Source: Oculina patagonica (Eukaryota). From it: a stretch of DNA of 64,000 bases. Positions 1 to 64,000 of this stretch are shown here, piece after piece. Position numbers and translations under genes: made by a program. The stretch lies in the NCBI RefSeq assembly GCF_052425735.1, contig NC_135759.1:32054001-32118000 (forward strand). Direction: 5' to 3'. The notes under the pieces were generated by a model that saw only the letters and a list, made by a program, of their open reading frames with translations, was not told the origin of the DNA and searched no databases. The stretch's first letter is position 1. Every line of letters begins with the position of its first letter.

Positions 1-3000
1 CCTTTTGTGGTTGTCGTTGTATTTGCTGCTGTTGGAATATAGTTTGACCATAAACGCCAGGAAATGTTGCTGAAAGAAATGATACCATGTATTAAACTGG
101 AAAGGCTAAGTAAAGTCTGCAGTTGGGTCAAAGTGGTCTACAGTACATTGCTAGAACCTATCTTGGCTTCCATAGCATGATGTGACTAGGAGTACTGCAA
201 CTCACTTTGGATTGGGGAGTAGGATACTTGAATGAACTTAACATTGTTATGCACAATTGAAAAGTTGAAGCCAAAGCAAAGTTGAAAAGAGACAATTATC
301 ATAATAAATTTACTGAACTAACTACAAGTAGTTTGGTTCATAAGGCAAAACTGAAAAACTTGTTATTGGACCTCATCTTCAGCTCAGTCAACAAAAGTTT
401 TAAAAAAGGACCTCAACCAACATTTCTGCTACAAAGTCATCAGGTAAGGTAGGTTAAGTCTGCATTCGAGCCTACTGGCCCATCAGGCTGGAGCTTTTCC
501 CAGTTTCCAGAGCATGAAGCAAATAGGAGTATTTTTACTCCCCCCTGAATGGGACGCTAGTCTATCGCAGGTTTACCTCCAGCATTAAATTTGCCAGTAT
601 CTGTTTATAGACCTGGGTGAAGTAAGGCACTGAGAGTAAAGTGTCTTGCCCAAGAACACAACACAGTGTCCCTGGCCAGGGCTCGAACCCGGACACCTCA
701 ATCCAGAGTCCAGCGCACTAACCATTAGGCCACCCACAAAGCCCTCAGACTGCCTCCATAACATCTTTGTATACTTTCTTACCATTGTACTGCTGTATTC
801 CAGAGTATGCCTGAGTAAGCGCATCTCCAGTCTGTATGTTACCACCAACACTAGTTACACCAGCGACATTACTGAGTCCAGGAATTCCCATACCAAGGGC
901 ACCAGCCCCCATTGTATTAAGATTACCAACACCCATCCCAGACATGTTCATACCTAGAGTAAAGCAAGTTCTAGTGTTACAAGTAATGAAATGAACATGC
1001 AATAATAAAAAAAGAAAAACGTTTTAATCAATATGCAGATGAAGGTCACACAAACTTGGAGATTTTTTCATTGAATTTTACAACATTTATGAAGGAAGAA
1101 AAAAGGGATGGGGGATAAGTGGATTTATAACACACAGGAGAAAAATGAAGACTTCAAAAGATTGAAATATTATTTTTAATTCTTAACATATAACAACCGA
1201 TACAATGCAAATCTTTTATTTCAAAACCTAAAAACTGACAGGTAGCAAGATTGAGGGTTCAATTTCTCGTGTGTAAAAGTGTTTTATTGCTCATGTTTTG
1301 TGGAATTTGAGATTAATCCACATCAAAATTGGAGGAAAGAAAAATTTAAACAGAAAAACCTCACCAAAAAGTTAAAAAAACTGAAATCAAAATCTTCACT
1401 TCTACTGGACTAGCGTTATCGTGCTTTGCACAGCCCAGCCCTAGACTTTGCCTGGATAATTAGGTACACAACATCCACACCTCTACAAGATTTCAAGTTG
1501 TGCATGAATCACCAATACTAAACTGATCATAGTTCTTACCAAGGCCAGTCATTCCTGGAACACCTTGTACTCCTATCATAGAAGAAGTGTTGGTAGCACC
1601 ACCTGCAGATAAGGCATTACTGTTCACTAAACCAGCTGTTCCTCCTACGATGTTATTCTGTGATGATACTGATTGCTGTACTGCTTGGTGCTGTTGCTGT
1701 TGTGCGGCGAGCACTGAAGCAGCTACAAGAGCACCCATCGTTCCAGGAGCCATAGCTAAAGCAAGCACAAAATGACAGACAGTTAATGACAAAGTCAAAT
1801 TAAATCTCAATGAAAACTGGCAATGATAAATCAACAACTTTAACGTCAACCAATTTGAAGACACAAGGAATGGAATGAGTTTAAAGCCAAACCTCTCCAC
1901 AATTGCCACCCTGACACAGAATTTACCCTTCCCCAATATCTCCAAATACAAATTGTTCTGACTGATCTCCATACATTTTCTTATGTTAGTTGGGAGAAAC
2001 TATTGAAATATCAGAGCAATTTTTTATTATTTTTATTTATTCTCATAACCTTTTTTTTTCTTTGATGAAGTTTTGATATTGTGAGGAGAAATTTGATGTT
2101 GGTCACCCTTTGGACTTGAAGAGTTTACGCTTTACATAAAGGTGGCTGTTCATTTCAGGAGGTCAGCTTACTATTGACTGGTACTGCACCAAGAGCTATA
2201 TAAGAGTCATGTAATTTATTTACCTGGTCCTGTGACACCTGGGATGACATTGAAACCAGATTGGATTGCTGCTGATGGGTTACTAGTTTGCTGTTGAAGA
2301 AACTATTAATTATCAAACATGAGCGAACAAGACTCGAGTCACCAACTTCCTCAAGTTCACACCTTTGCATTTGAACTAACAACACTGTGATTAAATAATA
2401 AAGATAAGATGTTCTACATGACACGAGCATGGGACAAAGAAAAATTCTGAGTCCCCGACGGGAATCGAACCCATGGCCTCCCAGATACCAGTTGGGCGCT
2501 CTAACCAACTGAGCTACGAGAGACTCGTTGTGAGCTAGGGCCATTTTTACTAGGTTGATATGTGACGCGTCCTGCATACTGCTAGGATCAGCAATGTCAA
2601 ATTCATCAAGTTTTGTAGTAAATAATAAAGATGGTAAATTTAAGCTCGGTAATAAATATCTTTATTATTCTTTATTATTTACAACACTGTGATTGTTCAT
2701 TTACCTTTGTACCATACACATAATTTCATGCCTCACTGCCAAAAGATTTTCCAAAAATATGTTGGTCCTCGCATGTACATGTAGTTTTCTTAGCTGCAGG
2801 TATTTGCCAACCAGTAGCTTTCTATTTGTCAGAACTGGCCAGCTGGTCTGGTGGTTAAATGGGCCTTTTACACGAGATTGTCCCACAAGTCCACCATAAC
2901 AATGTATAATATTTACATTTTGACAGGACAAATCTGACTAACAACAAAATTCTGTTCTCGGATATACATGTACCGGCCTAGCCCGCCAGTTCTGACAACT

Positions 3001-6000
3001 GGAAAGCGCTCTCAAACACCATGGCGAGACCTCAGATGTAACAGACCTAGGCCTGTTTAGTAAAATTTAATAATTAAGTGCTTCTTTCTCACCTGTTGAC
3101 AGGCAGCATTGTAATTTGCATGTTGAAAATAAGGAAATCCCATTCCTAATCCAATGTTCATGCCCATACCACCAAGAGCTACCATCTGCTGCATTTTCTT
3201 TTGAAGCTTTTCTTTTTCAGTATCTGCAAACTTAACAACTATAGGTGACGGGCAGCCCTGAAAAAGAAACAGCAATTAAACAGCGATTAGCCTATGAAAA
3301 TTCGATTAGCCTATGAAAACTCAAGAAATGTCCAAGATTTGACCCAAACAACTTGAACCAAAAATTCCACGCTGATGATCTAGCTCCACAAATAAATATG
3401 TTGTGTCTCTTTAAGCTCAGTAAGAATCATTTTGAGATGCTACATATTATCAATAGAGAATTTTGAAATCAAAGCTGAGGCATCTACTGGGTAGGAGATG
3501 AACGGAGAATCTGTTCAATCAAGCTTAAGTTCAGGCTAATTGATAAGTTTCAAAGCAACTCTTCAGACTTGCCATGGCATTCTAGAGAAACAGAAAATAA
3601 ATTGTAACAACAAACCTCCATTGTAGTACTGTTGTGCATCTCCGCAATCGCATTTTGAGCCTGCATTCTTGTTGGGAACTTTAAAAAGGCACAACCTAAA
3701 AAAATCATGACAGTTTTAGATAACTGCTTAATAATATTTAGTTTCTGAGGATTTGTATAATACATTTCACATCCTAAAACAAACAAATCACTTTTACAGA
3801 TATAACAAACCTCTACTTTTGCCATCGCTATCTTTTAAAATTGTCAACTCTTCTATTGTACCAAATGGGGAGAACATCATCCTTAGGTCATCCTCTGTCG
3901 CTTTTTTTGATATCATGCCAATGAACAGTTTACGGTCCTCTGTAAAACAACAGCAACAACAAAATAAAATATGAATAGAACAACAGGGACTAAAAGCTAA
4001 AGTTGTTACTCAGAGTTTGATGGAACCCAAAGATTATATAATTTATTTGAATCCAGTGTGCAAAGAAAGTTCTGTCCGATAGCCTGGCTTTGACTTTCGA
4101 CCTTTACCCCATTGGGGAAAATAGGCCATTGGTCGACAGCCTGAGGCTAGTAGATTTTTCTGTTGGGCAAGTGGATTATATTCATCCCCTGCTTGATGGG
4201 CAAGTAATGTAATTGGACATTTGTTTGTCAGCAGATGAAGGAGGCTATTGAAAAAAGCCTTTGGGCTAGTACACAGTGGCTTCAACTTGCCCAAAGGACA
4301 ATGTAGAAAATCTATTTTCTTTGCACCCAGTTAAAAATATATTGTAATTATTTTTGTCATCTGTCTGCTGATAATGTACTGGTTAATTTATAAAGACAAA
4401 TAAGATCTTGATCACTCTGGGAAACACAGTGTTTTTCATTATATCAAGAACTTGAGAGGCATTAATAAGATTGTCTTACCTAAGGTCAATACGACCAAGT
4501 ATGGACTGAAGTCTGTAAGATACTGGGCGGCGAACGCCTGGAATCAACTGCCAGACCGAGTAAGAACATTTGCTACACTACAGGCCTTNNNNNNNNNNNN
4601 NNNNNNNNNNNNNNNNNNNNNNNNNNNNNNNNNNNNNNNNNNNNNNNNNNNNNNNNNNNNNNNNNNNNNNNNNNNNNNNNNNNNNNNNNNNNNNNNNNNN
4701 NNNNNNNNNNNNNNNNNNNNNNNNNNNNNNNNNNNNNNNNNNNNNNNNNNNNNNNNNNNNNNNNNNNNNNNNNNNNNNNNNNNNNNNNNNNNNNNNNNGA
4801 CCTATGCTTGTCACTTTAAGGAGGCAGCATGGCTGAGTGGTTTAGGACGCTGGTGTTGTAATCCGGAGTTCCCGAGTTCAAACCCTCAGTCCCGCTTTGT
4901 ATATAACCAACTGGCCTTCCTTCTGCTAGTTGGGATTTTCAACTATGTTATGTTCATTTAAAATATTTGATTCCTCTGTTCAAGTGGCATGCCTGTAAAC
5001 TAGCTATCTCAAAGGGATGTGAAGCTAAGTGCATCACCACTATAAACAACATTTACATTTTTTTTTTACTTTCATAACTTGTCAACAAATGGTTTATAAT
5101 TCAGTTACTGAAGGTGTACAACTATTTCCAAAATTTTGTACTTCCATTGTCAGTGCATAGTTAGTGCCCAGCTCAAAACACGTCTAACTCACCAGAACTT
5201 TCCAACCCTAATGCCCAATGTCACATCATACAGTTGCCATAATTTGAAAAATAAAATTTACAACAACAAGTAAGCAGACTGTCTGCTGCACAGCAGCAAG
5301 GTAGTCTGTGACACCTGGTTTAAAGTTTTGAAAGTTTAAGTGTTGCTCCTCCTAAAGTGTCCACAATATTAAGATTTTCTCTTTTGTCTGTTAATCAATT
5401 TGAAACTTCAACAATCCCATCCATGGACAAGCCCTTGATGTTCAACACCAAGGGACGCCTAGTAGAGAGAGAAGGAATTGGCATCTCTCATCTTCAAATT
5501 TAAGAGATTGTGGACAAATGATGAGTGCCTCAATTTAATTTTTACATCTGACCAGCAGAAAATAATAACAAAAAATAACAACAATTAATAAATCCCCAAG
5601 CAGGAGATAACCCAAGGGAAAAAAGGATGTTGAATTTTCAATCTGATTGCCATATACTTTTTTACTTTAAATACTTTTGCAGAACCTTTTTGGAACGCAG
5701 TCAAAATTTAAGACATCGCAGCAGGGTACTAAGATTAAGTCAGATAGGATTACTACTAAACATGTTTGCGTGATTTATTCAGTATCAACACATTACTATC
5801 ACAAAATTTCTCAACTCACCAGATCTAGATTCACCCTCTGCTGGTTTAACTTGCATCGCATTTGGCATCTGTGAGAAAAAGAAAAAGAAAATGTGAAATA
5901 TCTCATCTGACACAATCCAGATCAGAAGTCTTGGAACAACAATAAAATGAAGGTCATTTTTAAACAAATTCTGTGTACTTTCTTTCTATTTGCCTCTCCT

Positions 6001-7464
6001 ATCCCACCCTCTTTCAGGGAAATATCGCAATACCATGTCAGGAACTGTAGGACAGGTGCATTTTTGAAAAAGGGAGTGTGGGCAGTTCTAAAAAAAAATC
6101 TGAATGCAAAGAAAGAGATAAACAAAAAACACTTTTTTGCATACTATATAGTACCTTGACAACTTTTGTTTCGGGGTGTGTAAACTAAATATTATTTTGA
6201 ATAAGGCTTCTATTTACACTACAAATGCTTTCTTACCAACTTAAACTGTTTAGGTTATAAACCATCATTTTGTGTTTATGTTAATAGGTCTAACCCAGCA
6301 CCTGCCTCATAAGACTAAAATAATTTGAAAAACAAGTTGAACTAAATAGCATATAGTTTTTTGACAATTCAAGGTTAATGATATAAATTGACCACAGTTT
6401 TAGATTTAAATAGCCCGTACTTTGTCTTAATATGGAGAAAGAAGACCTGAAATATCAGCTGTTCAATTTTGAAACAAGGGTTATTAATTTACCTTGCCTA
6501 AAGTTCGCCCCCAACTTATAACAAATTCCCTTCAATTTATACATGTTGCTGCAATTTCCCTGAACTCATATAGCCTGCAATATTTCATGCCTGCTGATGC
6601 AACTAATCTTGCTCCAGTTGGTCTAGAACTTATCAAGAAAAAGACCAATACAACATTATTCAAATTTCGTTCCACCAATATACACAAGCAACAGGAAACT
6701 CTTGGAATATCCGCGATTTCATGGGCAAACAGACTTTTATCTCGATCCTTATCACACCTTTCTACGATAAGGAAAATACTACCGACACTAGCTGATTTTT
6801 CGCTTAATTTTAAAATCCAGTTTAAGAAGATCAAACGTTGTTGAACTATTGTTATGACTCCAGACACAACATGGATTTCCAGACGAAACCGATAGCAAAG
6901 GCAACGTGGTTTCAAAGACATCAATGCCAACCCAAGCGGAAACTTTGCAGACAAGTCTTCGAATGTATATAATCTGTGTCGAAGTTCGGCAAGAAACCCA
7001 CTTCCAGATCATGAATTTGTTATTGATCTTGAAGAAAATTTACATTGTAAAATGAAGATTATAAGATTGAATGTTTAATGTACGTTTTGTACGCGTATTT
7101 TACAACGAAACTCTTATACAGTTACTTACCCCTGGTAAGGTCTTCTTTTCGTGTAAGTCCTTTTGCGCCGCAAGGGCAGCTTCGCGAGAACAGAAAGTAA
7201 GAAATGCACAGCCTAAAAACAGGACAAACATCAGATACTGCTAACACAAATAACCGCAAAGAGTATGCTGCAGAAATTACCTTTGTGACTTCTCGTTAAT
7301 CTGTCTCGTAACACAGTTAGCTCGTGGATTTGTCCGTAGCTTTCGAAATAGGGCCTCAGGTTTTTTTCATCCCACGTTCTCGGGACCTGCCCTATGAACA
7401 GCTTGATTGCATCTGCATCTCGCATGGGAATAGTTCCACCGTTGTCCATCGAGGTCATGTCCAT
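1..7464 (-). CDS. CELF: CELF/Bruno-like RNA-binding protein (RRM1, RRM2 and linker; RRM3 beyond left edge), partial
   Basis: Phase-consistent GT-AG exons: 7281-7464, 7130-7212, 5820-5868, 3811-3939, 3616-3695, 3093-3257, 2224-2290, 1540-1755, 783-953, <1-69. Motifs: [58 protein letters not shown]; the linker ends QPQK just before the expected RRM3. The ATG at 7464 is assumed. Confidence 0.93.
445..737 (-). mobile_element. tRNA-derived SINE (family also at 20940-21218 and 46372-46620)
   Basis: Minus strand reads GGTGGCCTAATGGTTAGTGCGCTGGACTC (A box) ... GGTTCGAGCCC (B box), followed by the body TGTGTTGTGTTCTTGGGCAAGACACTTTACTCTCA shared with the other copies. Confidence 0.85.
2393..2680 (-). 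mobile_element. Insertion with central tRNA-like core, short terminal inverted repeats and a 14-bp flanking duplication
   Basis: ACAACACTGTGATT occurs at 2379-2392 and 2681-2694. Ends are AAATAATAAAAGA...TCTTTATTATTT. A tRNA-like segment lies at ~2448-2516 (TAGCTCAGTTGGTTAGAGC ... GGTTCGATTCCC on the minus strand). Confidence 0.75.
4452..4588 (+). mobile_element. LINE (CR1/L2-like) ORF2 C-terminal fragment
   Basis: [26 protein letters not shown] resembles the conserved C-terminal tail of CR1/L2 ORF2. It is truncated by the N gap. Confidence 0.7.
4589..4798. other. Assembly gap (210 N)
   Basis: Run of N. Confidence 1.
4820..4965 (+). mobile_element. Degenerate tRNA-derived SINE (second family)
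   Basis: GCATGGCTGAGTGGTTTAGG A-box-like and GAGTTCAAACCC B-box-like head. Confidence 0.55.
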
Positions 7465-7679
7465 AACAAGGTTAGTTAGGCCAGAAATAAAGAAATAGAA
7501 AGTTTGCAAGAGAAAATTACAGAACCGAAGAAAAATATGGATGACAGACACTACATGTGGGTATCCCAGTGTGCTTTGGGCCTCTAGAACCCATTCCCTT
7601 CACGACGGGGTTTTGAAAAACATCTGAAAAACAAAAAAAAATCCCGCCATTTTCCCGGCTGAAGCTAAGTTTATCTCTC

Positions 7680-10090
7680 AGTACATGTTATTAACTGCGC
7701 TGCGCTCTGCCGCACGGGCTGTCGTGACCGCACCCCCCGTAGCCGTCCGGCGAGCCATGAGAAGGCCGAAGAGAGTGAACGAGAGCTCAGGAACGCGCGC
7801 GGACGCGGAACCAAGGGGAGGTGCGAGACAGTCCTCGATCGCAGACCCGAGTCCCAGCATCAGCACCCGACACAAGGGAGGCGAGCCACGCAACGCAACG
7901 GCAGAACATCACAACTGTGTCCGGAAGTGCGGCGACACCACAAGGCACGATCGCAGATCACGCAATGCCGAGGACGCACACGAGCGGAGGGCGGGCGCGG
8001 CCCGCACAGACCGCGGACGGGAATGGCGCGGAAGATCAAACGTGGTACTGATCGTCACAAAGACGGGAAGTGGGTGTGACCAGCAGACGGCCGCCGGACG
8101 GAAGGGAAGTGGGACGGAGGAGCCCACCACACACAGGCCGGAGGAAACATCGGGCGGAGGGAAAGACACCTCTCATGCGACAGGAGAGCGAAAGCGTGAG
8201 AGCCAGGGACGGCCACGAGGGTCGAGGGGGACATGTGGCGCGAGCAGCCCCGAGACCAGCAACAACGCCCCGACGGCACAGGGCCGAACAGACGCAGCAT
8301 CACAGGCGAGAGAACAGTCGCGACGACCGGGACCGCAGACAGCGCGAAACGCGCTGCGACGTGATCAGGCAGGAGGAGCAGACGACAACCCAGCCCACAC
8401 AAAGACCGACCAGCCCCGAAGGAACCGAGGAGGACCAAGCGGAACACACGAAGCGGAACCGAGAACGAAGCACCACAGACCACGCACCTCGCAGCAAGAC
8501 GAAGTCGAGTACCAGGCCCCTCGAGACGGAGAGGGAAGAGGGAGAGAGGCGACCCCACCGCCACCGGAACGAACGAGACTGCGGACGAGCCGTAGCGCGT
8601 CCGAGACCCAGCAAACGAGGAGCCGGTCGCCATGTCCACGCGCAGACCCCAAGCGACAGAACGGCACGCCGACACAAGAGCGGGAGAAGCAAGGACCAGA
8701 CGCAGCACAAACACCGAGCACCAGCCGAAGCAGCCCGTCGTGGCCACCCCGACGCGCGCGCATGCCCCCGCCCACGGCTCCCGCACAAGAGGAACGACAG
8801 CGGGAGCGGCCAGAGATCGAGAGCCAGAGAAAGGACGCAGGGGGAGCAGTGGAACGGGGAACAGACGGGACGAGGAACGGGAACCGGAGGGGAACGAGGA
8901 CAGCGGATCCGAAGAGAAAATGGCGGACAAGGACAGAAACAAGGCCAGCCAGACCCGACGGCCCCCAGGGAAGCCGCCGCGACCGCAGAGAGCGAGAGGA
9001 GAGCCGCGGGCCCCGCGCGGACGGCGAGGAAGCCGACGAAAAGCACAAAGGAGAGCAAGCGTCCACTACAGCTGGGAGACAGGAGGAACCTAGCGGACAA
9101 GCAATGCGTCCGATCGATCAACGGAGCCCGGCCGACACGGGAGCGAGCCCGCAGAGCAAGCCACACCGACAAAACGCGAGCCCAGGGACCAGGAGACCCC
9201 CCCACGAGCCACGCGCCCGAGCCAGAGCGGGCGCGACGGGTAGTTGATGGTAGAAGGTTCTGGGAAGAGAGAAAGTGGAGGGAGAGTGTGAGGACTCAGA
9301 TTGAAGTGGAGGATGGAAGAAGAATTCTCTGTGCAACAGCAGCTCAGATGGATGAAGGGAGTGAGAGAAGAGATGCGGTAGCGAAAAGTGGAAGAGAAGG
9401 CGGAGAAGAAGATGGTGGAAGTGGTAGAGTATGGGGAAAAAAGTGTCACAATCAGGTTGCTACTGTGAAGTGAGAGAAACAGTGCCCGAACTGAAACAAG
9501 CAGAGAGTGACTATTTCGAGAGAAATGTTAACCTTCGTGTTGTCGCATGACTAGGAGCTGACACTCGTCAGACTGCGGTCGTTCCGGTCGTTCCCGGTTC
9601 CCGGTTCCCCGTTACCACTTTAGTAGATGGGAGAGAGAGGAAGAGGGGTTGTAAAGTTGAGGAGAGAATGAGAGAAAGAAAATAGGTGAAAGGAGTGGAT
9701 GGGTGGGGAATGCTAAGGAGGAGTTGAAACTAGAGATTCTGGAAAAAAGGAAGAGAATAATAATATGACGTAGTTGAAGGGGGAGCTAAAAATGCTCGAT
9801 GAAATGAAGTGAAGTGTGAGGAAACATCAAAGTATGGGTGGAGAAAGGAAAAGTAGCTAAATAGAGTCGCTAAAGTGATGAATTAATGTGAAATGAAAAG
9901 AGGAAGAGTTGAAAAAAAAAAGAGTGTTTAGTTGTAATATTGAGCTGATAAGAAAAGAAAATGGAAAAGAGAGGATAGGAGGAAAAATTGGCACAAGAAA
10001 AGAAAAATGTGGATGGAAGTAACAGAAAGAGAAGGTGCCTACATTTTGAGTCGAAATGACGAGGAAGGGGAAAGGGGAGGGGGGTGTTGT
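7680..10090. other. Compositionally anomalous T-depleted, purine-rich block (probable low-quality long-read sequence)
   Basis: Abrupt switch to GC-rich, nearly T-free + strand (7740-9240), then A/G-rich sequence (9240-10090). Long ORFs occur in most frames with no recognisable protein. Confidence 0.6.
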
Positions 10091-10731
10091 CCCCGGCCAA
10101 AGGCTAGAGACCAGCGCAGTTGTAAGCTCTAAGAGCTCTTGTTATCTTTTAGACTGCAATTCAAAATGCGAGGTTTTCATATAAAACCGCCATACGCAGG
10201 CTAGGATTTTAGCTAGTGGCATGGAACTTCAATCTGCAGATATACCCAATCGGCGCCCCCCCCCCCCCCCCCACCCAATCCATATATTTTCATCTGCCAC
10301 GTTTTATTTGTGACAATTTCGTTCTCCGGATTTCTTAAACAAATGAGATCTTATTTTTCCAGTACAGACCTTATGCATGCATGCTATTCTAGAAAAAAAA
10401 AACAAGCTTTTCGCCGGAGCTCTCAATGACGCCCCCTCCCCCCCCCCCCCCTCCGGATCCATAGCCTGCACATCAGCTGGCGAGTTAGCAAGGAAGATCG
10501 AGAGCGCGAAGCGGAGTGCGAGAAGGAAGAAAACTAAATTTATTTACAACGCCCTCTACTGAATTAGAAGATCTGCATTAGATTCGGTCGTAGCCCCTTG
10601 CTCGGATATTATGGACGTATAGTAAGACGCAATCGGTTCAACTTGTTCCCTTGCAAGAAATAAAATACAAACAGCTGTGAAAAACATAACATATGGACTA
10701 ATCATGGTTTGAAAAAAAGAACCTAAAATTT

Positions 10732-10771
10732 ACTTGACGTTTCGCATGCTACAGCACGCATCTTCAGAAGT
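10732..10771 (-). ncRNA. Minimal type I hammerhead ribozyme motif (Penelope-like element type)
   Basis: Minus strand: ACTT-CTGAAGA-T-GCGTGC-TGTA-GCATGC-GAAA-CG-TC-AAGT. This has the CUGANGA and GAAA cores, a 6-bp stem II, ACTT/AAGT stem I, a palindromic ACGT minimal stem III and a GUC cleavage triplet. Confidence 0.75.
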
Positions 10772-11613
10772 GACGGTCACAAAAAAGCGAAAAAAAATCT
10801 TTGGCGCATTTAGAATGAAGAACCTGCTGCATTCAAAAGTTCATTGGGTATCAGGGATTTCGTCAAAAGAAAACGCTAAGCAGTGATATACTTTTTTGGT
10901 TGTTGTATCAGGCAGACAAGAAAGGAGGCATGGGCTGCAGCTGAGGATGGGAGATGCTGAAGACCATTTTGCCACAAAAAAAAAACTTACCCGCATTAAT
11001 AAATAATTGTCATCAACAGCAGCTATAATAACCAACTATTATATTTGTTGACAAGTTCTAAGTTTACCATTTAACTCGTCGTTTTGTTTGGTTATTGAGT
11101 GCTTTTCGTTTAAAGGCAAAAACTAATGAAAGGTAACGATATATAAAAAATCATATTTCTGCTTAGACCCTGTTAGTATGTTTCAACACGTATACCTTGG
11201 CAAAGTCACAAACAAGCACATTAAAATTTAATTCTCATTACAAAAAATTTTGCTTAATAGCTGGTAAAAGCTGGTACATCAGTAATAAGAGTATTTCAGC
11301 AATCATTAGGTTGCCTAGTTACAAACCATTTCTGAAACATCAGTTCGCGTTTACTGATCGAAACCATTCTCCGCTTTATATAGTCTGATTAAGGATATTT
11401 TTCTGTTTGTAATAAAAACATTTTTTAGAGTTGTTTACTGAAGAAAAATGTTTAGGTGTGACTATTTTGACGACTTAACACTTAATTGAAACTTCCAGAA
11501 AACGCACTGTTACTTTAAACGTAACTCAGTAATTGATACCGATTATTTTAAGAAACAAAGGTTCAGGGTTACTTAAATTGAAATTTTATTTCGAAGGAAA
11601 CCGAGTAGAAGTG

Positions 11614-12588
11614 TTAAGCGCTAAGTACAACTTTTTTCGGGTACAACTTGCTGAAAGCCATTACTCCTATTTTGTCCTCGTAAACCATGCGATTGAAAGC
11701 TTGTTTGGTTTTTTGTGGTTTCGGTTTTCTCCGCTTGTAAGGAGGAATAATATTAAAGTACGAAAAACTATAAGAGCGAGAAATCATGTGTTCGTGAATA
11801 GTGTTTCTTAGCTCCCTTGTCATATCGTACTTATGAGCGAGTTTATCCGCCACAATTCTCTTTCCACTGGGGCTCAGATGAATTGCTGTTTCACTCAACA
11901 CAGAAGCGGGCCTGGAGTCTTCTTGTTCGCCTTCTAGGCTATTGTCGGGCATTGATGCCTCACTTTTGCTCGAGGAGACCCTCATCCAATCAGCCGAGTT
12001 TGCGTTTATCATGTTTAAGCGAGGCAAACGAATCGTTGGCTCTGCGGCTGGCAAATTTTCTTCGCTCTCTCTCAGCTCTCGCGCTATCGCAGCGCGCAGT
12101 TCTTCTTCACCCAGTTTCATCCTTTCCATCTTTGAAGTCATTTTGATAAGACGACTGTGTTGCTTATCAGCCCTAATGGATTTTTTCTTTAGCTTAGTGT
12201 GCAGCTTATTCTGAATTTTCATTTTGTTTGCTTTTTCCTTCGTCATAATTTTTCCCTCTAGCTGCTGGAGCTTGGAAAGTTGGTCGCTTGTTGTCCGTGC
12301 AAGTCGCTGTCGATTTTCGTATGGAGTATAATCCGGGCTTGCTTTTCGTTCATTATCTTCCAAAATTCCTCTTTTGGCATCCTTCAAGTCTCTTGTAAGC
12401 TTTTTCTTCTCCGCTTTGAGTTGCTGAAGTTGCGTCTTTTTCTTCTTCTTCTTTTTCTTTCGACTGGAACTTGTTTCAGAATTCGGTGTTTCTATTTTCT
12501 GCGTCGTTAAAGTTTCACTCAATACCGATGGACTCCTTCCATCGGTGTCGCTGAAGCGTACTTGTTTCTTTGTGGCAGACATTTGCAT
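11614..12588 (-). CDS. Uncharacterised basic coiled-coil protein (~324 aa, single ORF)
   Basis: ~1 kb uninterrupted ORF in AT-rich DNA with ATGs at 12588 and 12582. It has an N-terminal KKQVRF, a poly-K tract, long K/E/L heptad-like stretches and an aromatic C-terminal motif ISRSYSFSYFNIIPPY. Confidence 0.75.
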   Translation of the reverse strand: MQMSATKKQVRFSDTDGRSPSVLSETLTTQKIETPNSETSSSRKKKKKKKKTQLQQLKAEKKKLTRDLKDAKRGILEDNERKASPDYTPYENRQRLARTTSDQLSKLQQLEGKIMTKEKANKMKIQNKLHTKLKKKSIRADKQHSRLIKMTSKMERMKLGEEELRAAIARELRESEENLPAAEPTIRLPRLNMINANSADWMRVSSSKSEASMPDNSLEGEQEDSRPASVLSETAIHLSPSGKRIVADKLAHKYDMTRELRNTIHEHMISRSYSFSYFNIIPPYKRRKPKPQKTKQAFNRMVYEDKIGVMAFSKLYPKKVVLSA

Positions 12589-13529
12589 TAGATAAAGCAA
12601 CCTGGTTTAATGGTAAACAGTTATGCCGACACGTTCCGGCGCTACTGATATCTTAACACTGCGGATATGATGTATCGTTATCTGAGAGTAACTTCTTGTA
12701 AACTAGCCGTATCTATGGAGAAGCCAGTATATAAGCTCATAAATTTATGATAACTTTCGGACGCCCCGGAATCATAGAATTGAAAATGTGTTAAAGGCGA
12801 TCTTCCGTTCTTTGTTTTGAGCCAATTAAGCCACGAGAGTTTAATCGCAGTCTTAAGCAATATCAACCCTTCTAATCAATGGCGAAGAAAAATATTTTCG
12901 AATTTCTGAAGGTCCCCATCGAGTCCATTCAGCGTGCAGATATCAACAGCCTTAGGTTGTCTGTATACATGACCGCCGTTTCCAGCCAAGAATATTAAAG
13001 CAGTGTCGTCAATGCATTTAATATGTTAACGGTAAACATTTCACAACGGTTTTGACAATGATGTCCGGTATAACGAGCAGGTGGCAATTGTAATTTTTCA
13101 CTGGCGCGGAGTGTGATACAAGGTGGTCATACAAATGTTCATAATTGCTAGTGTATAATGGGCCACAAAGCCATTAAGTTCTAAAAATAGCTCCTTTTAA
13201 TACAAATTGCACTGTTTTCAAAGAAGCGACTTTATTTCTTGATTAATCTAAAGATATGCTTTTTCCATTCACTCAGGGCAAATTCGATTCCAGTATCTCA
13301 CTGATTCCCTTTTTCTGTGGAGAGGAAGAAAGGATCACGGGAAAGAGGGAATCAAGGAAAGAATAAATGCGTAATATTCCTACTGTAAGACACAGCTGCA
13401 GGGAATTATGGTAGTTGTATTCAATGTTGCCTTGTCTAGGACTTTTTTACACAACTACCATTGTTTCGTGCAAACGCCTCTCATAGTATATAGAGTTGAG
13501 TTTTGTTGATTGGCTTTCGAAGAAATCGT

Positions 13530-14070
13530 CTTTGGAGCAAAAACTACAACATTTCCTAACGAAACGAGGATATAAAGCCCGTTTCAGTTTCGTAAAAAGC
13601 CAAATCTCAAGAGCCAAACTAGTTCCAAGAATAGACACTTTGAAAAAACAAAGTCATAAAATCAAGAAACCTGGCCGAGTCCATTTCACCATTACCCACA
13701 ACCCAGCCTAACCTAACATCAACGAAATACTGCACAAGAAACAACCTTATAAAATTCCACAGAATGCTTTCGTGAAATATACAGAGAAACATCAAACACC
13801 TGTTGTAGCTTACCGACGTTTAACTAACCTTCGTGACCTATTAGTTCGCGCAAAACTCAAGAATCCTGCAAACACTCCACTCAACCAACCTCATGCAACT
13901 TTTCGCTGCAACACGAGAGAGTTGCAGAAATCAAACATCGCATAACTTGCAAATCTTCGACCTGACTTGCATAGTAGAATGTAATAAATGTAAGAAACAA
14001 TACATGAGAGTACACGTACACTTCGTGAACGATTCACTAAACATAAATCAGCTATAAAATCGTAAATCAA
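13530..14070 (+). mobile_element. Decayed Penelope-like retroelement (RT thumb-linker to start of GIY-YIG region)
   Basis: Translations LTKRGY..., VHFTITHNPA*PNINEIL, PVVAYRRLTNLRDLLVRAKL, TFRCN and TLRERFTKHKSAI are typical PLE motifs. They contain stops and frameshifts. Confidence 0.8.
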
Positions 14071-14467
14071 AAGCAAGGCGGTTTAACAATAATTTAGTTC
14101 CTTTAATGTTAAATCAAACTACTTTTTTGACTATCATTTTTTAGCTTTCTTTTTTTCCGGCTTGTAAATTACAAGTCTGTAGTTTAAAATACAGTCTGTA
14201 GACCGACATTAGGTTTTAATTTTACATAGGAGGAAAGAAGGAAAATCAACCTAGTTGTAATCATTTGTGATGGAAATGTTTGGAAGGCAGATCGATTGAT
14301 TTGTTCCTGACAAGGCCACAAGGGCAGGAAATAAAATAGTACGGGATCGTGCGGGATAAAAGTGGGTCTGGCGGGTCGTCTGGCGGGTCTCCGCGGGTTT
14401 CTTGATGATAGCTTCCGCTGGACGATTGTCGGCTCAGCGGTTTGGTGAGTCGGTGGTTTTGGAAAAA

Positions 14468-17040
14468 ATGGCTTCAGGTGGTGAAGAGTCTAGCAGAAAT
14501 AATCAGGAAAATCAGCCTGAAGAAGATGAAATAGCTGTCGTACAAGACACTGAAGGAGTTTTCCGGCATTTTATGTTCCAGCGTTTTCAGGATGAGACGC
14601 AAAGAGACGAAGAACTGGGCGAAATGAGCAGCCCTTCGGCAAGCGCTCGTCCAGACGCGTTAGAAGAGCTGCGTTCTTGTAATGACGTTCATCCATTTTC
14701 ACAGCATGTTCCTGTTATTGGTAGACGCTTGGGAGAGATAGGCGATGAAATAGATGCTAAATACAAGGACCAATTCAAGGATATGATCGATTCATTAAGC
14801 CTTACGCCTGCAACGGCTTACGAGACTTTCGCCGCTGTGGCTCGAAGGTTGTTTCGCTCAGGAATTAACTGGGGAAGAGTAGTCGCTTTACTTTGTTTTG
14901 GCTACGAAATTGCCGTGACTGTCATACGCAGAGGATTCAGTGGGAGTTTTCTACGGAGAATCATACGATTTGTGGTGGATTTTATATTCAATGAGAGAAT
15001 CGCTCGCTGGATTGCTCAGCACGGCGGATGGGTGAGTTAAGATTGTTTGCCACATAATTATGAAATATCGCTTCCTTGATATTGAGGGTTGCATGAATTT
15101 AGCTAATGACTTTTGTTAAATCTACCACAAACGCGTCCTTCTTTTGACTTTATAATAAATCAAACATTCTCTTTGGCACTTGTTATTTCCTTACCTTCAT
15201 TTTATGCCGATTTGTCTGATAAATAATTTCTTAGGCAAATCATCATAAGAACTTAAGCCGTTTGTGTGACTGATTTTTCTTGTTGTTTGTCACTTTAACA
15301 TCCACTTAGGTTCACACCTCTAAGTCGATGTATATGTTCGATGACAATGCAATTTCTATACCATAGCTCAGCGTGAAGTCATGTTAGTTTATCATAGAAC
15401 CGATAATTTTTTAAACGTTTAATGTGATCAATCCTCATAATTGCTATCATTGACTTCAAGTTGAAACTTGACAGATGTAAGAATTTTATGAAGTGTTTTT
15501 GTTTCTTACTCTTACATGTAATGCGCTTTATAGTGATTGTGAAAAACAATATTAGGGCCACAGATTAACCAGGTTTAAAAATGATAAACAGACCTGGTAC
15601 AAAATGTTAGAGTCACAAGGAAAACGCAGAAGGGAGGAATTTTGAAGGTTTAGATTTCAATCCATGGGAATGATTAATTATAACTCTTTAGTTGAATTTT
15701 TATTATACCCGGCCTGACCAATCGATGAAACCGATAAATATCGATGATAATCGATACCAATCGATAATAATCTATGCCAATTAATCGATTGATATTGGAA
15801 ATCGATGACCAATCGATGACGGAAAATTTTGTGACTTTTAATTTCATCGATTCTCATCGATCATTTTTTATTTGGTTTGATTCAAATATGGGTGTTATTA
15901 CATCAACTCAGTGGCTCTTAAAAGTGATCAATACCTCATTTATTCATTTTCGTGATATACTGTTACTATTAACTAACCATCATCGATTGATATTGATTGA
16001 TTGATTTCCGATCATCGATTTTCATCGATTGGTCAGGCCGGGATTATAATAGCAAATTCAAGTGGAGAGATCAGGAGAGTGAAGCACCCTGAAAGTCTCA
16101 GAAAACTTATTAAAAATACATAAACAGGAGAATTTTCATGTTTGACTTGGGACTCGTGGTCTGTGCACACATTTGACATGATAGAGGGTCATTAGTCACT
16201 TAAGGTCATTGCCCCAAAATAGAACTGAACGTAGATTTTCAACCAAACTTTGCCTACTTGTTGATTACCTCAAGAGGACTTAAATTTTGAAATAAAAAAG
16301 TGGGGTCCCCATATTCGTTTAGGAGTTCGAGGACCTTGTATATACCGTATAATTCCTTAATAATTCCCTTGCAAGTACTGGAAAAGTACATGTTTTCAGT
16401 GATAATTTATTTTTTAAACATATGAATTGAACTATTTTCGTTTTACAGAAAGAACTTGATCGCTACACCCAAAATATGAGAAAAAATGATAGGTCACCAT
16501 ACTGGTTTGCTAGAAAGGGACGATTTATTTTTCTCGTGGACTAAGCCGCATAGAAAAAAGCCGCCATTTTGTTTATGTGAGCGCGCTTATTACGCATAAA
16601 ATTCTGTGAGAAAGGATGCACAATGCAATACAGGGCAATGACCTTAACAAAAATGATTGGTTTCTATGAAAGGAACTTTTGTGTTGCATCAACAAGTATA
16701 AGTGGAGGATTTCTTCATTACTGTAAATGATCCATTAAGCGTTGCTACTGGAATAAACACCACACCTTTAACGAATATAATTTATTGAGCGCTGCTCTCA
16801 ATTAAGCACTGTGGGGCTAATTTGGGTATTTACAAAGAATTTCATTTTATTTACTTTAAGTTTTTTCCTCAAAATTATGTAAGACCCTTTGTGATATGAT
16901 ATGTGTTTTCTAATCTTGAGATTTTTCCTCCACAGAGAGCTGTGCTAGATTTTCGGCTGTCAGAGCCCAGTTGGTACACAGTTGGTATTGTACTTATGTT
17001 AGGAACCATGGCTGCTTTCTTTGCTGCAAGGAAGACATGA
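14468..17040 (+). CDS. BAK1: Bcl-2 family pro-apoptotic effector, BAK-like
   Basis: Exons 14468-15031 and 16936-17040. N-terminus MASG, DTEGVFRHF (BAK alpha1-like), BH3 IGRRLGEIGDEID, BH1 LFRSGINWGRVVALLCFGY, BH2 IARWIAQHGGW, and a C-terminal TM anchor WYTVGIVLMLGTMAAFFAARKT. Confidence 0.93.
15708..16042. mobile_element. MITE with CCCGG termini, ATCGAT-rich subterminal repeats and 6-bp TSD
   Basis: TIR CCCGGCCTGACCAATCGATGAAA / TTTCATCGATTGGTCAGGCCGGG. ATTATA on both flanks (15702-15707, 16043-16048). Confidence 0.85.
16204..16643. mobile_element. Kolobok-like non-autonomous DNA transposon
   Basis: TTAA|GGTCATTGCCC ... GGGCAATGACC|TTAA: TTAA TSD with RR..YY termini. Confidence 0.8.
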
Positions 17041-18043
17041 AATTAAAGGATAGTTACTCTTACAAATAGTTTGCCACTCTATAAACTTGAAGAGACTGAA
17101 CATTAGCTTTCGGCAAATGGGCTATGATTGGTAAGTGGTTTCCAATGGCAACCATCAAACAATCATAGCTCACATACTGCCATCTTTGAGCTGTCATGAA
17201 TGGACAACTTTTTTCACTTTTTTCACACATAAAGCATTCAAGATTGTCTAAACAAATCATTGCGTTTTTCAACTGAAACTTAAAGTTTGAAGCGTCAACA
17301 TGTCAAGTTTGACAGCTCTGCCTGTGTGTTTCTGCACATGAAACAGTGGTTTTGAAAACTTTTGCGTCGACTTTTTATATTTCTTCGTTGAATGTCGATA
17401 GCAAAGGCAGTTTTACATTTCTATTAAATGCTGTGACAGCAATCTTTGCTGGTTTATTTATTTTTTATATTTTGGGGGGATTTTTTTGTCAAGCTACGTT
17501 AAATGGTTTACTTAAAAAAACGCAACAGTTTGTCTAGAAAAACTTGAATGTTTAACATGTGAGAAAACGCAGAAAAAAGTTATCCTTTCATGGTAGCTCG
17601 AAAATGGTATGAATGGTAACAATCTTTGGTTGCAAGTCTCCCTGAAGTTTTCAGAGTGGTAAAGTTACATCCCTTAGATGGAGATATAAAAATTTTTTGA
17701 TGAAAGTTTTTTTGGAAATTTAAAAAAAAATTGTTATATCAGATATGAATACAAACTGTAACATTAGTTAACCCATTGACTGACCTAGAGTTTCTTTAAA
17801 AAAATGCATTTTAAAGACATTTTATGGTCAGTTACATGTATGAGCTAAATTAGATTAAACTACTCAAACCACAGCAGCATGAGAAGCTTGCTTGCCATCA
17901 GCATCGTGTTTTACGATATTTTAACTCAGGCAAGCGCACAAATCAAAGTTTGAGTTCCATAATTGTAACAAAGGCCAATGCTGGTCATGGGCAGCTTAGG
18001 GCATTTCAGGCGTCGTTAAATTGTAACTTGTTGCTGTCAATCC

Positions 18044-18153
18044 TAGTCTCCTTCGCAGCCGCTTTTTGGGATGTCACGCAATGCTCCCCCCAAAGAAGCT
18101 TCTTTGGGGGGTGCGTTGCGTGATGTCCCAAAAAGCGGCTGCGAAGGAGACTA
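18044..18153. mobile_element. 110-bp palindromic MITE, Academ(H)-like
   Basis: Near-perfect hairpin TAGTCTCCTTCGCAGCCGCTTTTTGGGA...TCCCAAAAAGCGGCTGCGAAGGAGACTA. Perfect 9-bp TSD TGTCAATCC (18035-18043, 18154-18162). Confidence 0.85.
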
Positions 18154-19727
18154 TGTCAATCCAAGATTCTGTTATTATTAATGTTTTAAAGCATAAGTAA
18201 CATTTATGATGAAATCTGTAAATTACAGTGGGAAATCAGTTGTAATATTCTAAGTGCCATCGATATGCTTTCTCCAAACATTTCGAGACATACCAGCTTG
18301 ATCAGCTTGAGCTTACCTGTAATAATGCCATACACCTAAAATGGAAGTGATATCAGGTGAACTTCGGAGTTTGTGTGTTACTGAAAGACGCAATAAGTAC
18401 ATTTCACTGTTGGCACAGCTAAGTCGATCTCACAACAGGACTACTCAGTAACAAAGTATTAACAATCAGTGTAAATGAATCAGTAGTAATACACAGATTA
18501 GCTAAACATAAAAAAATTAATAGCCTTCAACCTAATGCCACATCAAGTGTTTTCCAAGACTGTCAAGTAATGGAAGTAGGAATTTACGTGGTAAAAATAT
18601 GAACTTTTGCTGTGCCTTTCAGTAAAATACAAACGTTTTAGCTAAGAACCACTGAAAGCTGCATAATTTTTCATTGCTTTTAGTTTTTGAAACGGACATG
18701 TCAGCTTTCCTCGGCAGGTTCAAAGGTCTCATCCCTAGGTTTGTTGGTTTCTTCCTTCCGGTCTTCCTTCCGGGGTCAATCTTCAAGGCTCAATATTACT
18801 GTTTTTTATTGTTAATAATCGTATTAATATTATTACAATACCGCTTGTAATAACTAAAATAGTTTTTTCTTTGGAGCATTGAAACCCTTCAAATAGTCTC
18901 TTGTAGACTAAAAGCCCCTTTTTCACTACACCAAATTAATATAATACAATATTGATATACATATAAATGGCCTGTATAAATATTAAAGTAACAATACATA
19001 CAAAAATTTCTTACTTTGAAATATGTTTTTTGTTGTAAAATAATTTTAAGTGTCAAGACTTGAACAAAAATTTGCACAAGAACCAACTCTTAAGCTTAAA
19101 CTCTTCATGTGGTAGTTTTTACATAATTGCACTAGCTTTGAACATTTAAAAATTGTTTCCTTTATTTTATTAAATTGCTTGTAATTTTGATTTCCTTTCA
19201 TTGTCATATGGTATTTATGATGGAGTGTAAGGTTGTACAGGATCAATATTTTTATTATTTGGTTTATTGTATTTTTTTGTTATATTTGAGATATCGTATT
19301 GGTAATGAAATTGAAAATGAGCTCAAAGCTAAAATGTGATTCTTACTAATAGATTCCTAATAGTGATTACTAATAAACTTTTTTATGCTTATGTTGTTGT
19401 TGTTATTGGTGTTAATGTACTGCTGTGTAGAGATACTGATTAACATACCGGTAGATGAAAATTGGTTGTAATGAATAAAATAATATTACCCCCTTTCTGC
19501 TCTGTTTTTAGCTGAAAACCTTACATTTTCTCTCAAATTAATTTGAATAGTACAGGTGTAGCTGACAGAGAGACTTTCTGTGGCTTAATGCAAGATTGTC
19601 TGTTAAAAAACCAGACAATATAGAATTTGGAAAAAATCAAAGGCTCTTTGAGCAACCTCCTGGTTATTCGATGAATGAAGTGCCGACCTCCGCATTTTTT
19701 CTAAATAAGTGTCCAATAAAGTAAAGC

Positions 19728-19978
19728 AATCTCACTTTGCTTTACTTTTCCATGTGAGTTGCGTCATTGATGGCTTGTGCTCTCGGGTCGTAGCGCTATT
19801 CAGTTTTCACAACCAAAATATTTACCGGTTAGTGTATTACCTTTGATCCTTTTAAGCATTAAGTAAATTTGTCTTGTGAATATGTTTACTTTTCTGTCAG
19901 CACGTATAGCGTTATTTTTGAGCAGCGGAAAAAATTTGAGAGAAAAGCACTTTGTGTATCTGCTCGACTCAAAAAGAT

Positions 19979-20023
<45 letters not shown>

Positions 20024-20660
20024 CGGATGATGTGACACGAGGTGACGTGACGCGAAACAAAAACGTGCCGTGGATGTTGTGTTGACTAAAACACGTCACA
20101 GGGCGAGCATAATAGTTTTTTATATTAACAGTTTAAGCATAACAAAATGTAGTTCATAGGTGCTATCAGTAATGTCACAATCTCACTTAATTTGCCTTCG
20201 AATGTTTTCTTGCGTGAATGGGTCATTGATAGTTTTTTTCTTCAAATAAGCGTTCAATAATGTAACACAATCTCACTTTATTTCCCTGTGAATGTTTTAT
20301 TTTTCCATTGATGGTTCGTGCTCTCAGGCTTCGTAGCCCGAATTCTATTTTTTCACAAAAATATTTAAGTGTAACCTTTGATCCTTTTTAGCATTAAGTA
20401 AATTTGTTTTGTGAATATGTTTACTTTTCTGCCAGCACGTATAGCGTTATTTTAAGCAGCGAATAAAATTTGAGAGAAAGATGCGCGTTTCTGCACGACT
20501 CAAAAAGATGAAGAACGGATGACGTGACACGAAGATGATGTGACGCAAAACAAAAACGTGCATGAATGTTGTGTTTACTAAAACACGTCTTTGAATGTTT
20601 TCTTACGTGAATGGGTCATTGATAGCTATGCTCTGAGGCTTCGTTGAGCAAATTCTATTG
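19728..20660. repeat. Imperfect tandem duplication (~0.5 kb period), first copy with a ~39-T run
   Basis: CCTTTGATCCTTTT..GCATTAAGTAAATTTG..GTGAATATGTTTACTTTTCTG..AGCACGTATAGCGTTATTT occurs at ~19840 and ~20374. GATGTGAC..AACAAAAACGTG occurs in both copies. Confidence 0.8.
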
Positions 20661-20939
20661 TCTTTTATCAGCAGAGGATAAGTGTAAGTGATCCTCTTTC
20701 GATTTGTTTTGTGAAATTCAATTTAGTTCCCTGAAAGAGAGAGACCCTGGAACGAGGTTGAAAAAGAAGTAATTTGTTCCTGATTGACATGTGCTGAATG
20801 CGTTTAAAGGACCTTTCTGTCAGCACATTTCTCGTTTAATGATAAATTAATTGCGGTTTGATATCAGAATCGAGTGACTGAGTGAGTGTTTGAGTGAGAA
20901 AATGCGGCCCATAACATAACCTCATTACCATTCGGTAAA

Positions 20940-21218
20940 AAGGGAAGCCTTGAGCCATGCGGCCCATACTGCAAGAGCTTCAGTAGCATTAAGTGGCTAG
21001 GAATATTTCTAATCCCCCTGAATGGGATGCTAGTCCATCGCAGGGTACCCCCCAGCATTATGTCGCCAGTACCCATTTATACACCTGGGTGGAGAGAGGC
21101 ACTATGAGAGTAAAGTGTCTTGCCCAAAAACACAACACAATGACCCCGGCCAAGTCTCGAATCTGGACCGCTTGATCTGGAGTCCGCCGCACTAACCATT
21201 AGGCCACCGCACCTCCCA
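20940..21218 (-). mobile_element. tRNA-derived SINE
   Basis: Same head and body as 445-737 (GGTGGCCTAATGGTTAGTGCG ... TGTGTTGTGTTTTTGGGCAAGACACTTTACTCTCA). Confidence 0.85.
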
Positions 21219-22415
21219 CACGATGAATGAATGTCCACAGTAATAACGGTGATTTTTATTTCATATACACCACATGTTAAATAAAGACTTCTTACACTTA
21301 AATTGTCTAATAATAAATAATTAATCTTGTGCAATTGCACTCTAGCAGACATGTTAATGATTATACTATTTTCTTGTAGTTAAATAACATCACCAATTTA
21401 AAACTTTGACAATAGGAAACAATGGGCAGTTTTGTTTAAGTCCTATTTCAATCTGAAGTTGTCAAAGACCTGATTGATAAACTGCAGTTAATTTAAGATC
21501 ACAATGATTGATTCATTTCAAGTGGTTTCTAATGTAAGCCTGCACAAAAACTCCCCAAGCTTAAAACCTACTGGGCTGTGCTCAAACTCGAACCCTTCAA
21601 TATCTGAAGGATCAGTCAAAGTCAGTAGGCACGGAAGATGATTACTTCGCATGAGGAGATACAACATGTGAGGGCTGTCTCCTTGTGGGAAGTGATCTGT
21701 GCTTGCCCACTCCACTGACCCTGAGAAACATGATGGAAAACTCAAAGTCTATGACATCAATTAAATATTATGCTATCACAACATATACTATGGGGTACTG
21801 TTAATGGTAAAAACCAGTACAGTCAAACCCTGTATTTTAAGCAAACACTGTAGCAAAGGTCCCAAAATAAATTATATTATACCTCTGCTTTTAATACCTC
21901 TATAAAGCAGGCACAGACACCTAAATAGGGCTGAAATAGTCATTTCAATGTGATTCTACCATAATCTGTCTAACATGCCTAAATGAGGCCAAGATATTAC
22001 TGGAATATTCTTGCAATCATGGAAAGAAGGACTTATGGACCCTTATTCAACAGACACTAAGCATTCTGAGGGCCTCTGCTTAGTAAAGATTTGAATGTAT
22101 TTAGTTCTTACTAACTTTTCGCCTCATGGGCTTTTGACCCGTCGCCTTTGCAGGCAACGGGTCTAATTGTTAAAAATAATAATAGTGTTTCAACAGGGAT
22201 GCTTTTGTGTGCCTGGCAGTGCCAAACTCTTGTTTCTATAGCATAAAGAAACTAGAGGCATTGCTTCCCCCCTGGATGGGATGTGATTCCATTGCAATAA
22301 TTTGCTGGTACCCTGTCAATCTGGATGGAGAAGGGCACTATAAGAGTGAATTATAATACCCAAGTGTTATACCGCGGCCAACCTTGCTTCCCTAGATGTA
22401 CTAGTGAACAACTTA

Positions 22416-22801
22416 CCGTATTAACTTGATTAAGTGCCCAACCTCAAATTAGCACCCACCCTGTAGGTTGGAAAAGTTAATAAGCACACACCTAAAAAAG
22501 TCCACTAATTGTCCTAAGTGACAATCAGTTTGAAATTGATTAAGTACTGCTAAGAGATTCCCCTGAAGACAGAGTTTTCTGGTATTTTAAAGGAACTGTC
22601 ATTGAACAATTAAAATTCTGCTTGGTACATTTTCACGTTTTGTTTTTTAGTGTTGTGTCGCTAATAAACTTACGACTTGCTAAAAATGGTGAAAAATTAC
22701 TAAGCACCCATCCTCAAAGAGGCTCACACCTCAAATAAGCGCCCACTCTCAAGGTCCAAAAATGTAATAAGTGTCCCAAGCGCTTAATCAAATAAATATG
22801 G
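22416..22801. mobile_element. Tc1/mariner(pogo)-like MITE
   Basis: TA|CCGTATTAACTTGATTAAGTG ... CGCTTAATCAAATAAATATGG|TA with internal TAAGC(A/G)CCC repeats. Confidence 0.65.
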
Positions 22802-22931
22802 TAATTCACCTTAGAGGGCACTACACTGTATTATAATATATAAGGTTATTATTTACTTCCTAAGGCCAAGAAGATAAAATTCATGACCAAGAACCTAATG
22901 AGTAAAACTCATGAGTTAACTCCACGGATAC

Positions 22932-25900
22932 TCATTCCATTCCTTTCCATAAAAAGTATCCTATAATAGGCATTACAATACTTGTAAGAAGACATGACAC
23001 AAAGTTAACACCATGATTGTCCAGGATTGATCGTCCTGAGATGTGCTTTGCAGTTAAAGATGGTTTGTACACAACACGTTTCTTTACTGAGCAATATCCA
23101 GAGTACTGTACTGTGGCACCCAGTAATGAATCAAAAGCAGATCCCAGGAAGCCTCCCAAGCAGCCAATCACAATGACTGGCCACTGAGGTGGAACGACGG
23201 TGATTCTACGAATTGTCAAGATTGATACCAAGGATAAATAGTATGCAACTCCAATCACTGTGCCGCCAAGAATGCTTGCAATTGTGCCTGTTATTGTAAT
23301 GCCACCATTTGTGCCAACAGGAACTTTACAAAATGTTGTTATCAGTACAGGAACATGGGAACTTATTGCTGTTCCTATTTCCGATGCCCAGGTGTCACCA
23401 CAGCTACACGCAAAGGATCCAAGCACAGCAATAGAAAGTACTGATGCATTGAAATCCTTAGCGAAATTAATTGCATGTTCACCAATACCAACATCAATCA
23501 TGTAAAACAGAGCAAGAAGTGTTGGCACGCCTCCATTACATAAAACTTGAATCCAGTTTCTCTGGCCTCCTGCAAAATAATGTGGAAAAACTGTAGTTTG
23601 TTTGCAGTGATCGGCCTATCAAAACTACCGTAATAGGTAATGAATAAAAAGAAAACAATCAGTGACAGTCTAGATTATGTCTTAATGTATGGCCCCTGTT
23701 CTAAGAGCTGAAATATGCCGGTTCAGTTTAGGAAATTATACAGCTGACTGATCAAAGGTTGTCAAGAAACATGTACCGCTTACCGGTTACCGATCACTTA
23801 AGCTAAGGCCTGGATCACAGTAATAATCGATATTTTTTAACAGGGTGACCCCTTCAGTCGCAGGACTGGTATCAACGGGGCCCTATGTAAAATAAAACAA
23901 ATTTAAAGTAAAAGAGAGTATGCATAAAATATCTACCTATCTATAAAAACTACTTTAAAAAAGAAACCGCTAAAATGCTAAAAAAAAGTTTAAAAAATTA
24001 AAAGAAGTACTTTTTTTCTCATAAAAATAAGTAAATTACGAATTAAAAATGTTCTAAAAATAACCTAAGAATAAAAAGCAGAGATAGCTTGGAAACGTTC
24101 ATTTGGCTGCATAGTCTTAATAATCATCGGAAGACAATTAAAAACGAATGCACCATGATAATAAAAAGACTTTTTAGCGACATCTAAATGAATGTTTGGA
24201 AGTATAATGTCAGTAAAAGACGATTAGGAACATAACTTATGGTAATAGCAAGGTCACACAAATGCAAAAACACCTCATGTTAATGTTTTATGACACCAGT
24301 GTAAACAACATAACATAATGACATAGTTTGAAGATAATGACATAAGGAAAAAACTGGGCTTTTCTTTGTGTCTCATGTCCATGTGGTTGTATTGCTATGT
24401 TGCTAGTATGAACCAGGCCTATTGTTCACAAATGTTCAGGACCATATTATGTAAGTTACCGGTACCAGAAACAGGTAATAAGCTTCTAAATTGAATTAAT
24501 TATAAGTGTTTAATAATTAACAAGAACTGCAAGCAGTTTATAATCGTGCGGGTAATGTTTGACCACCTGACCTCTTTCGCCGCACAGTAAAATCTTTAGA
24601 AAAGCGGTCACTTGAGAAACACACAAATCGTGTTTGCTTTAGTCACGGAGTGAACTTGACATGAATTTCCTTTACCACGTCATCTTTTGCTTTTTAAAAC
24701 CACATGCCTAGCCGGAAAAATGCCTGCCTTCGCATGCAAATATTTATTTTGTTCCGAATGTTCAATAAAATAAACCCTGCTGTAGATTAAAAGCTCAAAG
24801 CAACTCCCCATAAACGCTCGACTAGCACAGCGAACGAAGACATCAACAATGCTATTGCATCACAGCACACTGGGGTTTTGAATCTGTCATGACGTAATGG
24901 TTTTTTTTTTTTAGCTTGCACCACTTGTACATGTCAAACTGCGTTATTTTGCGGTATTCAGTACATTCCGGGTACGTAATACGGCGTTTTGTTTTCACTC
25001 TGAGCCAAACGCTTCAATAAAATAGTTCTTCCTCAATGAAATTTCTTTAAAGTGGAGTCTGGCTGAAAAAAGTGCACTGTAAAAAGCAGTGACGCTTGCA
25101 GTTTCCGGTGAGGACAAAATTACGTGAATGACGTAGTGTTTACTACAAAAAAATAGCTTTTGCAATTTGAATATTTTGTACTCGCTCTGAGACAAACGTA
25201 AGAATCTCTAAAAAGATGTTTCAGATTGATTTTTTTTTTCAAGATAAGACCAAGAAATGTTTCGAAAAGTATTTGATTTTCGAAAGTTTTGAAGCCGTAA
25301 AAATTGTGCATGTCTGAGCCGTGGAATTTATTAATTAGTATTGCGTTCACAATAATAGTTTGGAAATGGCAAAGAAAGCAATATTTTGCAATGCGAATCT
25401 CCAGTACTCGCTCCAAGTCAAGACTTAAATGCCGAACACAAAAATATATATATATTTCGCGTTTAACAGAGCATAGAGTACTCGTAAAATTAGACGGGAA
25501 TGATTTTGTAACACAGCTTCCAGGGAGTGAACATTAAAACTTGTACGATTTGAACGTAATCATTCGCAAGTAATGAAAACTTGCGTGACCGTGACCAAGG
25601 GATCGGCTGGGGTGCGAGGTTCTGGAACGATTTACCGACAAAAAAAAAACGACAAAATCTGACACAGATTATGAATCGGGCCCAGGCCCCGCCCGATTAA
25701 TGAAATATTTTCACTAATTTGTTTGCCTTTTTTAAGAGCAGCTCGTTCCTACTGCTCATTCCTGACTAAAACGTGCATTTTATATTCACATCCTTATTTC
25801 TGCTGAGTGGTGAAGCCATGATATTTATGATAAATATTTCGTGATTTGTAACTGATGACACTGGTGCCGCCATGTTGGTGCATGTCATTCACAAAAAAGA

Positions 25901-26393
25901 TTTTAATTTTAATTGTGTTCCACGAACATGGCCGTCACACCATTGTCATTTGAATCTCTCGCGATTGCTTGTAACCATCAATAAAAGGGCTTAAGACTTA
26001 ATACTTTTATTGATGGTTGCTAATTTAATGAAAAGTTTTTCGAACATCAGGTTGTTTGTCTGTTCTCGCCTCTCGCAAAGTGTACATAGTTTTTCAACAA
26101 TTTACGCCCTCTATCTCTAGCATTATCTTAACAATATACAAACCTTTCTTGAAATCGTCTTCAATTTTTTCCTTGACTTCGGACTTGAACCTCGTTAGTT
26201 TAGAACTTGTAAGGAAAAAAGTCACACAAGAGGCGAAAAAACAAAGGTTGCTCAAGGTCAATATGAATCCAACCACAACGGAAGCAATAGCGCCCGTCAA
26301 ATCAAGAGATTTCTTCTTTAGACCGTGTCGAACGATCACCAAACACGAAAAAACAGCGAATACAGCTCTTACTATTAAGAAATGGATATCCAT
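22932..26393 (-). CDS. TMEM19: Transmembrane protein 19 (DUF92 family)
   Basis: Exons 26144-26393 and 22932-23569. Motifs KKKSLDLTGA, FFLTSSKLT, GGQRNWIQVLCNGGVPT, GDTWASEIG, VPVGTNGGIT, DSLLGATVQYSG, ILDNHGVN. Confidence 0.95.
23830..24240 (-). mobile_element. LINE 3' remnant in TMEM19 intron
   Basis: Minus strand encodes KKSFYYHGAFVFNCLP, like the CR1/L2 ORF2 tail, followed by an AT-rich 3' region. Confidence 0.5.
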
Positions 26394-26585
26394 AATTTTC
26401 GTTCAGTTCTAAGAACGGACATTCTTACACGTTCTTCGCTTCTCTCGAACTCCACCGCCAAAACTTCTCGCCTTAGTCTCCCACCGTTATTTTCAAAATG
26501 GCGGCGGCATTGTTGACCGTTGTGTGACAAGCTCGAAGTTCAGGCACAGAAAGGACATCGTAATAAACAGAATCCAGAAGCAGCA
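26394..26585. promoter_or_regulatory. Putative bidirectional promoter TMEM19/CCDC34 with YY1-like motif
   Basis: Head-to-head ATGs are only ~190 bp apart. CAAAATGGCGGC lies at 26494-26505. Confidence 0.65.
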
Positions 26586-27623
26586 ATGTTTGGGGGACAA
26601 CAAGGAGAGAGACGTGGTTTTACAGACACATTTTCAGATGATTCCCTTGGCGAATCGACTCGTTCTCTGCTATCTCCAGTTTATGGCAATGGCGGCCGTT
26701 TTAAAGAACCAGAATTATCTGAAGGTTCCTTGAGCGACGATGACGAGACAGACAACGAAAAAGATTATAGCCTTGAATTTGAAAGATCTCACAGCACACC
26801 TAAGCACAAGGCCAAAACATCAAGAAGCTATACGACTCCAACTTCGTCACTTTCAGGACCTAAAAAATCCGTCAGTAAAAGCACTAGATCAGGCTCGAGG
26901 TCAAATACAGAAGGCTGCAAAACTAATAGCTCTAAAACGGTTGAGAATAAAGGCGACTGTCTTTCACCATGGGAAACCTGGCTCGTGAAAAAGACTACTG
27001 AAGATCGTGAGAAGATGAAACAGAAAAGACTTGAAAGGAAGAAAGCACGGGAAGAAAATGAGAAGGCAAAACGAGAAAGGGAAGAACTCTTGAAAGATGC
27101 AAGTGAGAAGTATAGTAAATGGCTGGAAAGCAAAAAGAAGTTGACGGCAGAGGAAAGGAGAATAAAACAACAGCAAGAGCAGTTGGAAAAGGAAAAGAAA
27201 GAGAATTTAAACCGCATGACTGAAGAGAAAGCAGCAGTGAAATACAACAACTGGATCGAAGAGAAGAAAATAAAGGAAAATGAGATGAGAAGAAAAGAGG
27301 AAGAAGATGCAAGAATAAAGAAAGACAAAGAAGTGACAAGAAGATTGAATAATGAGGAAGCTTACAATAAATGGATTTCAGAAGTTAAAGAAAGACCTAG
27401 ACCTGTTTATAACAGCTTTGGTTATACAGGAGGGATGCTAACAGGGTATTATGAATGGGGTTCATATCCTGCACCAAGTTATTGTAATCCTATTCCCTGG
27501 ATGCCGCCAAAAGTTAAAAGAAACAGTGATAGAATAAAAGGAAAACTGGAAATGCAGCCAGCATCTCCACCTCTTCTCTTCAGAGACATTGACAATCGGA
27601 AGGCAAAGGAAAAGAAGAAATAA
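26586..27623 (+). CDS. CCDC34: Coiled-coil domain-containing protein 34 (DUF4207), intronless ORF
   Basis: STRSLLSP, LSPWETWLVKK, K/E coiled coil with periodic W, and C-terminal GMLTGYY..SYPAPSYCNPIPWMPP match the CCDC34 family. Confidence 0.9.
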   Translation: MFGGQQGERRGFTDTFSDDSLGESTRSLLSPVYGNGGRFKEPELSEGSLSDDDETDNEKDYSLEFERSHSTPKHKAKTSRSYTTPTSSLSGPKKSVSKSTRSGSRSNTEGCKTNSSKTVENKGDCLSPWETWLVKKTTEDREKMKQKRLERKKAREENEKAKREREELLKDASEKYSKWLESKKKLTAEERRIKQQQEQLEKEKKENLNRMTEEKAAVKYNNWIEEKKIKENEMRRKEEEDARIKKDKEVTRRLNNEEAYNKWISEVKERPRPVYNSFGYTGGMLTGYYEWGSYPAPSYCNPIPWMPPKVKRNSDRIKGKLEMQPASPPLLFRDIDNRKAKEKKK

Positions 27624-28707
27624 CTGTTAGGGAATTTCTGTTGTTAAAATCCAGGAAAGTTTTTTGCCATTTAATGCAAAAATTAAGTAAATACTGATAA
27701 GCAAGGCCTCACAGATCATGTTAATAATATTGTAAGCAAGATGCTTTTTCTTTAAATTTGAAATTTATTCAACATACTATATTTTTGTAAATTCCCCACA
27801 CATCTCCACCCTGCAATTACAGCCTCTCTTAATTCCCCAAACTCTCATGGCAAAGGCTCTGCAAGCAGGGTGACCCATCCTCACATAAATAATTATGGAG
27901 CGAATAAAAGCAAGTTTAGTATGATAACTCTTTCAGACAAGTTTTGGTCTGTTTATTGGTTATTATAAAACTACTTACATCAAACTAGTCTAGTTCTGGA
28001 CCTCTTTGTAACATTGCATAAAGGCCATGTTACACGACCCAATATTTCCTGCAACAAGTTGGAACAAAATAGTGTGCCTGTGACACCTCCTCTGCAACTT
28101 GCAATGTTTTTTAGTCCTCATCGTTGCGTTGTGTAATATATCGCCTTAACAGAGAGAGGACCAGAACTGGCCTAACATCAAACACACAAGCACAAATAGA
28201 AAAAAGTAACTAAGGACACAATTAACTATTTTTCTTTTAATTTTTTACATGATTAAGATTTATTATAAGAGTTTCAACCAGTATAATGCACACTAAAATT
28301 CTGAACCATTGGAGTTCTTATTCAGCCAGCATACATTAGATGCACACTTGTCAACTGTGACCGGCTTTTAATCTTTCTCCAGAAGTGTTTAAAATAAATG
28401 TGAAAATAGGACTATCACTTGAGCTCTGCAATCCTGTTCTTTATCCTTTCTGTATAATTTATTCAGGAACCTGAAAAAAGTTGTAAAAGAATGATAAAAA
28501 TATTAAAATAACATGAATTAAATGATGCTTAAATTAAAAAGTGGAGGGTCATTTCAAAGGAATGGGCTGATACAGAGAGCTAAACATGTTCAATGCATGT
28601 TGACAACTGAAATACAATTTAATAAAATTTCAAATAAAAACACTCTTGAAAGCAGCAACTTAGGTTTCCTGAATTGGGAATAATATTGAATAAACAATCC
28701 CCCATTA

Positions 28708-28913
28708 TCTTATTGTTACTAATTTTCGCGGGACTGAATTTTCGCAATTTTCAAAAATTCCAAAATTAAATTTTTTTTTTATTAAACCATTTTAATGGTC
28801 TTTTTTAGGTTTCCCATACTGCAATAATTTATTACGTATTTTCGGCCAAATCGCAAAAAATTAAGTCCCACCAAAAACAATTAAGTTCCCGCAAAAATAA
28901 GTAACAATAAGGT
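28708..28913. mobile_element. MITE
   Basis: Inverted termini CTTATTGTTACTAATTTTCGCGGGAC / GTTCCCGCAAAAATAAGTAACAATAAG. Confidence 0.6.
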
Positions 28914-29654
28914 GTGTTGACCACGTGCACAATATTCATCCAACTAACACAATGACTCCTGGCAGAAGCTTATCCTCCTGGCATATCTTGGGCAATCAGC
29001 ATGGGTAACAACAAAAGATCCGTACCACAATATCAAAACAGAAAAAATATTCTATTAATTAAAAAGATGGTCTACACTTCTTTGCTGCAAGTATACAATC
29101 TGTCACTGCAACAGCATAAACCTCTTCAAACTAATAATTTAAAATATATTATAAAATATAATATATATTATAAAAGTTGACAATTACTAATGAAAATTTA
29201 GTGACACTTAAATTCTTAATTGCATTCTCAAGGCTTGAAAAAAAACCTGGATTCCAGCTTGCCCTTTGGACAAGCAGCTCTGAATTTTTCTTGCTTGTCC
29301 TACTTTCCTTTTTTTGGGGTTAAGTTGACAGATGACTTGCTTGGACCCATGCCCATCGAGCAAGTAAGAATGAAAAATTACCTGCCCAGCAGGAAAAATC
29401 TATTTGTCCTGCACAACCAGATGGCGCTTTTTTGAGCCCTGAATCAATAACTTATGATGTAACATTTTGTATTTTATTAACGATATGACAATTATTTTAT
29501 CTACAAACAATGGTTTATTTGTCCTTTAATTAAATAATTTAATTTTTTTTTAACCTTTTGAATCTTGATGGAAGGAAAAACTTACCTCAAAGTGATTTGA
29601 ATTCCATCTCCATGTAATTCACTTTTTCCTGCTGACAATGCTGATGTTCCATTT

Positions 29655-31560
29655 TCAGAAGGACATTCCTGCCACACCACCACCACTGTACTCTGCACTA
29701 ACTCCTAACAATGAACAGAGCTAAGGCAAAGAAAAGAAAAAAAATTACTTACTGCACCTTTAAATAACATGCAAAACTGAAGTTCAGAACGTAACTAATC
29801 ATTATCATGGGCATGACCTTTTGAACTCATTTAAGTGAACTTCTGTTTCCTTAGAGGTCCACTAACATGATTGACAGCAGCAAAAAATGAAAACCATTGA
29901 TTGTTGCAAGTTTGGTGCAGTAATCATGGTCTGTCCTATACAGGAGTTTGAAATCTATAATATCAAGTTAACTTACTGAATAAGAAGCTAGCAAAAATAT
30001 GTGAGAAATCAAATAAATACTTTGATTGAGTGATCAAAGCTACAGCTTAACATCACTACCTGTTTAAACTTGGCCCGTATATTCTCAAGATTAACAAACA
30101 ACTCCTCATTTGTGACATCATTAACAGGAATAGCCAAGATCTTCCTTTTCATTGTTTCCAACAATTTAACGCACCTAAAAATGTAGTGAGAAACAGATGT
30201 GAGTATCCATCCACGTCTAAGATAACTCATAACTCGAGAACAAGCTCCCACCACTAACGTACTATTTGCCTGAGATTCTGGATTCTGGAAGGGTTTAACA
30301 TGTTTCATCTACAAGAACCAATTCACATTGTAGACTTTCATAAGCTTGTCACATGTAACCAAGTTGTGCAGTCTTTCAGGGGAGGGGGCAAGGTGGAAGC
30401 CTGGCCCCCAAGCCCCTCCCCTAGATCCACAACTGCTATTTAAAATTCACTAACATTGTAAATGAGTTAAAGTTTGGTTACACAAAGTAGGCTGAAAAGA
30501 TGCACGTACCTCTGTTTTGCATCAGGACTTTCCTGCAAAATTTCCAGCCACATTGAAACAAATCCAAGATAGAATCCAACCTGAGAAGTGCAGGATACTG
30601 GTCAGCATTAACAAACAGGCAACAAGAGAACAGGTTACACAGGGTTATGTCAGAGGTGGTGGCACAGGAGTGGCTCGGGGGGCTCAGATAATAGTGAACA
30701 GGGAGGGAGGCTTAAATAGAGAGGAGGCTAACTTGAAACGAGGAGGGGTTAATAGAGGATTTGTGGTATTCTTTTAGTCCTTTGCCAGCTGCAGAGCCAC
30801 AAGAGAGGATAGCAAAGGGGGTGTTGTCATCCTGTTTCACACACAAATTATAACCAAATTCACGTTACATATACTTAAAACAGCAAAATTTTCGAATCAT
30901 GGGTAATTTTTGCCCTATTTTCACGTGACACGATTTAATTTTTGGCCTTTTCACGTGTCACGCATAAACCCTTTGCTACCCTCACAAGAGAATTACTATT
31001 TATACAGAAGTTATTGAGCTACTTGAGTAATATTTCTTCACAGGTGGATCTGTGTAATTTCCATTCTTTTTGCTGCCAAATAAGATCAAAGTAATGCAAA
31101 ACACCTTTAGCAACCAGATCACATTGGCAGTCACATGAAAAAAATACATAGTGCACAGCCTTTCAATAGTATTAAAATGTGATCAACAATCAGTTTCTCT
31201 TCCAAACTATCAAGATCTATCTGATCGATTCTGAATTACTACATGTAAATAATTTACGATCACCCCTATCTATAAATTTATTCTTAATGAATACCCACTA
31301 ATTTTCTTTTGCCTTCACTAGCAACTAACCTCGCCACCAACTTCACAGCCTTTTATTAAACCCAGATGACGTCCCTCCTGTAAACCTTTCAATTTACCAT
31401 CCTGATAGCCTTCCTTGTAACCACCCTCAAAACACCTAAAACAAAAGAAATATTACTTATTTTGCTTTCAATTGCTAAGTAATGTAAGAGTAAAAGAGCA
31501 CCTTTCCTCCAGAAAAACAACGGCATCAAATGCATCATCTATCTCGTCTCTGAACGCCAT
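29655..31560 (-). CDS. LTO1: LTO1/ORAOV1, ABCE1 Fe-S maturation adaptor
   Basis: Exons 31502-31560, 31330-31435, 30510-30580, 30060-30174, 29655-29720. Motifs FDAVVFLEER, deca-GX3 GYKEGYQDGKLKGLQEGRHLGLIKGCEVGGEVGFYLGF, IRAKFKQLCSLL and terminal MSF. Confidence 0.93.
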
Positions 31561-32419
31561 CTTGGTTTTTCTAGTTACCCAGACAGCATTGCGGGTGAGT
31601 TGTCGCTTGGAAATTTGAAAATGAAATGGTGGACTCTGGGAAATGGAATGACGGACTTTAAAAACTGAAACGATTTGAGGACTGAAGCAACTCCCTCTAA
31701 TCTGCTCTAAGACGGACACCGTCGGGACCGGCTCCAACCGTCCCCTGTAAGACTGAAATTGGTGTTGTTTTAGAGCAATTTACAGTCACCTCTGACGGAC
31801 AGGACACCTGGTGATGGTCCCGTCCCTGCCGTTTTTCATTAATTAATGTCACTCAACTCCCTCCAAAACAGACACCCTCTCTAAGACAGACAGTTGAAGC
31901 AGGTCCCGAAGGTGTCTGTTTTCGAGAGAAGTGGCTGTATAACAAAACAAAAGGTAAAGAGGAAAACAACAAGGTCGAACCATTTTTTTTCTTTCCATAA
32001 ATATTTCAAATTCCTACCGAGGTCCGAGAATACTTGCATTCCCATACAAACAAATACAGTTTGATTGTCTTTCACCATGAGTAGAAAAGTCTGAAAACAT
32101 TGCCGAACCTTTCTGTTCCGCGTTTATACGAGAACTTAGAACTGAATCATTTTCATCGCGCGTGAGTTAAAATTTACACAGGCTGTGTGGCAAAAACAAA
32201 CAAACAAACAAAAAGCAAACTAAATCGACAAGTAAGTTAATTTGTTTACAAGCTTATTCAGTTTTAAATAGTGTTTAAGTTTTAGTTTTAAAACGAAATG
32301 TTGCAGTTCTACAATTTAGTCCGGTCATCTAGGAGATTTTATCAATTACTGAAATGTCTCCTCGAAGAAAATGTTAGCCTGCGAGCAGGCTCTCTATTCG
32401 GGGGCAACGTTACACTGAG

Positions 32420-32899
32420 GGCATGTACTAAAACCCGAAACAACGAAACGAAACCACCGAAACGAAACGACCGAAACGAGCGAAACCACCGAAACGAGCG
32501 AAACGAAACCGCCGAAACAACCGAAACGGCCGAAACGAGCGAAACGAAACTAAATCACTGAAACAAGCAAAACCCATTACAATTATTGAGAGCTAACCGT
32601 AAACAGGCTAACCGGAGTGCATAGTAGGCTAACCTAAGTGAAAAGTAGGCTAACCGGAGTGTATAGTAGGCTAACCGGAGCGAATAGTAGGCTAAACGGA
32701 GTGTATAGTAGGCTAACCTGAGTGTATAGTACGGTAAGTGGCTAAAATATTGATGTTTTGCTTGTTTCGGTAATTTTGTTTCGTTTCGCTCGTTTCGGCC
32801 GTTTCGGTTGTTTCGGCGGTTTCGTTTCGGTCGTTTCGGCGGTTTCGGTCGTTTCGTTTCGGTCGTTTCGTTTCGTTGTTTCGGGTTTTAGTACATGCC
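32420..32899. mobile_element. Mutator-like foldback MITE with internal tandem repeats
   Basis: TIR GGCATGTACTAAAACCCGAAACAACGAAACGAAAC; perfect 9-bp TSD TACACTGAG (32411-32419, 32900-32908). Arms are built of CGAAAC units; the core has ~7 copies of a ~21-bp TAGGCTAACCGGAGTGTATAG unit. Confidence 0.88.
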
Positions 32900-34476
32900 T
32901 ACACTGAGGTAGTACATCATTGTGGCTGATAGTAAACTGTGATACCAAGTGAAGCAATTATAGCTAGTCGGGTCATTGTCGTGATATCTTTAAGGTGGTC
33001 TGTAATACTCAGTTCGAATGTAAATACAATTTGTTATTCCCATGCAGCGTTTGTTAATGACTTCTTTGGACTCCGCGGGGAGATTTTTAATGAGAAAAAA
33101 GAAACAAAGCGTTTTTGTTAGTAGCTGACAAATGACCCTGAGCAAATCTCTCATCTTTTCAAAGATGTTTGATGCTTGAAAAATCTACATGTATCTTGGT
33201 GATCGTACAATTCATCCATCATGGGAGAGGAAAATTCACGTTTCTGCTTATGAAGCTAAATGAAACATTTGGTTTAATTTGAAAACCGGTTATAACTGTT
33301 CTTTTAGTTACACTGTTTGTTTAGGTGAAAACTAGGTTGCCCTGTTGCAAGCATGTGTAAATCTTTTTTTTAGAAAATTAAAGCGATTCAGGGAGATATG
33401 TAACTAAACCTTGATGGGTTTTTTTACTTGTATTTTACAACAAACTTAATGAATCTGGACCTAGACGAAGACATTTTTAATTATTATCCTTTTCATAGAA
33501 TCCTGTATTGTATTGTCGTCAATAATTTATCTCGTAACTTGGAGCTAGATAAAATTAATACATGCACCGTCTTTCATACCGTCCAAAACGATATAAATAT
33601 TTTAATACATATAATCTCAAATAAGATTCAATACATTTCTTTCAAAATTATCAGAACACGCCAGACATGTCAAAATATCGTCGTTCCAGGGGAAGCACAA
33701 CAGTGCAACAGTTGGTGAAAGTTTCTTGGAATCAGAGCCTGTGTGAAACTTTGACTAGAAAGAGAATGTTCTCCAAGTTCCCGAAATTGAATTCCGTTTA
33801 ATATCATTGGATCATTTTGTGATTGGACAAAAAAAAATCGAACAATCTTCGGTTTCTGTCAAAATGAAAACAAATCGTAATAACAACAAGTACCTTCATT
33901 TTGAATCAACAGGTGAAAAGCAAACTGAAATAAACTCTGGACGTGTTAATATAATGTTTTGTGTGGATATCTTTATATCGAAGGGAACTAAAAATAAAAT
34001 ATGAAAAAAAAAAAAAATAAAATAAAACTCCTGAACGAATGCTAAATGTAACCCACCTTTTTTTTACAAATTATGTTTTTTCTATGTTCAGGGGCCTCTA
34101 AAATAAAACAACCACAAATTATTTCTTGTCCGTCAAATAAGTAATATATGCGAAATCATCTTTCACATCAAAGATTTCCTTTACTTTCACAAGAAGAGAG
34201 CTGATGTATCCAATGACAACGCGATATCAATAATTAATATGTAATCTATTTTCCGTAATTTATGCAAATGAGACGACTTGTGTCGATCGACGCTTCTGAT
34301 TGGCTGGCGACCAAAATAAGTACAAAGCTGTTGCGTTCAGCTGTTCGCCTGTCGCTTCTCTTTGTGCATGAATATCCGGTGAATGGAGGAGATAAAAGCT
34401 TCAGGAAAGGACGAGCCACAGCGGCTGAAACAGTCATTATAGTGATTCTGAAACAACTTACAACCTGGAGGAAACG

Positions 34477-37082
34477 ATGTGGTGTTTTATTTCGGAGCCG
34501 AACGGCATAATTCACGAGATTTTCCTCCCGAAAAATGCCGTCGGCCAAGAGTGTTTGGACAAGGTGAGGAATTACAACTCGGCGATTCTCACCGTGAAAT
34601 GAATATTCCCAAGACACCTGTATGCCAGTTGAATTTCAGTCGACTTCCTTCACTTTCGAATTACTTGCTTTCGTTGTTTTGTTCGGTACTTATTTTATGC
34701 TTTGTCAAATCTTACAGGTTTGCGAAAAGCTGAAGCTAGTCGAGAAAGATTATTTCGGTTTGAAATTCGGTGGCGCGAAAGGAGCAAAATTTTGGTTGAA
34801 TTTGAGAAATTCTATGTCGTCGCAGCTGACTGGGAAGCCGCCTTATCGACTGTATTTCTTGGTAAAATTCTTCGTCAAACCACAAGAACTTCAGCAAGAA
34901 ATTACACGGTAAGAGAAACAGGTGAAATTTTTGATGTATGTTTTGCATTCTGTCAATTGTACCTGCCGAGTCGCCGTGCTGAAAATATACACAATTCTCG
35001 CGGATGGTGTTTGTCATATGTCTTTATTTTATTTAACTGCCGCTTTCACTTTCACATGTTTATATTTCTCTGAATTTTTTCGTTTCTTTCAGGCACCAGT
35101 ACTATCTGACTTTAAAGAACTTTCTAAACGAAGGGAAGCTAGAGCTGTCGTCAGTTCAAACGAAAACCATCGCTCGACTGTGCGCTCTGGTTGCTCATAT
35201 AGAGTGCGGCGATTTTAGCCAAGAGCGGGTGCCAAAATATTCATCTTACATTCCCATGTCTGTTTACAATGTGTACGCCAAAACCTCAGACCTTCAAAAG
35301 GACGCAGCGATCGAACACAGCAAGCTAGTCGGCGTTCCTGTCAGTGAATCGAAAGTAGAGTTTTTACACATAGTCTGTGGTATACAGGGCTATGGTATTG
35401 AACTTTTTCATGGCAGATTGAGCGATGATAAAGCGCTAAAAAAGGTGGATATTTACGTTGGCAATGATGGTATACGCGTGTTCAGCATTAACCACGAATA
35501 CGACTTGAAACAAGGAAAAGATGTAGCCAGAAGAATTCTTGAAAAAAGGTAAGCTTGTGTTTTGTCTCGTGTATTGAGTGTATGACAAGACCGCGGTTAA
35601 AAAAAAAAATTAGTAATATTAAAAATTATTTCACGAAAATCGTTTTGGCCTTACGATATTTAAATAAAACTGATGGAGACGGCGTTTTAAATAAGCCTGT
35701 GGTGAGGTATTTACAATACTGTGGAAAGCTGCTATAAAACCTATAATACGTACTGGCGGATCAACCACCATAGTTAACTACAGTTTTAATATAGCCCGTA
35801 ACTACCTATCACTTATTATTCTTATTTTTCTTTCAAAGTGAGTGCAGATAATTATCATATACAAAATTATTAATATCGTGAAGTTGAAAAGGTTAAACTT
35901 TTTGTTAAAATCATTAGTTGCCTTTCTAAGTGTGTTTTGAAATTCTGTTGCAACAGCGGTAAGGTATCTTCAAGCAATGAACTTATACCAGAGCTTATAT
36001 CTACTAAACAGCAAATTTTCTTCAACTGGAATGGTGTTTTGTCAACACAAAGAGCAGGAATTGAACGAGAAATTTATGTAACACTGTTTTATTGTTTCCT
36101 GTCTAGTTTCAGTTTTAAAAATCATTCGATCGGCTTTGGTGCCAATAAAAATTTTCCGCAAACTTTCGAGTCTTCCAAAAACACAAGCAGAATAATTAAG
36201 TATTTCAGCTTCGCGTTATACCAACTGTCTGTTATAGAAGTAAGATATTATTTAACTTGCATAATTAATTCCTATTAGTCAAAACCGCAGAATGCCATTT
36301 TTTGGCTGTGAGGACTTTCCTAATATTTCTCGGGGAAAGTATAAGCTGCATTCAACCGACTAACTAAATAATGCGATAGAAACCAGTGGGCTTACAAACT
36401 AAACGATCTTAAAGTTATGTCTGTTTCATTACATTTCATTTCATTTATTTCTGTCTTCTCTGCGGCGGTGCATTGAAGAAGAAATATATAATTTTATGGG
36501 CAACACAATTGAAAAGCCTCCTCAACAGAGCAGAATAGTGGGATGTCAGATATTAAATAACAAAGTTGGACTTCAAGCAAACAAATGCGACATTGTGTTG
36601 ACAGTGCTAACTGTGTCCATAAATAGGCAAATGAAAGAACGACTGATTACATCGCGGCAGTATTAAATTTACTGCATGCAGAAATGCAAAAAATAAAAAA
36701 AAAATCGGTGGTGACGGAAAAAGAACTGCTAATGTTTCGTTTCCTTTTTGGTCAGTTTGTGTTACAGTTTTTCCTGTATATCTACGAAGGACTAACAACT
36801 TTTTCCTCAGTTTCCGGTATAAATGAGAAGAGGCCTTGTGTTGTTATATACTCCGTGCTGTTTGCTTTTGTAATAGTGCTTTTGCCAAACAGCGGCAGAT
36901 GAAGTATTGCTTCACTCGTATCGTGTTTTATTACAATTCTAAAGCTAACCTCACAAGCATAGGCGTACGGGCAACTTTTGCCAGGGGGGGGGGAGACATT
37001 TCCCCAAAAATTAATTTTAAAAAAAGGGGGAAAAAAAAGGGGGGGAAAAAACAATAAAAAAAAAAAACAGCGGAAAAGAACC

Positions 37083-37113
<31 letters not shown>

Positions 37114-39156
37114 ACAAGCTGGCGGGCTTAGCGATAACCAATTGAAAGAGTCTTTGCCAAAGTGGGTACCCAACGTGAAGCACAACTTACGCTAAAGAAA
37201 ACTTCCTCTGCCATTTCGAGTTCCTGTTTTAATTTTACATGTAATTGCATACAATATATAATTCATGTCGTTTAGGCTGACAGATTTTGTATTAACAAAT
37301 CAATAGTCACTCAAAGTGGAAATCGAAATACAAGAAACAAGTATATTGCTTTTACTGATTCCAGTTCTGAAACCCTGGTGTTCATTGCGATATCCGATCG
37401 AAAATCTCTAATTAGTACAAATACGATTTCTTATCAGACATCGACAGGCTTAACCAGTGAAGCAGATGAATGAAAAAGTAGCAACACGCAAAGCTATCAC
37501 TGAAAATAGTACAACTGGATTTGTGCCGAGCTGATTTTTATTTGAGGGTCGTTTACCTGGAATTCTTGCTGAAACCAAAGTTACAGCTTCTTATGGATTT
37601 TTGTTGTTTTAAACAAAATGTCTGAAAAATGATGCTTAGTTTCAATGGCCAAAAACGTCAGGGGATGCGCTAATTTCCAAAATAAAATACACGCTCAGAC
37701 CTTTGGTTACACTAACACGCGAGAAAGCGACAAAAAAAACAGAACCTCTAAACAGCGTAATCCCAGGTATAATGAAGGATAATCTTCAGCCCAGCCAGGG
37801 TAATTAACAGTAAATATATGTGGAAACAACCCCCGCATAACGAGCTCATTTTCCTAATCCCTTTGTTTCACTGTAGCAACAATCACGATTTGGCATTTAG
37901 CATGGGATCTCAAGGGTTGAATTTTTTTAAAAAACGGTCCATTTGACGACAATTAAAATTTAAGCTCTTATAGACGCTTATTAAACCCTATAAGGATGGC
38001 GTTCAGCCTTCACAATGCTCCTCCTCCGGACTAACACGCTGTTGTGCTATGGCAGTATTTTTCCGGAATGTTTCTTTTTCTATTCGAGGATTCGGAAATT
38101 TGCCATTGTTTTGCTAGGAAAGTCGCTTGTTTTGGCTATTAGTGACAGACAGATACTTAGGCCGCTGAATATAAAGTGAGTAGAGAAAGTGAACTCAAAT
38201 TGCGCGCCGGTAGTGAACCTTTCATCAAACCCATGCTATTAATAAATGTTACCATATTGCACACACGAAGGTGGATATCTGTCAGGAAATGTTGTTTGCC
38301 CTGGCAATAATTTTTAAACGATCTCATTAACATGCAGAAAAGGAAAAGAGCTATGGTTTTCATTTTATTAGTGAGACAGGTGTATAACACTGATATTGGC
38401 CCGTACGTGCCGTTTGTCTTGTCTTGCAGGGTGTCCTTTGAAGATGTCTCCACAGTCTCCTACAATAACCGCTCGTTCACTGTCGTCCACGGGGGAACTG
38501 GGCCCCAAGCTCAACGAGACACTTATAAGATGAAGTGCGAAAGCGATGCCGTGGCCTTGTTCCGGACTTTTACGGAGTACCACACATTTTTCCAGTGTAA
38601 CACTGTAAAACGATCCGTTATCGATCAGTGTACGAGGACTTTAGCCGGCCGGCTGTTTTCCGTGTTTGTGCCTCGTAACGAGTTTGGCAGGATTTTCTTG
38701 TTTGACGTACAGCGCACGCGACGTCAGGCGTACAGCCACGCGTGGGGCGAGCTGAACTCGTGTCGGATGATTGACATGACAAGCTCCACCTCCGCAAGTT
38801 TCCGTTCAGTTGGTGCGTCAGCAGAGTATCGCCCTGTCCAGTCCCCCCTCTCCCATCGCAAGTGTTACAGCACAAAGAGAATTGACGAAGCCGGACCATC
38901 AAGGGGTGAAGGTCGAAGGGCTTTAGGTGAGAGAGAGTTCACGGAAAACATGTCTCCAGATCAACTCAAGGTTATGGTGCGACATCTACAGGACGCCCGA
39001 ATCTGCCAGATTTGCATGGATAGCGAGGTCGCCACTGCTTTCTGCCCGTGTGGTCACGTGGTTTGTTGTGTGGAGTGTTCAGCCATGTGCAAGGAATGTC
39101 CATTATGTCGAAGTCAAATCACTTATGCACAACGAGTGTTCTTTCCCTGCGAATAA
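34477..39156 (+). CDS. MYLIP: E3 ubiquitin ligase MYLIP/IDOL (FERM + C-terminal RING)
   Basis: Exons 34477-34563, 34718-34908, 35093-35548, 38430-39156. FERM motifs GQECLDKVC..EKDYFGLKF..WLNLRN..VKFFVKP..LQQEITRH and FRTFTEYHTFFQC; FLFDVQRT; RING CQICMD..TAFCPCGHVVCC..C..CPLCR. Confidence 0.95.
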
Positions 39157-40120
39157 AATGGCACATCGATTCTTCCTTGTCCATAAACCTCGTGACAGTA
39201 GCATGAAAGGGCGAACGTTGTTTTACGGTTAAAATAGAACTTAATCAACTACGCCAATCTATTGCCAATGGGAACTTAATAAAAATGCGCTCTACTATAT
39301 CGTTGTGGGATGGAAACAAGCTTAGTTATACGGTAATGATGCTATGCGATAGCAACCTAAATATAAATTAACTAAAAAAGACAGCGCAGTCCCTAACAGG
39401 TATTGTCTCTCAGCTTCACGAGGAGAGAAACAGTAACATTACTTTTTAACAAAACACTTAAAATATTTCTGTAAACAGTACCAATTATAGATAAAAAGGT
39501 TGCGTTTTATACAAAAATTGAGTAAGTACCAGAAGATGTTATCGGTAACGACATAGTAACAGTTATTTTGAGTCTAGAAAGTCACTTAGAAGAAGACTAA
39601 AAAATTTTTAGAGAAAAAGTTTTTCATATTTATTATGCAGCAAAAGAAAAATGCATGAATAAGATTAAGGTTTTGTACAAGAAACATTGTGTAAACTATT
39701 AAGATTAGATTGGCGAGTTCAGAACTAAGAAAAGATAATTTGGTCGTATAAAGCTGCATGTTGCCTAAACTCAGTTTACGCAAGAAAAGCGTAGAAAAGC
39801 TTATCGAGCTCTACATGAATGAATGGATTGACCATTATGTAACACTCTTGTACCACTGAGAGGTACTGAAGTTTTCTTCCATTGTCTAGCGAAGAGTGTA
39901 GTTCATTTGCTAAAATCAATCGATTTTTTTTTTGAGGGCCCATAAGTGCCTCGGCAGGTTTAAAAGGTTTGGCTTGACCCTTTTTTTAGTTATTTTGAAT
40001 CTTGTTTAGTTATAGCCAGTGTAGAGTGTAGAGGAGAAAAAAAGTCAGTCGAAGATTTTTTGAGGGCCTACGGTTGCCTTTTCGAAAGTTAATTTTAACA
40101 TCGGGCATGGTTACAGCGGA

Positions 40121-40392
40121 GCGACGCGCCTTAACGTGGCCACCCAACAAACTTTTTTACAAGTATGCTCTCGTAATATTATTATTTGTTTGATGAACTC
40201 GTCTCCCGCTTGCAAAGTTGAATACGATCAAATCAATTTCAAATCAATTTCAACTTTCTGCCCTGTTTGGGATTAATTGACGTGCTCTCAGCCATTGAGC
40301 GTGCAGAAATTTTTGTATGTATATTATTAATCAATTATACAAGATGACACTTGTAAAAACGTTTGTTGGGTGGCCACGGTAAGGCGCGTCGC
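40121..40392. repeat. ~44-bp inverted repeat pair (MITE-like)
   Basis: GCGACGCGCCTTAACGTGGCCACCCAACAAAC.. at 40121 and its near reverse complement ending at 40392. Confidence 0.7.
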
Positions 40393-41579
40393 ACTATTTA
40401 AGTTTCGACTTAAATCTGATTTTGTTATTTGCGCTGAATGGTTTTACACGGACTGCCGCGAACGTGACAACGTATTTTTCTTTGATTCATTGAGCGTAGT
40501 GTTTGGTTTCAAGCTCTGCAATCCCAAATCATTTGAAGATTCGAGAAGATTTTTTAGTTGGCCGGTCAGGGTCAGGTGAAAAACCAAAACTACTCGTTAT
40601 TTATTATGTTTTGCGTTGTGAAAGTTGTAAAACAACTCATGACTCTGTTAGAGCGCGCTAAGATAAAGATTTTAGTTAGGTTTTGCACAATAGGTATAAG
40701 AAGTGTTGTGTTTATAAAGTATTTCATTTTAGCATTTTAAACATTTCATTGCAGTTACGGTATTTATGGTATACCCAATATCTATCGATTGGGTTGCGAT
40801 TTAACTTTGATAATTCAGATACAGAACACGAAATAATTCCATTTGTTCCCGGTATTAAAATAAAGAGATGATGTAGATTTTTAAAACAAATAGTTACAAT
40901 TCCATAATAAAAGTGCTAATGTGTTATATTGATGTCATCAATCTCTTTTACTATGAGTTGACCAGATGGCTTTAGCAGTAGGATTTGTTTTTGATTTAAT
41001 TGTCCATTACTTGACCTGAGTTCTTTGCTATGATCTAACCTTGTGTTTCCATCTTAGTCATCGAACTGTGCTCAAAGAAGTCCCTTGGCACGCCGGAATT
41101 TGTTCTTCCCTAATTAACCCAGAATCGTTTTTTTCGTCCCCGACCCTGACCCAACCCCCCCCCCCCCCGCCCCTCCAACGCCTAGCCTAGGGGGTAAGGG
41201 TTCCCCATGTGCCTCCTGTCCAGTCAAAATAAAACTGGCCACACGAAAGAAGAAGAAAATCCTTAACTTCACACTGTTCACAGCCCTTTTGTTTCTCAAA
41301 TTTCTCTTAATGCACGCGGTAAAAGAACCGCTGGAGAAACACTCGCGCTTGCTACAATACCAATACAATCTTTATTAACGTGGTCAGCACGCTTAGCTAG
41401 AAAGCAAGTTTACACGAAATAAAAATTCAAAATAGAAAAATAAAAACTACTAAGAAGTGTATAAATTAAGTTAAGCTGTTTCTGTCATGTTCTTTTGCGT
41501 TGAAAAATAGGACTGTGAACAGTCTAGCTCAACTTGGAGTTGCTTTCACCGCCATTTTATTCTAAAATACACCTAATGA

Positions 41580-41925
41580 ACCCCCGGGGATACTCAAAAA
41601 AGTTTTATATTGGGAGGCTTCGCCCCGAGGTCCAACCCCTTACCCTTTCATATACCATTTTGACAGAAAGGGCACCCCATTTCTTATACCATTTATTGGA
41701 GAAAGGTACCCCTTTTATATACCTACACGACACGACATATACTTAAAACAGGAAGTTTTCTTGACATTTTTATGTAGCGCTTAATAAATTAAGACGATAC
41801 AGACATAAGTTGCACCTAAACTTGTGAAATTCCTACCCTTTTATATACCTAAAGCCTGAAAAAGGTACCCCCTTCGACTCCGCTTCGTGCGGAGCTTCCC
41901 CGTATAGGCCATTATAGGGAATGAA
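41580..41925. mobile_element. Non-autonomous repeat with CCCGGGG terminus (related copy at 43230-43678)
   Basis: Both begin GGGGTACT and end CCCC(G/A)TATAGGCCAT..AGGG, with internal repeated TACCCT motifs. Confidence 0.6.
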
Positions 41926-42109
41926 CTCTGGAAACGTCAACTGCTCGCAAACTGCTCCCAACGGAGCTTGACTGGATCCAAGTGCAAAATACCGTGAGGA
42001 GACTGAGACCTTTCGTCAAATCAAAGATGGCGGACGATACGGAAAAGATTGGTCTAAACACATTCATTGAAGTTCGAAAGGAAAGTTAGACTTTCAATAA
42101 TAGTTAAGC

Positions 42110-42742
42110 ATGGGACAAGATCAAAGCAGTAGTTTGTCGGGTCAGATGGGCCATCCAAATGTGCCTTATACTTCGTATTCCGTACAGAAAAATGACGACG
42201 GGAAATCGAAGTCAAAACAGAGAGCCAAGCTCGAAGACATTATGGTTGTCAATGCCCCGACTGGAAGCACAAAACTTGTCTCCAAAAAGGAAGATCGTGA
42301 CATAAAAAAGCTGAACAAAATACCATTCTTTTATCCACTACTTCGAGGGACGATAAATGCCCCGGCAGCGAGAGAGCTGGAATTCTTTGATAAATTCGAC
42401 CCGCGTCCTGGATTGTCTTTGTGTTCGCGGTACGAAAAACACTTGAAACAATGTGCAGAAGCCGTGTCGTTTGATCAACACATGCTCTCATCACAGATTC
42501 GAGAAATGGATGTTTACTGTGTTTCAGTTCTGCGAAGGGTAAACGACAGGTATAAGAGATTATCCCAGGCAGCTGTGCAGCTGAAGAAAGTTGAAGAAAT
42601 GAATGCAAACCTGAAGAGAATTGATGCTAATCTTAAACGGCTTGTACCCATGATGGAAAGGCTTAATAACGTTTTACCGGATGAAGAACGCTTGGAGGAG
42701 TTTTCTCTATCTCCTTACAGTATAGGAAGTATACAAAGCTGA
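42110..42742 (+). CDS. BORCS5: BLOC-1-related complex subunit 5 (myrlysin/LOH12CR1), intronless ORF
   Basis: N-myristoylation-type start MGQDQSS; AKLEDIMVV, IPFFYPLLRG, LCSRYEKHLKQCAEAVSFDQ, VPMMERLNNVLPDEERLEEF. Confidence 0.95.
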   Translation: MGQDQSSSLSGQMGHPNVPYTSYSVQKNDDGKSKSKQRAKLEDIMVVNAPTGSTKLVSKKEDRDIKKLNKIPFFYPLLRGTINAPAARELEFFDKFDPRPGLSLCSRYEKHLKQCAEAVSFDQHMLSSQIREMDVYCVSVLRRVNDRYKRLSQAAVQLKKVEEMNANLKRIDANLKRLVPMMERLNNVLPDEERLEEFSLSPYSIGSIQS

Positions 42743-42909
42743 CAGATGTGCTTGGGGTTTAATAAGTGTGACTCTTGAAAATGGAAAGATAGCCGAGAGG
42801 TTATGATTAAATTTGAAATTAATTGACACATGCAAAATACGCATACCAGTACAAATAGCGCAAAAGAATAAACTTAAAGGACCCCCCCCCCCCCCCACCA
42901 CCCAACACT

Positions 42910-43155
42910 CAGGGCCGTAAACAGACCTTTAGCATAGATAAGGCAAGATCTTGCTAGGAGGTTCTGGAAAATTTTGAAATCTAGAAGCTCTGAAACTCTT
43001 CCTTGAATGTTTTTCATGAGGCATTTTTTGAAAAAAAAAATAATCTTGTTCAACTGGGGATTATTTTCCCAACTAAACATATTTTGTTTTTAATTTTGGG
43101 TTAAAATCTAGACCAGGCAAGGGCCTCGTCTTGCCTCTTTCTAGTTACAGCCCTG
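42910..43155. mobile_element. CAGGG-terminal (hAT-like) MITE; opposite-orientation copy at 47158-47663
   Basis: CAGGGCCGTAA ... GTTACAGCCCTG termini and shared internal sequence. No clean TSD seen. Confidence 0.65.
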
Positions 43156-44422
43156 ATACTGTGTATCTTTCCTCACACCTTTGTAACATTTTGGACGTAA
43201 TAGGTGGAGGTGTTCGTTTAGTTGGGCCTGGGGGGTGGGGGGGGGGGGTACTTGACTTACGTTTAGGTATAAGGGTGCCGCTGGGGGTTTGAAACCCTGA
43301 CCCTGTTTAGGACAATAAAAACTTAAAATACCTACTCTAAACCCCCTATTTTAAGACCCTATTTAGGACAAAGGACAACATCGTCAATCATTTACGCTTT
43401 ATTGTGATTGCGTCCCATACGTGACGTTCGATGCATTGAAATCAGAACACCGATCCCACCAAATAAAATAATGCTTTTTATTGAAGCGAAAGTGAAAACA
43501 ATGTAAATACTCGACGACAGTCTTGCAGACATACCCTGTCTAGGACAGGTTCAGGCCCTGTTTAGGACAGAGGAGCTTGAAATTATATACCCTGTTCAGG
43601 GCCAGAGGAGTCAAAAAACCATACCCTATCCAGCGGCACGTCCCCATATAGGCCATATAGGGGAGTGCCCCCCCCCCCTTTATGTTATTGTACATGCTCC
43701 CAGAATAGTGACTATTATTTTATGAATTTACAAAGTACAGCTGAATATGTAAAGAAAGCATTTAATTTCAAATTAAAATAGATAATTTGCCATTATGGTT
43801 CACATCCTCCAAAAATGCAAAACATATAGCCTAGAGACATCTCTGGTTGCTTAGTGACCAGGCTATTAAACACAGTCATTTTTTTGCAGATGATGAATGA
43901 TAACACGTATACACAGCCATTAAATATGCAACCTAGAAAAGTACTATGAAAAGCACTATGAGGTGTTTATTGCGGTATCTCAGCTTTAGTTTGAAAACAG
44001 TTTTCAGGGGAGCTCACCAAAATTCATGCTGGTAGTGGAGATTAGTTGGCTTTAAGTATATAATCACAAATGACACAGAGAGATTCAATAAAATTGTTTT
44101 TATCCTTTATTACAAGAAGTTTCATAACTTATTTAACTTGAGATTGATGTCGTAATTGTTTTGTTTGCATTAACTGGAATGCAGGTAAAAAATGTCCACG
44201 TTAAAATAAAGATTGCCAATACTATCACTCTAATGGGCTATCTATACACTGACGGCTGTTGGCCCCTATAGAAAGATAGGGTGAGGGGGAGGAAGGATTG
44301 AAGGGCCATCACTTTATACAGGACTGGTTGGGAAGGTAATATTTTTACACAGGTGCATTTTCAGTAAATGCTGTTCATATTTTGGTGGTTACGATGACAG
44401 GAAGAAATGGCATCTTTCTGCT

Positions 44423-45693
44423 TTAATGCACTCTCTTCTGCTGTCGACTTCTGTAGATGTCATTGACAGGAGGTGCAGCAGAACTCTCATCATCACTTTC
44501 ATGATCAGCACCTGGTCTTTTGACCCCTCGTTTGTGTTGCTCAACCTCCATTCCATCTTCACTGCCTGGCTCAACACCATTTACAGGACCTAACTCGGCA
44601 TCCTGAGGTAGTCCTGTGGACACAACATGAATATAATGTGTGCAAATTAAAGACGTGATGGGATACCAAGACTCTTATTGTGACCAAGATCCTTATAAAT
44701 TCTAATTAAAGTTTTAGAACTACCAGGTCCATTTAAAACAATACAAAGAAATCTGTAAGACACTAGACAAACTGTTACAAGCAAATTTATTATAGCTGAG
44801 CTTGTTTAGCAGCAAATTAGACTGGTGCCTTTTGAAAAGTCAAAGTAGCCTGTACCTGAGGGTGGAAGATCTGGTATTTGACACTCCAAGGTTAACCTGA
44901 CAAAGTCGTCAATCATCACGAATGGACCCTGAACACAAAAGCAGAGATTCCACTCAATAAATAATTGCTTAGCAACTTCAGAAGATTTCACAGTAACTGT
45001 AATTCGCCATCATCTGTAAAGCTTGTATGATGTCATTTGACTAACGTGGGGACCACAGAGTAATTATGACAGTAAAGGTTGGATAAATTATGTGTTATTG
45101 TCTACAAAATAAGACAATGTGAGATGGAAAAATCTGTCATCTTATAATGAGTTTGGTGTCTATAATTCATCTATGTTTATCATTAAATACATGTTCAACA
45201 AAAAGGGCACCACAATTCTTATTAAATTAGTAACAGAAGTGGTTTTGCCTATTTTGCTGGTTATTATGGCACTGGTATTTCTGACAATGACTACAAAAGT
45301 CATATCAGATTTTCACAGTGCACCCTGGATGGAACTATAGAACTAAGAGCAGCAGTAAACATCATCTGAGAAACCACCTTGTCACAGAAACCTCCCCTGG
45401 TGCTGAGTGTGGTGGTAACCCTTAAATTTAAATATATTTATGTGGCTGACTAATTACCTGAAAGCACGAGGGAGGAGGTAACAAGGTCATAAGATGTGCA
45501 GCTGCTGGGGGTACAGGAAACACTCCACCTGGCACAGAATGAAGGCCAACTGCAAAGTAATGCACATTTATTTTTATCAGTAATTGAAACCAAAAGTGTT
45601 AAAATAATAAACTGTCCTCAGGAAAAATAATGTGCAATATTTTAACCTTAACAGACTTATTTTGCATAATAATCGTGTTTTAAAAAAATTACT

Positions 45694-45729
<36 letters not shown>

Positions 45730-48700
45730 GGGGGGGGGGGAGTCCGGGAATAATTATTCTTTTGGGGTTTTATGACTGTAAAAGGGGGCTTTTATATTGG
45801 TAGAAACTACTGACAGAAAGAACGCCCCACTAATTGTTGCTGACACAACTGAGTCTGCAGGAGAATGTTTTCAATGAGTAAGGTACATGATTTATGACCA
45901 TTTTCAATTGATCTTCTTACCAGCCCCTGCTGTTGGTTTGAATGGTGTCATCTGTGATGTGTCTGGTCTGGGAAATTTAACTGGCTTTTCTTCACTCTGC
46001 TCCTCTTGAGAAGCAACAGAGGAGAGAATGTTTGGCACACTACCACTCTGTCTTGTGGAACCCTTCAAATGCAAGTTTAAAAAAAAAATGATATATCAGT
46101 CTAATATTTATCATGACGTTGCATGCAGCACTAATGAAATCGTCACTACGACTGATTGTTTGTTTCCACAAGTAATCAACTTTTTAATAACTCTTCAGAG
46201 GACTCAAAGTGCATCGCAGGCTGCAACGTTCTCAATAACTTTTTCATCAAGTTCCAACCGCTGTATTTCAGCATACATGCACAGCAAGGGGCAGTGGTTA
46301 ACAGGCTTTCTTTATATGGTGTTATAGGACTCTATTACTTTGTGTTCAGAACTGTACTGTACAGCCCCACCAGATGTGGTGACCTAATGGTTTGTATGCT
46401 GGGTTCCAGATTGAGCTGTCCAGGTTCGAGCCCTGGCCAAGATCATTGTGCTGTGTTCTTGGGCATGACACTTTACTCTCAAAGTGCCCCTCTCCCCTGA
46501 GGGTATATTAATTGGGTACAAGAGAATTAATGCCAGAGGGTAACCCTGCAATGGACTAGTATCCCATCCATGGAGATGAGTAGAAAAAATGTTACAGAAA
46601 CTGGGATAAGCTCTGGTGGTATGTTATAGCCTGGATTAAAGGGAATGCAGCGTGTATAGGTAATTCTACACAGAAAAGTTAAAGTTGCTTGCACAACACA
46701 ATAGTAAGAACTTTTTTCCACATATTTATTGCCATTGTTTTGCATATAAATGTTACAGACTTACAATAGTAAGAACTAATTTTGCTAGTTTTGTCACTTA
46801 CCACATAGCCCATTATTTTTAGCTCCAAAGGAGTACAAGGGAAGAGATCCAAGTACTTGTACCTGTCAACAAGTACTGACGATTCATGGCCCTCTAGTTC
46901 CTATAAAGCAGAAATAACATGGTTAAAAAGAGGATGCATAGGGAGAAAAGACAAATGCCAAGAAAATACTTGACTGTCTTCCTGATGAGTGAAAAATCTG
47001 AACAACAGATCTAGACAAGCAGGCTCACCTCTTTGTAGAGTTCAAGTTTTCTATTCTCCACCTTTACTAAGCTGGCCAAGTCCCCACTTGTGGCTTCAAA
47101 TTCCAGAAATTTCCCCCAAACGTCACTGAAAAAAAGATTGTTAAAATGACCAGCTGTCAGGGCCGTAACTAGCAAGAGGCAAGACGAGGCACTTGCCTCA
47201 TCTAGATTTTTACCCAAAATTAAAAACAAAATATGATGAACAAATGTTCATCACCAGAGAGGTAAACTCTGATATGCCTATCTATATATTAAACAGAACA
47301 AATGTCAGAAAAAAATCAGATACCTGAGCGGGATTAAAAATCAGATACCCGGGCGGGATTAAAAATCAGATACCCGGGCGGGATTAAAAATCAGATGCCC
47401 GCTTGGAGCATCTGATTTTTTTCTGACAATTGTTCTGTTTAATATGTAGATAGGCATATCAGAGTTTACCTCTCTGATGATGAACAAAATATGTTTCGTC
47501 AGAAAAATAATCCCCGTTGAACAAGACTGATTTTTCTCAAGAAATACATCACGAAATATGTCTCTGAAAGAGTTTCAGAGCTTCTTAAGATTTTAAATTT
47601 TTTATGGAGAACCCCCCAGCAAGATCATGCCTCGTCTAAGGCAAAGGTCTGGTTACAGCCCTGGCACAGTCAGAAAGTTAGCTAACACTTGACAAACCTT
47701 GCTTTGTCTTTGGGCATAGAACTCAGAACTTTCTCAAACAGTACTCTCGTGTTGTTGTCATCTGCAAGGAAAATGAAAGTCTTCAAAATTAAGAATACAC
47801 CAAACTACAACTAAGTAAAGTTTTCATGCCTAGGCACAGTTTTCTTGTTTAAAATTTTAAACTTTGAAAGGATCTTGATCAATACAACTACCGGTAAGTG
47901 TCATTCAAATAATTTGAAAACTGCATGCAACACATCCCATGATGTTCGTGACATATTGGAGTACAATAAAAAATCTTTCCCTCCGATAAACAAAACATAG
48001 GTATTAATTTTAAGTTTCAGTGCACTTACCATTTAAATGTGATAAATAATCAACATAAGCCAGCACATAGTCTGTTTCATTCATGTATTTCTGTCATCAA
48101 AAAGGTAGCACAAAATTGTTATTAACAATAAGAATAAAATCAAAGTTTAGATGGACCTCTACTAACAACAGAGGTTAATAGATGACTCTTGGTTACAGAA
48201 AATTATGATTTTCAACGATACCTTTAAACCAAGCTCAAAGATCTTAAATGCAACTGCTTTGTCCTGAAATAAAATAATAAGGAAGCATTCTGTTATTAGC
48301 ATGGACCTTAAAACTGCTGTTTAATTAAATAATTGTGACAACACATAATAAAAAATTGTAGGCCTTACTTTGCTGCAGTAGTACTCCATAAGAGAGGCAG
48401 ATATGAAAACCTGCAAACAGATTAATAGATTAATGGATGTATTGACTGATTGACTGACAGACCAACCGGCCGACGGACCGACGGACCGACAGACTGACGG
48501 ACCGACCGACCGAGGGTGGGAGGGTGGGATGGGAGGGTGGACGGATGGGTAAGTCGATGGATGGATGGACAAAGGATTGGAAAGATGGAGGGATGCAGAT
48601 GGATGGTTCCTTTTTTAACTTTTCATCCTGGAATTACATTCTTTTTATTGATACCTACATGAAAGTTTGTTCTAGAATCCTCTCTTGCCCTCTTGAAAAT

Positions 48701-51700
48701 TCCTCGACTCTCTTTAATGCTTTCGGATCTTCTTGCAAATTTCATGTATTGGATATAAACCTGAAAGTGCCAGACACCAGAAAAAAGACATTATTATCAG
48801 AATACAGAATAATTAGCATACATTGTAGCAATATTGCTATCGCCCAAGGAAAAAGATTGAAAAAAGACCATATTTTCACCAGAAAATATCTATAAAATCT
48901 ATAATAATCTAGCAAAATGTTTTATTGTTCATCAGTTTGGGCCAGTACAACAAAGAAAAACATAGCTCGACTTCAGAAAGTGCAAAACTCTGCGGCTAGG
49001 GTTGCCACCGGAACAAGGAAATTTGATCACATCACCCCTACGTTAAAGCAACTCCATTGGTTGCTGGTTGCTTGGCAGCTTGAAGTCAGAGACGCTGTAA
49101 TGGCTTATAAATGTTTGCACGGACAAGCCCCAGCATATCTGCGCAGCAAATTTATTGTTAGAGCTGACGTCCATTCTATCAATACAAGACACAGAATTAA
49201 GTTGGATGTCCCGCTATACAAAACGGCTACCAGCCAGCAGTCATTTGTATTCAGAGCTACTCGGCTTTGGAACGAACTACCTCGGACTCTAACAGATGTA
49301 AATAGTTTGAGTATTTTTAAGGATGCTATAAAACGTCGCACTTGGAAGAATTTTATTGATACATAGAACCCTTATAAACGTAACCCTTTATAATATTTAG
49401 TAAGAATGATTTTATTTTTTAGCTGTACATTTCATTGTAATTTACGCTGAAAACCCATTTTTGGAGAGGCAAATAAAATCTTATAATAATATACACACAT
49501 CCTAAGTAAGTATCCTAATACACACATCCTAAGTATCCTAACTAATTAAATTATAAACCCCAAACATACTTGAACCATATTAAAGTTATTAAACTAGCTT
49601 TTGCAAGCATTGGAATGGATCCAAACAATGGAATTAAAAACAAAACTAGTTACTTGGTCTAACACAGGAAAATTAAAATTTATGTTCTCACCAAAGTTGG
49701 ATCTATATTCTCAAGGGCTAGGTATTTTTCGTAGATTTCCTTTGCTTTCTGAAACTTCATCCTTCCCTACAGAAAACAGCAATGATAAGAGTATTTTACA
49801 TGTGGTTGGCAGGGTTAGATTAAGTACTTTGGACTGGACCAATAAGACTTGAATCAAGTTTTTACCAAAACGTGGTCACAATCCCCTTAACAACAGTGAT
49901 TGAGGAAGTGTATCTGGTGACAACAATACTAACACCATGTACAGTCATTTGATACTTATAAAAGAACATGACAGCCACCAGATCAATCTACTGTAGGTAT
50001 TAAATTGATTAAGCGCTGTGGCATAAATTATTTTTTTTCTTAATTCAAGGGTGGCGTTAATTAAAATTTATGCTGTAATATGCAGCATTTATTCGAGGGT
50101 GGCGGTAATCCTAACAAGTCTCATCCCGATTTGGTCAACCTGATCCAATATAAGTTTGGTGTGGTTTGAATTTGTTTAACTATCTTAACAGATGCAAGAT
50201 AAGCAGTAGTTTTTATGTGTTAGCCTTTTTTCAGACTTAATTATCCTTTATGCATATGCCCAATTGACTAGAACTTGGTGTCGGTGCTAAACAAACTTTT
50301 TTTGTTACCTCTTCAAAGTCAGCATATGCAAAATACAACAGCATGCTGTGTTTCATCAGTCCTGTGATGGCCCTTTCATACATGGCTGCGGCTTCATCTC
50401 CAAGCACTTTTGATCCTTGCATATCCTGCAATATTACATGTAAAAACACACACATGTAAAAGAGTTCAGATAAAACTGTGTGCTGATTGCATAAAGGAAC
50501 TTCAGAATAGAGACTGCACAAAATCTTGCAAAAAAAAACCCGTGCCATTGAGGTATAATATGGTGTAGGAATCCTTTGTCAAGTTGGGAAACAACTCTGG
50601 AGCAGTAGGGTATTGGGGCCTGCTGGGGGGAGAGGGGTATTCATGTCTCCCACCTGAATTTAAAATATTGTCATGTCATAATTTCAAACGGTCAGCACAT
50701 AGCTGTTAAAATTTTTGTCTAAAGACTGACATGGGTAATCTATGTAAGACTCGGGGCAGGATTTTCTCAGGCATTTTAACCCCTGCCTACCAGAGAACAC
50801 ACAAGCACCGGCGGCCTGTGAGATCTTGGCGCATGGCCTGACACCCGGATAGCTTACATGAGCCTCCCCTCTGCATCCTTGTACTGGCTCGTACGCTGCC
50901 TGTCGAACTCCTGACCAGTGCATTGGAGGCATTCTCGATCGATCGAGGCCCTCGCCCTCTCATCTTGTTAGACTCAGAATCACTGGCTTGATTCGCTGTG
51001 ACTAATCGCACATAGAGTGGGATGGCACAATAGCAAAGCTCATCTGTGTCCATCTGCCTCACGCACACAAGGCCATGAATTGTCGAGAAAAGCAATATGG
51101 GTCAGCGGTGTTGAAGTAGTGCCAGACCTTACAGCAACGGGGAGATTTGTAAGGCATCGGAACAACCAGGCAGTGATGTCCTGTGAGGACGATAAATACG
51201 TCCTCGGTCGGCGTGACAACAGAGAAGACGTATATATACGTCCTTGGTAGGCAAGGGGTTAAAAGGCAGTGCTTGCATGGTTAAATTAACTATTTTTTCC
51301 AACATAATAAATTATCGCTGTTGTTGCCAACAGAGTCTGTAATTACCCCTTTGTCCATCATCTTTTGACTGATTTGTTCCAGGTACAGAGCTGCTTCACA
51401 CCATATGTTAGGATGAAATCCCATTGTTTGCAGACACTGTTCATAGGCATACACCACTGCAAAGAAACACATTGATAATTAACTTTTATACCATGCCATA
51501 GAAAATACAGCCAATCAGAATACAGGAAAGCCGTTGTATATTCGACGGTATTCAACCCAACCTTCCCATCGTGCGCTGCGATTGTATTTTCGACGAAATT
51601 TAGTAAGCGTATTTTCTATGGTATGGTATAAAATAGTTACACAACACTTTCTCATGGTATACTATGGAATATCCCACTTTTCACTTGTTTTTTCTTGTAT

Positions 51701-54700
51701 CACTCCCCTAAAGGGTCGTGTGTATACCGAGAAAATACAAGTGACTCGTGGGATATTCCATAGTATACCACTCGAAAGTGTTGCATAATAACTAGTATGT
51801 ATTTTACAGAGAAAACTTAAGTGAACCCTTTGCAGAAATGATACCTCACTTTACATATTACTTAAATTCAGCATTAAGCTATAAACTATGAACTTTAAAA
51901 CTCAGGAGAAGTTTGCAAAAAAATACTACCGGTATTAATTTTAGTAGTGCATTGAATGTGCAAAAACAAAGGTTTAGCTTGGACAGCAATGTATTGTTTT
52001 GTTGTGAATGTTTAGAAATCTATTGAGAGCTACAAACAACACTATATATTTCGTGGTTGATCTGAATAGGATGAAAAAAAAAAACAATTCTTACTACAAG
52101 GAATTTCAATCAGTTATGTCCCATGCACAATAACTTGCAACCATAACCACTCTCCAAAAACACTAATCCCCAAATTATGCCAACAGTAAAGTAAGCCTAC
52201 CCACTCTTTTGGAATGTTACAACTGTAAATATCTTACAAACCTCTCTTAGTTAGAAGGGCTGTATCCTCTGTTCTCAATGGGTTGCTCTTTTCCCAGGCA
52301 ATATACTTCTTCCAAATTTGCAACTTAAGTGGTTGAAAAAAAAAAAACAAGAAGTTCACAAGACTGATACTTAAACACACTGCGGCTAGTACACTTTGAA
52401 TGATATTAATCAAAATGAACGCTGACACAACAGAACATCTGATGTAATGGTATACAACTTTACTTGTGCCAAGTGGGAGGCTCCCTAGTGTCACTTCCTA
52501 ACTGGTTCTAACTTTAAAGTCTGTGGATAAAATCCCAAATAATGAAAGCAGAGATTCCAACCCTTTTTTAAGGAAAATAGGGAGTATTAATAAAAATTTT
52601 TAGCGCTGAAGGTGTGAGCCTCTAGGGGGGTCTGGGGCATGTTCCACTGGGAAATTTTGCAAATTAAGGTTCTCTCAAGTGCCATTTTTGGCATTTTGAC
52701 ATTATTTCTGAATTATTTTATAAGGTCTTTATTCTTTTCACAGATATTTTTGGAGCTTTTCTTTAGTTTGGTAAAGCTCAGATCGCAAAAAAGTACAAAA
52801 GATTAGCATTTTTTCTGTTGTTTTTAGAATTTCATGATAAATCAGGAGAATCTGATAAAAATCGGGAGAGCGGGAGGCAACGCATCAAATCCGGAGACTC
52901 CTGATCAGAGCGGGAGGGTTGGAATCTCTGTGAAAGCAACTTTGTGGTTCTTTCCTAGTCAGGCCTAGCATTAACAGTTGAGTGCAAAGAAATTTATAAA
53001 ATATACTAGTAAAAATACCTGTTTAGTTTCATCTGCACTTCCCTGCACAGGAACAGCAGGGTTTCCTTTCACTAATCCACGAGTTATAGCTTCATACTCC
53101 TAAAAAAGGGAAGCTAAAGTGAATTTTCCCGAACTTGAGTTGTTTCTAAATTACTATGTAATAGGTATATGAATTAATTGGTTTTTAATGGAGAGGAAGT
53201 AAGGTAGACAATGATTAAGACTTAAATTACTTCTAAAATATCATAACTCACATGGCCTTTAAATTGCTTTTTTTTTTATTTCAATATCACCAAATTTGTT
53301 TAAACAGGTGTAGTTTTTAGTCAGTGCAAAATACCATGTATCTTCATGCTGTTTTGCAGTACCAGTAGTCCGTGTTGGGGCCTGCAGGCTCTAAAACTAT
53401 TTACAGCCGACAGACAAATTATGGCAGCCTTATCTTAACTAACAGCCCTGGTACTGTTGGACTCATTACTCTTACAAAAATGAGCCTATTGACATGATTA
53501 CAGATCATCCTTTCCAAAACTTGACATTGAAGGGTTGAACCATCACAATAACTAAAACCATTTAGGGGCTGGTCATTGGCTGTTTTTATACTAGAGAAGT
53601 GTTACCTCTGCAGGGTTTTCTTAATAGGGAAAGCTAAAAAGGGGGGGAACCCCCTCCCAAAACCCTCTGGATGAGCTTCGGCAAAAATTTTGTTGTTCGT
53701 CTGGTTATGCATCTCTAGTATAAAGACAGGCACAAGACACATTACGCCTTCTAGACGAGCTTCCTTTCGTTATCCGTCTTTCAAGATGCATTTCGAAAAG
53801 TAGCTTGTCTAGACGGGTAACTCGTCTTGTGCCTGTCATTATACTAGAGACGCATAACCAGACAAACAAAAAAATTTTTTGCCAAAGCTCGTCCAGATGG
53901 GTAACTCGTATCTTAAGTATAAAAACGGCCATTATTTATAGGAGAGGGAAGGGCTGGTAGAAACGAGGGAGGCCATGTTCAAATGCTCCTGACCCTCCCC
54001 TTTTTGGAAGCACATTTTTTTACTGTCACTCCCCCTCCCCCCTCGCCCACTCCCTTAGAGGTCCCTGTGTGCATAAATTTATGTAATCCCCCTTTTTTCC
54101 TGCATTAAAATCATCAACCCTAGCCTCCCTCTCTGAATAATGGCTGGTCCCTTAGCATACCACTTAATAACCAATTTACAAACCACACAATAAGCAATAT
54201 TTACCTTTGAAACTCTTCTGGCATTCATGTAGTCTCTTGTTTTATCATCAATCAGTTTCTTAGCTAAAAGCTTGTTTACATTCTGAAATGGGAACACTTT
54301 TGCTTAGCTGCAATCTTTTAATTTTTAGATTCACATTTTTATTGGAGTGTCAGTGATACATTTGGTAGCTTATCGCTAATAATTTGGTGATACCCCCTTA
54401 AATATTTTCTTACTTAATTTATCTTATGCAGCAATAAATTGTGTAAGATGAAAATTAATGATTACATCTGGAGTCCACAACTAAAGGGTACAATTAAACT
54501 ATCTTCATGACATACGTAATATGTACAGAGCTTGAGGGCTGTCTACACACCTGTTCAAAAGCATTATATTCTCTCCATAGTGCTTCTAAATTTAAGATGG
54601 GAGTCACCACAGCTCTCTAAAAGAAATACATTTATTAAGATTAGTAACTTTTAATCTGGGAAGGGCACAGGAAAGACCACAAAATGATTTTAACATAAAG

Positions 54701-57700
54701 TTAGTTTCCTGATAGAAAAAAAGTGAAAATGATCTCCAATTTCTGAAGAAAGTTTATTGCTGTTTAAGACAAAAAATTAAAAGTAGAATAAAATGCAAGC
54801 ACCCTTGCGACTGTGCATTTATGTCACCAATATCGTATATTACCTGATAGACTTTTCTTATGGTGATAATCTTGCGGTTTTCTGCATAGCTGCCAACTGC
54901 ATCACTAAGAACGAAACAATTTAAATAACATATCAGTACAGAAATGCTAAGCCAGTTGGAATGATCAATGTTAATAGTTGCCAGTTTAAAGCAGTTTGTG
55001 TCTGGTGAACACGAATTCAGTGCTGCCCAATTGTGTGACAAACATTTGCAAATGATTATATCAAGACAATGACAAATGGCAGCACTTTCTCTAAATAAAA
55101 CTTTAAGAATCACATTAAAAATTCCTCTCTCAGTAGCAATCCCAATACCAATACAAACAGGGTTCAATTTGTTTTCGGACTCCCAAAATGTTTTCGGACT
55201 CCAAATTTTTTTGTTTATTAAACAAGTAATCAGTCTTTTTTGCTTAATAAACAAGTTTGACTAATGAAAGTTGCTTATTAAAAAAAAAAGACCCTATTTT
55301 TTAATTGATAGACAAAAAAGGTGGTATTTTTTGTTTATTACACAAAAATTTTTTGCTTATTAAACAAAAAACCCGCGCGCTTTTTGCTTATTAAACAAAA
55401 GTTTCACAACATTTTGTGCACACGAAAATCTTTACCTTCGGCCGCCATTACATACAAAAATATTGAGAGGAAAAACATTGCTACGGATGAATCATTATTT
55501 TAAAAACATATATATTAGAAGTCTCTACTGCTAAATCATTCCACTGAGGGAAAACAAAGGCATGACTTCCCTTTTAGGAAGAATATTTTCCAAAAGTTTG
55601 ACTACGCAGCGCGATCGATTGGCTGCGTTCAACGAGCTGCTTGTTGGGGATGCTCAAGTTTTAAATCGGAAACGAGCCCTCTTCATTTTATTAATTACAA
55701 AATAAAAACATCAAGAGATTTCTAAAAGCAGAAAAGACCGGGGATTTGAACGAAGATGGCCTGTTTGTCGTCGAGTTTGTCGGTGATATTAGATCTATTT
55801 TATAAACGACGAAATGAACAACTTTCTAGCGATGTGTTTTACGCCGGTCATGAAATTTGCACTTTGCAGCGTAATGTGGGAAAAATAAGGCACAACTCCG
55901 TGCAAAACCTCGGCAGCAATGGATAAATCATTGTTAAATGAAAAACTTTTAACAGAAGACTTGTCTGCTGCATCCTATTTAAGCGACCTTTCTTTTTCTG
56001 GAAGAATATTTTCCATGCATAAACGTTGTGCGATTTCGCGGCGAGCGATCGGCGATTCCGGAACGAGCTGCAAAGTCGAAAGTTTTTAAGCGATTCCTAG
56101 CAAATAAGGAGCTTTTTGAAGGCAGCAAGAACAGAAGATTTAAATAAACACAGCCCTATAAATATAAAGTCGTAGTATTAAATATGCAGTCGAGATAGCC
56201 GGTGATAAAATCTATTTTTAGACACGTTGACAAAATAAACAGCAGAGCTAGCTGTCATGTTCAAACGATTCACCCGGCAGACAGGGAAAATTACCACGGT
56301 CAGAAAAAAAATTCTTTTCGCGTCAACTTTCAAAATTTGTGCTGAATTCCCGTGCAAAAGCTCGAAAGGACTTAAAATTCCTAGGTTTATTAAAATTAAG
56401 CGGAGTTTTCAGAGGTGGAATTTCACCACGGACTTTTTTTACAACAGACTTGAAATGCCAGCTTATGTTTTGAATATCAAGCAAGAATAGCGCCTTTTGT
56501 TTATTAATTAAAAAAAGGTATAGCATTTTTAGTTATCAAACAAAAGTGCCACAACATTTTACGAACTTCATGCAGTCGTACGAGTACGGTGAAATCGATC
56601 TTGCAAAAGAAAACAGCGTAATGTCATACATGTAGACAGCTAATTAGAGTCACCAGTTTTCTTGAAAATATTTATAGGTTTTAACCAAAACGTGGCACGT
56701 TTTGTTTATTAAACAGTAACTTTTTTATAAAACAATTTGCTTTTCAACCGAAAACGGGTCATAACAGTCTAGCTTGCAAACATATTCTTATCTTCATGCA
56801 GCTACGTAACTACGGACAAAAATATTTGCGAGCAAAAACAACGCAATCATTCCACCCGAATTTAAGACAATGAGGCAAAGAGTTTTCTGAATGTAGCAAA
56901 AATGGGTCACTTTATTCTGGACAGGGCGAAATAAACAGTAGCGTGGTTTGTATATTTCCGCGATTCACACGAAAGTTTTATTTACCACGGTAAGTTTGTA
57001 CTTTACGCGACAACTGGACAAATTTGAACTGAATTATGTGCCGAGTGTCGGTGAAGTAAAATTTAAATAGAGAGAAGAACTGTAAAGCGAAAACTAGTGT
57101 GAAAACGTTACTGAAAAGAAACTCATGTTTTCAGTTCAGTGTTGACTTCTCGACGCGACTGAAACGAACACTTCGGTTTGATAAATAGAATTTAAAGGAA
57201 AGATAAAAACTCTCGGCTTTTTGCAATTCGTCGAGTTCGTTCGTACTGTAAAATTGACTTAGGTGCAGACAATGTACACAGGAGAATATTCATTCAAAAA
57301 ACAATCAAAATAGACTTGTAAAATCTGAGAACACATTCGATTCGTAAACCAGAAATATTTACGAGAAGATCGATCAAGAGATAAAATGTGTGAAGTTTTA
57401 ACGCATTCCGTCGAAATGGATTTTGGAAATGAAAGCTGGTGTTTAATTTGACGGACAATCTGCTGGCCAAAGATTTAAAACAGTTCATCGCACAAGAATT
57501 TATTTGTACTTGTTTTTATACGCTGCCCAAAATAATAATAACAAAAACAATCAAAACAGACTTGTGAAATCTGAGAACACATTCGATTCGTAGATCATGC
57601 AGAGATATTTACGCGAAGATCGATCAAGAGATAAAATGTGTTCTTCGGTGCGTTTCCGCTTGATTAAAAAACACACGTCCAGTAGAACAGAAAAATAGCA

Positions 57701-60700
57701 ATACAGTTATTAAAAGGCTTTTACCACTCAAGTAAACAAAGTCTTTCAACTGAAAGAGTTTTTTAGTTTGAATCAGGATTCCTATTTGAAAAGCAATGTC
57801 ACGCAACTCGCCGGCTAAGAAAACGCGAGAAAAGGTCGTTTTGTTAAATCTAATTGCCCTTTATTTTGAGCGAAAGTAGCTACAGAAACTTTTAAAACAT
57901 CTGGAGATTTTTGAATGATCGTTTCGAGCGATCGTTTTGCCGGGTAGAAAAAAAAACAGAGCTTGACAACTGGGAAGCAGTTTAACTTACAGTTTTCGTT
58001 GGCGCCAAAATGCTTTGCGCGGGAAAAATTTCAGACAGCTTTTAAAAAAGCTTCGGCAATTAAATTCAACACGACAATGAAAATACAATTATTTTGGTAT
58101 CAATCCACACTTTTTTAATAAACTTCAATATCAACTGACTGATCGAGAGAACAAATATGAGACATATGAGCTCACCTCTTAACAAGTCACAAGAACATCA
58201 GAGCCACGGCGCGGCGTCCTTAGCACAGAAATTTATGCACGTCTGTAGATTCTTTAGTTGTCTTTCCCTTTAAATATTTAAACCGCCATCAGTGATTTGA
58301 CCTGCTAAAAGTGATATGACTTGCATTTTCTTTGTTATACGCTTACAAACACTGTCCGGCCTAGTACATGTACGTATTGAACAGTGTCCAGCACTCCGTT
58401 AGTAAGTCTTGCTTACAAACAGATCAAAACGAATAGTTCTCAACCAAAATTGTTTTAAAGTTCGCTCCTGTTTTCTCGAATACGGTAGTCCCGGAACTCG
58501 CATTATAAGTCGCGTATGCACGTGTAGATTTCAACGGCGGTTCAACGGTTCACCTCAAAAATGACGACGAATTAAGTCCAATCAGCAAATCGCAGAATAG
58601 GCCATGTGAACAAATCTTGATTCCCCGACTGAGTTGAAGAAGGCACTATTTCTCCAATTTAACCAATTTTCGTGCCAAAACATTTGCACAAATGTCGCCA
58701 CCGCCGCTAAGCACAGAACTGTCGACTAGCCGAAAAACTTTACAGAGCTCTAACGATTAAGGTGGCTCCGTAGGGTTTTGAGATATTACGGCGCGCGCAC
58801 AAGTGATACCCATCAAGAGATCATTTTCGCGTTATTTTTTTAAACTAGCTTAATAAAAGCTGATGAAATATTAAAAACAAGGACTAAAATATGTTGTGCA
58901 TTATTCTTTTTTAAAATAACAGCCTTTGCTTTTGAGCTACATCTTCCTAAAAAGTCCTATTTTGTGGGTGTTTTTGTGGCTTTGATCTTAATTTTCTTTA
59001 ATTTTCTTCGGTGAAAAGTTTTGAAAATCTCCCAACTAATTGAATCTGATGAGAAGTAACTTTTAAAAACAAAAAAAGTGGGGGTTGTCCAGGTCGTTTT
59101 TTCGTTTTTGGTTATTTTGTGTTTTTTTGACCAAGCAAAAAAACTGGCTTACAAATTTTTTTAAAAAAACGGCAAAATGGGCAGTTAAAAAGGTATCACA
59201 TCTCTGCCAAATTTTAAGGATTTTCACCGAAGGAAACTCTAGTAAATTCCAGGCGAAATTTTTTATTTTCGCCCCGAAATAATTACGTCATCAGAATAGA
59301 AATTGTCCAAGATCGCTATTTGAGCATGCGCGAACTTTCGAACCATACGAGTTGATGTGTAAAGACGAGCGTTTCCCGTTGTTGTCGGTTTTTGTGCGAA
59401 TATCTGTTAACCCCAAGGTTAGTTAGAGACATACCCTAATCCTTTATGTAGCAGAATCTCTGAAATTCTGCTCGAAGTATCTCACAATCGCGGAGACTAT
59501 TTTTTATTTTGTCTTTTGCTTTCGATCGTACGAACTTCGCAAAAGCGGCCAGAAGCACCGCGGACGTTGTAAAAACCTTTTTAGGGTGTTGTAAACTCTT
59601 TAATCTGCTCAACACAGGAAAGTACAGGTGTTATTTCATTGGCAGGAAGCAAGTCTCGCGTTTTCTCGCCGAAAATTTCACGCTCGCGTGAAGCTGCCAT
59701 GTTTGTTTTGATTTGCCGGCATTTCAAGCTCGCCCTTTCGTACCCAGTCTTCGCGCGGTCAAGAAACCCTATGGAGCCACCTTATTAGGGAACTCACGTT
59801 CATCATTATAGGCGTGTCATCCAAATCTGTGACTGACACCTTATGACAGCGAGCACCGTGATTGGTTCCCGTCACGTGCCTTTATGACAGCAAGCGCTGT
59901 CATTGGTCACTGTGGACGCGCCATAAGCGATCAAAGCAGCGTGTTCGCAATTCAACGGTTTAACGGTGAACATTGGAGCTCTGTAAGTTTTTCGGCTAGT
60001 CGACAGTTCTGTGCTTTATAGCGGCGGTGGCGACATTTGTGCAAATGTTTTGGCTACGAAAATTGGTTAAATTGGAGAAATAGTGCCTTCTTCAACTCAG
60101 TCGGGGAATCAAGATTTGTTGACATGGCCTATTCTGCGATTTGCTGATTGGACTTAATTCGTCGTCATTTTTGACGGTGAACCGCCGTTGAAATCTACAC
60201 GTGCATACGCGACTTATAATGCGAGTTCCGGGACTACCGTATTCGAGAAAACAGGAGCGAACTTTAAAACAATTTTGGTTGAGAACTATTCGTTTTGTTC
60301 TGTTTGTAAGCAAGACTTACTAACGGAGTGCTGGACACTGTTCAATACGTACATGTACCAGGCCGGACAGTGTTTGTAAGCGTATAACATAGAAATTGCA
60401 AGTCATATCACTTTTAGCAGGTCAAATCACTGATGGCGGTTTAAATATTTAAAGGGAAAGACAACTAAAGAATCTACAGACGTGCATAAATTTCTGTGCT
60501 AAGGACGCCGCGCCGTGGCCCTGATGTTCTTGTGACTTGTTAAGAGGTGAGCTCATATGTCTCATATTTGTTCTCTCGATCAGTCAGTTGATATTGAAGT
60601 TTATTAAAAAAGTGTGGATTGATACCAAAAAATTGTATTTTCATTGTCGTGTTGAATTTAATTGCCGAAGCTTTTTTAAAAGCTGTCTGAAATTTTTCCC

Positions 60701-63636
60701 GCGCAAAGCATTTTGGCGCCAACGAAAACTGTAAGTTAAACTGCTTCCAGTTGTCAAGCTCTGTTTTTTTTTCTACCCGGCAAAACGATCGCTCGAAACG
60801 ATCATTCAAAAATCTCCAGATGTTTTAAAAGTTTCTGTAGCTACTTTCGCTCAAAATAAAGGGCAATTAGATTTAACAAAACGACCTTTTCTCGCGTTTT
60901 CTTAGCCGGCGAGTTGCGTGACATTACTTTTCAAATAGGAATCCTGATTCAAACTAAAAACTCTTTCAGTTGAAAGACTTTGTTTACTTGAGTGGTAAAA
61001 GCCTTTTAATAACTGTATTGCTATTTTTCTGTTCTACTGGACGTGTGTTTTTTAATCAAGCGGAAACGCACCGAAGAACACATTTTATCTCTTGATCGAT
61101 CTTCGCGTAAATATCTCTGCATGATCTACGAATCGAATGTGTTCTCAGATTTCACAAGTCTGTTTTGATTGTTTTTGTTATTATTATTTTGGGCAGCGTA
61201 TAAAAACAAGTACAAATAAATTCTTGTGCGATGAACTGTTTTAAATCTTTGGCCAGCAGATTGTCCGTCAAATTAAACACCAGCTTTCATTTCCAAAATC
61301 CATTTCGACGGAATGCGTTAAAACTTCACACATTTTATCTCTTGATCGATCTTCTCGTAAATATTTCTGGTTTACGAATCGAATGTGTTCTCAGATTTTA
61401 CAAGTCTATTTTGATTGTTTTTTGAATGAATATTCTCCTGTGTACATTGTCTGCACCTAAGTCAATTTTACAGTACGAACGAACTCGACGAATTGCAAAA
61501 AGCCGAGAGTTTTTATCTTTCCTTTAAATTCTATTTATCAAACCGAAGTGTTCGTTTCAGTCGCGTCGAGAAGTCAACACTGAACTGAAAACATGAGTTT
61601 CTTTTCAGTAACGTTTTCACACTAGTTTTCGCTTTACAGTTCCTTCTCTCTATTTAAATTTTACTTCACCGACACTCGGCACAATAATTCAGTTCAAATT
61701 TGTCCAGTTGTCGCGTAAAGTACAAACTTGATTTCAGACCGGGTAAAACTTTCGTGTGAATCGCGGAAATATACAAACCACGCTACTGTTTATTTCGCCC
61801 TGTCCAGAATAAAGTGACCCATTTTTGCTACATTCAGAAAACTCTTTGCCTCATTGTATTAAATTCGGGTGGAATGATTGCGTTGTTTTTGCTCGCAAAT
61901 ATTTTTGTCCGTAGTTACGTAGCTGCATGAAGATACGAATGTGTTTGCAAACTAGACTGTTATGACCCGTTTTCGGTTGAAAAGCAAATTGTTTAATAGT
62001 TTAATAAACAAAACGTGCCACGTTTTGGTTAAAACCTATAAATATTTTCAAGAAAACTGGTGACTCTAATTAGCTGTCTACATGTATGACATTACGCTGT
62101 TTTCTTTTGCAAGATCGATTTCACCGTACTCGTGACTGCATGAAGTTCGTAAAATGTTGTGGCACTTTTGTTTGATAACTAAAACCTATACCTTTTTTTA
62201 ATTAATAAACAAAAGGCGCTATTCTTGCTTGATATTCAAAACATAAGCTGGCATTTCAAGTCTGTTGTAAAAAAAGTCCGTGGTGAAAGTAATCGTTAGC
62301 TAGACTTACGCTTCATACATACAGTTCTTGAATGAAAACTCCGCTTAATTTTAATGAACCTAGGAATTTTAAGTCCTTTCGAGCTTTTGCACGGGAATTC
62401 AGCACAAATTTTGAAAGTTGACGCGAAAAGAATTTTTTTTCTGACCGTGGTAATTTTCCCTGTCTGCCGGGTGAATCGTTTGAACATGACAGCTAGCTCT
62501 GCTGTTTATTTTGTCAACGTGTCTAAAAATAGATTTTATCACCGGCTATCTCGACTGCATATTTAATACTACGACTTTATATTTATAGAGCTGTGTTTAT
62601 TTAAATCTTCTGCTCTTGCTGCCTTCAAAAAGCTCCTTATTTGCTAGAAATCGCTTAAAAACTTTCGACTTTGCAGCTCGTTCCGGAATCGCCGATCGCT
62701 CGCCGCGAAATCGCACAACGTTTAATGCATGGAAAATATTCTTCCAGAAAAAGAAAGGTCGCTTAAATAGGATGCAGCAGACAAGTCTTCTGTTAAAAGT
62801 TTTTCATTTAACAATGATTTATCCATTGCTGCCGAGGTTTTGCACGGAGTTGAGCCTTATTTTTCCCACATTACGCTGCAAAGTACAAATTTCATGACCG
62901 CGTAAAACACATCGCTAGAAAGTTGTTCATTTCGTCGTTTATAAAATAGATCTAATATCACCAACAAACTCGACGACAAACAGGCCATCTTCGTTCAAAT
63001 CCCCGGTTCTTTCTGCTTTTAGAAATCTCTTGATGTTTTTATTTTGTAATTAATAAAATGACGAGGGCTCGTTTCCGATTTAAAACTTGAGCATCCAACA
63101 AGCAGCTCGTTGAACGCAGCCGATCGATCGCGCTGCGTAGTCAAACTTTTGGAAAATATTCTTCCTAAAAGGGAAGTCATGCCTTTGTTTTCCCTCAGTG
63201 GAATGATTTAGCAGTAGAGACTTCTAATATATATGTTGTTAAAATAATGATTCATCCGTAGCGATGTTTTTCCTCTCAATATTTTTGTATGTAATGGCGG
63301 CCGAAGGTAAAGATTTTCGTGTGCACAAAATGTTGTGAAACTTTTGTTTAATAAGCAAAAAGCGCGCGGGTTTTTTGTTTAATAAGCAAAAAATTTTTGT
63401 GTAATAAACAAAAAATACCACCTTTTTTGTCTATCAATTAAAAAATAGGGTCTTTTTTGTTTAATAAGCAACTTTCATTAGTCAAACTTGTTTATTAAGC
63501 AAAAAAGACTGATTACTTGTTTAATAAACAAAAAAATTTGGAGTCCGAAAACATTTTGGGAGTCCGAAAACAAATTGAACCCTGTTTACAATAGTTCTTA
63601 CCCTGACTTCAGAAAATTCACAAAATCCATCCAGAT
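44423..63636 (-). CDS. CSTF3: Cleavage stimulation factor subunit 3 (CstF-77, Suf family), 5'-partial
   Basis: 20 phase-consistent exons: 63602-63636, 54844-54904, 54551-54616, 54205-54282, 53019-53099, 52242-52323, 51347-51456, 50309-50425, 49692-49766, 48659-48760, 48369-48410, 48222-48263, 48030-48090, 47698-47761, 47029-47125, 46802-46900, 45921-46062, 45458-45549, 44856-44928, 44423-44613. Motifs [71 protein letters not shown]. Confidence 0.97.
46372..46620 (+). mobile_element. tRNA-derived SINE
   Basis: GTGGTGACCTAATGG ... GGTTCGAGCCCTGGCC ... TGTTCTTGGGCATGACACTTTACTCTCA. Confidence 0.8.
47158..47663. mobile_element. CAGGG-terminal MITE carrying a nested palindromic insertion (47245-47486)
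   Basis: Termini as in the 42910 element. Nested ~75-bp inverted arms (TGTTCATCACCAGAGAGGTAAACTCTGATATGCCTATC..) surround three 25-bp repeats AAAAATCAGATACCCGGGCGGGATT. Confidence 0.75.
48430..48606. repeat. Compound degenerate tetranucleotide microsatellite (GACT/GACC/GGAT)
   Basis: Seen directly in the CSTF3 intron. Confidence 0.85.
48900..49490 (+). mobile_element. 5'-truncated LINE (CR1/L2-like) 3' fragment, antisense in a CSTF3 intron
   Basis: [60 protein letters not shown], followed by a 3'UTR and AATAAA. Confidence 0.9.
50780..51258. mobile_element. piggyBac-like non-autonomous element
   Basis: TTAA|CCCCTGCCTACCA ... TGGTAGGCAAGGGG|TTAA. Confidence 0.85.
52549..52930. mobile_element. 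CAG-terminal MITE
   Basis: TIR CAGAGATTCCAACCCT / AGGGTTGGAATCTCTG. TGAAAG is duplicated on both flanks. Confidence 0.8.
53667..53897. repeat. ~230-bp imperfect palindrome (MITE-like)
   Basis: TCTGGTTATGCATCTCTAGTATAA..GACAGGCACAAGAC versus GTCTTGTGCCTGTC..TTATACTAGAGACGCATAACCAGA. Confidence 0.75.
55158..63584. mobile_element. Giant foldback (palindromic) non-autonomous element: ~3.6 kb inverted arms 55158-58755 and 59971-63584
   Basis: Termini CAGGGTTCAATTTGTTTTCGGACTCCC / GGGAGTCCGAAAACAAATTGAACCCTG. Mirrored ORF pairs appear in the track (57294- / 61231+, 55321+ / 63239-, 56257+ / 62296-). Subterminal TTG(T/C)TTATTAA repeats are present; no transposase ORF. Confidence 0.92.
58761..59781. 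mobile_element. Kolobok-like element nested at the palindrome centre
   Basis: TTAA|GGTGGCTCCGTAGGGTTT ... AAACCCTATGGAGCCACC|TTAT. The 18-bp TIR has 1 mismatch and the right TSD has 1 mismatch. Confidence 0.75.
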
Positions 63637-64000
63637 CTGTAGGAAGCAAAACAGTAGAGTAGGAATCAGTACAACAGTTCTGACTGAATTTTCATAAAAA
63701 TATTGAAATGCACCGTCAAGTGTTATTATTTTATCATCTATAGTATTATGTCTAAAATAATGTTCTGTTGTGCTTTTTTCCATGGCCATGCAACCAGTTT
63801 GCTTAAAAATGGAGATGTCACAGTGACAGACTGTCATTTTCAGACTTTCCACATGCTATGACTGCCTCAGTGTAAGTCATTATTATATTAAAACAAACAA
63901 AAGTTTACTATAGTAAATTACTATTTTAAGGAAAATAATTTCTTTGTAATTGCTTGTTGTTTCAGACTTCCACTACCTTTTTACATGACTTTTTAAGATA

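Follow-up and report, generated by a model that had tools for sequence, protein, structure and literature searches.

A foldback-type DNA transposon family with kilobase-scale inverted arms in the coral Oculina patagonica, one copy of which occupies a CSTF3 intron

We analyzed 64,000 nucleotides of the Oculina patagonica genome (positions 32,054,001 to 32,118,000 of contig NC_135759.1 in NCBI RefSeq assembly GCF_052425735.1); this whole stretch is referred to as the window. Within it, an intron of CSTF3 hosts a large palindromic element (Table 1). The flanking exon pieces, at 54844-54904 and from 63602 onwards, match when joined in frame residues 122-154 of CstF-77/CSTF3 (2ooe_A, E = 1.2e-10), in agreement with a previous annotation made from the letters alone (the sequence-only reading), in which CSTF3 exons continued in phase on both sides. 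The element starts at intron position +16; such a palindrome can sit 11 nt downstream of a splice donor in a gene essential for mRNA 3'-end processing. Its insertion turned a 262-bp intron into one of 8.7 kb, an explanation of intron size that should be useful to annotators.

Table 1. Features of the foldback element and its host intron (window coordinates)
Feature	Position	Strand	Details
CSTF3 intron hosting the element	54905-63601	-	8,697 bp; 262 bp after removal of the element and one TACA
Intron splice sites	donor from 63601; acceptor 54906-54905	-	donor GTAAGA; acceptor AG
Foldback element	55156-63586 (C2:32,109,156-32,117,586)		8,431 bp; Oculina patagonica
Target-site duplication, left	55152-55155	.	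TACA; same as 63587-63590
Target-site duplication, right	63587-63590	.	TACA; same as 55152-55155
Left arm	55156-58753	+	3,598 bp; begins AACAGGGTTCAATTTG; self-BLAST and arm alignment
Right arm	59973-63586	-	3,614 bp; terminates CAAATTGAACCCTGTT; self-BLAST and arm alignment
Two direct GTTTTCGGAC(TCC) repeats	55171-55199	+	16 nt from the tip
Six copies of palindromic 15-mer TTGYTTAWTAARCAA	55211-55398	.	subterminal repeats
Internal direct duplication within the arm	57285-57641	+	~246-bp period; units ~87-95% alike; repeat finding
Central spacer, not repeated	58754-59972	+	198 bp after subtraction of the nested element and one TTAA
Target duplication of nested element, left	58757-58760	.	TTAA
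Nested non-autonomous Kolobok-type element	58761-59781	+	1,021 bp; ends GGTGGCTCCGTAGGGTTT...AAACCCTATGGAGCCACC; GG..CC
Right target copy of nested element	59782-59787		reads TTATTA, 2 bp inserted
Two tandem motifs in the spacer	59844-59922	+	TGACAGC..GT(G/C)ATTGG..ACG(T/C)GCC; also in subfamily B

Repeat finding within the window tiled the arms from 55155 to 58740 and from 59985 to 63587 in blocks that were 97-100% complementary. Together with self-BLAST, it showed that the two kilobase-scale inverse arms proposed earlier are real and lie almost exactly where they had been placed. In an alignment of 16 arms, the left and right arms of the window copy differed by 1.0% substitutions, in addition to indels, and the block substitutions reported near 56410 and at 56985/61730 are indeed present in the sequence. 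The arms are mostly unique sequence: Tandem Repeats Finder detected short arrays (18-30-bp period) solely in each arm's terminal ~300 bp, and the ~246-bp-period duplication of the left arm is mirrored at 61078-61434. Removal of the nested Kolobok-type element had been expected to leave a spacer of ~200 bp, and 198 bp were measured; the spacer is 192 bp long in family copies that lack the nested element, and it is homologous in a second subfamily (subfamily B). By our own reading, the tandem motifs in the spacer resemble CCAAT boxes.

The CAGGG...CCCTG ends of the sequence-only reading are present but are not the outermost letters. In every copy AA precedes and TT follows them, and the true termini are therefore AACAGGG...CCCTGTT; almost all ends examined, in the genome as well as in six metagenome contigs, had AA/TT adjoining CAGG/CCTG. 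Once AA and TT are assigned to the termini, an apparent 8-bp pseudo-duplication becomes a clean 4-bp target-site duplication (TSD), TACA, at flanks previously thought to carry no clean one.

The subterminal repeats noticed earlier were also recovered. The two GTTTTCGGAC(TCC) repeats are candidate transposase-binding sites, judging from their sequence and placement. As a paired motif they occurred 25 times in the genome versus none in a reversed control, always at family ends, some of which are embedded in other repeats; in subfamily B, two copies of GTTTCCGGAC occupy the equivalent position. The 15-mer TTGYTTAWTAARCAA is present in six copies in each terminus, and the window contained 18 matches versus 2.3 expected, a number reached by none of 100 shuffles. 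Pairs of this 15-mer numbered 61 per strand genome-wide versus none in the control, and all those among the places listed were family sequence. Genome-wide, these terminal motifs are found in this family alone.

We then considered the 529-Mb coral assembly as a whole. Copies with the same termini, whose number the sequence-only reading had left to be counted, comprised at least seven full copies at unrelated loci, all with the arm-spacer-arm layout, as well as deletion derivatives of 1.05, 4.7 and 7.5 kb and the ~25% diverged subfamily B, which is collinear with subfamily A over arms and spacer. The interior of the 4.7-kb derivative differs, yet it is palindromic again. Perfect 4-bp duplications, differing among copies, were observed in seven of nine copies retaining both ends (TACA, TATA, TTAT, CTAG, ACAA and ATAA, and AAAA in subfamily B); we estimate the chance of a 4-bp match at ~0.005 per pair. 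In the other two copies a 1-bp indel disrupted the duplication, and no 4-bp duplication was present in a derivative of 1 kb.

The nested element belongs to a family with 249 candidates at first look in the genome, many of them full-length and 93-99% identical, and TTAA was found on both sides in all five other copies inspected. It follows the rule for Kolobok elements, 5'-RR..YY-3' termini plus a TTAA duplication (PMC9587614). The same site is occupied by this element in the window copy and in a chromosome-11 copy (C11), where TTAA flanks both sides. Another copy, C1262, has an empty site (CGA-TTAA-GGG), and copy C9a reads TTGA there. Occurrence of the nested element in both the window and chromosome-11 copies indicates that the composite moved after nesting.

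The window, C11 and C1262 copies are only 7-17 substitutions apart over 7.3-8.4 kb (~0.1%), showing that the whole element jumped recently. The left arm of the window copy is 0.1% from the corresponding arm of the other two. Among these three youngest copies, matching arms are 0.0-0.1% apart, whereas left and right arms within each differ by ~1%, which indicates that the element is copied whole instead of being regenerated from a single arm. Transposition of the whole element has therefore been very recent, including that of a copy already carrying the nested Kolobok-type element. In addition, four datasets of public runs, covering three organism labels and a coral metagenome, contain contigs that stop at a common boundary of the element, and loose contig ends in all four begin exactly at 55156. 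In contigs of three public runs the match ends at 55156 and is followed by 28-124 further letters unlike the element, a pattern that is suggestive of a possible empty site. For the left flank, the assembly contains no alternative haplotig.

Arms also proved far closer within a copy than between lineages. Divergence between the two arms was 0.5% in copy C6_33 (versus 2.8-3.6% to other lineages), 1.4% in C8 (versus 2.8-4.9%) and 0.4% in subfamily B (versus 25%), indicating that arms evolve in concert. The two arms of one copy thus stay alike over long times. In old copies, part of this likeness could reflect recent insertion from unsampled masters instead of conversion.

As the sequence-only reading had noted, the element lacks coding capacity: its longest open reading frame is 83 aa from stop to stop, and none of ten ORFs searched had a Pfam match reaching any curated cut-off. 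Subfamily B likewise has no transposase gene. A transposase with the same ends, which the earlier reading had hoped to find, did not emerge from the genome: searches with 22-24-nt terminal patterns (up to 3 mismatches), with the paired GTTTYCGGAC motif and with paired palindromic 15-mers all returned non-coding family members only, besides a few 3-mismatch terminal matches at about the control level. An abundant repeat of roughly 400 copies contains GTTTTCAARTTGTTTCCGCRC, a loosely similar 21-mer. Six metagenome contigs with an identical 24-nt end were non-coding in the parts seen and contained no transposase. Several other candidates were set aside. Weak terminal matches on C10 and C5 (L041-L044) were short or interrupted derivatives, and the ORFs nearby were host-like zinc-finger genes. 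Matches to the terminal 143 bp (L023-L030) were not independent insertions but one fragment inside an amplified ~480-bp Tc1-like MITE. Matches of 70-75% to arm positions 363-1094 (L047-L049) belonged to a separate, unrelated non-autonomous family, which shares ~700 bp with the arm and has a 9-bp duplication and GAGTTGTAGCG ends.

Taken together, these data make it very probable that positions 55156-63586 are a copy of a low-copy, non-autonomous, cut-and-paste foldback-type DNA transposon family. In the model we favor, two ~3.5-kb inverted arms of unique non-coding sequence surround a ~190-bp spacer, the termini are 5'-AACAGG...CCTGTT-3', and integration duplicates 4 bp of AT-rich target. Given that no autonomous element with these ends was found in the assembly or in the six metagenome contigs, we infer mobilization in trans: a transposase supplied from elsewhere may recognize the terminal AACAGG, two GTTTYCGGAC repeats and six TTGYTTAWTAARCAA sites per end, and may excise and insert the whole palindrome. 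Arm-to-arm gene conversion would maintain the similarity of the arms, and the palindrome may have a single origin in a one-armed ancestor that underwent inverted duplication before the subfamilies split.

Which enzyme moves the family is a question on which several readings differ. Sola, Ginger1 and Academ are superfamilies with 4-bp TSDs, for which the literature consulted offered no consensus of the termini. It is possible, though we hold it to be the minority view, that the family is mobilized by the transposase of one of these or of a Kolobok lineage without TTAA specificity. The 5'-AA...TT-3' ends fit the RR..YY rule, the observed duplication is 4 bp long, this genome is rich in Kolobok elements, and KolobokP lineages duplicate 3-5 bp without strong target preference (PMC9587614). 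However, TTAA was found in none of eight duplications, and no transposase was linked to the foldback ends. The unusually long terminal repeats of KolobokP contain short terminal inverted repeats (TIRs) of their own, but they are direct, not inverted, repeats of 450-660 bp flanking a transposase gene, and the lineage was not reported from cnidarians (PMC9587614).

A bolder reading, which we consider unlikely, is that the family represents an undescribed lineage. It would combine hAT-like CAGG ends within AA/TT, non-specific 4-bp duplications, and a 7-kb non-coding palindrome kept through ~25% divergence by arm-to-arm conversion, and it would still be jumping in a genome without a transposase-coding element with those ends. 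If true, this would imply that the family is mobilized by a domesticated enzyme or one not linked to it, or that its propagation includes a palindrome-dependent step.

Movement of a non-autonomous hAT-superfamily element by a hAT transposase, toward which the sequence-only reading had leaned, appears quite improbable. After AA, the ends read CAGGGTTCAA and CAGGTGTCAG (CAGG(G/T)..TCA), which resemble hAT termini, and clustered subterminal repeats are typical of that superfamily. The duplication is nevertheless 4 bp and not 8 bp long in the seven perfect cases, which rules out a standard hAT element. When an 8-bp register is imposed, mismatches fall systematically at the outer positions, as the left flank ends in AA and the right flank starts with TT: among the six perfect-TSD copies of subfamily A, every one had 2-3 mismatches among positions 1, 2, 7 and 8. 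Searching the genome with terminal patterns also brought up no hAT-like element that has these ends.

Propagation or self-renewal through a hairpin or cruciform, in which one arm is regenerated from its partner and no classical terminal-repeat transposase takes part, is in our view highly improbable. Such a route would explain both the missing partner, which motif and terminal searches of the genome did not reveal, and the near-identical arms, which keep 98.6-99.6% likeness in lineages 3-25% apart, and the renewed palindrome of the 4.7-kb derivative would fit it as well. However, the 1% left-right differences were passed on arm by arm to all three of the youngest copies, which means that transposition does not rebuild an arm, and integration mediated by a transposase is what clean 4-bp duplications and conserved terminal motifs signify.

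Finally, an assembly artefact, either a fold-back chimeric long read (already argued against in the sequence-only reading) or a palindromic mis-join, has practically no chance of being correct and is refuted for the whole element: although long-read assembly is known to fail at palindromes and the window copy has ~14 private small indels, with private indels of 11-19 bp at 56408, 56716, 56978 and 61730, but just 4 private substitutions relative to its sister copies, hinting at local consensus or polishing noise, the arm-spacer-arm architecture recurs at the seven or more loci and in the 25%-diverged subfamily, flanks and duplication being different each time, in-frame CSTF3 exons lie on both sides, and independent contigs end at the same boundary.

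The non-autonomous, cut-and-paste foldback transposon that we favor provides a clean, well-bounded and very large example of its kind in a cnidarian; full-text literature searches yielded no publication about coral foldback elements. To our knowledge, its unique-sequence arms are among the longest of any foldback element. The family illustrates that such a palindrome can move intact, nested passenger included, and that foldback arms can evolve in concert over the long term. Of note for coral genomics, errors of assembly, rearrangements and long double-stranded RNA have their hotspots at perfect palindromes of kilobase scale.

Among known systems, the foldback assignment of the sequence-only reading stands in that the family is multi-copy, with kilobase arms (3,598 + 3,614 of 8,431 bp) around a short spacer, TSDs of its own and no transposase gene, whereas its comparisons with P/Galileo and Mutator elements fail. 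Mutator/MULE elements duplicate 9-10 bp, in contrast to the 4 bp seen here. hAT non-autonomous elements and MITEs share CAGG-type ends and clustered subterminal repeats with the coral family but have short TIRs and 8-bp duplications, and they differ from it in its invariant AA/TT outside CAGG/CCTG. Kolobok elements share 5'-RR...YY-3' termini and a 4-bp duplication, but classical members are TTAA-specific and the coral foldback duplications are not TTAA. Galileo TIRs reach ~1.2 kb. Long TIRs, mostly non-autonomous copies and constraint concentrated near the termini are common to Galileo and the coral family, which differs in its 3.5-kb arms, 4-bp duplication and lack of a linked transposase. 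Galileo, a foldback-like member of the P superfamily in Drosophila, shows constraint in the terminal ~100 bp of its TIRs, duplicates 7 bp (rarely 8 bp), preferring GTANTAC, and possesses a P-type transposase that can be identified (PMC4168063).

Foldback (FB) and FB-like elements of Drosophila likewise have very long inverted arms forming nearly the whole element and a small spacer; most of their copies are non-coding, and copies are mobile, flanked by target duplications and variable in size by internal deletion. FB arms consist of tandem subrepeats, and the FB duplication is 9 bp. The coral family, in contrast, has unique, mosaic 3.5-kb arms with repeats confined to the terminal ~250 bp and a 4-bp duplication, and it is thus not FB proper. 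It adds a good example to an element type already known and does not constitute a kind of its own.

We conclude that the foldback elements of this coral are a low-copy, recently active family of giant non-autonomous DNA transposons of the foldback type, which appears to be a new family of a structural kind already known. Full-text searches of the literature turned up no paper describing such elements in corals. In a repeat search of positions 54000-64000, blocks of 41-687 nt at 97-100% identity tiled two reverse-complementary arms of the window copy (55155-58740 and 59985-63587), and in a 16-arm alignment these arms differed by 1.0% substitutions plus indels. The palindromic 15-mer TTGYTTAWTAARCAA had six copies at each terminus and 18 matches in the window (2.3 expected; none of 100 shuffles reached 18). 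When one arm and the centre were scanned, the longest ORF was 83 aa from stop to stop, and Pfam gave no match near the curated cut-off for the ten longest ORFs. The inverted repeat, ends, subterminal repeats and lack of coding capacity described in the sequence-only reading were thus borne out by the repeat search, self-BLAST and the ORF and Pfam scans.

Features of the foldback family, its host gene and an unrelated repeat family (bare coordinates, window positions; C numbers, contigs of the coral assembly; L numbers, inspected loci)
Feature	Position	Detail
Left arm	55156-58753	boundaries by self-BLAST of element
Right arm	59973-63586	boundaries by self-BLAST of element
Left junction		...aaTACA before AACAGGGTTCAATTTG..., read from sequence
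Right junction		...CAAATTGAACCCTGTT then TACAat..., read from sequence
Two GTTTTCGGAC(TCC) repeats	55171-55199	subterminal
Nested element, 1,021 bp	58761-59781	ends GGTGGCTCCGTAGGGTTT...AAACCCTATGGAGCCACC; centre of window copy
Private insertion, +14	56408	56408-56421, window copy
Private insertion, +11	56716	56716-56726, window copy
Private insertion, +16	56978	56978-56993, window copy
Private insertion, +19	61730	61730-61748, window copy
Upstream exon (-)	ends 63602	last bases GG
Downstream exon (-)	54904-54844	first base T
Host intron (-)	54905-63601	
Window copy		4-bp duplication TACA
Copy	C11:2.46 Mb	arm-spacer-arm; duplication TATA
Copy	C1262	arm-spacer-arm; duplication TTAT
Copy	C9:1.78 Mb	arm-spacer-arm
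Copy	C6:35.2 Mb	arm-spacer-arm
Copy	C6:33.0 Mb	arm-spacer-arm; duplication CTAG; arm-to-arm 0.5%, vs other lineages 2.8-3.6%
Copy	C8:12.5 Mb	arm-spacer-arm; arm-to-arm 1.4%, vs other lineages 2.8-4.9%
4.7-kb derivative	C6:5.10 Mb	duplication ACAA
7.5-kb rearranged derivative	C4:56.0 Mb	duplication ATAA
1.05-kb derivative	C9:12.47 Mb	
Subfamily B		duplication AAAA
Subfamily B	C1	arm-to-arm 0.4%; 25% from subfamily A; 1.0-1.7% from second B copy
Unrelated family	L047 1819-2773, L048 1930-3162, L049 5100-6540	1.0-1.4 kb

With the terminal 403 bp as query, paired inverted ends 7.3-8.4 kb apart were detected on six other contigs of the 529-Mb genome; the genome-wide search with the termini that had been proposed from the sequence alone thus yielded more copies. 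All full-length copies inspected had arms of ~3.5 kb and a spacer of ~192 bp, in line with the ~200 bp estimated earlier, and solo ends were likewise present. Subfamily B (C1:36.09 Mb, C463 and one more end on C2) was ~25% diverged from the window-copy group, subfamily A, and collinear with it along the entire arm and through the spacer; its arms were 3.37 kb long and 98.9% alike by BLAST. In addition, public contigs from four sets (one labelled as the same species, two labelled as other species, and one coral metagenome) carried arm sequence many times above single-copy depth, and their loose ends started exactly at 55156. A fold-back chimera is excluded by the paired-end copies on other contigs, the diverged subfamily B and the public contigs with the 55156 boundary. 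The 4.7-kb derivative (L037, G000:C6:5104888-5109583) kept arm positions 1-1254 alone on each side, and its interior, although unrelated to the family, also formed an inverted repeat and held mirrored ORFs (1977-2360 on the plus strand, 3361-3723 on the minus strand). Position 1254, where the arms break off, falls on the most variable site of the family.

With every copy oriented by its spacer, the window, C11 and C1262 copies were 0.1% apart in their left arms and 0.0-0.1% in their right arms, whereas left and right arms within each copy differed by 0.8-1.0%; entire elements differed by 7-17 substitutions. This pattern implies that one master, with arms already 1% diverged, was copied three times very recently, and that the element moved as a unit instead of being rebuilt from one arm. 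The C11 copy carried the nested insertion at the identical site, with TTAA on both sides, which shows that the composite transposed after nesting; the empty site read CGA-TTAA-GGG in C1262 and TTGA in one C9 copy. The nested element was abundant (249 candidates on first look), and the many full-length copies at 93-99% identity point to recent activity. All five other copies inspected (L052-L056) had TTAA on both sides and GG..CC ends, GGTGGCTCCRTAGGGTTT. These flanks and ends match the Kolobok signature (PMC9587614), as the sequence-only reading had recognized, in a non-autonomous element.

Compared to its near-identical sisters, the window copy had only 4 private substitutions and ~14 private indels. 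Its 11-19-bp insertions fell exactly on indel-polymorphic sites of the family, at each of which older copies and subfamily B had a longer ancestral stretch that young copies had lost; the window copy retained part of it, different parts in its two arms. The arms do differ at the places first described as block substitutions. These stretches either came from an older copy by patchy ectopic conversion or are noise that mis-mapped reads introduced during polishing.

Spacer and arm boundaries were homologous between subfamilies A and B, indicating that the two-arm layout is older than their split. Since arms are <1.5% apart though lineages drift by 25%, repeated homogenisation is required, and we infer that it occurred by arm-to-arm gene conversion. 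A/B identity was fairly even along the element: it stayed at 50-80% in each 100 bp and nowhere formed a strongly conserved island. Terminal motifs were kept in kind (GTTTYCGGAC twice, GCTTAWTAAGC-type palindromes). The spacer (59844-59922; about 4740-4830 in L045) contained two tandem TGACAGC..GT(G/C)ATTGG..ACG(T/C)GCC motifs common to the 25%-diverged subfamily B, and A/B identity per alignment window was 0.67-0.73 here, towards the upper end of its values; they could be a candidate promoter or protein-binding site. The motifs are CCAAT-box-like, and a CACGTG is also present.

The host gene, CSTF3, lies on the minus strand. Its exons on both sides of the element were said to continue in phase, and indeed the reading frame runs on across their junction; the joined product matches residues 122-154 of CstF-77 (2ooe_A, E = 1.2e-10) and human CSTF3 (6uro_E, E = 3.9e-10). 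The target TACA occupies intron positions +12 to +15, and the intron without the element is 262 bp. Public contigs matched the left flank (55001-55156) up to 55156 and then continued off the element for 30 letters in a run of the same species (X1), 28 in a coral metagenome (X3) and 124 under another species label (X6). As leads, these contigs may reflect alleles, or other species, in which the site is empty.

Arm positions 363-1094 were 70-75% similar to the interior (~700 bp) of an unrelated non-autonomous family with TIRs of ~115 bp, GAGTTGTAGCGTTACACGAGCC ends, GAGTCA subrepeats and a 9-bp duplication, which makes that family MULE-like. The shared ~700 bp suggests that unrelated non-autonomous families have exchanged sequence. 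An uninterrupted 1,187-aa ORF (L049 1362-4922, minus strand) adjoins the MULE-like element at C11:9.47 Mb. An amplified Tc1-like MITE of ~480 bp with CAGTACTTACCC... ends (L023 1349-1826; L024-L030) carried an internal fragment that corresponds to the outermost 143 bp of the arm and is bounded by AACAGGG...CCCTGTT; no clean duplication flanked the fragment in these copies. These bounds suggest that the tip of the arm was once a mini-element. Further short arm segments resembled scattered repeats, and these matches imply that the arms are mosaic filler, not decayed genes.

Genome-wide searches for a partner with the terminal 22-24-mer (<=3 mismatches), the paired GTTTYCGGAC motif or the paired palindromic 15-mers returned only non-coding family members, except for a few 3-mismatch matches to the terminal query at about control level; reversed controls for both paired searches gave 0. 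In the parts available, the six metagenome contigs that share the family's end were non-coding as well. One of them, L057 (Ga0099818_1094995, 616-1250), represents a third, still more diverged lineage: the 24-nt end AACAGGTGTCAGATTGTTTCCGGAC was identical, but over the next ~600 bp identity with A and B was only 61-64%, and its available 3.6 kb were non-coding. We infer that the family is mobilised in trans by some transposase. A high-copy repeat at ~400 places in the assembly (e.g., C1:539549, C11:23269805, C2:32184059) contains GTTTTCAARTTGTTTCCGCRC, which agrees with the foldback tip at 13-14 of 20 positions; the agreement may mark a distant relative or be due to chance. The foldback family stands out for the large size of its unique-sequence arms, for the way these evolve in concert, and because no partner transposase turned up.

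At nearly every end, including those in the six metagenome contigs, CAGG was preceded by AA or CCTG followed by TT. With AACAGG...CCTGTT as termini, flanking 4-mers were identical in seven of nine copies retaining both ends and mismatched by a 1-bp indel in the other two. The flanks of the window copy, earlier regarded as an unclean duplication, are therefore resolved: the 8-mers AATACAAA and TTTACAAT read xx-TACA-AA and TT-TACA-yy, a 4-bp TACA duplication. Duplications are 8 bp in hAT and 9-10 bp in Mutator elements, so the 4 bp here do not fit either. Sola, Ginger1 or Academ would presumably be compatible with this length. P/Galileo membership fails likewise (7-8 bp; PMC4168063). Classical Kolobok elements have a TTAA duplication and 5'-RR..YY-3' termini (PMC9587614), and the non-TTAA duplications of the foldback family do not fit this group. 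The family is compatible with the Kolobok RR..YY rule and with KolobokP-like lineages, whose duplications are 3-5 bp and non-specific (PMC9587614).
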